This document shows positions 1 through 64,000 of a DNA stretch of 64,000 nucleotides, piece by piece. The notes beneath the pieces are model-generated. The model did no database searches. It saw only the letters and a list, made by a program, of their open reading frames with translations, and had not been told where the DNA came from. The stretch's first letter is position 1. Every line of letters starts with the position of its first letter. The DNA comes from Piromyces finnis finn. Taxonomy: Eukaryota; Fungi; Neocallimastigomycota. The DNA lies in the NCBI GenBank assembly GCA_002104945.1, contig MCFH01000002.1, forward strand, positions 496,001-560,000. Direction: 5' to 3'. The position numbers were made by a program, and so were the translations under genes.

Positions 1-63
1 TTTTTTATTACATGTATTATAATTTTAATTAAATTAATAATAAAGTTTAAAATATTTGATGCC

Positions 64-119
<56 letters not shown>

Positions 120-922
120 TACTATTGTAATTTTTTTTCAATTTATTGTACCTAATACACACAACAACCAAGTACATTTTACAATATTCCTATAAATTAA
201 GGAAAATTAGTTTTATTATTTATTATAAATATTTACTTTAAATAAACAATTATATTAAGGGTAGAAATTATCATTATTATTAAGCTGTTTGTATTTCGTT
301 ATATTTTTTTACATAAAGTAAATTTTAATGTAAAATACTAAAGATAAAAAAAAAAAAGGTGATTAAAAAGTTTTTACAAAAAAAAAAAAAATATATTGAA
401 TATTGACGAATTATCATCATCAAATAAAATTCATTCTACAATTCGATTAATATAAACATATATATATGTTAATTATACATTAATTAAATTAAATAAATTA
501 TTAATTATTATTCATTGAGAAATTATATATAGATAAAAAAATCATGTGTAAAAAGTGATAGAATATTAATCCTCATACAACAAAAATAAAATAAAAATTA
601 AAAAAAAAATAAAGTGGTCAAAAAAATAACCTATAATTTTTATTTTGAATGATATTATTATCAAATCTTAATTATAATAGTATGAAAAAAATAAGCTGAT
701 TAAATTCATTTAATAACTAATTAATACCATATTAAATAATAAATAATATAAATATAAAAATCATTAAAAAAAAAAATAAAATAAATAACCAAATAAATAA
801 ATTAATAAATTATTTATTTGTGAATTTGTCAATTATTCAATATCTCAGAATTATTTAATATATATTATTAGTTATAATTTAAAATTTAAAATAAAAATAA
901 AATAAAATAAAATAAAACAAAA

Positions 923-2513
923 ATGAGCAACGAATTATCAAATTTACAAAATACTCTATCGGGTGCAGTTACTGGATTTTTAAGTGGTGTATTGACAGCA
1001 CCACTTGATGTATTAAAAATTAGAATGCAGGTAATTACAACATAATTTATATCAAAAAATTAGTAATTATTCATAAATGTATATAAAATGAATTATTTTA
1101 TTTTATTAATTTTAAAATTTTGATAAATTTTCATAATTTTTATTATTATATTAATAATATTAAATATCTGTAATTAGCTTCAAAAATCTACAAATGGAGG
1201 AGTATTAAAATATAATCACATACTGAAAAGTATAATAAGGATTTGTAGAGAAGAAGGAATTAAAGTAAGTAATCTTAAAAAATAATAATAAATAGCATTT
1301 ATTTTTGAACCTATTATTGATTTAATTTCTACATGAAATATATTTTAATTTAGGCTTTATGGAAAGGTAATATCGCAGCACAATATCTTTCAATATCATA
1401 CGGTGCTGTTCAATTCTATATATACGAGCAATCTATGAAGGGCTTTAATAAATTGGTATTTTTTTTCTATCTCGATAAATTAATTATTAATAAAATTTAA
1501 TTAATAAATTTGTAATAAATAAAATTTATTTTGAAATATATTATTTACTTTAATCAGAGAGATGAAAAGAAATATCCAATTCCATATGGAGTTCAAAATT
1601 TTGTTTCTGGTGCTATCTCAGGAGCTAATGCTGTTATAGCAACATATCGTAAATAGATTATGCATATATATATTTTTTCGAAAAAAAAATATTTAATTAA
1701 AATGAATATTTCTATATATTATTTCTACAGCATTTGATTTTTTAAGAACAAGATTCGCAACACAAGGAAATATTCATTTATACAGAAATATCCCACAAGC
1801 TACATATTTAGTAATTAAAAATGAAGGTATAAAATCCTTATACAAAGGTGTTGTACCATCAGTAGTATCTATCATACCATATATTGGTACTTCTTTCCAA
1901 ACACATTCAGTTGCACTGGATTATATTAATAGATTTACCGTAAGTAATTTATATCACGTTTTTAAATAAACATATATTTCTCTTTTAATATGATTTTTTT
2001 TTTCTAATTTAATAATAAATGATAAATTCAAATAATATTCGTTAAAATCAAGGATAAATACCCAAAAACTAAAAAATACTTAAATGACGGTACTAAAAAC
2101 TTTATAAGTGGTGGTGTAGCAGGTATATTAAGTAAATGTGTTACCATGCCTGTAAGTTTCATTATTTATAATAGTAAAAAAATAAAAAAAAAAAAAAACA
2201 TTTTATTTATTTTTTAATATATTTTTTATGAATATAGTTAGATAATATGAGAAAGGTTATGCAAGTTAATGGAGAAATAGCGAAACGTTATAAAGATGTA
2301 TATGCTATCGAAATTCAAGAAAATAATTCAACAAAATTCTTTTCTTGTATGAAAAATATGTATCATACAGAAGGTATTAAAGGATTTTATAAAGGAATTA
2401 AGCCATCACTAATAAAATCAACTTATGGTACAGCATTAACTTTCTTCTTACTTGGAGAATGTCATTCAGCATGTAGATGGTATAATAAACAAAAGAAACT
2501 TAAAGAAGAATAA
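923..2513 (+). CDS. TPC1: Mitochondrial carrier family (SLC25) protein, thiamine pyrophosphate carrier TPC1/SLC25A19-like; about 7 exons
   Basis: The ATG at 923 gives MSNELSNLQNTLSGAVTGFLSGVLTAPLDVLKIRMQ. Spliced exons give the three carrier signatures PLDVLKIR, PFDFLRTR and PLDNMRKV, plus ALWKGNIAAQYLSISYGAVQF, which I recall as TPC1-like. The last exon is ORF 2247-2513. Substrate assignment is less certain than the family. Confidence 0.8.
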
Positions 2514-3580
2514 TTTAATATTAATTGAAATTATATTTAAAATAATAACAATTATTTATTTTAATTTTATAAAGAAAAAAATTTAAAAGTATAATAAAAA
2601 ATTAAAAAAAAAAAAAAAAGAATAAAGCATAAAAAATACAGTTGGATAATTATAGATATTATATAGAATATTCCAATAAATATAAATATATAATGATATT
2701 AAATAGTGTAAAAATCTATTACTAAATAATACAATATTAATATTAATAATAGTTTTAATAATAAAAATGATTAAAAAAAAAAAAAAAGGTATTCTAAATA
2801 TATATAAATATAAATTGTTTTTTACAATATTACAATATAATTATGTTTATATTGGTGTTTTATCTAAGTCAAATTATATAATTTGGTTTAAATAGTAACC
2901 TTTTTTTTTTTTTCTAAACATTACTTATTGACCATTCATTTTAAAAATTAATTTTTCCCTTTTAGTCTATTCAATAACAATTTATTAAAAATTAAAGAAA
3001 TAAATTTTAAATAAATAGTTTATAATTTTTTAAGGAAAGACACTATTTTATAAACACGTTTAAAATTCAATCTAATAACAAAAAGAAAGAAAAAAAATTT
3101 CTATTGAATCTATTTCAATTTAGAAAAAAAAAAAAAAAAAAAGGAAAGAAAACTATAAATTATATCTATTTTTATTATTTTTATTACTTTTTTATTTATT
3201 TTATTGTAATTTAAATGCATTACTATAACGTAATTCAATATTCAGTAAAAATTATTATGTTTGTCAATAATCATTACTAATATTGATAATAAATTTTATA
3301 AAAACTTCAAAAAAAGTCTTTTCTATTTCTTAAAATATTAATAAACTTCAAATAATACAATTAAATATTATATCGGTTTATAATGTTTATATCTACTTAA
3401 ATATCTATCTTAATATTGTTATTGTTATTGTTATTATTGTTATTATTATTATTTTTTACTGTTATTATTATTATTATTATTAATTATAATTAATATAAAA
3501 AATTATTTTTATTTTATAATTATTATTAATTAAATAATGTATAATTATACATACTAAATACATTATTTAACTATAAGAAA

Positions 3581-4737
3581 TTATACACTAACACTATCGA
3601 TTTCTTTTAACTCTAGTTGACTAAATTCAATTTCTTCTTCTACATTTTGTTCCTCAAGCATTGTGTAAGATGTTTCATTTTCTTGTTTAACTGGTTTACC
3701 ATAGAGATAAGTAGCATACATTACCATTGTACAACCAATAATGAAAATTAATGTAATATTGAAATCGAAAGCAAAGAATGAAATTGTACAAGATAAGATA
3801 ATTGAAATAGAAGTAGCAAAACCCTTTAAAATATTATCAGCATATTTTACAACAACAGCGACTAATATACCACCAAATGCTTGGAATAAAATAGCTAATA
3901 CTGTCCAACGAGTGTATCCACCAAAGAAACCTTTTTCTTTAACAATTTCACCATCCATAAGTAATACACCAATAAAATAACCTGGAATAATTGAGAAGAG
4001 TGAAAGTTGAACATTTCTTGCCCAAAGAGTAACCTTACTTTTTTTAAGAATTTTTTCAAAGTATACACCAGCAATACCAGAGAGTACACAAGCAGTAATA
4101 ACAGAAATAAGACCAAGGATTTTATCACCCATTGCATTATCACTATTCTTACTTCCACTATCACCTGTTGGGAATTGAACTAATGCAATACCAATAGCTA
4201 ATAAACAAATTGATACCCATTGATGTTTAAATAAAGTACGTTTTAAAATAATAACTGAGAAAATAGCAGTGGTAATAATTTTCATTTGATATGTAACTTG
4301 ATATGTAGCTGCGTCTAATTTTGATGCGGAGAAATATTGAAGATTGTTTTGAATAAGATAAAGAACAGCAGGAACCATTACCTTAATACAATCTGATTCT
4401 TTTCCAAAAAGTTCATTTAAAAGCATCTTGAATGAATATCTTTCTGGTGGTTTTACTTCTCTAGTACGTTGAATAACATGAAACAACATTGAAGTAAAAA
4501 ACTTTAAGCATTCTGAACATACTACAGCTGTTGAAGAAAGATATTTATCTGGAAGTGTTTTTGAATAACGCAAAATTAATGCTAAAAAACTATTTTGGAA
4601 GACTAAAACAAATAAACTGACCCACTTTAAATTTACTTATTTACATTTAAAAAAAAATATTTAAAAATAAAATTAATTTTTGAAATTTAAATTATAGATT
4701 TATCTTATATATAAATCTTTCTTTATTTACCTGCCAT
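3581..4737 (-). CDS. Nucleotide-sugar (UDP-galactose-type) transporter, SLC35A/Gms1-like; 2 exons
   Basis: The 7-nt first exon ATGGCAG (4737-4731) is followed by a GT-AG intron. Exon 2 gives MAVNLKWVSLFVLVFQNSFLALILRYSK, continuing into ORF 3581-4573. SLC35A motifs: VPAVLYLIQNNLQY, LDAATYQVTYQMKI, GVYFEKILK, VVKYADNILKGFATSISI. Confidence 0.92.
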
Positions 4738-4915
4738 GGTATAACTATTTATATTATATTTCTATTAAAAAAAGTTTATATTATTTAATAGATATTCATA
4801 AAATGTTTTTTTTATTTTATCTATTTTTTTTATTATTTTTTTTGTGTTTTTTTTTTTTTTTGTTTTTTTTTTTTAATAAAAAAAAAAGAAAAAAAAATTA
4901 AATTATATATTATAT

Positions 4916-5132
4916 TATTAAGAGTTGTTTAATTTAGGTTTATAATTATGTCAACTTTATTAATATATTTTATGATAAAGAACTACTTGCGTTACATTCT
5001 TCTCAAACTACATGTATTTATACATTTACATTGTGGCTTAAACATATAATTAAATACAATATATACAAATACGTTTTAATACATTTCAATACATTTGAAT
5101 ACATGTGACATAACGTTTCACATATTCTAACA
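4916..5132 (-). repeat. 3' LTR (217 bp)
   Basis: On the minus strand it runs TGTTAGAATATG...CTCTTAATA. I found no difference from 9383-9599 by eye. Confidence 0.95.
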
Positions 5133-5144
5133 TTCCCCCTCAAA
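5133..5144 (-). other. Polypurine tract
   Basis: The minus strand reads TTTGAGGGGGAA immediately before the TG of the 3' LTR, a Copia-type PPT. Confidence 0.9.
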
Positions 5145-5504
5145 CCTAATTTTCTACTAAGTAAAATTTGGTTTGCTGGTGAATATGTGCATTTTATTAT
5201 TTCTAAACTATTAACTATAAACTAAATCTAATGTTTAAAATTTTTATATTTCATTAACTGGAATTTAAAATATTTCACAAATATTATTCACTAATTGCTT
5301 TAAAGAATTTAAATATTACCCTATAACTTCGTTTTTATGGATAAACTGAAAACCTTTGTATAATTGGGTAGTATTAAAGTTTAAAATTTGGATTGGATAT
5401 TCATAAATTGTTATACCATCCATTAAGGATTGAAAACCCTTCCGGTTTTACATTATCCTATAAACTATATTGGTAATCTCTCTGAGATTTACACAGAATT
5501 ATAG

Positions 5505-5739
5505 ACAACACATGGTTTATCTCTTTGATTTTACGTCCTTATGACAACGCATGGTTTACCTCTTTGGTTTTACGTTTTCTTAACAACTCATGGTTAACCT
5601 TTGATTTTACGTCCTTATGACAACACATATGGATAACTCTTTTTGGTTTTACGTTCTCTTAACAACCTATGGTTAATCTTCTTGGTTTTACGTTCTTCGG
5701 ACAACCTATGGATAACTCTCTGGTTTTATGTCCTTATAA
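5505..5739. repeat. About 39-bp degenerate tandem repeat, 6 units, inside the LTR element
   Basis: ACAAC-anchored units start at 5505, 5544, 5583, 5620, 5662 and 5701. The minus strand reads as decayed 13-aa units (e.g. IGCPKNVKPRRLT). Confidence 0.85.
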
Positions 5740-6125
5740 TTACAATTTTCTTTAGAATATTAGCATAATTGTATTTCAATCTATTTGTAAATACTAATTA
5801 ATAATGGTAAAATTTTAATTAAATCCTTAATAGTTATTTAGTATATGTATATTGAATTTTAACATTTTCTTTTAGGTGTTTTTCCTTCCTTTTATGCCTT
5901 TTGTATTGATTAATTATTCTTATAATATTTAAGAATATTTTACTTTGTATTTGAAATTTTGTTCTTTTCATTTTTACATATTGAATCTTATAAATTTTTA
6001 CAATTTGAATTTCAATTCATTCTATTTATTAAGCCTTAGTTTCTATGCAATGTTTTAGTTATTTCCAATGTTTAACTAGAAACAAAAATTATTATCTTGA
6101 ATTTTAAATTTTGTATATTCACTAC

Positions 6126-6593
6126 TTCCCCCTCAAATCTAGATGTTTAGTAATAAATACTTAGATTTGAAAAAGAGAAATTTAAATTTTATAAAATTTC
6201 ATTCATTTTGCATCAAATTTTCATAATAATGAATAATTTTCCATAACATATACGATAAGTATTAATACCTATATAAATAATAAATAACATATTCTAATGT
6301 TTTCATTCATTTTTCTCAATTGCTTATCCTTTAAAATATAGTGAAATAATATTTTCATGATAATATATTTTAATGTAGTGATAATCATAGAATATCAAAC
6401 TAATGAATAAAATATTCCTCAATTATGTATTTCTTTACTTCAAATTAAAATAAGTAGATATACCAGTAAAATTATAACAAGTTAATATTGTAAGATAATG
6501 ACATTTAAAATATCGATTGTTGAAGAGAATAAAGTTCTTCTAAATTATATCGAAGTCGGCTCGGTTAATTAGAATGTCAGCTAATTGGTCGGC
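6126..6593 (-). pseudogene. Decayed Copia RNase H C-terminus and a second internal PPT-like end
   Basis: Minus strand 6593-6570 encodes ADQLADIL, compared with the Copia RNase H motif DQLADILTKPL. A second TTTGAGGGGGAA lies at 6137-6126. The flanking frames are broken. Confidence 0.5.
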
Positions 6594-7696
6594 GATCACT
6601 CACTACGTTGAAAGTGGCGATTTATATATGAGGTTACTAAATCACCGTAAATTATATTTTAAAACGGCGTCACAACATTCTTGAATGTTGGTAATAAATA
6701 AATATGATGAATCAATGTCATCTAAATCTAAGGAGCCCTTACTATGAAGGTGCTACATTGTTATTGATGGGACCAAATTAAATATATATAGGTCTAAAAC
6801 CATCATTAATAATTATCTATGAATATAACTCATTTCACGCTAAGTTAAATCATGATAAGTTGATAAAATATTATTGAATATACCCATTTCACGCTAGGTT
6901 ATTCAAAGTATATATATATGTAGAATATGCTCATTTCACGCTAAGCATTTCTAACTTTAATAAATTACCTCATTTGAAATATTTGCTATGTATATTAGCA
7001 ATAACAGCCTACGGGATGAGCATTTGACCAGTAATATATTTGCTTTATAGGTAGCAATAATTTAAATAATGCTTTTGAGGCTAAATATTATCTTAAAGTA
7101 TTGTTATAATGATTTAATTCAAAGAGTAGTATACTGGATTAAATTATATAATACTGATTTGAGTGAAATTATCATAAAGAAATTGATTGACATTTTCACA
7201 AGGATAGTTTCAATGTTCATTGCATAATTTCATTACAATAGGGTATTTTATACAAACTTATCAAATAATGTTTAATTATTCTAATTCATGTTTCTAATTG
7301 TATAAATTTTATGTATTTTCTTTATGTTCTATCTTTCCTCTATGGCGGAAAGAATATTTTCTCATTAAAATAGTAGTAGTTAAAGTATTTGAATATTTCA
7401 CAAACAATTTATTTACTTGAAATAAATATGTATGCTATGCTTTCAATAACAATAATGCTATTTTATGAATGTTAATAAAACTAGTTCTTTTGAAAATAAG
7501 ATGAAATATTGGTAAATATATGTAATTATGTGTTCATGAATATTTGTGAATGGATATTTTAATAACTGGATATATGGATATTTAATGTTATTGTATGTAA
7601 ATTGACATAATGAGTAGATCAATATCAAGTTGAATAATCTTCATGCTATATAATAAACTTTATATCTTCCTAAATTATATTTTAACTATTTTCTTG

Positions 7697-8460
7697 TCAG
7701 AAGTGAGTTCTTTGACAAATAAATTTAACAACATCTATATATGGTCTTAATAGTTCTGGAACAATTAAAACATTTTCGGTTTGATAGTTTTCGAGAGTAC
7801 AGCAAAAGGTACGTCCGTTAGCACAAAGAGTACCGTTTAATAAGTGAACGTAGTTCTTAACATGGGAGTTCATCTTCTTAACACCAAACATGTTACCTAA
7901 GTTTCTAGATTGGTAATCAGTATAGTTACGACAACTATCTAATTCCTTGTATTCAGGTTGGAATGGAAAATAAGCTTAAAGATCGTGTTTCTTAGTAGCA
8001 GCATTGTTTATGACATCAGAAACAATGGCAATAACGTGATATGGAAGTTTAAGAGATTGGTAGAAATCTTCAGTAGTACTAATTAATTGTTCTAATTCTT
8101 CCCAGCTCTTTTCTGATTGACAAAAATGGATTGCTCAATCTTTTCGAATTAGTTAATGCTGGAAAAGACCCTAAGTATTTTTGCTGTGAGCACCAGCTTT
8201 CTTTTTGAAACAAATTGAATAACTAGTATCTCTGACTAATAATTACTTTTCTGGTTCACTGAACCATTTACCACCATAGAAAGTACTGATTGGTTGTTCA
8301 CTAACATTTTGGTTCTGGATCATCATTAACTTTAGAAACCATGTATAATTCTTCATCAATATCAGATAATTGAGCTGTCTTGGTCATAACATCACTCTTC
8401 ATAAGGAGTGGAATTAGAATCTTTCTGTAACCACGCTTCTTAAGGAAATATAAACCATAT
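7697..8460 (-). pseudogene. SES1: Captured, disabled fragment of cytosolic seryl-tRNA synthetase (class II catalytic domain, C-terminal portion)
   Basis: The minus strand gives YGLYFLKKRGY, KTAQLSDIDEELY, SEQPIS, CFKKKAGAH, FEKIEQ, FYQSLKLPYHV, NNAATKKHDL*AYFPFQPEYKELDSCRNYTDYQSR and HLLNGTLCANGRTFCCTLENYQT. These are SerRS motifs, interrupted by several stops and frameshifts. Confidence 0.92.
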
Positions 8461-9368
8461 AGGATTTCTAATTTCATCAGTGTTAAGATCCTTATCGGAG
8501 ATATTACATATTACAATTTTCAATATATATCATAATTGATAAATACTAATTTTCATAATTGTGTTCTCATATCCTTTCTTTAGATAATGGATGTAGAGAT
8601 CTTTATAAAATTTTGCTTTATTATAGAATTAATATGGAATGCTAGGAAATATTCTTTTTGTTACATAAATTTTAAAATTATCCTGATAAATAATCTAAGC
8701 TTAAGGAACTTATTTATTCAAATTTCACATATTATATTCTTAATATTAATACTACTATATCATATCTTCTTGAGAATAGAAGTTTTGTTACTATTGATAT
8801 TATGTCTATATTCAAGGAATATTAAATTTACTGAAAGCTTTTTGTAGTTTACTATTGACGATTTGTTTTAAGCTACAAAGTTATCAAATCAATATAGTGA
8901 TATAGGTATTGTTCCTTGGGGGTTTAAGCTATTTATTTATATTTAATTTGATTTGTATATTTTCTGAGTTTATTGAATTCAAAATAATTTAAATTTTAAT
9001 AATTTACTAGTTTTTCGGAAATTTAATGTTTGAATTCTATCATTGTAGATTAACTTATATCATATTAGAAAATATACTACTTTCTATGTTTTATTTATCA
9101 GATTGATTATTTCCTTATTTTCTATATTAAGTTACTTCGAATCTTTTATTTATGGCGAAAATAATATTTCAATCTTAAAATTTTGAAATCTCAAATTTTA
9201 GATCTCAAGATAATTTTATCAAACATAGAAAATTTCAGATTAAATAATTTAGTTCTGATAGTTAGAATTTCCTACAGTTTTCTTCTATGACAAAATGTCA
9301 TATCCGGCGGTTTGATTCATCTTTCAGAGAATCATTTGAGAATTAATGAGATTCTCTCTTGAGAGTCT

Positions 9369-9382
9369 TGAGACTCTTAATC
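9369..9382 (-). other. Primer-binding site complementary to the anticodon arm (nt 27-40) of tRNA-Lys(CUU)
   Basis: The minus strand reads GATTAAGAGTCTCA directly after the 5' LTR end. Its complement TGAGACTCTTAATC is the anticodon stem-loop of eukaryotic tRNA-Lys(CTT) as I recall it. There is no TGG-type PBS. Confidence 0.75.
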
Positions 9383-9599
9383 TATTAAGAGTTGTTTAAT
9401 TTAGGTTTATAATTATGTCAACTTTATTAATATATTTTATGATAAAGAACTACTTGCGTTACATTCTTCTCAAACTACATGTATTTATACATTTACATTG
9501 TGGCTTAAACATATAATTAAATACAATATATACAAATACGTTTTAATACATTTCAATACATTTGAATACATGTGACATAACGTTTCACATATTCTAACA
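9383..9599 (-). repeat. 5' LTR (217 bp)
   Basis: Direct repeat of 4916-5132. It is followed on the minus strand by the PBS and flanked outside by the TATAT TSD. Confidence 0.95.
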
Positions 9600-10928
9600 T
9601 ATATATTCATTATAGAAAAATGAATATATGAATATTGTATTCGACACGTGATTTGTATTTTGATCTAAAACGTATATAAATGTATAAATTGACTTTTTAT
9701 ACATTTATAATTTTTTAAATTAAAAAAAAAATTATTTTAGAAATTCTAAAATATGAAGAATAATGCTTTTTATAATTAGAAAGATAATTGATAATTTTTA
9801 TATAAATATAATATACATATATACGCTAGCATATTTTTTATAAATTATATATAGAAAGCATTTATAATTTATTGATATATAGAAAAGCATTTATATCTAT
9901 CACATCACATAACATTAACACAATTTAAAGAAATTCTATAACATAAATTCTATTTAGATTTTTTATTTAATTTTTAATCAATGATATAATGATAATGAAA
10001 TATGCAAGTTTTATTATTTTACAATAACAACAGATACTTAATTTCATTTAAAAATAAAAGTTGTATATTTAATTATGATTTTATTTTTTATTGAATGCTT
10101 TTAATTTAAAAGATATTATTAATAATAATTTTTATTATACTTGGGTTAGGAAATAATATAATGTTTAGTTGAAAATCTCTATAAAATCAGCCATATGTTA
10201 AAGCGATGTTTTAAATTTTAAATTAAAAAATTAGGTTTTTTCGTGGCTTGAAAAAAGTATATTAATATCACTTAAAAAATTAAAATTTTAATTTTTAAGT
10301 GATATTATACATATGTAGTTAATTAATTTAATATAACTTTATTTTTTTGTGTAATATATATAAAACTATAATATTTCTTTTGGTAATCTTAATACATAAT
10401 ATAATGTAATTAATAATATATAATAATAAAATCATAAAAATTCATTCGTTAGAATAAACGTTTTATATAAAATAACAATATAAAAAAAATATTATATATA
10501 TAATCATTTTATTAAATAATAAAACTTTTGAAAGTTTTAAAATTATTGTAAATTTTTAATATTCGAGGTTTTTTTTTATTTTCTCCTTTTTTTTCTTTAT
10601 ATTTTTATTAAAAAGAAAAAGTGGGAAATAATTAGTTTTTTTTTTTTTAATCATAATAACTAATCGACCTTAAAAAAAAACTCTTTTAATTCAATAAATT
10701 CAAAAAAAAAAAAAAACTTTATAAAATAAATTACCAATAATTTTTTACAAGAATTATAAAAGTATTATAATTTTTCATATTACGAAATAAAAATCTTTTC
10801 ACTTTTGTAAAAATATTACCTAAATTTTATAAAAAATTAAATATAAGATATTTAATCCTAATATAATATATAGTTTAATTAATATAGTATTTATCATTCA
10901 GATAAAAGTATAATAATTACAATAAATT

Positions 10929-14677
<3,749 letters not shown>

Positions 14678-15273
14678 GATCATTAAAAAGATTATATGTT
14701 CAAAGCAGTATGAAAAATAAAATTATATAAAACAATACAAAATTAAATATTAAAATATAAGTCAGTAAAGCAAATCAGTATATATTAAAAATAGTTTCAA
14801 TAAAAATAAAAAAAAAAGTAGAGCATTTCAATTCACTAAATAATTAAAATATTTTATATTTATAAATATAGATAATAATTTTCTTTTTTCTATTATTATT
14901 ATTTTATTTTTATTTTAAACTATATTTTATTTCGAAGTCAACTATATATACATTAATAATTAAATATAAATTTAGCAAGCTTTTAATAAAAAAAAAATTA
15001 GAAAAAAAAAAAATCAAAATAAAACGAAAAAACATTAAGTATTTTAAAATCCAAAATTCTATTTATTTAAATATGTATTAAATATTAAATATATATTTAT
15101 ATATATTTCTTTAATCATTATTATTAATTTAATATTATTTAATGGTTAAATGAAATTATAAAAACAAACAAAAAAGAAAATTAGTTTAACATGTATAAAT
15201 TATGTTTCAAAAAAAAAAAAATTATAGACATACTTATTTTTCAATGTATATTATTATAAATAATGTTAATTAT

Positions 15274-15308
<35 letters not shown>

Positions 15309-15783
15309 AAAGGTATTATTATCCTTCTTCACTTTTTTTAAATCTTATAATGTTAATATTCCTATTGTAAAAGTAATAATAATAATAATAATAATAAAAA
15401 TAATAATAATAAAAAATAAATAAATAAAATAAATAATAAATAAATAAAAATCAAATAAATTAAAATTAAAATTTATTCTCCAAAAAAAAAATAAACTATA
15501 TTACTTAATATAATAATAGAGACTTACCACCATTATTTAAATGAAAATTAATTATTATTTTTAATATAATTAATTAATTAATTAAAACTGCAGAATGTGC
15601 TACTAATTTTTTATAAATTATTTAAAATTTATCTACCTTTTATAAAGAAATATTAAATATTATTTACTATACATTAAAAGAAATTTAATTGTTGAATTAA
15701 ATTTCTATATTTTTACTTATTATTTAAAAAGAATATTATATATATTGAAATATTTAAATAATCAAAATACATATTAAATAAAT

Positions 15784-18700
15784 ATGGTTGAATTTGATAA
15801 ATTCCCTTCTTATGACTTATTACCAAAAGAAGTAAATGAAATTAATTAAAATATAATTCCATAAATTTAGATGTTACTTTTTATATTTACTTTTTTAATT
15901 AAATTATAAAATTCATAAAAATAAATAATAATAACATTAATAAAACAGGTCACTCAAGCTCTTAGTTTTGTAAGAAAAAATCCAGAATATGATGGTAGAG
16001 GCACTATTATTGCTATTCTTGATACTGGTAAATAAATTTAATAATTTTATTAGTAATTCTAGTCAGAATTTTTGTTTTTCAAAAAAAATATATAAATATA
16101 ATATCTTCTCTTTTGATATTTTTTTTTATTTTATTTTATTTTAAAATTATTACCTTTTTGTTATTTGTTACTAATTTAATGTATATTAAAAATGTAAATA
16201 TTAATTCATATATTAAGGTGTTGACGTTGGTGCTCCCGGTTTAGAAGTAATTTATAATTATATATAAAAATATTTAATATTTATTAATAATGTGGATATG
16301 ATATAATAATAGTAGTAACATAAATGTGATCATCTACTTATTTATTATTTTTATTATTATTATTTATTAAAAATGCATTCATTTATTATATTAAAAAAGA
16401 AAACAAGTGATGGAAAACAAAAAATTATTGAAGCCATTGATTGCACAGGGTATTTTTATTTTTATTATTATTATTATTTTTAAAAATATATATATGTAAA
16501 TTATTTATTTTGAATTTATAAAAAATTCTTATATAAACTAAATAATAGTTCTGGTGATGTAACTCTTCAATGTGTTCCAACAGATAAAGTTAAAGTCAAG
16601 GATGACGCTATTTCTATACCAGGTGCCTCAGGTAAAACACTTCTTTTAAATAAAAATTGGGCCAACCCTTCTAATACATGGAAAGTTGGTATAAAAGCAT
16701 TATACGATTTATACCCAAAATCTTTATTAACTAGAATTAAAAATGTATGTATTGTTATTAATAATTAATAAAAAATGTTAGTTCCTACTAAAATTGTTAT
16801 ACGAAATCAACTAAAATAATGTATAATATAAATTTGTTTCAAAATTATAAATCTCATTTATATAAAAATAGGAGAGAAAAGAAGAGTTCGAAAAAATGCA
16901 TCATCAATTAATTATAAAAGCTGAAAATGATATCAATAGTTGGGAATCAAACCATAAAAATAAAGATAACCTTACTGAAGAAGAAATTATGGAAAAAGAT
17001 GATTTAGCAAACCGTTTATCTGTACTAAAAGAATTGTTTAAAAATTTCGATGACCCAGGAATGATATTAGTAAGCATAAATATTGTTATTATTCAATATC
17101 TATAAATATTTTAATAATATAATATATATATTATATTAGGATTGTGTTGTATTCAATGATGGTAATGAATGGAAAGCTGTAATTGATATTAATGGTTCTG
17201 GTGACTTAAGAGGTCTGTTATATTACAGTATATAATAAATAAATCGTAATAAAAATCATATTTTAAAAAATATTAATATTTATATAATAAAATTATTTAA
17301 ACAGATGCAACTGTATTATCTAATTATAATGTTAAATATCAATATTTAAAGTTCGGCAACGATGATCAATTGAACTTCTCAATTAATATTTATGATGAAG
17401 GTGAAACCTTAAGGTAAAGCAATAAACAGTAAAATATAATTTAAATTTTGTTAATACTTTCTTTATAAATATTAAAGTATTTTATATATTTTAATATACC
17501 AGTATTGTTACTGTTGCTGGTTCTCATGGTACACACGTTGCTGCTATTGCTTCAGCTTATTATCCAGATAAACCAGAACAAAATGGTGTAGCCCCAGGAG
17601 CTCAAATTGTTACTTTAAAAATTGGTGATGTAAGTATTAAATTATATGTGATATTCATATATTTATTTATTTTAAATGGTAATAAAAATTTTATTATGAA
17701 ATATAGACTAGATTAGGTAGTATGGAAACCGGTGCTGGTTTAACTAGGTAATTTAATATTAAATAATTATATTAATATATATATTTGATTTATCAATAAT
17801 GCTAATATAAACTAAAAAATATTGCTAATTTATATAAAAAGAGCTGCTATTTGCTTATCCCAATTAAAATGTGATTTAGCTAATATGGTATATATCAATA
17901 AATAAAAATCAATATATAATTATCTATATAATAATATAATAATATATTTTTTTGTATAGTCATATGGTGAAGGCTCCTACAAAGCTAATGTAGGTTCATT
18001 CTGTGATCTTCTTAGAGATAAAGTTGTTAATGAAACAGGAACCATATTTGTTTCTAGCGCAGGTAATAATGGACCTGCTTTAACAACATCTGGTTCTCCT
18101 GGTGGTACTACTGATGGAGGTAATTGACAATGATTTTATTTAAATTTCCGATTATATTATTAAAAAATAAAATATTCTGTTTAAACTATTGTAGTTATCA
18201 GTGTTGGTGCTTATGTAGCCTCCGGTATGATGGAAGCTGAATATTCTTTACTTGAAAAGGTTCCAGAACGTCCATATACATGGAGTAGTCGTGGTCCAAC
18301 TGAAGATGGTGATGTTGGTAAGTTAAAAAAAAAAAGATAAATCATATATATATATATATTATGTAGAAATAATATATAATAATATATAATAAAATTTAGT
18401 AATCTTTTGTAAAATTCTAAAATACTCTAATCCAATTAAATTAATTATATATAGGTGTTACCGTATATGCTCCAGGTGGTGCTATTACCTCAGTTCCACC
18501 ATATACTCTTGCTTCTTCACAATTAATGAATGGTACTTCAATGAGTTCTCCAAATTGTTGTGGTTGTCTTGCATTAATTGTTTCAGCCTTAAAAGCTAAT
18601 AATATTCCATTTACTCCATATAGAATTACTAAAGCCATTCAAAGAACTTCAAAGAGCATTAACAACCCAATGAATGTTGGACTTATTCAAGTTGAAAATG

Positions 18701-21700
18701 CTTTTAATGATTTAGTAAACTTCAAGGATGACAAAACTCAAGATATTTCATTTAGAGTAAATTTTTAAAATATTATATTGAAATAAATAATATGAAAATA
18801 AAAAGTACTAATAATATGATTATAATCATTATTAATTACTATTTTTTATACCTTAATGTATTTAAAAAAAACTATAGATTGAAATTTCTGAATGCAATAA
18901 TGCCAGAGGTATTTACATTAGAGATATTGTTAGTGCTAATAAAACTACACAATATACTATTAATGTTAAGCCAACCTTTATGAAAACTGAAGATAAAATT
19001 TTAAATCAACAAAGACTTGAATATGAAAGTAAGATCGCTTTAGTTTCCACTGTCGGATGGATTAAGTGTCCAAAATATTTATTATTAAATAATGGAGGTT
19101 GGTAATATTAAATATTAAATATCAATTGTTTATATTAATATATTTATAATATTATTTACTAATAATAATTACTATAATTATTTATCTAGGTCGCTCATTT
19201 TCTGTTCAAGGTAAATTATCTTTATATTTTCTTAAATAAATAATCAATAAAGAACTATTATATTAATAACTTGTTTTTTTCCTCTTTTAAAAGTTAATCC
19301 AACTAGTTTAGATTCAGGTCTCCACTTCACTGAAATTCTTGCCTATAACACTGAATCTGAAGCTAATCCATTATTTAAGTGAGTAATATAACCCAATTAG
19401 TTAGCTTATGTTTTCTTTTTTTCTTATATTATTATAATACTTTTATTTCTGATTAGGATTCCAGTTACAGTGATTAAACCAGAAAATAAGCTTGATGATA
19501 ATACATTAGATTTCTACTACAATGATTTAAAGTTTAGTTCTGGTGATATTAAAAGAATATTCTTAAATACACCAAAAAATGCTAATGTTATTGGTAAATA
19601 TTTTTTTATTTTTATTTTCTATAATTGTTGACAAAATCAAGTGTTAAAAGTAATTAAATACTTATTTAATATTAACAATAAAATTGTAGAGGTTACTCTT
19701 AAATCAAAGAATCGTGATACCAATGCTAGATTTACTTTACATTCTATTCAATTATTAAAGGTTATAACAATATAATATACAAGTTAAAATTTAAGCATTA
19801 GATATTAAATCTGAAATCATTATATATAAAAAATTAAAAATAAAATAGCAAAAGTGTTACAAAGCCTACGAAAATGAATTTGCTTTTTCTTTAAATTCTA
19901 CATCTTTAGATGATTCTCAAGAACAAAAATTCACAAGATGTTATCCAGTTGTTCCAAATAATGTTATTGAAGTAAGTATAAATAAAAAAATAGTATATTA
20001 TTATATTATTTAAATATAGTAAAATTAAATGACATAAAAATTAAATTTAAAATATAAAAATAACTATTAATGATATAAATTTAAATTATAGTTATGTTTA
20101 GCACAATTCTGGTCAAGTTTAGGTGATTCTAATATTAGTTTCGAAGTTCATGTAAATATATTATAATATATTAATATAATAAATATGTTTAATATATTTT
20201 TAATATGATATGTTATATATATATATATATTTGTATTATTAAGTATAAAATTAACTGTATTTTTTTTTTTTATTTTTGTTTTGTTTTGTTTTAATTTGGT
20301 TTGATTTGGTTTATTCTAATAAATTTAATACTATTTATATTCATTTAGTTCCATAGTATTCTAGTAAACGACAGTCCATATGGTAACATTATTTTAAAGG
20401 AATCAGAATTCATTAATGATCTTGAAATTAGTGCTCCACTTAGAAAAGAAGGAATAAATATTTCTTGTTCTTTAAGTAATTATTAATATATATATACATA
20501 AATTTATTTCGGCTTTATAATTAATGTTTAATAATTAAATGTTATTAGATACACTTACAAGAAACATTAATCCATCAGATGAATTAATTACAGCAATGAA
20601 ATCTAGAGATATTTTGCCTGATTCAAAACAAATTCTTCAATTAATTTTAACATATGAATTTAAGCTTAGTGATAGTGCTAATGTAACAATTCGTTTCCCA
20701 TCATTAAATAATTATATTTATGATGCCGCTCATGAAGGTTTATTTATGATTGGTTAGTTGATACAGTTCTTTTTTTTCACATTTATTGACAATTATCGTA
20801 ATAAATATTATATCTTTAATTCATTAACATCATTTAACATTTATTTTGTTTTATTTTAATAGTTTATGATGCTAATAAGAAGGTTATCTCATATGGAGAT
20901 ATTTTTGCTAAAAATATAAAATTATCAAAAGGTGAATATACTGTTAAGCTTCAAATTCTTTCTAAATCAATGGAGTTATTAGAAAGAATCAAATCATTAA
21001 CTATGATAATTGATCAATCTTTACCAAAGGGTAAAGAAGTAAATGTAACTTTCTTCCGTGATATCATTAGTGCACTTAATAACAAAAATTCAGGTTATGG
21101 TTCAAAGGTTCTCGGTAATAATGAACATCGTCCATTATTTGCAATTCCTGGAAACGGTAATGCTACTCACCCAAAAGAAATTACTCAAAATTCCACTCTT
21201 TCTGGTGAATTAAAAATATCATCATTAAAACTTGAAAAGCCATTATTCCGTGTTCAATATAGTCTTGGTCCAGAAAATAAGGTTAAGGAAAAAACTTTAA
21301 TTTGTAAGGATACTTCATCAAATGATGAGGATGCTTCTAATGATGAAAGAAACTCATTAAAGGAAGCAATTCGTGATTTACAAATAAGTTATTTAAAAAA
21401 ATTAAAGGGTGAGGAATTAACTGCTTTATTAGCTGTTCTTGAAGTTGATTATCCAAATCATATTCCATTAATGATTGAAAAAATTAATATTCTTAACAAC
21501 AAAATTAATGACTTGTCAAAATCTTTAGATAAATCTAATGATTTGGATAAATCTAAGGAAATCATAAATGAAATTACTGAAAATTGTAAAGAACTTATTG
21601 ATCAAACCAACAAGGTAATATTTTACGTTATATATATATATGTTTATACAAATATATACTAATTATTTAACTCTTTTATATATTGTTTTATGATAATTTT

Positions 21701-22265
21701 TAATATTCTATTACATTAATAGTTAGAAGAAGTCATTAATACAAAGGAATTAAGTAGCTACTTTGGACTTAAACATGATAAAATTATTACTGAATCAGAA
21801 AAGAAGTTAAAGTCTGATAATGATAAGAAAAAAGAATATTTACTTCAAGCTCTTACTTCAAAATGTGATGCCTATAACAATATGATTTACGTCACACAAT
21901 TAAGCGTAGTTACTGATGAAAATAATGCTGATGAATTAGATAACTTAAAGAAGTATATTGAAGAATCTAACAAAGCAATGAAAGACTATTATGCTTGGTC
22001 TGAACATACAGATTATAAATACACTATGATCTATGCTAAGAAGGAAAAATTAGTTGGTAGATATGGTAATGCCCTTAAAGCTTTAAACAAATATATTTTC
22101 AATACTCCAACAGGTGATTTGAGTAAATCTAATATTTCTAACGTTAATGAAGCCTGTAAACTTCGTTTAACCATTCTTGAAGAATTAAAATGGGGTTGTT
22201 GGTGTCAATACGAAAAACTTCAAAAGATAATTAGATCACCTTCAGATTACGCCTTACTTAATTAA
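15784..22265 (+). CDS. TPP2: Tripeptidyl peptidase II (subtilase S8), more than 20 exons
   Basis: The start reads [16 protein letters not shown]. Motifs are [52 protein letters not shown] and [10 protein letters not shown]. The last exon is in ORF 21882-22265. Confidence 0.95.
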
Positions 22266-22285
22266 GACTATAAAAAATTAAAATC

Positions 22286-22328
<43 letters not shown>

Positions 22329-22974
22329 GTAATAATTAAATAAAAAAAAAAAATTTAAATTAAAAAATATAAATAAAAATTAAAATTTAACACAAAATAA
22401 ATTTTCACAAAAACCTTCTTTCTTTACTGTAATTCGAAAATTTTACATATTTATATTTTTAAAAGAGGGAAAAAAATACACTCAATTTTTTTTTTTTAAA
22501 TTTTTTTTTTTTTTTTTATTTATTTTTATTTAATTTTATTTTTTGCTTTTTAATTTATTATTATTTATTATTGTAATTATTTACCAATATGTGAATTTAA
22601 TAAATAACTATTTATTTTATAAACAAAAAAGATATGTTATTAATAGTTATATTATTGAATCTTGCTTTAATTGCTTATTTTTAAACTAGTTAATTTTTTT
22701 TTTTTTTATTTATTTATTTTATCTTCTTAATTGCTATTAATGAAATGTTTAAATGTTTTATTTTTTAAAGTACAAATTATTTTGAAAATAATAATAGTAA
22801 AAAAAATTAATTTGTTAAATAATATGTATATTCGTTATAATAATAATATTCATTACTATTATTTTAAAAAAAATTTATACAATATAATTGAAATGTGATA
22901 ATAGAAATAAATATGATTGTGTAGAGATAATTGTTGATTTTATTTTGTGAATCTAGGTTTTTATGATTTTAAAT

Positions 22975-26120
<3,146 letters not shown>

Positions 26121-27327
26121 TTTATATGTAATATTTATTTCTTATAGATAATTATGTATTTATATGTTATGTAATTTTCTCCTAATAGAATATGTATATA
26201 TTATAAATTTCCCTAAAACAAATTATTGATCTTTAATATTTTTTACTACTGTTAAAAATTAGAAAAGAAGAAAATTTGTTTTTATTTTTAAACAAAATTA
26301 ATTTCATAAATTGTTTTATTTAAATGTAAATTAAAAATTTTTTTAATTAACCATTCTATATATTTTATATATTATATATATAAATAATTTAATATAATTA
26401 CATTGTTAATATATACTAATGATGTTTACAAAAAAAAGAGTTCTATATAAAAAGTAATAAATATATAATATTAATAATATTATTTTTATAATTATTATTA
26501 ATTATATGATTTTTAAATTTTGGTGTGTTGATAGCTTATTGAAAGATAAATATGAAGAATGGATATATTCTATTTTATTCTTTTTTATCTATCAACCTTA
26601 ATAATAATAACAAAAAAAAAAATAAAATAAAAATAAAAAAAATAACCAATAAATAATTTTTATTTAATAGGAATGGGTAAAAAAGTTCAAAATTTTTAAA
26701 AAAAAAAAAAAAAGAAAAAATATGGGATAGTACTTGTAAGATAGCTAAAGAAGAAAAAAAAAAAAGTATAAAATATTTATCTAAGCAAGTCAGTTCTAAA
26801 AATATTTAAAAACAAATTAAAAAATGAAGGATACAGAATAAAAAATAAAATGGGGAATATATATATATGAAATATTTTATACATATTAATCATAATATAA
26901 ACAACTTTCAACTTTATTATTTAGTAAAGTTATTTTTGTTAAATGCCACATTTTTTTTTATAATTAATATATAGTTATATATTTAATTTGCATTAATGTA
27001 TGAAAACAATATTAAAGTTATATACAAGAAGAAGATAATAAATAAATAAACTAATAAAATTTTCTTTACTGATAATTAAAGAAGCATTCTTTCTGTTATT
27101 AATATATACTATGTAACCAAAAAAAATAATAATAATAAATAAAATTTTTAAATTTTTATTATTGGTTTCATGGTTACTACATAAGTTGTACATGTTTTTA
27201 ATTATAGATAATTTACATTAAAAATATTAATAAATTTTCCAACTTAAAAAAATATTTAATAAAATAATATACACTATAGTATTATAGTATTATATATATA
27301 TTAAAGTATAAAAGTTCTATAATAAAT

Positions 27328-28310
27328 ATGAATTCATTATTACAGTTAGCAAAAAATAATTTATTCATAGGAGTAAAAAAACCAATCTCAAATATATTAC
27401 TAAATAACGTAGGAAAACAAATTTCAAGAAATATTTATACTCTTCCATCCCCAACAGAATGTAAAAAACAATTATCAAAACCAATCCAAGAATTAGTTAA
27501 AGGATACTCATCTGTAACAAATATTGATCTTCAATGGGGAGAACAAGTAGGTTCCTAATTAGTATTAAGATATATACTGCTTTTTGTACATTTACATAAT
27601 GGAATGAAATTATTCATTTGTATAAATATTATATAAAAACAAAAAAAAAACAATTTTTTTATACCTATTATCAAGGACGCATTTGGTCACTTAAACAATG
27701 CAAGTTTTTTAAGGTTTTTTTTCTTCTTTTCATTACTATAATTATTACCATATTTATAAATAATAATATTATTAATATAAATATTAAAAATTAAAATGAA
27801 TATATAAAAATCAAATTTTAAAAATACAAATTTAATTTTATGAAGATTTTTTGAATCAGGTATAATAATCAAATTCTAAAAATAATACCTTTATAATAAA
27901 TTTTAGAAAAAAAAGTTATCATTATTATATTAATTTTATTAATAATAATAAAAATAAAAGGTCGTATAGCATTTTATTTCCAACTTATTGACCCGGTTTT
28001 ACCAAAAGATTCTCAATTTGGTCATGGTACCACAAAAATTGGTCCAATTGTAAAAACTGTAAAATGTGATTATAAATTACCTGTAACCTATCCAGATAAT
28101 ATTTGTGTAGCAACAAGAGTACCAATTGAAAGCATTGGCAAAAATAGATATAATGTTGAAGCAATTATGGTTTCGAGAAAATTAGAAAAAATTGTTGCCA
28201 AATCTGAAGTAGTTGTTGTTACATATGATTACAGAATAGGAAAAAAGGCTGATATTCCTGCTGATTATAAAAAATTGTTAATCGAATTAGAAAAAAATAA
28301 TAAAAAATAA
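27328..28310 (+). CDS. Hotdog-fold acyl-CoA thioesterase (4HBT/YbgC-like) with possible organellar presequence; 4 exons
   Basis: Spliced, it reads IDLQWGEQ|DAFGHLNNASFL R|FFES G|RIAFYF...GPIVKTVKCDYKLPVTYPD, then ends at TAA 28308-28310. This includes a 14-nt micro-exon at 27846-27859. The N-terminal about 35 aa lack acidic residues. Confidence 0.82.
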
Positions 28311-28394
28311 AAATTTTAAATATAACACATCATAAAACTAGTAAAAACTATACTAAAATAAAAATAATAAATAATAGAAAGCAATATTTATCAA

Positions 28395-28428
<34 letters not shown>

Positions 28429-28807
28429 GAAAAAGAAAAAGAAAAAAATCAAATATAAAAGATAAAATATGAATTAATAATAAAAATATTTAATTTTTAC
28501 ATCTTTTATTTTATTTATTTCATTAGAATTTATCTATATTTACTTTTTTAATTTATTAATTTATTTTTACATTAAAATATAAAAGTTTATTTTATATTCT
28601 TGATTTTATTTTATATTTGCATTTATTTTATTATTATTTTTTTTTTTTTTTTTGACTATTGCACTATTTATTTGTTTATCTTTCTTGTTTTTATTCTTTA
28701 TTTTTTTTTTTTTTTATTATTTTTATTTTTATTTTCTTCTTCTATTTCTAGTATTAATCAATTATTATTTGATATTAATTAGTTAAAATTTTATTAATAA
28801 TAACATA

Positions 28808-31800
28808 TTAACGCTTATCAAAAACTCTTTCTAAGTTTTTATTTGCTTGTTTTTGACTCTTCTCAACAAGTAATTCTTTTTGTCTCATTAATTGCTCCGA
28901 ATATTGTTGTTTCAAAACTCTAATTAAGTTTTCTATATTTTTTCTTCTGTTATAATCTAATGGATTGTTAAACATCAAAGCTATTTTATTATTTTCATGG
29001 CCCTTTAATAATCTAATTAAATTATTTATTTGTTAAATATATTAATACAAAATAAATTATAAAAATAATTTAATATATATACTTACTTTTCAAGTAAAAT
29101 AATTAGGGGATGAATAGTAATACTATAGTATAATCTATTCTTTATTGATGGGTTTAAGAAGTTTTCTGGATTTGGTGATAATAATAAATTAATAATCTAA
29201 TAAAATATCATCATAATTTAATATATATATATATATTAGAATATGCCTGTTAAATATACTTTAAAATTAAATGTTTTTTTAACCTGTCTTAATTCTGTGA
29301 AACAATCTAAAACCATAGGATTGTTCAAACTTTCTATAAATGCTTCAATACTAGCAACATCTTTATCAATAGTCTCTACAAAATAAATATTCATCTTTTG
29401 TGTACCATTACTTTGTTGTGTTAAATATTTCTAATAAAAAAAATTATAAAAATTATAATTATTATTAATATTTATTATAATAGTAATATATTATTAATAT
29501 ATAAAGTTGATTTTACAAGTAACGATGATGATAAATGATTAAATGCATCAAAATATACAAAACTCTTGATTGATTCTGGTAAATTAGTTAACGTAGTAGA
29601 TATAATAGTCTCTAACCAATTGATAATATCTTTTTTTTTATTTTTCAGGAGAAAAAAATGAGTAAATATAATTTATTATAAAATATAATTTTTATCATAA
29701 ATATACCTTGAATATATGAACTTGGTTCTGTAGCTGCCTTTTCAGGCATCCTATTATATTTTTGATAAATTATTATTTAATAATATTTAAATAACAGAAT
29801 TTATTCATAAAAATGTTTAATAACAATTATTAAAATAATTAAAAAAAATTACCAATTATATCCTGATAAATCAACAAACACATCAATTTTCTCATTAATA
29901 ATATCAAATATTTTTTCTTCTGCCATCTTTTGAGAATCTATAAATTTTGTTTTAATGTGTGATAAATTAACATCATTCGATGTTTTTGATGATTTTTTTC
30001 TACTCAACTCTATTTCAAATTCATCACAAGCCTTAATATAAAATTCCATATCATAATAGATTTGAACAATTTGAGTAAGTTTAATACTTTTACTTTTCAT
30101 CTTTCTTACTAAAGATCCATTCAAATCATCCAATAATAAACTATCTAACGACTAGTTTAATTATATTTTAAAAAAATTATACATTAAATTGCATATATAT
30201 ATACCAATAAATAAAAGTTTTTTTTTTATGATTTAAAATATATAGGGATTAAGAAAATTTACTTTCTTTAAAAGATCATCCATTTCACCATAGTTTTGAG
30301 TAAAGCCTTGGATAAATTGATAAAATTTTTGAATAAATGTTTTGACAATAATACAACTTTCTGGAAAACTTTGTGAAAACTCAAGGGTTCTTGGAAAACC
30401 TTGTAAAATAACTTCACTATTTTCTTGAAGAGTGTATGCATTTAATAATTTTTCATATTCATCAGCTGAATTTAAAGTCATTGGTATAAAATCTTCATTT
30501 TGGATAAGCTTATTTTAAAATGTATATAATTAAATTAGTATTTATTATGATAATTAAAACAATAATAAAATGAATTAATATATATTACCTGTGAAAGTTG
30601 ACTACTATATTGTTGTTTCAATAATCTTGAATATCTTTCAAATAAAATTATCATTAAATCTAATAATTTCGATACGGTATAGTTATAATTCTATAAAACA
30701 ATAATGATGATAATAATAATAATAAAAAATAAATAAATAATATATGCTTGTAATGAATATTATTTTGCTCTATAAATTATTTATATTTATTATTAAAATT
30801 ACCTCAAGAGTTTGAATAAACACTACAACAATATTCTTAATTTCCAAAAATAGATCAGTACTTTCACAATCACCTAATTGTAATGCAATATTATCTCTTG
30901 TTTTGTTTATAGTTAACTCCCATAATGAATCAATCTGAATCAAATAAATATTTATATATAAAAATATAATTATAAATAATAAAATTAATAAATACATTAA
31001 AATGGGAATTATATAGTTATTTATATAATAATATTAATCATCACTATATTAATTAATTAGTAGTAATAATACTATTATTAATTCATCATTATTAATTTAA
31101 CTACTAAACCTATAAAACAAATAAACATTATTTATAACAAATAAATTTTATAAAAAAATAAACATTGATAATTTATTTACCCAAACTTTTGATCTGAAGT
31201 TTTGAGTTGAATTCATAACAATATATTCAATTATAAAGAAACCAACAATATCATTAATATATGTTCTAAATGTTTGAATATTATCTTTGCTTTTTAATGA
31301 AAATGGTGTTGTTAAAATAGAACTTGCTTGTTGCTTCGATATTTATAAATAATAATAATACATTAATATAAAAATAAAAAGATATTTCTAATTTATATAA
31401 TATCTAAATGATAATTTTAGCTTACTCGACGAATTTCCTCATAATTATTTTTTAATTCCAAACTTTCACCCAACACATCATAAATATGAAGACATTGATA
31501 AAGTGGTTTAAAATCAATTTTAACATAATCATTATCAATAAGATTTTCTAAAATAATATTTAAATTAAAATAAAATAAAATAAAAAATTATTAATTAATA
31601 ATTTTTAATAAATTTTAATTACGACTTATGATGTAATGCTTACGTTCAGTATCTTCATTAATAACCAAATCAATTGGTGTTATATTATTTGATTGATTTA
31701 TAGATGAATTATGATCTGTTGATTTTATTAGAATTTTATTACTCATTTGTTCCATTGCTAAATTACCAACTTTTCTTGAATTCTCACGTATTCTATTAAA

Positions 31801-33008
31801 TAGTTTATTTTATTATTTATTATTATTATAAATAAAATTTTATATTTAAAGAGAAAATTGATAATCAAATTAATTTTTATCAGTTATTAATAATTAGAAT
31901 TTTAAAATGAATATATACTTTATTATCCATGATTTCATTTCTTTTGTCACTGCTATTTTTATTCTATCTTTTATTAGTGGTATACATTCCTCTTTATATA
32001 TATTTAATATTTTTATGTACAAAAACAGTATTAAAAAAAGCATAAATAAATATTATTTTATAAAGTGGAAATAAATATATTTATTAATTACGTATGTGCT
32101 GAGCAAATTGGAATTGTATTATATTCGATAAATGAGTTGTTTGTAATTCTTCCACCATCTTATAATAAATTATTAAAATGAGTATTATTGAATAACAACT
32201 TCACAAATATAGTAGAAACAAAAAATATATAAGAATTTAAACAATACCCGGAGTGCTGAGTAATATTTATGATTTTCAATTTGAATATTTATTTTATTGG
32301 TTTTATCAAGAATACTTAAACAATGTTTTAGTGTGCTTATTGTTAAATTTATATTATTTAATATTTTTTTATCCATAATTAATTGTTTTTTCTTGAATTT
32401 TTAAATTTATAAATAGAAAATGGAAAAATAATAATTAATTATTATAAAATAACACAATAACTATTAAAATTATTACTTTTATAACTACTTTTTCAATTAA
32501 TTCTTCGCCTTGAGCTTGCATTTCCTTATTCAACTCAACAATTTTATTTTTTAAATTCTCTGCACCAACCCTTACTTTTAAAAGTTGGTCTATTGCTTGA
32601 ACAAATTCCTAATAAAATTATTTTTTTAAATATATATATATATAGTATATGGATATATAAAATAATAATAATTATTCCAGAATACTTAATAAATTAAATA
32701 AATTCTTTTTTTAATAATTTATATTAATTATATACCTGATAATGAATATTACAAACACGTTCAATTTCATTTTCTTTTCTTTTAATAAACGAATTTAATT
32801 GTTCAACAAATTCAGCATTTTTATTTGTTCTATATAAAGTGTTAATAACATGGGATTCTTTTAAAGTTGAAAAATTTTCATTTGATTTACTCTCCACTTC
32901 AACAACTTCATTTGAAAAAAGGGTATGATTTGTAGTAGCAGTTGTTGAGGAATCAGTAACTAAAGAATGTACTAATTTTTGAATAAATAATTGATCCTGT
33001 TCACTCAT
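28808..33008 (-). CDS. SEC15: Exocyst complex subunit Sec15/EXOC6, multi-exon
   Basis: It reads FVEQLNSFIKRKENEIERVCNIHYQ|EFVQAIDQLLKVR, then YYSALR, and later FIDSQKMAEEKIFDIINEKIDVFVDLSGYNW and DIINWLETIISTTLTNLPESIKSFVYFDAFNHLS. These match recalled Sec15 motifs. Confidence 0.9.
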
Positions 33009-33842
33009 TTACTTGAATTTTCATAAATTTATTTATTATTTCTAAAAGTTTATTTTGTTAAATAATACAAAAACTAAAACATAATTTCAAAATTGATGTT
33101 TATTAAAAAATTTTTTTAACACACATATATTATTAAATTTTCTTTTGCTTGTCTTTTTATTTTATTTCCCTTTTATTTTAGTAATATTCAATTTACCAAA
33201 ATATATAAGAAAGTAGTAGCAATTTTAATAATTGAAATAATTATAAAAGTATTTTTTCAAATAATTAATATTTTCACTATCTTAATTTTTAAATAAAATA
33301 TTTATTTCATTTAATTATAATATTTTTTTAAATTTTAATTTTAAAAATTTAACCCTTATAAAAAGAATAAATTTTACTATATTAAAAAAACAATTTTAGG
33401 GTTAAAAATTTAACAGTTTTATTTTAGTAATTTTAATTAGTGTAAATATATACTTTTTAATAGCTTTTGTTTGATCAAAGTAATATTATTATTTTTAGAG
33501 TATTAATATCTATTTTTTATTCAATTAAAAAACAAAAGAAATATATAAAAAAAGAATAAATGTTGTTTATTTATTTCGTTTTTTTTTATGTAAATAAATT
33601 GTCGATTATGCATTTTTTTTTTCTGTTTTTTAAATATTAATAAAGAATGTAATAGTATTGTCTCTAATGTAAAAATGTAAAATATTCATTATTGAACAGC
33701 TTGTTTAATAACATATTTATTATATAATTAAGGTAGCAAATAAATAAAGTATACTTCTTTTTTTTTTTTTTAACTAGATTACAGTTTTGAATAAAAAAAC
33801 AAATAAACATTTATTATTTATTGTTTAACTTAAATAATACAA

Positions 33843-33973
<131 letters not shown>

Positions 33974-34356
33974 AGATTATATGTACACATAATATTTTAA
34001 AAATTAAGTATTACAATAAACTTTTTTATTTTTGTTTTTTTATACTAATTTTTATATAATGAATTTTATATAATATGGTATATTAACAACATTTGTTTAT
34101 ATAACGGAACTCCTTTACAACTTTAAAATTTAAATACTGATTTATATATTATTTTATTCATAATGACTAAATTAAATAAAGTATCGATATTGGTATAAAT
34201 AATGCTTTTTCATTATATATAAAAATTTTTGGTTATGTAATTATTTCATGATAAAATATAAAAGCAATGCAATTATGATTCATCCATTTGATCTATATAA
34301 ACTTTTTATTATATATATTTTATTATAAAAACCGTTAATAATTATTCGTGTAAATG

Positions 34357-35686
34357 CTAATGATTATTAGTATTATAAATACCTTTATCTTCTAAAATGC
34401 CATCTTCTTTATCTTCCTCGTCGTCAGTATCGGTTTCATCATCTTGTGTTATGTCTTCTGTTAATTCATCTAATGCTTTTATCCATTCATATTTCTTTCC
34501 TTCTCTATTTTGCTTTATACTATATAATATTTCATCAGCTGATACTAATAATGTATGGAATTGTTTTTTTCTTAAGTTAATAGTTTCTTCATAATACATA
34601 TGTTCTTTTTCTAACATTTCAATTTGTTTATTTAATGAATCCATATGTCTTGAAATATTTAATGTTAAAAAGAAACAATAATGAAAAGTATTACAATATT
34701 ATTAAATTTGAATTTTTAATTTATATTATTTTATTATTATTTAATAAACTATTATTAATATACTTTTGAATTTGACTTCTTGAAGAATATTTATTTATAT
34801 TTCTTGCCATTTCATCATATTCCAATTTATTCTTTCTTTCTTCCTTTGATTGATCGAGCTGTCTTTTCAATTCTTCAATTTCCGCTTTACCTTGAATTAT
34901 TCTTTGTTCTTAAATTATATATATATTTTAAATAAAGATTCAATATATTGAATAAATTGAATAAATACTAATTTCATCCAAAAACGATAACTAATATTTT
35001 CTAATTAATTAGCAATATTTACGAATATTTTTTGTTTTTTCCATGTATTCTTTAACCTCCTTATTGTTCATTTCATATATTTGCTTAGATCTGTGTAAAT
35101 TTATTTCCAAGGTTTCTATCATAATTAAAAGAGATTCTAGTGATGTATTCCTTTTTTTTTTTTTTTTTTTAAATAAGTTTTCAAGTTTTCATTTCATTAA
35201 TATATATTATACATTAAAGAAAACAAAATGCAAAAAAGTAGAAGAAAAATAAATAAATAGGGAATAATTTATTTATTTATAAGTTATATGGCATTTTATA
35301 TCCATTTGAAAGAATTAATTATCTTTTTAATTATTATTATTATTATTATTATTATTTTTTCATTCATATATTTTTTTTTATTTGAATAAAACAAAAGAAT
35401 TGTACCATTCTTCTCGTGATGCTGATTTATACTGTGAAATTAATGTATTAAATTTTTTTATTATTCTTTTTAAAGGTCTTTCTTCAATGGCTAATCTATT
35501 CCTAATATTTTGTTCTTAAAATTAATTTAATAATAATAATAATAATAATAAAAGATAAGAAAGAATAAATAAGTATACAAATATATAATATAAATATAAT
35601 ATAAACTTTAATAATACATATTCATTTATCAGTAAATAAAATAATATTGTTTTTCATAAAAAATTGAATTTCATACCTTCATCCAT
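34357..35686 (-). CDS. THOC7: THO complex subunit 7 (THOC7/Mft1 family); at least 5 exons
   Basis: Spliced, it reads MDE|EQNIRNRLAIEERPLKRIIKKFN ... KNKLEYDEMARNINKYSSR ... INLRKKQFHTLL, followed by an acidic tail. The 3' end could involve one more intron after GTATTT near 34381. Confidence 0.85.
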
Positions 35687-36177
35687 TTTTCAATTTTATT
35701 GTACTTTTTTATAAATTATTTTTAAAAATTTAAATATTTTTCTTTTTTATAAAAATTTATTAAATATTTGGAAAAAAAAATTTTTAATTATAATTATTTA
35801 TTATTTTATAATTTTTATTACTTTGTTTTATTGAAATTAAAATATAAAAATAATACAAATTGTCAATTTATTGTTATGATATAATTTTTACTTCACTTTG
35901 AAATATACGAAATGATAAAGTATAATAGAAAAGAAAAGTATACATAAATACTGAAAAGAATAAATTAATTTAAAATAAATAAATAATAATATTAATAATA
36001 ATAAAAAAAAAGAAATAATTAAAAAAGTTCTAACATGTAATTTTTATTATTTTTTTGTTTAATTTTTGATATTTATTATATTTGAAATATATTTGAAGAA
36101 TTCTTTCCCTTTTCCTTTCTCCTTTCTTTCTTTCTTTCTTTCTTTTTCTTTTCTTCTTTCTTTTGAAACTACCATCT

Positions 36178-38639
36178 TTAATTATTTTTTTTGCTCTTCT
36201 TCTTCTTTTTCTTATTCTTCTTCTTATTTTTATTATTCTGGTTTGTAACATTGGAATCAACTATTGAGTTATTATCTTCCAGTGATTCTTCTGCAGACTC
36301 AACTGAAATTTCACCTTCTGGTTGCTCTTGCATAGATTCAACAGATTGCTCTTCTTGCTTTTCTTCTTGTGGTTGTTCTTCTTGTTTTTCTTCTTGTGGT
36401 TTTTCTTCTTCTGGTTGTTCTTGTGGTTCTTCTACAGATTTAACAGGTTGTTCTTCTTGTTTTTCTTCTTGTGGTTTTTCTTCTTCTGGTTGTTCTTCTT
36501 GTTTTTCTTCTTGTGGTTTTTCTTCTTCTGGTTGTTCTTGTGGTTCTTCTACAGATTCAACAGGTTTTTCTTGCTTTTCTTCTTCTGATTGTTCTTGTGG
36601 TTCTTCTACAGATTCAACAGGTTTTTCTTGCTTTTCTTCTTCTGATTGTTCTTGTGGTTGTTCTACAGATTTAACAGGTTGTTCTTCTTGTTTTTCTTCT
36701 TGTGGTTTTTCTACAGATTCAACAGGTTGTTCTTTTTGTTTTTCTTCTTGTGGTTTTTCTTCTTCTGGTTGTTCTTCTTCTGGTTGTTCTTGTGGTTCTT
36801 CTACAGATTTAACAGGTTGTTCTTCTTGTTTTTCTTTTTCTGGTTGTTCTTCTTCTGGTTGTTCTTGTGGTTCTTCTACAGATTTAACAGGTTGTTCTTC
36901 TTGTTTTTCTTCTTGTGGTTTTTCTTCTTCTGGTTGTTCTTGTGGTTCTACTACAGATTTAACAGGTTGTTCTTCTTGTTTTTCTTCTTGTGGTTTTTCT
37001 TCTTCTGGTTGTTCTTGTGGTTCTTCTACAGATTCAACAGGTTGTTTTTCTTGCTTTTCTTCTTTATCCTCTGAACTTATGGCTTCAGTTTTTTCTTGTC
37101 CTTCAAGATTTACCTTAACCTCATTATTAATATTTGTAATAGCATTCTCTAATAAACCACTTTTTTCTCTTAATTCTTCTAAGGATCTATTAAATGATTC
37201 ATTATTTTTATTTGCAATTACTTTTATCTTTTCAACATCTTCTGTTATATTTTTTTTATATAAATCTATCTTATCATTAATTTTTTTTTCAACACTATCA
37301 TTTGTTTCTGACATTTGTTGTTTCAATAATTTTATTTCATTATCAATTTTCTCTTCAACATTAATATTTGTTTCTGACATTTGTTGTTTTAATAATTTTG
37401 TTTCGTTGTCGATTTTTTCTTCAACATTAATATTTGTTTCTGACATTTGTTGTTTCAATAATTTTATTTCATTATCAATTTTCTCTTCAACATTAATATT
37501 TGTTTCTGACATTTGTTGTTTTAATAATTTTGTTTCATTGTCGATTTTTTCTTCAACATTAATATTTGTTTCTGACATTTGTTGTTTCAATAATTTTATT
37601 TCATTATCAATTTTCTCTTCAACATTAATATTTGTTTCTGACATTTGTTGTTTCAATAATTTTGTTTCATTATCAATTTTTTCTTCAATAACATTATTTG
37701 TTTCTGAAAATTTTTGTTTCAATGATTTCATTTCATTATCAATTTTATTTTCAAGATTAGTTATAGTATTATTAAATTTCTGGTTCATTTCATTCTTTGA
37801 AGATTCTTCAGAGAATTTATAGTCATTAATATCTTTTTGCATATTTTTAATATTACGCTTTAATTCATTAACATCTTCTTCAAGTTTTTTTAAATAATTT
37901 TTAATATCGAGGATTCTAACATCATTGTCTTTTTTATTCATTGTGATTGATTCTTCAATTTCTAATAATTTTTTATTGTTAATTTCTGTGTAATTATTGA
38001 ATTTTCTTTTAAACTCATTTAATGATGTATTGAAAAAGTATGAATATAAAAATAACAAAACCTTTACATTTTTTTCAATTCTATCATATTTTTTGGAAAG
38101 GGTAATTGTAAATTCATTATTTTTTTCACCTAATGTATTTGTAAATTCACAATTTCTTTTAGCTAATTTATTAGTAAATTTATCAACACTTTCATAAAGT
38201 TTTTTAGTTTCTGCATGATATTTTTCATTTCTATTTTCGTTACTTTCATGCATTTCTTTGAGTTGATATTCAATATTCTTAAAATCAAGTTGATTACAAT
38301 TATGAATATTCAATTTTTTGTTAAAATCATCCTTTACCTCTTGTATGTTCTTTTTTTGTGAATTTTGAGCTTCCTCCAATATTTGAATTTTTTTATTTAT
38401 TTCCTTAATATACTTCTTATTATTTTCTTCCTTTAATCTTTCTTCTTCCTTTCTTTCAATTGAATTTCTTTTATTTAATCTTACATTTCTAATTTTGCTG
38501 AAAATTAATAATATATATAAAAAATAATCGATAAAAGTGTAACAATTCTAATGATTGATCTTATATATGAGATATCCAAAATAGTGATTAAATTTTTTAC
38601 GGATAGAGATAATGAACCTCTATACTTCTCTGAATCCAT
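36178..38639 (-). CDS. Unknown coiled-coil protein with 22-aa tandem repeats and a Glu/Gln/Pro/Lys-rich repeat region
   Basis: ORF 36178-38379 stays open upstream to about 38500. The ATG at 38639 joins either through a GT-AG intron or through a 1-nt frameshift in an A6 run at 38519-38524. The start is uncertain. Confidence 0.7.
36300..37075 (-). repeat. Coding E/Q/P/K-rich degenerate repeat
   Basis: Recurrent modules EEQPVKSVEEPQEQPEEEKPQEEKQ. Confidence 0.9.
37300..37690 (-). repeat. 66-bp (22-aa) coding tandem repeat, about 6 units
   Basis: EEKIDNE[T/I]KLLKQQMSETNINV units, with T and I variants alternating. Confidence 0.92.
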
Positions 38640-39823
38640 TTTCTTTATTGTAAATATACCTTTTATTTAAATCTCAATCAAATTTCTAATCAATACAAAT
38701 AAATATATTTAAAAAAAATAAATAAAATGAAAGAATGCTTAGTAAACAATTTAATTTATATTAATTCTTTATTTTATTAAAATACGTATTATTTTTGTAC
38801 ATTACAAAAACTATATACAATTATTTTTCATAGCTTTGTAGATTAGAATATTTTCAGAATGTATATGGATATCATAACAAAATAAAATGATTGGTTAGTA
38901 TTTTATATACCATATTAATATTACTGAATAGGTTTTTAAAAAAATTTTTTTTTATTAATACCCATTGTTTATTGTTTGAAAGGTCATTAATAATGTTATA
39001 TTTATATTATTTTATTAAAAAAGTTCTAATTTATTTTATATTTATTTATTGTTTAAAGTAATTGGAAAATAATTGTTTTTTTATTTTACATTCAATCCTA
39101 TAATATAATTATAAAAAAAATATATATATAAATTTAATATATAAGACTTATTATAACATGAAAATTAGCTTCCATATTTAGTATTTTTTATTAATATTGA
39201 ATGAATTTTGATATTATTTAATTAATTTTCAAATAAATTGATAATATACAAATTATATATTAAAATAAAAATCAATACATTTTTATAATGTATATGATAT
39301 TATGATTAATATAAATACTATTTATTATAAAATTTCAAATAAAGTTTACATTATTTTTTATAGATTATTATATAAATAAACTTAAAACAAAAACTTAAAA
39401 AAATATTTTCTATATAGAATTAAATATAATAACTATTAATTTTATTATATATTATTGTACATTAGTTGTTTAATACCTAATATAACTAATAATAGATACA
39501 ATACATCTACTAATCTACAATTTGTATTATAAAAATAATCTTTGTTATTAATTAGGTATATTTTTAAAATAATTAGTTTTTATTTATTTTTATTTATTAT
39601 ATATAATATTATAGTATTTTGAACTTTTTCTTTAACTTTGTTATTCTTTGTAATTATATTATTTATTCATTTTTCCAATTTAAAAGATATAATATTTTAT
39701 TATCTTTTTAATTATTATCCCCTTTTTTTCTTTTCTTTCTTTCTTTTTTTTTTTAGTATTATTTTATATTTTGAAACACACTTTTTTAAAAACATATAGA
39801 ATAAAAATAGCATCAAAAACAAA

Positions 39824-39854
<31 letters not shown>

Positions 39855-41334
39855 AAACAAAACAAAAAAGAAGAAAAAGAAGAAAAAAATAGAATAAATA
39901 ATTACCTAAATAACATATATCTATATTTATATATATATATAAGAAGAAGAAAAAAAAAAAAAAAAAAAAAAAATCTATTGTTTATATATTGAATAAAATA
40001 AAAGAGAAAAATGCTTTCTTTTTGTTTTATTTAAAATTTTATAGTACATTAGATTTATTTTAAAAGAATAATAGACTTTATTTATAATAAAAAAAATTAA
40101 GAGTAAATATTTTTTTAGATCCTTTTATAAATTATAAATATATTTAAAATAAAATAAAAGAAATAGAGAAAATAAATAACGAAAATAAACCAAGCAACAC
40201 AAATAATAATAGTAATAATAAATTAAATAACAACAATACTAACAACAAAAATAATAATAGTATTGAAAAGATAAAATAAATATGATAGATAAACATTAAG
40301 AGTAATTTACTTATTACATTAAGTAGTATTATTGAGATATTATATATATATAAAAGCTTAATGAATTAAATAATACGTAAATAATATAAAAAACGAATTA
40401 TGTTTTAAATAAATATATTAAAATAAAACAATAAATAGATTTTTTATTATTATATATAGATATATAAAAGAATTATGAAGATTTAATATTTATATTCAAC
40501 AATAAAAACAAATATTATTTAAAATATATTTTTAATATCATAATCAATATAAGAAATTATTTTATATAAAATAAAAAGTAATATTTTGTTTATTTAATTA
40601 CAATATAAGATATTATTGGATTATATAATTTTAATGTGACATATTTGAATTAGTGAATAATAAACAAACCATTATATTTTTTAATAAGATATTATGAAAT
40701 ATATAAAAACCTTTTTTATTATGTTTTAAAAAATATATACTAATTAATCTTCAATAATTTAAAAATATTTTTTTAGAAATATTAAATATCAATGTTTGAA
40801 ATAAAACTTGGAATAAATATATAAACAAGAAATTGAGAATATTTTATATAATTTAAATAAATAAAAGTAAATAAACGATAACATAAGTTTAAATGAAAAT
40901 TGTATTTCCTATTAACAATGTTCATTCTAATATTTTAATTAATTTTATTTATATATCATTTTATTAAATATTATATATATATATATCATAAAAGTAAAAA
41001 TAACAAATTGGAAAAGTGGATAAGTTATTACTACCTTTTTCTTTTTGTTTATTTATTTTGAATAATTCTATACCCTTGATAACGATACCAATTATATTAT
41101 TTTAAAGTATACCATAAGCAAAAAGCTGTATATATTTTTAAAATAACAACTAATTTATATAGAGACAATTATACAATATTTACAATTATTACAATTTATA
41201 AGTATCAAATGTAAGTGAAATAAATGAAAAATTAATTTTAGATAAATATATTATTAATAACAATATATATACAAACATAGTATTAATATACTAATATTAA
41301 TATTTTAATAAAAAAGTTATTTTATAATTTTAAA

Positions 41335-44300
41335 ATGGAACATAATATGGATAATGTTGTAACTTCAACGTTCTGTTTGCCAGTTCGTGTTCATCGTGGA
41401 ATTCAGACGAATGGCTTAGATGCGAAACAATATATAACAGATATTGTAAGTCAGTTATGTGAAGAGTCTATACAAAAGTATAAATGTCAAATAATGTATT
41501 CACAGCTAGAAAGTTCACCTACAATTTCAAATTTAAGAGCAAAAAATGATTATTTTGACTTTAATTATAGCATAAGTATAAGTGGTCAGTTAGATCAAGT
41601 ATTACAAGCTAGAGGAAATATATTAAGGAATAGTCCTTCACAAGTAATTACTAAAATTTAAATTATTTATTTTATAAATATTATAAAAATTCATACAATA
41701 TCAATGAACTAATATTTTCTGTTAATATTATTTATATTTGATTTTTCTTGAAAGGTTGTATCAACTCTTTATATTGAACGTTGGTTACTTTTAAATAAAA
41801 ATGAGGAAATTAAATCATCAATTAATGAGAAACTTCAAGAAATTATGCAACAAACAAATGCAACTATCGTAATTGATTATAATAAAAATGATAAAGTAAA
41901 ACCTCCTCCAGGTTTAGGATCAGATTCAATTAAAATTGATATCTTAGGTCAATGGGAAAATGTTGAGAAAGCTAGATTGAAATGCTTGGTTTATTTTGAT
42001 GAATTGGTAATATTACAGTTTATTATTAATAATGTCATATATTATATTAAAATTACTATAAATTTTTAAAATATTAATTACAAAAATTATTTTTTATAAT
42101 TTTGAATTTAAGAGTGGATTTACCGTTTGTTATGTTGATATTGATCCAAAATTACATTATATTTTAGCTGGTCGTAAAAGGGAAACTTTAAATGAAATTA
42201 TGAATGAAACATCGACAAACATTTATATACCATTTCCACTTATAAGTAATTCGAATGCCAAATCACATTCAGTTGTTGTTGGTGATCCACCATCTCATAA
42301 TAATCAGAACGATACTAATTCTCAAGCAATCATTTTTATTACTGGTCCACATCAAGATCAAGTTGATATAGCAAAAAAGGAACTTTTAAATTTAGCTGTT
42401 AAAAAGGTTAATATATATATAATAATTAAAATATACTATAGAAATAACTAATTTCTTTTTTTTATATATAGAAATTATCTGTTGCATCAAGACATGTTAA
42501 GTGTTTACCAAGAAAAATTGATTGGATGTTAATTAGTAAAAGAGATGCATTGAAAAAAATTATGCAAGATAATGCTACTTTTATTGAATTTCCTCCAATT
42601 GGTTCATCAAATGATACCATTTTTGTTTATGGTGATGAACGAGTATTTGTCGAGCGTACAATTCGTTCTATCATGCTTTTAGTAAGTATTATTATAATTT
42701 AAATATAAATAAAAATAATTTCAATAATCATAATTCATTTTTTTATAAATACAAAATTATTTAGACATGCAATTATTATAAAGCAACTGTAAAGTTATTA
42801 CATCCAATACCATATTCTCAATCAAATGTAATACCAAATCAATCTTTAAATAATAATAAAGGATTGATTCAAAATAATATCCAACAACTAAACTCCACAT
42901 TGAAACAATTATGTCAAATCACTAGAGCTGAAATCATATTTAGTAATCAATATGTAAAAATTTATGGCTTAGAATCAGCTGTTAAAAATGCATACCGACA
43001 ATTAATGGAATCTTCTCTCTTGAAGGTATATATATGATTATTTATGAAATATAATATAATAAATAAAATATTTAACATAAAAAATTATATTTAAGAATCA
43101 TACCCAAGAATCTATATTCCAATTGGAATTGGCATTAGAACAACGTGATTACATCAATGGAAAGAAAAATGGAAAGATTAACAAAATTATAAAGTCCTCT
43201 GCATGTAAAATTACTTTCCAAGAATATAATGGTTATAATATGTTGATTGACTTATGTAATCAATACCCAACCAAAGCTTTGGAAGGATTGGCCATGCTTG
43301 AAGTAAATTAAAAGTAGTATAATATTTTTTAACAAGAATCATTTATTAATATTGTATTTTTTTTTAGGATGAAATACCAGCAGAATTATCATTCTATATA
43401 CCTGAATCTTACCATAAAAGAATCATTGGTGTTGGAGGTAAAAATATACAAAGAATTATGAAAAAATTTGGAGTATATGTAAAGTTTTCAAATGCTGAGG
43501 AATTTAAAGAGTTAGGGGGATATTTTGAAAATAATGATAACGTCATTGCTAGAACCCCTTCAAAGAATTCTTCTAATTTGGAAAGCTTAAAACAGGCTAT
43601 TTTAGAACTTGTTAATCCAAATAAGGTAATTATTTTATTAAATAATGCTAATTTTATAATTTTATATATTAAGAAAATAAACATATTAAAGTAATTTTTA
43701 ATATTTATCTAAATATAGGAAAAGAAAGATATTACTATTACTACAAGAATTCCTCGTCAATTCCATTCCTATGTTGCCGGAAAGAATGCTTATAATATTA
43801 ATAACATTGAAAAAGAATATAAAGTAAAAATTAATTTTCCAGAAAAGGAATCCGGTTCCAATAATATTGAAATAACAGGTAGTGAGCTTCAAGTTAATAA
43901 AGCTAGATATGCTCTTCAAGTAATAAAATTTTTTTTATTATTACAATTATAAATTATTGTGAAAATAACTTAATTTTAAATATTGAATAATATTTAATTT
44001 ATTAATATAAATTGATATTAGGAATTAATACCTGAAGTTTATGATATTCATATCAACAATGTTGATGTTGTGAGGAATATTATCAATTCTGAAGAGTTTA
44101 GCGATATTATAATTAATAGCTTAGACAAATATGATATGAAATTATTCTATTATTTACCTGATAACAGCAATAATGATAATGAAAATGAATGTACATTAAT
44201 TCTACAATATAGAAAAGGAAGTCCTGATTTTGAAAATGCTAGAAAACTTGTTAAAGATTATTTCACAGACAATACGGTATATTATCTTAATACAATTTTG

Positions 44301-45936
44301 AATATATTTAAAATTATATATTCTTTATAATAACTAAATAATTAAAATATTTATTTTTTATTAGAATTCTGCTGATATATATCACATTTCAAGGGTTAAT
44401 TCTTATTCTAGCATTAGTTTACAAAGAAAGAGTACTGAAAATTTAAGTTCTCTCTCAAACATTAACAATCAATCTTCATTACCATCAACTATCGGTTCAT
44501 CAATTAGTTCATCAATTAATCCAAATCCAATTAGTCAAAGTCAAATTAATCCTTTCGGTAGTAAGATTATTGAAGAAGAAAAAAGTGACAAAACACCAAC
44601 ACCATTAGCATCAATGGATTCTAAAGTTACTTATTCAGATTATAGTCTTTTTGATAATAATGTTATATATTCATTTGAATTACCATTTAAGGTATGAAAT
44701 TTTTATAAAATAATTACTTTATAAATGAATAATTATTTAATAGAAAAGATGAAAGATAATAATTATTAAAAAATGTAAATTTAATATATAAATGAAAAAA
44801 TATCTATAGAATACTAGAGCTGTTGGTTCTGCCCCAAATCTTAGAACATTCTTTGATGATAATGTAATTATTGGTAATTCTAGTCTCCAAAGAAGTCAAT
44901 CAGATATTAATAATGATTTACCTATACCAGAACAAGCAATAAGTCAAGATAATGATAATAGTATTTGGAGTAAACAAACACAGGTAAGTTTTTAAATATT
45001 AGAATAAAAAATAATATTTAAAAAAATATATATAACAAGATATGTTTTTTTTAATATAATATATAGTCAAGATATAATGGAATTCCAATGTATTCACAAA
45101 CATCAATTGAAAACCCACAAGGTATTTTTGCTCAAACATCTGATCATTTTATGCAAGCCCCAGGTAGTGGTATACCAGTGATGACTAGCAAGCATCAAGA
45201 TCAAACTACTGAAATTGAACAAAATGATCATGATCATGTAAATATATATTAATATTAGTATAATAATTAATAATTTATATTTTTTAATATATATATATAA
45301 ACTAATTTTTTTTAATAGTTCCGTGCAGAAAGTAAATTAAAGAAACCATCACCTTTACGTAATGCTACATCAACTGATATAATGTTAGATGAGGAAGAAT
45401 CTGAAACAGAAATGTTGTCTGAAAAAATGATGGAACAAATTATTGCAGATGGTAATGAATCAAGTGATATTAAGCAAATTTCCTATGTTTTAATGTCTAT
45501 TGGTTTACAACGTTATATTTCAAAATTTGTTGAACAAGAAATTGATTATAAGACATTTATTACATTAACTGATAATGATTTAAAAGAAATTGGAATTTCA
45601 ACTTTAGGTTCAAGAAAAAAGATATTGAGCGCAATTGAAGAACTTCATGGAACTATGAATTCAAATTCAAGATCACCTATACCATCATTGCAAGCTCAAA
45701 TTGAAAGTAATTCATCATTGATAAATAAAAATAAATTAAATCCTCAAATTTTACCAATCCAAAATCCATTGAATTCAATGAATAATCCATTATCAATGAG
45801 TCAAAATTTAGGTCAAAATCAAGCTCCACACCCACATATTCCATTATCTTTTATACCTCAGTCTAATAATCTAGGACCATCACATTTATCATCTATTTCA
45901 TCAAAAAGCAACAATTCAAATGTTATTTCACATTAA
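41335..45936 (+). CDS. Multi-KH-domain RNA-binding protein with C-terminal SAM domain (Bicaudal-C-like); about 13 exons
   Basis: KH loops are ILAGRKRETL, INGKKNGKINKI, IIGVGGKNIQRIM and VAGKNAYNI. The last exon has the SAM domain LMSIGLQRYISKFVEQEIDYKTFITLTDNDLKEIGISTLGSRKKILSAIEEL. Confidence 0.88.
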
Positions 45937-46919
45937 GCCTTAATAAATTCCATATATTTAAGTTTATTAATTTCACTCATTTTTATATCCATTATTTCTA
46001 GTTAATGAGTGATAAAAATAATATGATAATCAAGAAATTGAGAATTTTTTTATTAAAAAATACAAAAGGATTAACAATAATAATTTAGTACAGTTTTTAA
46101 TTAAATATAGTAAAATATTATTATTATTAGGTATTAGATACCAAGCATATAAAAAGTTAAAAACAATAATTTAGAAAATTGTATAGTCAGATTTATATTT
46201 TTAGTTAATAGTCAAATTTTCATCAGAGAAATAATTAGAAGTTTATAAAATATATATAAAAGATAAAAATATTTATTATTTATTATTTTTTATTATAATT
46301 TTATTTCTTCTATGATATTTTTTAAAATTTTTATATTATATTTTTATATTATAGTTTTAAATTTCATATTTCTTTTATTTTTTTTATAATTATTTAAATA
46401 CTTTATAGCTTAAACAGATTATTAGAATATTTTATATACACAAAAACGAAAAAAAAAAAAAAAACAAAAAAAAACAAAAAAAACGAAAAAACAAAAAAAG
46501 CAAAAAAAAAAACAAAAAAACAAAAAAACAAAAAAACGAGAAAAACAAAAAGAAAAAAAAAAAAACTAAAAAAAGCTAAAAAAAAAAAATTTTTTTCTTA
46601 TTTTCTATTATAGTGTTATACAACTATTTAATAATATTTATTTATACTTTTATTATATTTTATTCATGAGAATAATTGATTCAATAAGTATTTTTATTTA
46701 TTTATTTATTATTATTGTTGGTATTATTATTAAAATTTTTTATACTGTTGTAAAAGTTATATCTTTTATAAATTATATATATTTAAAATTATGGTTTTTT
46801 TTTAATGAAAAACTGTAGGGTTCGTTCAATGAAATATATTAATTATAATGTAAGGGTTAAAAAACTAGATTTCAATAATAATAAACATAATAAACATAAA
46901 CATAAACATAAACATAAAC

Positions 46920-46971
<52 letters not shown>

Positions 46972-47425
46972 TAGAATTAAAATAACATTAATGTAAAAAA
47001 TTGTATTTTTTTTTTTTAAAAAATATAAAACTTTGGATAAACTATTATTTTTATCTTTTATCATAGTAATAAAAGCAAAAATAAGTTTATTGGTGTTACA
47101 CAACCTAATTGATTTATAATTATATAAAAAAGTATATATATAAAAAAAAAGGTAAATTTATAGAATAGACTTTAAATTTATTTACTAATGAAATAAAATG
47201 ATTTAATTATAAAGTAGATTGGTTTTCATTTAATATTTTTTATTTTATATATTATATATTAAACTTTGGAGATAATTAAATTTCATTATAGAATATAGAA
47301 TAATTTTTATTTATTATTATTATAATTTTTTTTTTTTTTTTTTGAATTTTATAAATAGTAAATTAAACGGTTTTTTAATGGATTATATATATTTAAATGC
47401 TCAGTAAATTTATATATAAGATGAT

Positions 47426-47465
<40 letters not shown>

Positions 47466-47477
47466 TCTTATTATAAC

Positions 47478-47508
<31 letters not shown>

Positions 47509-47645
47509 TTAGTTGAAATCATTTATAAATATTAAAATTATTTAGTATAATCAATTTTCAAATAAAAATACGTATTTTACATGAATCGAATTATCAATTA
47601 GAATTAAATAAATATAAAAAGTTAGAATTAGTGAAAAATTAAAAA

Positions 47646-50580
47646 ATGAAAACAATTCAATTTTTTTATTTAATATCTTTTTTAGTAGCATATGCTACTG
47701 CAAGAACAGTAAAGTTTGGTCTTGTTGCTTTTGGTACAACTGCAAAAGTTAAAATCAATGATTTATCCTATACTATGACAAGACCTAATAACAAAGATCC
47801 ATATTTTATTTTAACAAAAGAAATTGATGATAATGAAATAGTGTAATAAAAAAATATATAAAGTATATTATATATTTAAATACAATAGATATTATTTAAT
47901 TGAATGTTTAAAATAATAAAATAATAATATCTAATATAATATATATAATATATATATTTGATATATTTATTCATATTCATAAATTATAAATTAATGCAGC
48001 TATAAATATATCATTGATGATAAAGAAGAAGAGTTTTATCGTACACTTTCAGTTGGTGTATCAACAACACATAATGAATTTTTTGGAAGAAAGGATACCG
48101 TAAAAGAATTACCAGAATTTAATCATCCTGAAAAGGATTCATGGACAAAATCTATTGGTAAAACATCACTTTTTGATGACTCTTATATACCAACAGTTCA
48201 TATATACGGGGAAAATGCAAATAATACGTTTACAACAGGAAGTGCAAGTGTTGTTAAAAGAGTAGCTTTTATTTTAAAGGATGATGTAGTTATTGTTAAG
48301 GTAAAATAAAAATATCATATATTTAGTCTTTTTTTTTTAAAAAAAAATAGTTTATTATATATTTATTTTTATATTAAATAAATAATTAAAAAAAAAAATA
48401 TGTAATAAAATAATAAAAAATAAAAATAAATAAACTAGAATGCCGCTCTTTACACAAAAAATAGAAATTGGGACAAGTTTCAATTTAGACTTGTTATGAA
48501 TTATTCAAACGGTGATATGACGGGTGTCTATGGTCGTTATGTTTTAAAATTCCGTGATAATAATGAAGATCCAACATTCTTTAGACAAAAATTATATTCT
48601 GATATTATGAATACTATTGGTGCACCAACCATTCAAACTATATTTGCTCGTGTTTATGTTAATAATATCCCAGTTGGTTTATATGTTTTACAAGAAGAAG
48701 CTGCTAGTGAATCGTTTGTTAGATCAGCATTTCATGGTGATAATAATGGAAACTTTTTACTTAATGACTATAATGAATTAGGTCACCCCTTAGATTGTGC
48801 AACTGGATCAGATTTTGAATTTATTGAAGGTTCCACATATAGTACATTTAAATCATCTAATACCACCCGTTACAATAATTCTAGGATTGCTGCTTTAAAT
48901 AAAGCATTTTACGATTTAAATGCAAGTAATGATGAAGAAATTGAGAATTTTAATAAAGAATGGTTTGATATCGATTCTTTTCTTAAAGCAATTGCATTAC
49001 AATATTTGACTGGTCATTGGGATTCCTATTGGTTTTATTCTACTAATTTTGCTGTATACGATGATCCAACCGAATCAACCGAAACTACTTTTAAATTCTA
49101 TTTTATTTGTCAAGACTGGGATGGTACTTTTGGTTTGAATATTAATCCAATTTATACTCGTTATGCTGATGAAGAATTTACCACTATCTCCTACAAAAGA
49201 TATGTTAACATTGAATGGGGAATTGATTCATACGATGCTCCTCATCGTTATGCTATTGATAAACTTTTATCTAATCCGAAGATACATGCTCGTTTTGAAG
49301 AAATTCTTACTAGTATTGTAAAATATATCATGAACCCAAAAGATTTTAGTGTACGTCTTGACGCATTTGTTGAAAGATTTAGAGATGAAGTTGATTTCAC
49401 TTTTAATGTTATTCCATGGCGTAAAGGTACTGAGATTATTAAATGGACTATGGATGATTTCGAAAGAAATATTAATTACAAGGGTAGATATGGTGCTAGC
49501 TATGGTATTAAAGAATTTATTTATAAGAGAGCTAGTTTTATTAATGAAGAATTTCAATTAGGTCTTGATCTTGGGGAAAATATTTATGAAAATATTAAGG
49601 AATGTGGTCAAGGCTTTGGAAAATGTAGTGATGGAAAATGCTGTAGTCAATTTGGATATTGTGGATCTACTGATGATCATTGTCGTATAGCAAAAGGTTG
49701 TCAAATTGGTTTTGGTTTATGTAATGAAGAAGAAGAGGAAGATTATAATTTACCTATAATAGAATCATCAACAATTATTGAACCAGGAATTAATGAAGCT
49801 CCTACTGAGGGTGAAGCTCATACTTTTACTTTTCCAGTAATTATTCATGATTCTACTAATACAATTATTCCATCTATACCAACAAATACAATTGCTATTG
49901 TTGAACCCGTCATTGATTCCTCTGATATTAATATAATTAAACCTACTAGTACTATTTATTCGTCCCCAATATCAAATAATGAATCAATTATTACACCAAC
50001 AATTACTCAAATAGTTCAATCCACAAAAACGATTGTTAATCCAAGTACTAAAACTGTTTCATCTAGTATTAAAATTTCTACTACCGGACTTTGTGGACCT
50101 GAACATGGTATTTGTCCAGACAATAAATGTTGTAGTAAATATGGATATTGTGGTACTACTAATGACTACTGTGGTGATGGATGTCAAAGTAACTATGGTA
50201 ATTGTTCATTAATTCCAACAAAAACAAGTAATTTAATAAATACTTCATTACCAATATCCTCTGGTATATGTGGTGCAGGTATAGCTGTATGTGCTTCAGG
50301 TTTATGTTGTAGTAAATATGGATATTGTGGTAATACTAATGACTATTGTGGTGCTGGTTGTCAAAGTGAATTTGGTATTTGTTATAGTACAGTGACAACA
50401 GTTACAAATCTTGTTGTAGCTTTGGATAAATCAACACCTACATCAACTAACGGTAGATGTGGTCCTTCCTACGGTGCTTGTACTAAAAGTGGATATTGTT
50501 GTAGTCAATACGGTTATTGTGGTAAAACTTCAGCTCATTGTGGTGTTGGTTGTCAACCATTATATGGTCTATGTAATTAA
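47646..50580 (+). CDS. Secreted CotH-family kinase with four CBM18 (hevein-like chitin-binding) modules; 3 exons
   Basis: The signal peptide reads [19 protein letters not shown]. CotH motifs are [26 protein letters not shown] and QDWDGTFG. Four CG...CCS[K/Q][Y/F]GYCG...C..GCQ..[Y/F]G.C units follow, separated by Thr/Ser/Pro linkers. No dockerin is evident. Confidence 0.93.
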
Positions 50581-53500
50581 ACATAAAGTAGTACTTGGAG
50601 AAAATATTATTAATTGTAGTATATTAGTTTTTATTAAATAATATTATATAAAAAGTATTTGAATTAAATATCCTTATTTTATTTTTATAATATTAATAAT
50701 AAATTAAAAAAAAAAAAAAAAGCATATATATATTTTTAATTTTTTTTTTTTAAATCATGAAAATAATTTATTATTTTTTAATAAATAACAATAAATAATA
50801 TATAAATTCAAATATAAATGCTTTGTTATATCATTTATAAATAATAAAAATAAAAATAAAAAATAAAAAGAAATTACGATGACCTTATTATTTTAAATAA
50901 TTGAAAGCATTTTTTTTTTTAGACATTAAATATAAAGTAAATTTAAAAACATATCAAAGATATGTTATTAGTTATTATTAAAACTACATATTCATTTCAG
51001 AAATATTTCTCGTTTCATCTTGTTTTTGGTTTTTTATTATAGTTAAATAAATTTAATTATAATATTAGAAAATGAAACTAATTAATTATTTCTAAAAAAG
51101 GTTTAATTATAATTAATATAAATTACTTAACTTTATTTAATAAATAAATAGATTAAAAATGAATAAATATTAAATTGAAATAGCATAACTATCCAATTCT
51201 GTTTAAAACAAAATATAATACTTGAATAACCTTTTAAAGGAATAATTTCAATCTAATTATCATAAATGAACGCATGAACGCATGAATGAATAAAATAAAT
51301 ATGTTAAAATCCTATAATGAAATTATAATTTTATTTAGAATTATAATTTTATTTCAAATGTATAATAATTTATTATATGATATACAATTTTATATTCATA
51401 TATATAAAATTTGGCCAATTAAAAACTGAAAACATTATTTTTTAGTTATTAATAATAAATATCTAAAGTTTTTTTTTTAATTTCTTACTATTTATTATAT
51501 TAATTAAAGAAAGCCAACAATAGTTGAGATTTTTAATTTATAGTATTATTAATAAATTATTTAGTATGAATATTTAAGGTTATAAGAAATCCTTTCCATG
51601 TAAAATTGAATATATTTTATTATTTACATATTCATTAGTTTGGATTTTTTAAATGATTTATATATCAGGCAAAAACCTTATTATTAGAAAACATTCTTTT
51701 TTTTCCTGCTTTTACTATTTTAGAAAATTATTAACACAGCTTCAAAGGAATTAAATAATCTTTTATCACTCAACAAAATACATTTTTTAAATGTAGTTTA
51801 GTTTCTAAGTTTGTGGCAATACATTTTCCAATTTATTAATCAGATATATTTTTTTTAACTCATTAATTTTTTTTAATAATATTAAAGTTTTAAAATTTTA
51901 CAATTTTCTGTAATTATACAATATAAGTATTGACCAATAAAAATTAATACGATTTACTCTATAATAATGTTATTATATAAAGTATTATAGTATTATTTTA
52001 TTAATTAAACTATTTTTTAATTAAATTTTTTAGTTCTACCCATGAAAAACTTAAAATTTTATTAAATCTCCGGATATTTCAATATAAAATTTAATGTATT
52101 ATATTTTCATACAATTATAATTTTAATTCTGTTTAATAAAAATTTATTATACTAAACCATTTTAAATTAAAAAAAAAAATAATAAAGAAATATTAGAAAA
52201 GTTTATTGTATAATTTTTTAATTATAATGTCACCAAATATTAATATAACTATTTACAATATTAATATATTTAAAAAAAAACTTTACCATTACACAGAGAT
52301 ACTATTTTATTTATTTAATTAAAATTTTGAATAAATAATGGAAATATATTAAACTTTAATTAATATAAAAAAAGAAAAGTTTAATTTTGAATGGTGAATT
52401 AATTATTATATATTTTCCTAAGTTTGTAAAAATAATATTAAAAAGTATGTCAAATGTCAAATCGACTATTTTATAACAAATAGTTTTATAATGAATAACT
52501 ACAAATTAAATAAATAGAGCGCTTTATAGTAATTGAGTTTAATGATACTAATAATAATAGTATTAAACTATTGTTAAAAAATAAAATGTTTATATAAAAT
52601 CATTTTAGAAAAATATAACATTAAATTATTGTTAAAAAATAAATTGAACTATTTATATATTTACATTCATCACTACCTAATTCATTAAGATCATGTATCT
52701 CTCTCCGTTTTTTATTAATAATAATTGCTTTCAATAGGTAAGATACCTTTTTATTTACAATTTTTGCATATAATATCGAATAATAGTTTATAGTCAAGTC
52801 ATCTTAACAATACCTTCGTTTTTTTTTTTAAAAAAAAAAATAAACAGATCCCCTTAATTTTTATATTAAGTTTCTCCAACAATTCAATAATATACATTAG
52901 CTTTTCAACAATAATAAGCTTTAATAATAAGGATATTATAAATAGTATTTAATTTTACAATATTTATTATTTACTTTATTATTTTAGCTATCAATACTCA
53001 TTATATTTTAAATATGATTTTTTTTTAAAAAACGTTTATTTTTTTTAATAGGCAAATAACAACTACAACAAAAAAAAAACATGGTTTATTAAATGATATA
53101 AAAAATAAAGCATTTATTAACTTTGATAGAAAAAAAAAAAAAAAGGAGAACAAATCGATAGAAGTGTTAAAAAATATAAAACATTATCATATATTAAAGA
53201 TTCTATAATTAAAATATATGAATCAGTATATTATCTATATAATATGATTTATTGAATAATTTTATTTATTATTAAATATATAAATTTTATACTATTGGTT
53301 GGAACAAATAGACCATATAAATTATAATTATAATACTACAATATATTGATAATATATTAATAATAAATCGAATATATTATTTTTTGACTATTTAAAATAG
53401 TATCTTTATTTAATATTATATTATTATTTATATAATAATAATAATTATATTATTTTAAATAAATAATATTATGATATTTATTATCAAATTAATATAAAAA

Positions 53501-54171
53501 GTTATTTTTCTTTTTTATTTTTTAATTTTTCTTTATTAAAAAGTTAACAAAAAGGAAAAAAAGTATTTCATAAATTGATAGTATTCAATTCACTATTAAA
53601 TAATGCGACTTTTTTCTTTTTGATAATACTTTCCATGATTTTTATGATTTTTAACATATTTACTCAATTTTATTATATTTATTAATATATTATAAAGAAA
53701 AATAATGAATAATTAATTTATATTTATATTTTTTAATTAAAATTAATTAAAAATTCTTTTTAAAATTTATAAATTTTAAAAGGAATTTAATAATATTTTT
53801 TTTTTTTAGCAAAAACATCAATTATTCTAGATTTATATAATAATCTTTCTAATACTTTTTTTTAATCAGTATTAAAAATGATTTATTAATGTATAATTTC
53901 ACTTTTGAATAATAAAATTATTAAATAAAATAATTTAAATTAATCAAAAATACAGTTGCTATTAAATTATAAAATTTAAATAATTCAAAACTCGACTTAT
54001 CATATTGCTATATAAATCGATTATTCTTACCCTTTTGGTATATATAAATAATTAATAAATGGTTTTTTTTCTTTTAAATTAAAACTTTATTATAAACAAA
54101 AATTATATATATAATTAAATTTATATTGAAAATAGAATTATAATTTTTAGTTAATAAAATATAAAATAACA

Positions 54172-56301
54172 ATGAGTGGATCAACAGGTCTTTTAGAAGA
54201 TACATATAGAAGACAATATTTTAATTCACCAAAAATAAACAATGATAATTCATTTATATCATTAGAAACACTTACAAATGATACAAGTCCAAAGTTTTCG
54301 TCTAATGAAAGAAATGCAAATGTAAGAAATGATGAAAGAAAAAGAGAACTTAGAATAAATAATTTTGATAATCTCTATGAAGATGAAAATAAATTTAGTG
54401 ATAAAAGTTCAACCTTATACAAAAACAGTAATGATTTTGATACATTCCTTCCTTGTATTGAAAGTGTAGTTACTGATAGTGATTTTTCTGATTTAGCTCA
54501 AGAATTTGCTGAATTTGGAAAATCATTTTCTAAAGATAGCATATCTTTTGAAAAAGATTATTTATTCCAAAACAAAAAGTCAAACAAAAAGGAATTTAGT
54601 AAAAAATTCAAAGTAGAAGTGGACCCTAAAACAAAGTATACTTACAATAACTTATATAATATAAATACTGAAATATATAATTCACCATCACCAACATCAT
54701 TGAATAGAGATGTAGTTGAAAAGGAAATTAAAAAATATGATAATGATGTTGATAGACTTGATTTAAGATTTATTCAAAATGCTCTTTTATTTCAAAATAA
54801 AAAAGATAAAAGGGAAATTTACAATCCAAATGAAAATGTCTTAAAAGCATTATACGAAACTCCAAATGATAAAAGATTAACTAAAAGTTTTTTGGATATT
54901 GATAGCGATGTTAATTCCTTCAGTAATAATAAACGTTTAAGTTCTATCAATAAAGTTGATAAAGATATTGAAATTAATGAAGATGATATCTTATTAAATT
55001 CAAAGAACAAAGTTAGTTATCAAAATAATTGTCAAAATGTAAGACCAATTTATTTAACAAATCATCAGCCTGTGCAGCCTATCCAATTTTACAATAAAAA
55101 TTATCAAAAGAAATCATCAACTTTGCCATCCAAGCCCTCCCCATTAATTGAATCTAATAATGAATATTCTGATGAAATTGATATCAAATCAAAAAATAAA
55201 ACAAATATGTATGGTTATGATGATGATTATACAACAGATAAATATGAAAATAGCTCAAGAAAAATCCCACCAAATAATGAATATAGTATTAGTAATTCTA
55301 TATCATCAGATGATATTCCATTAGCTAATATAAAACCTTCATCTACACCAACTCTTTCAACTATATCATTATCTGTTCCAGGCGACAAGAGTAAATGCTC
55401 ATCTAATGATAAAAGTAAGAAATTAAATAAACCATTAATAGATTTATCGACAGAAACCACTACTATTGATTATTTAAAGCCTGCATTTACAAATTCAGCA
55501 TCTAATGAAAAAAAGGAGGAAAAACTTTCTAAAAAAGAAACAAAAAAGAAAAAGAAGCAATTATTTTCTTATTGTTGTAGTAGTAAGGTCCTTGATAATA
55601 GCTTTGTTGAAGATGGAAGTAAAAATTATAAAAAGAATTTATTTATTAAATGTCAGAAGGAACAAATTCACAGTTTTGAAGCAAAGAGAATGAATAGTTC
55701 TAGAAATAAAAGTAACACTACTTCTAATATTTCTAGTTTAATTTTATCATCATCAAGTAAAAACGATTCTATTGAAAATAACAAGGAAAATAATAGAGTA
55801 AGCTTCAAACCAAATTATCTTAGCAGAAGAAGTGATAGTTCTAGTGATTGTTTATCAGGAGTTTCTAGTATCAGCACCTCTTCAAGTTGTTCAATAAATA
55901 AAAGTCCAACTTCACCCTCAAGTACTTTTAAAAATATAATTATTGATAATAGTTCAATGAAAGAAATTAAGAATCTTGTAAATTCTGATATTAACAATAA
56001 ATCTCCACCAAAATCCATTATTATTCCAACTAATCAAACTAATACTCAATATATTCAATCAAAAAAAGAAAATATATTTGATGAAAGATCATCACAAATA
56101 TCTAACAACAGTATTGACACTTCTTCAAAATCACCTAATATAAATTCGACAGAATCTGGTTGTCCAATTCCCGAAAAGAAGCAAGTTAAATATTGTACTT
56201 CCTATGAACTTTGTGATGATGGTAATTGGAAACTTGTAGAAAGAAGATATAATGATAGTAAAGTTATTAAAGTTGAGATTATCTCAAGTAAAATGATTTA
56301 G
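54172..56301 (+). CDS. Unknown single-exon Ser/Asn/Lys-rich, probably disordered protein (709 aa)
   Basis: A 2.1-kb uninterrupted ORF in a genome where noncoding DNA is full of stops. No domain was recognised. Confidence 0.75.
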   Translation: MSGSTGLLEDTYRRQYFNSPKINNDNSFISLETLTNDTSPKFSSNERNANVRNDERKRELRINNFDNLYEDENKFSDKSSTLYKNSNDFDTFLPCIESVVTDSDFSDLAQEFAEFGKSFSKDSISFEKDYLFQNKKSNKKEFSKKFKVEVDPKTKYTYNNLYNINTEIYNSPSPTSLNRDVVEKEIKKYDNDVDRLDLRFIQNALLFQNKKDKREIYNPNENVLKALYETPNDKRLTKSFLDIDSDVNSFSNNKRLSSINKVDKDIEINEDDILLNSKNKVSYQNNCQNVRPIYLTNHQPVQPIQFYNKNYQKKSSTLPSKPSPLIESNNEYSDEIDIKSKNKTNMYGYDDDYTTDKYENSSRKIPPNNEYSISNSISSDDIPLANIKPSSTPTLSTISLSVPGDKSKCSSNDKSKKLNKPLIDLSTETTTIDYLKPAFTNSASNEKKEEKLSKKETKKKKKQLFSYCCSSKVLDNSFVEDGSKNYKKNLFIKCQKEQIHSFEAKRMNSSRNKSNTTSNISSLILSSSSKNDSIENNKENNRVSFKPNYLSRRSDSSSDCLSGVSSISTSSSCSINKSPTSPSSTFKNIIIDNSSMKEIKNLVNSDINNKSPPKSIIIPTNQTNTQYIQSKKENIFDERSSQISNNSIDTSSKSPNINSTESGCPIPEKKQVKYCTSYELCDDGNWKLVERRYNDSKVIKVEIISSKMI

Positions 56302-58063
56302 TTTTAAATCTTATCATAAAAATTACTATATATATAATTTAATAATAAGATTAAGAATCCAATTTCCTTGAAACTTTTTAAAATAAAAAAGTAATATATA
56401 AATATTAACAAAATAAGCCATAAATAGTATAAATATTAAATCCAAATATTAATTTATTATTAAAATATATATATAAAGTTCAAATGATCAAATGAAACAA
56501 GCAACACTGTCAAATTAATAATAACTATAACTAGTAGCATAATAAATAGTATTACTATTTAGATAAATAATAATTATAAAAGCAAAAAAAAAAAAAGACA
56601 AAAATACATAATATAAAATAATAATATATCAATTATTTTTTAAAGAAAATAAATTTGCTATAATATATATTTTATAACTTTATAATCAAAAATATTCAAA
56701 AAAAATTATATTAAATTATATTTCAACTATTCATTTATAACATAAACTATAAAAGATTTAATATATCAATATATCATTATCATAATAATTACAATAACAA
56801 TATAATATATATATACAATATTAATAACGTTAAACATTCATTATATATATTCGTAAGTCATAAGTATCATCATATTCATAACAGACAATCAAATAATATT
56901 TTTAAAAAAAAAAAATCATTCATAATTATTATTATATATATCCTATTTATAACAATTAATTACTATTATTTTATTATTCAATAATTTTTATTCCTCCCCA
57001 TTTTTTTTCCCATCTAATTTAATATATTTTTAGCAATATTTAATTAAAATAATAATAAAATATAAAAAAGTAGTAAAAGATTAATAATTAATTGTTTATA
57101 ATATTATCTTAATTTTATATTTAATTAAATATTAATTAAAAGGGAAGAAAATAATAGTTAGAGGTTTTTAATTTTAAAAAAATTTTTTTTTTTTTATAAT
57201 ATAAATCTAAAGTTCTTAAATAAATAAAATATAATACAAAAATAATAAGAATAAATAATAAGACATATATAGTTTTAATATACCGATTTTTATATTAACT
57301 ATTGATACATCCAGTTTTTTTTTTTTTTTTTTTTTTTTGTATGCTAATTATTAAAATAATCAGTGATATAATATGATTTATTTTATTTTTTTTTTTTTTT
57401 AAACCAGTTTTTATAAATAATTTACATTAAGACTTAAACCTAAAAATATGTAATAATAGATTTATGATTAATGAATCAATAATGCATATGTAAAATTATA
57501 ATGATAGAGAATATATTTAAAATGTCTTGATAGTTTTATTTAATATGTGTATATGTGTTTGTTTGTTTTTTAATAAAAATATCTTTTAATAAAATATCTT
57601 TCTATAATAATTTAATGTATCATCTTTATGAATTTTATGTTTTATAATAATAAAAAAAATATGGATCTAGTATATTTAAAATATTTTTTTTTTAAAATTT
57701 TCATTACATTACATGATATAATGATTTTACACTACTAATACCTAACTACAAAATTTAATAAATTATGATTAAAAATAATGATTTATAAATAATTTAAATA
57801 ATTCTTTTAAATAAGATATAAAATATTTTTTGTCATTATAAATTGAGAATATATTTAAAGACAAAAATATCATCATTATCATACTTTGTAATTTTTATAG
57901 ATTTTTAATGGTTTATTTTATATTTTTTATTTAATATTTATTTATATTATATTTCAGTTATTATATAAATAATAGATTAAATAATCTATTATATATAACA
58001 AATAAAATTCATGTTTTTCTTTTACTATACATTGATATTATTGTTAAATAAATGATTTCTATA

Positions 58064-61000
58064 TTAATATCTATTTAATCCACAACAATAAGTATGAATT
58101 GACTTGTATTTATCAATTTCTTCTTGAGGTACTGAATTAAACATATCTTCTAACGTTTTATATCCTAATGCCCAATATGATGGTTTTCCATTATCATGTC
58201 CATGTCGATTCATACCATATGATCGATATATATGAATATTATGCTTTTTATAAATCTTTTCAACTTCCTCCCATCGTTCAGAATCACTTTCTTTTAAAAT
58301 ATTTTTTAATATTTTATTGCTTTTTCTACAAACATTTCCATTGTTCCATACCACTTGATCATCCTCATCTCTTCCAAGTAAAATAATCGAGGTTTTATCA
58401 AATAATAAAGGATAATTTTCGGTTTTGTAATTTGAATTTAATTCATTGATCAACTTTAAAAATCCTGCTGAATAGATATTTTCAATTTTCACTGTAGAAT
58501 TTCCTCGAGATATTCCATTTTTAAATCCTTCTTTAAATTCTTCTAAACTTTCACTTGTTAGCATTTTTATTACTAATTCATCTTCTAAAATACTTGCTTC
58601 CTTTTTTAATTGTTCATTTAAACGACTTTCATAATCCATCCTGTATCTTGTTCTAATATATTTTTTAACCATTTCATTACTTTCTTCATAATTTTCAGTA
58701 TCAATAATTATCATACGTTGATTTGATGTATCCATTCTACTTTCATTCTTTATACAAAGGAGGGCTTGAACAATGGAAAATACCTTAAATTCTTCAAAGT
58801 TATAATGAATATCTAAAAGACTTTTTACATTTTCTTCATTACATTCACTTATCTTGTTAATTCCTTCAATTTTATCTTCTTGTAAAATTGCTTGAATATA
58901 ATATGGAATGAATGGAATCATCATAACATTCTTGGCATAACTAAAGATTTCATTAACAATATCATAATTAACGGTGTATTCATCAAAAAATTCAGGAATA
59001 TTATTTTGATCAAACATTTTTGGAAGTGGTGTTCCATTCTTTTCATAATCAATTCCTAATAAAGATTTCAATGTTATATGAGCATAATTTTGAATATCTT
59101 GATTCTTTTTAATCATCTTATTAACAACTCGGTGAATTTCATGACAGAATAAATGTCTTAATATCTTTGGTAATATTTCCATTTGATTGTTCTTAATAAT
59201 ATTAATAAATACATTTGTCATACATTCTACTGAATTATCATCTAAATAAATGTAATACTTGCTTTGTTCTTCATCACTTTGATAACCCTCAATTTGCTTA
59301 TTGATCAAATTATTAACATAATTATAATGTCCTTTAGACGCAACTTGATAGTTTTCAATTAATTGACTGAAAAGATTAATCACTGCTTCCGATCTATGAT
59401 TCTCACTAAACATTTGGCATATCTTTAAAATCCCTGATTCAATTGAAAATTCATAAGTATATGGAACTTCAACTAATACCCTTCTCATTCCAATACTAGC
59501 TGTATATTCTAACAATTTTGGTGCATATTTTAACAAGAATTGATGAATACGTTGATCATCAAATACTGGAATTACATTTGTAATAATCTTTCGAGTATTA
59601 AAATCAACTAAATTATTTTCTCCATTACTAAATTCACTTGCCGTTAACACATCGGACAAACTAATATAGCATCCAAGATAAATGTCGTTTAAACGATAAA
59701 TCATTGGATCAGTATAATTTCCAATAAAACCATCACATCCAATACCAACAATGTTTAATAGTTTAATAATATCAATAGCTGTAAAAGCTTCTAATGCATC
59801 TTTATCATCTGCTAGTTCACAAACTGACTTAATTCCTTCTAAAGTGGTATAAGTAGAGTAGAAACTAACAGAATGTTCACTATCATCAATATCTTTAATT
59901 TCATCTAAATGTTCGGCCATTGCTAAAACCTCTTTTCTTGCTTCTTCATCAAAATCAATTCCTTCATTCATTCCTCTTCTAGATAAACTCTTTCCATCCT
60001 TATTCACTTCTACATTTCTTAAGAAATCTGCTAATTGTTTGGAATTTAATTGGCTTACCTTATCATTATTTTGAATTTCTTTCATCATACCAAAAATAGA
60101 GAATTCTTGTTTTCTAATACGTCTTTTTAAATAATGAATACGATCCTTAATTAAAATATAATCATTACTATCTCCTTGCATACTATTATTAATCAAATAT
60201 TGTTCAAATTCTTCGAAATATTTAGCAATTAATTTCATTTCTTCTAATGCTGTTTGAGTATTAATAATTTTTAATACTTTTAACTTTCTCATAAAGAAAT
60301 CAATCTTTTTATCTAAAATTCTCTTGTAATTATTAAGAGTAAGTTCTTCACAAATTTCTACAGGAATATTACAAAGAGAACTAAGTCCATCGACTTCTGT
60401 CTGAATATAAATTTGTTCTGGAAGTTTGTCCATCCAAATAAAATTGTCTTCTTCAAATAAATCAATAGTATCATCAGGAAGATTCCATGGATTTTCTTTT
60501 AATATTTTTTCTGAAGATTGTAAAGTAATCTTATAATTCATTCCATCATGTCTATATAAAGCAGCAATACTTTCGGCAATCCTTTCAACACCATCAGCAG
60601 AATCAATATCAATAAGATATGGATTCGATAAAGTATTAAATTGAAGCATAGATGAAAGACCTCTTGTATCGGGTTCACATGAAGAAGTAAAAAAACGAAT
60701 AGCTTGAGAATTAATTATAAAATTATCTTTGATATCTAAATATAAAGAAGATGCAAGATTTAAAGTTTCACTTTGATCAAAAAGGTCACCATCAGAAAGT
60801 GTAAGAATTCTTATATTTTGTTTTTTATTTTGTATAATAAGTTTATTTAATAAAACTTTTAAATCCTCAATAGCACATGCCATATGAGTACCACCACGAC
60901 AATCAATATCTAAATTTTTAAAGTAGGTCATATTACCAGTATATATTTCTGAATAATCGTCAAAGGTAATTAAGTCGATATCAACTTCTGTCATATTTAA

Positions 61001-61186
61001 CTTTATTAAAATTTTAGGTAGAATAAGATTTACAAATTTTCTAACTGAATGTCTCATAGAACCTGAACGATCTAAGATAACGAAAAATTTAACATCTGCC
61101 TTTTGCTTCATAGTAGTCTCAAGTTCGGAAATATTGATTTTACCAATATAACCATTATTAGATTTGTAAGCCTTTAATGAAACCAT
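58064..61186 (-). CDS. Intronless VWA-domain protein (1040 aa)
   Basis: The N-terminal VWA has an intact MIDAS (VILDRSGSM, RGGT, ILTLSDGD). A long helical region follows, and the C-terminus has a His/Cys motif (NRHGHDNGKPSYWALGY...HTYCCG). Confidence 0.85.
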   Translation of the reverse strand: MVSLKAYKSNNGYIGKINISELETTMKQKADVKFFVILDRSGSMRHSVRKFVNLILPKILIKLNMTEVDIDLITFDDYSEIYTGNMTYFKNLDIDCRGGTHMACAIEDLKVLLNKLIIQNKKQNIRILTLSDGDLFDQSETLNLASSLYLDIKDNFIINSQAIRFFTSSCEPDTRGLSSMLQFNTLSNPYLIDIDSADGVERIAESIAALYRHDGMNYKITLQSSEKILKENPWNLPDDTIDLFEEDNFIWMDKLPEQIYIQTEVDGLSSLCNIPVEICEELTLNNYKRILDKKIDFFMRKLKVLKIINTQTALEEMKLIAKYFEEFEQYLINNSMQGDSNDYILIKDRIHYLKRRIRKQEFSIFGMMKEIQNNDKVSQLNSKQLADFLRNVEVNKDGKSLSRRGMNEGIDFDEEARKEVLAMAEHLDEIKDIDDSEHSVSFYSTYTTLEGIKSVCELADDKDALEAFTAIDIIKLLNIVGIGCDGFIGNYTDPMIYRLNDIYLGCYISLSDVLTASEFSNGENNLVDFNTRKIITNVIPVFDDQRIHQFLLKYAPKLLEYTASIGMRRVLVEVPYTYEFSIESGILKICQMFSENHRSEAVINLFSQLIENYQVASKGHYNYVNNLINKQIEGYQSDEEQSKYYIYLDDNSVECMTNVFINIIKNNQMEILPKILRHLFCHEIHRVVNKMIKKNQDIQNYAHITLKSLLGIDYEKNGTPLPKMFDQNNIPEFFDEYTVNYDIVNEIFSYAKNVMMIPFIPYYIQAILQEDKIEGINKISECNEENVKSLLDIHYNFEEFKVFSIVQALLCIKNESRMDTSNQRMIIIDTENYEESNEMVKKYIRTRYRMDYESRLNEQLKKEASILEDELVIKMLTSESLEEFKEGFKNGISRGNSTVKIENIYSAGFLKLINELNSNYKTENYPLLFDKTSIILLGRDEDDQVVWNNGNVCRKSNKILKNILKESDSERWEEVEKIYKKHNIHIYRSYGMNRHGHDNGKPSYWALGYKTLEDMFNSVPQEEIDKYKSIHTYCCGLNRY

Positions 61187-62049
61187 TTTTCTTAAAAATT
61201 CGTTAATTATTATTTAAAAAATTTAAATTTAACTTTGTTTTATTTGAATAAATATTTAATATCTTTTAATTATTAGAATGTTTTCTTTAATAATAGTAAT
61301 TGTTTTAAATACTTTATAGTATTATTTATAAAATTATATAATATATTTTATTTATTTATATTTTTAAAATGTGAAATGATATATAAAGTTATAAGTGAAA
61401 AAAAAAAAAAAAGATTATTTTTTTTGATGTATTTATATTTTTCAAAATTTTTTATGCAAGGGGTAATCATTAATCCAAAAACTTTAATTTTATTAAGATT
61501 CGAAAATTCAAAAATTCTCTCAAAAATTTAATTCTTTTAACCAATAGAATAAATGAATTTTCCATTAAAAATTTTTATTTTTTTATTAACCTGAAGATTA
61601 AAAGAAAAATCAAAATTTTCTTACTTATCCAAAGCGAATTTTCTAAATTAATACTTATTTGATTTTTAATATTTCATCATATATTGAATATATTTAGTTA
61701 TAATATTCTATTCATCTTTTAATTATTTTAATTTCTATCTTTTTTTTTATAATTATCAAAGAACTAATTTAGAAAATTGAAATATTGTTATATATAACTT
61801 CTATGAATTATTATAAATAAGTATAAAAATATAGTAGAAATACAGAAATATAAATATGTTGTTATCAGGTGAACCAGCCTATATTGCTAATATATATAAA
61901 GACTTTAAGGCTAAAATACTAATTAAGATAAAATAATCAATATACAAATATTCTACTATTAAAGCTAATTAATTCATTTACAATAATAAAGTTTTATTCT
62001 AAAAAAAAAAATTACTATTTATTTATTTATTTTATTTACTTAATTAATT

Positions 62050-62340
<291 letters not shown>

Positions 62341-62565
62341 TTGGTTAGTTGGTTAATTTATTATTATAAATTAAACTTCTATAATACTTATTATTAAAAA
62401 AAGCTGTTATATATACTTCGTTAAATTGTGATTACTTAATGTAATATAAAATTTTTATTTTTTTTATGATTATTTAGTTTTTAAATTTTCTATTATTATT
62501 ATTTTATTTTGATTTCATCATTTAATATTTATAAATATTAAAATGCTGAATAAATATAATTTTTT

Positions 62566-63807
62566 TTAAGTTATTTCTCTAAAGAGAGATATTTTTCTTA
62601 TGAAATAAATGATTATAAAACTAATGAAATAGATAATAAAGGATGATACTGGAACCCACCATAATGTATTGTAAGTGTCATTTGGTATAGCTTGCTTTAA
62701 TATTCTAATAATATTATAATGAAGTAAATAAATACCAAATGAACAATCTGATAATGTTATTAATACTTTTTTAAAAGATTTATATTCTATTAATTTGTCA
62801 ATATATTTTTTTACAGGGTATTTAAAGAAAACAAATGTTCCTATCGATTCCATAACAACATTAATACAGTGAAAATCTACAAAATAAAAGTCGGTTCTTT
62901 TTAAATAAAGTGAATAACCACATCTTAATGCAAAAGTTAATAATGTTCCAAGAATACCAATAATATAAGAGAGGTAGATATAAATCTTTTTTGAAAACTC
63001 TTTATTTAACAGGTATCCTAATAAATAATAAACGATATAACTTCCAGAAATCTCTACTAATAAACTTTTAGTATAATTTGTTATGACTTTAAATTCTTTT
63101 ATTTTAAGATAATCATAAAATATAGTATGAAGAGTTGGAATTAATTGTGATATAATACTAAAAAGAATGCAGGTATACCAAGTAATATGTCTATCTGGTG
63201 TTATTTTTTTAATAATTGGTGTTACCATATAAAGACCAATAACAAAATTTAAATACCAAAGATGGTTATGGTTAGAAACAAGTGTATTTAAAATTGTACT
63301 TGATATTGTTTTTTTATAATTGTGAAAATCTTTATTATTATATATATATTTAAATATATTCTCTTCAAAAACATTATAATATACCGTCCAAAATAAATAA
63401 CTTTTGAAAATACGAAAAATATATTTTGAAAACATCGTTTTACAAGAAAGCTCTTTTTTTGGATTTAAAAATAAAATGCCACTAATCATAATAAATAAAG
63501 GAACACATGTTCTTGAAAAACAATTATAAAAGACCGATATAAAATAATGTTTTGAACCAAACTTTAATGAACGAGTATTCGCTGTATGAGTTAGGACTAC
63601 TAGATAATTGGCATATACTCTTAATGCATCCATCCAATATTCTCTTTTTTTTACATATCTTTCTACAGGGGTTTCTAAACCATTTTCTGTGGTTTTCTCA
63701 ATTAATGTTTGTAATTCATTATTGTCAATAATATCTAAATTTACTTCATTTGAATTCTTATCAGAAAAAACTTCTCCTTCATATTTCTTAATATTAGAGT
63801 AGTCCAT
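62566..63807 (-). CDS. Acyltransferase-3 (OafA/WecH-like) membrane O-acyltransferase, intronless
   Basis: Motifs are REYWMDALRVYANYLVVLTH, CVPLFIMISG, HLWYL and LSDCSFGIYLLH, with multiple TM segments. The first ATG is at 63807; the ORF track starts at an upstream TTG. Confidence 0.9.
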   Translation of the reverse strand: MDYSNIKKYEGEVFSDKNSNEVNLDIIDNNELQTLIEKTTENGLETPVERYVKKREYWMDALRVYANYLVVLTHTANTRSLKFGSKHYFISVFYNCFSRTCVPLFIMISGILFLNPKKELSCKTMFSKYIFRIFKSYLFWTVYYNVFEENIFKYIYNNKDFHNYKKTISSTILNTLVSNHNHLWYLNFVIGLYMVTPIIKKITPDRHITWYTCILFSIISQLIPTLHTIFYDYLKIKEFKVITNYTKSLLVEISGSYIVYYLLGYLLNKEFSKKIYIYLSYIIGILGTLLTFALRCGYSLYLKRTDFYFVDFHCINVVMESIGTFVFFKYPVKKYIDKLIEYKSFKKVLITLSDCSFGIYLLHYNIIRILKQAIPNDTYNTLWWVPVSSFIIYFISFIIIYFIRKISLFREIT

Positions 63808-64000
63808 TAACAAAATATTTTTAGCTTATTATTTTAGTGTTGTTTGTTGTTATTACTCTTTATTTTTTACTTTTAACTATAATATATATATTTTTTTTTT
63901 CTCTTTTTAATTTTATGTATATATATGATAATTATAATTCAATTATTTATTCTTTTTTTTTTACAGCCAAGTTTTATTTAAAAATTATTTTACTATATAT

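Follow-up and report, generated by a model that had tools for sequence, protein, structure and literature searches.

Copia-type retrotransposons of the anaerobic gut fungus Piromyces finnis are probably primed by a 5′ half of tRNA-Lys(CUU)

We analyzed a 64,000-nucleotide stretch of the Piromyces finnis genome (hereafter the window; contig MCFH01000002.1, positions 496,001 to 560,000) and predict that it contains a recently active, non-autonomous Ty1/copia-type element that is in all probability primed by half of a tRNA-Lys and uses proteins supplied in trans. The primer would be a 5′ piece of the host tRNA-Lys(CUU) whose end, nt 40, lies on the 3′ side of the anticodon stem. Its nt 27-40 would anneal to the 14 nt that directly follow U5, and the annealed piece would be extended into U5, priming minus-strand strong-stop DNA. 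The proteins would come from autonomous copia elements of the same genome that have the identical site.

Window positions 9369-9382 read TGAGACTCTTAATC on the + strand. The element is oriented on the minus strand, where its primer-binding site (PBS) reads GATTAAGAGTCTCA. Even with one mismatch allowed, the 14-mer has no second match in the window, and no match occurs in any of 100 dinucleotide shuffles. The next base on the + strand, 9383, is the first of a 217-bp repeat (9383-9599) that is 100% identical to a second 217-bp copy at 4916-5132. The original prediction described a PBS that lacks the usual TGG and lies directly at the end of the LTR, and both points hold. There is no gap between PBS and LTR, and the site at 9369-9382 has no TGG start, the complement of the CCA end that characterizes the canonical class primed by tRNA 3′ ends.

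The element has the hallmarks of LTR retrotransposons (TG..CA LTRs, a 5-bp duplication and a polypurine tract), with the exception that the LTR of the window copy ends in TA instead of CA; family copy L045 ends in CA. Read along the minus strand, it begins with the 5′ LTR (TGTTAGAATATG...CAACTCTTAATA, 9383-9599), preceded by the target-site duplication TATAT (9600-9604), and continues with the PBS (9369-9382), a leader that aligns with those of other members of its non-autonomous family (9166-9368), and a variable cargo module (7638-9165) that includes a C-terminal fragment of a seryl-tRNA synthetase (SerRS; 7697-7891). The conserved non-coding 3′ internal region of the family (5142-7637, 96-98% identity to L034, L035, L036 and L045) is followed by the polypurine tract GAGGGGGAA (5133-5141), which is directly upstream of the 3′ LTR (4916-5132), and by the second TATAT (4911-4915). 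The interior contains no open reading frame longer than 86 aa, and the element is non-autonomous. It was recently active, based on its identical LTRs and target duplications. Tracts similar to its polypurine tract occur in the autonomous elements L038, L039, L043 and L044. At its ends (TGTTAGAA...TTAATA) the LTR is similar to that of the autonomous L043 family, which, as a guess, may be its helper.

The genome to which the window belongs (G000, 56.5 Mb in 232 contigs) was searched by pattern and has a tRNA-Lys(CTT) gene at G000:C227:117727-117800 (L033:1486-1558, minus strand). ARAGORN identifies it as tRNA-Lys with anticodon ctt, the Rfam tRNA model scores 66.4 bits against a threshold of 29, and a T run lies 3′ of the gene. 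Its nt 27-40 are TGAGACTCTTAATC, with CTT at 34-36, so the host's own gene bears out, at 14 of 14 positions, the proposed identity of the PBS complement with nt 27-40 of tRNA-Lys(CTT). This segment extends from the 5′ strand of the anticodon stem through the loop to the second base of the 3′ strand. The tRNA has G at nt 26 and the element has A where C would pair; because this A faces G26, complementarity stops at nt 27. A BLAST search of the genome with the whole tRNA matched only the one gene, and therefore no element carries a longer copy of the tRNA. The 56-Mb assembly yielded one tRNA-Lys(CTT) gene, a count that is a lower bound, and given this single detected gene the proposed primer may be a minor tRNA. 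The gene lies about 35 nt from a contig end. Wobble variants of the 14-mer number three with TTT and one with ATT, versus 166 with CTT, which suggests that use of tRNA-Lys(UUU) is marginal at most.

The 14-mer occurs 166 times in the genome and its reversed control not at all; with up to two mismatches the counts are 519 and 169. Among 30 sampled loci, none of the excised 14-mer places is a tRNA gene, and the 14-mer adjoins at least nine different LTR ends, most of them ending in CA on the element strand. The constancy of the 14-mer among these copies is partly by construction, as the 14-mer was the search key, and the independent evidence is the cross-match from a protein-based search described below. 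Nine elements were mapped with both LTRs. In all nine the 14-mer follows the 5′ LTR with zero gap and a purine tract precedes the 3′ LTR. Eight have matching 5-bp target duplications, and LTR identity is 100% in seven and 99.5% and 98.6% in the others.

Autonomous elements with the same PBS encode copia-type polyproteins. L038 and L039 have single open reading frames of 1677 and 1822 aa, with Pfam domains in the order copia-type gag, Pol_BBD, integrase, SH3_retrovirus and RVT_2; L043 and L044 are of the same copia type, with broken frames. The protease-integrase region of L038, used as a query, matched 99 places in the genome, 60 of which could be checked for the site, being on contigs with listed 14-mer places. 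At 51 of these 60 loci the exact 14-mer is found on the correct strand, 727-1359 nt upstream. These loci span 31-100% protein identity to L038 and include lineages at 31-36%. The PBS is conserved across the family and in the autonomous partners, which the original prediction had named as a check. The remaining nine loci have no exact site within the expected range; for three the 14-mer lies 7-8 kb upstream, and at one of these a nested gypsy element with 606-bp LTRs accounts for the distance.

We considered whether gypsy elements also use the Lys site and rejected this, as the gypsy pol near the site in L041/L047 and the element in L049 are nested insertions with LTRs of their own. The elements at L047:604-6905 and L049:1508-7720 are of gypsy type, with 606-607-bp LTRs that are 99.8% identical, and sit inside copia copies, shortly past the PBS or within the open reading frame. 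Two L038-like copies (L012:1003-1500 and L017:1515-2036) begin 87 and 111 nt downstream of genes for tRNA-Arg(TCT) and tRNA-Ser(TGA), each in the same orientation as the neighboring tRNA gene. These two cases may point to a preference for integrating close to Pol III genes.

The position of the site bears on a reading in which the 14-mer has a function other than priming, in packaging, in dimerization, or as a target or decoy of tRNA-Lys small RNAs, and the true primer binds elsewhere. Fragments of tRNAs complementary to the PBS are known to silence LTR elements in mammals, and the evidence for priming by tRNA-Lys comes here from sequence. Against this, the site always begins at the first base after the LTR, where regeneration of the LTR requires a primer site, and no TGG-type or other tRNA-3′-end site is present at the place of the PBS. 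A site that served only silencing would also not persist in every active lineage. We regard this reading as very unlikely.

The last 10 nt of U5 in the window element (9383-9392, minus strand) contain ACTCTTAAT, equal to nt 31-39 of tRNA-Lys, and form an inverted repeat with the neighboring PBS. Within the LTR family of the window this raises the possibility of self-priming, Tf1-like or from a hairpin site, in which the element's own RNA supplies the primer through its U5 end ACUCUUAAU in place of a tRNA. Palindromic hairpins do replace the PBS in fungal GalEa elements (Donnart 2017, PMC5445492). However, the LTRs of the autonomous L038, L039, L043 and L044 contain no stretch of at least 7 nt that could pair with the site, although these elements have the identical 14-mer; the PBS complementarity to the element's own 5′ RNA that defines the self-priming class is therefore absent from the LTRs of all four autonomous families. 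The predicted U5/PBS hairpin is weak and no better than those of shuffled sequences (z -1.6), and we rejected it as a functional structure, since it is weak and limited to the LTR family of the window. A primer drawn from bases adjoining the PBS would leave almost no U5 template, and the exact 14/14 match to the host tRNA would be a coincidence. Self-priming is thus extremely improbable.

Priming by half a tRNA-Lys would require that the tRNA is cut, and we infer both the cleavage and its position after nt 40. The cut could instead fall after nt 41, as the last A of the LTR could pair with U41. The sequence is silent on who cuts the tRNA, and a review of Ty3 attributes the cut of the Ty5 tRNA to host activity. 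The primer may then be an ordinary 5′ tRNA-Lys half or tRNA fragment produced by a stress nuclease of the host, independently of the element, instead of a tRNA cleaved within the particle or by a dedicated activity. Classical tRNA halves are generally known to end within the anticodon loop, between nt 33 and 38, and so short of nt 40, and we consider this origin of the primer unlikely; it would be a variant of priming by half a tRNA-Lys rather than an alternative to it.

In eukaryotic tRNAs G26 is usually m2,2G. During plus-strand strong-stop synthesis the primer would be recopied from nt 40 back to nt 27, before m2,2G26. On the retroviral model, the block common to elements of the Lys group and of the initiator-Met (iMet) group described below may be exactly 14 nt long because recopying stops before this modified base. 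The site may likewise be identical to the tRNA in lineages down to 31% protein identity because the primer is recopied. A bipartite PBS is not indicated: for 11 elements, the duplex predicted between tRNA nt 1-26 and 150 nt of leader is no better than with shuffles.

Both the type of primer and the use of tRNA-Lys as a primer are already on record. Half-tRNA priming is a defining trait of the genus Hemivirus (ICTV profile, PMC8515867), and in Drosophila copia and yeast Ty5 a 5′ fragment of tRNA-iMet primes (Kikuchi 1986 and Ke 1999, as reported in PMC10886601). Like hemiviruses, the elements described here have a PBS that directly follows the 5′ LTR and is complementary to an internal tRNA segment. 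As in copia and Ty5, the PBS adjoins the LTR and would pair with the anticodon stem-loop of a tRNA, apparently in the register nt 27-40. Unlike copia and Ty5, the tRNA is Lys(CUU) and not initiator Met, and elements of the Lys type form their own deep group in a reverse transcriptase tree.

Other Copia elements are also primed by halves of non-initiator tRNAs. Tca2 of Candida albicans and related LTR families have a PBS matching an internal part of tRNA-Arg(UCU), and Candida families also use iMet (PMC4139406); Tca2 is, like the present elements, a fungal Copia using an internal part of a non-initiator tRNA, although a different one. In plants, half tRNA-Met and, in Bianca, half tRNA-Ile are used, in Copia only (Neumann 2019, PMC6317226). 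In Puccinia, fungal Copia elements and the Helenus elements that depend on them are primed through the anticodon loops of tRNA-Tyr, Ile, Asp, Asn and iMet (Kojima 2024, PMC10886601), and Lys is not among the anticodon-loop primers given there. The Puccinia elements and Bianca show that Copia elements can be primed by halves of tRNAs other than iMet and have often switched primers. They also parallel the present case in that non-autonomous partners have the same PBS as the autonomous Copia they depend on.

The closest precedent is the FunCo1 copia clade, for which Donnart et al. (2017, BMC Genomics 18:410, PMC5445492) gave the PBS ATTAAGAGTCT and noted an internal match to tRNA-Lys. This 11-mer is contained in the 14-mer of the window, and both groups are fungal members of the Copia superfamily. 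The comparison with FunCo1 uses its published PBS and description only. FunCo1 is almost restricted to Pezizomycotina and absent outside Ascomycota (same source), whereas the present elements are in the AT-rich genome of an anaerobic gut fungus. Its site was given as 11 nt and compared with a Drosophila tRNA; here the site is 14 nt and matches the host's own. The original prediction regarded the choice of primer as one not known to be described in anaerobic gut fungi. An internal tRNA-Lys site as such had already been reported for FunCo1, and our search of the literature on gut-fungal retrotransposons and on the motif found no description of such priming for anaerobic gut fungi, so that part of the expectation may stand.

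Outside this genome, relatives of the L038 reverse transcriptase at 51-61% identity are present in assemblies from JGI, ENA and NCBI as well as in a set of Orpinomyces proteins. All three contigs long enough to read (L061, L063 and L064, 23-28% G+C) have an LTR end in CA followed by GATTAAGAGTCTCA. The next relatives, L059, L060 and L062, at about 40% identity and on contigs with 38-41% G+C, have LTRs ending in AATA followed by GGTTATGGGCCCAG (L059:2900-2915, L060:2890-2905, L062:2891-2906); exactly 14 nt are common to them, after which the sequences diverge. We take GGTTATGGGCCCAG to be the copia PBS, the complement of tRNA-iMet nt 27-40 as judged by the metazoan initiator tRNA, from which the host tRNA may differ. 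The original prediction also held that the Lys site uses the same register as copia-type half-iMet priming. The 14-nt block at the same place in these three elements, which probably corresponds to iMet nt 27-40, agrees with this. A relative from the basidiomycete Bondarzewia (L065:591-606) has an LTR ending in ACA and then GATTATGAGACC, which complements a CAT anticodon loop ending at position 40, in the same register. Half-tRNA priming thus appears to be more widely distributed than the choice of Lys.

A maximum-likelihood tree of 19 reverse transcriptase rows (P0009/L061 was left out, having no BLASTP alignment to cut by) places all verified Lys-site elements on one side of a branch with 100/100 support. 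This side has two deep subgroups and includes the Orpinomyces protein. The backbone among the remaining rows is unresolved, in a tree built without named hemivirus references. No ascomycete protein is among the 120 best matches of either of two protein searches, and an Atlas search likewise returned no ascomycete relatives. A tentative reading, which we hold to be possible but doubtful, is that practically all Copia elements of anaerobic gut fungi belong to a single old clade, in which a change of half-tRNA primer from Met/iMet to Lys(CUU) took place independently of the ascomycete FunCo1 clade, and that the limits of the block at nt 40 and 27 reflect the cleavage site and the first modification that blocks reverse transcriptase (m2,2G26). 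If true, the length of the PBS would report on how tRNAs are modified and cut in an organism for which few genetic tools exist.

Members of the window's non-autonomous family have in common the 217-bp LTR, a short leader and a non-coding 3′ region of ~2.7 kb. The elements align over a stretch that begins with the LTR and reaches element position 333-435, about 115-220 nt past the LTR, with 88-92% identity. A module of about 1.5 kb differs between members, and the one in the window (7638-9165) is absent from L034, L035 and L036. Its cargo fragment matches SerRS structures with an E value of 1.9e-14, and the module has at least 11 copies in the genome at 97-100% identity. The SerRS cargo matches the host locus G000:C1:662516-663663 in four pieces, and gaps of roughly 90-160 nt between the pieces, presumably introns, occur only in the host locus, which suggests that the cargo was captured from a spliced mRNA.

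Other members carry other cargo. An open reading frame of 405 aa with a Phage_lysozyme domain is found at L035:6038-7252 and L036:1109-2320, and a third type, an open reading frame of 436 aa for which a Pfam search gave no match, at L034:1109-2416. Cargo modules are thus interchangeable within the 217-bp-LTR family. Assembled contigs of public runs, aligned to window positions 4800-9700, show the family to be present in four studies. One assembled contig (run X1) joins window 9303-9388 to 4922-6136, giving the order leader, PBS, LTR and 3′ internal region; such an order would fit a one-LTR circle or a tandem copy, but equally a repeat that collapsed in assembly.

The half-tRNA-Lys reading appears well supported by sequence, and its presence in anaerobic gut fungi, apparently as the rule, may be new. 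It would extend the tRNA-Lys(CUU) half-primer from FunCo1 of the Pezizomycotina, where it was mentioned in passing, to a fungal phylum that diverged early. Across lineages whose protease-integrase regions differ by up to about 70%, the 14-nt site has stayed identical and matches one host tRNA. With nearly all of its Copia apparently using this one primer, the genome is an unusually clear case of half-tRNA priming that does not depend on the initiator tRNA. PBS finders based on tRNA 3′ ends are expected to miss such elements. For gut-fungal genomes, CA followed by GATTAAGAGTCTCA provides an annotation signature that would detect both copia elements and their non-autonomous, gene-carrying derivatives.
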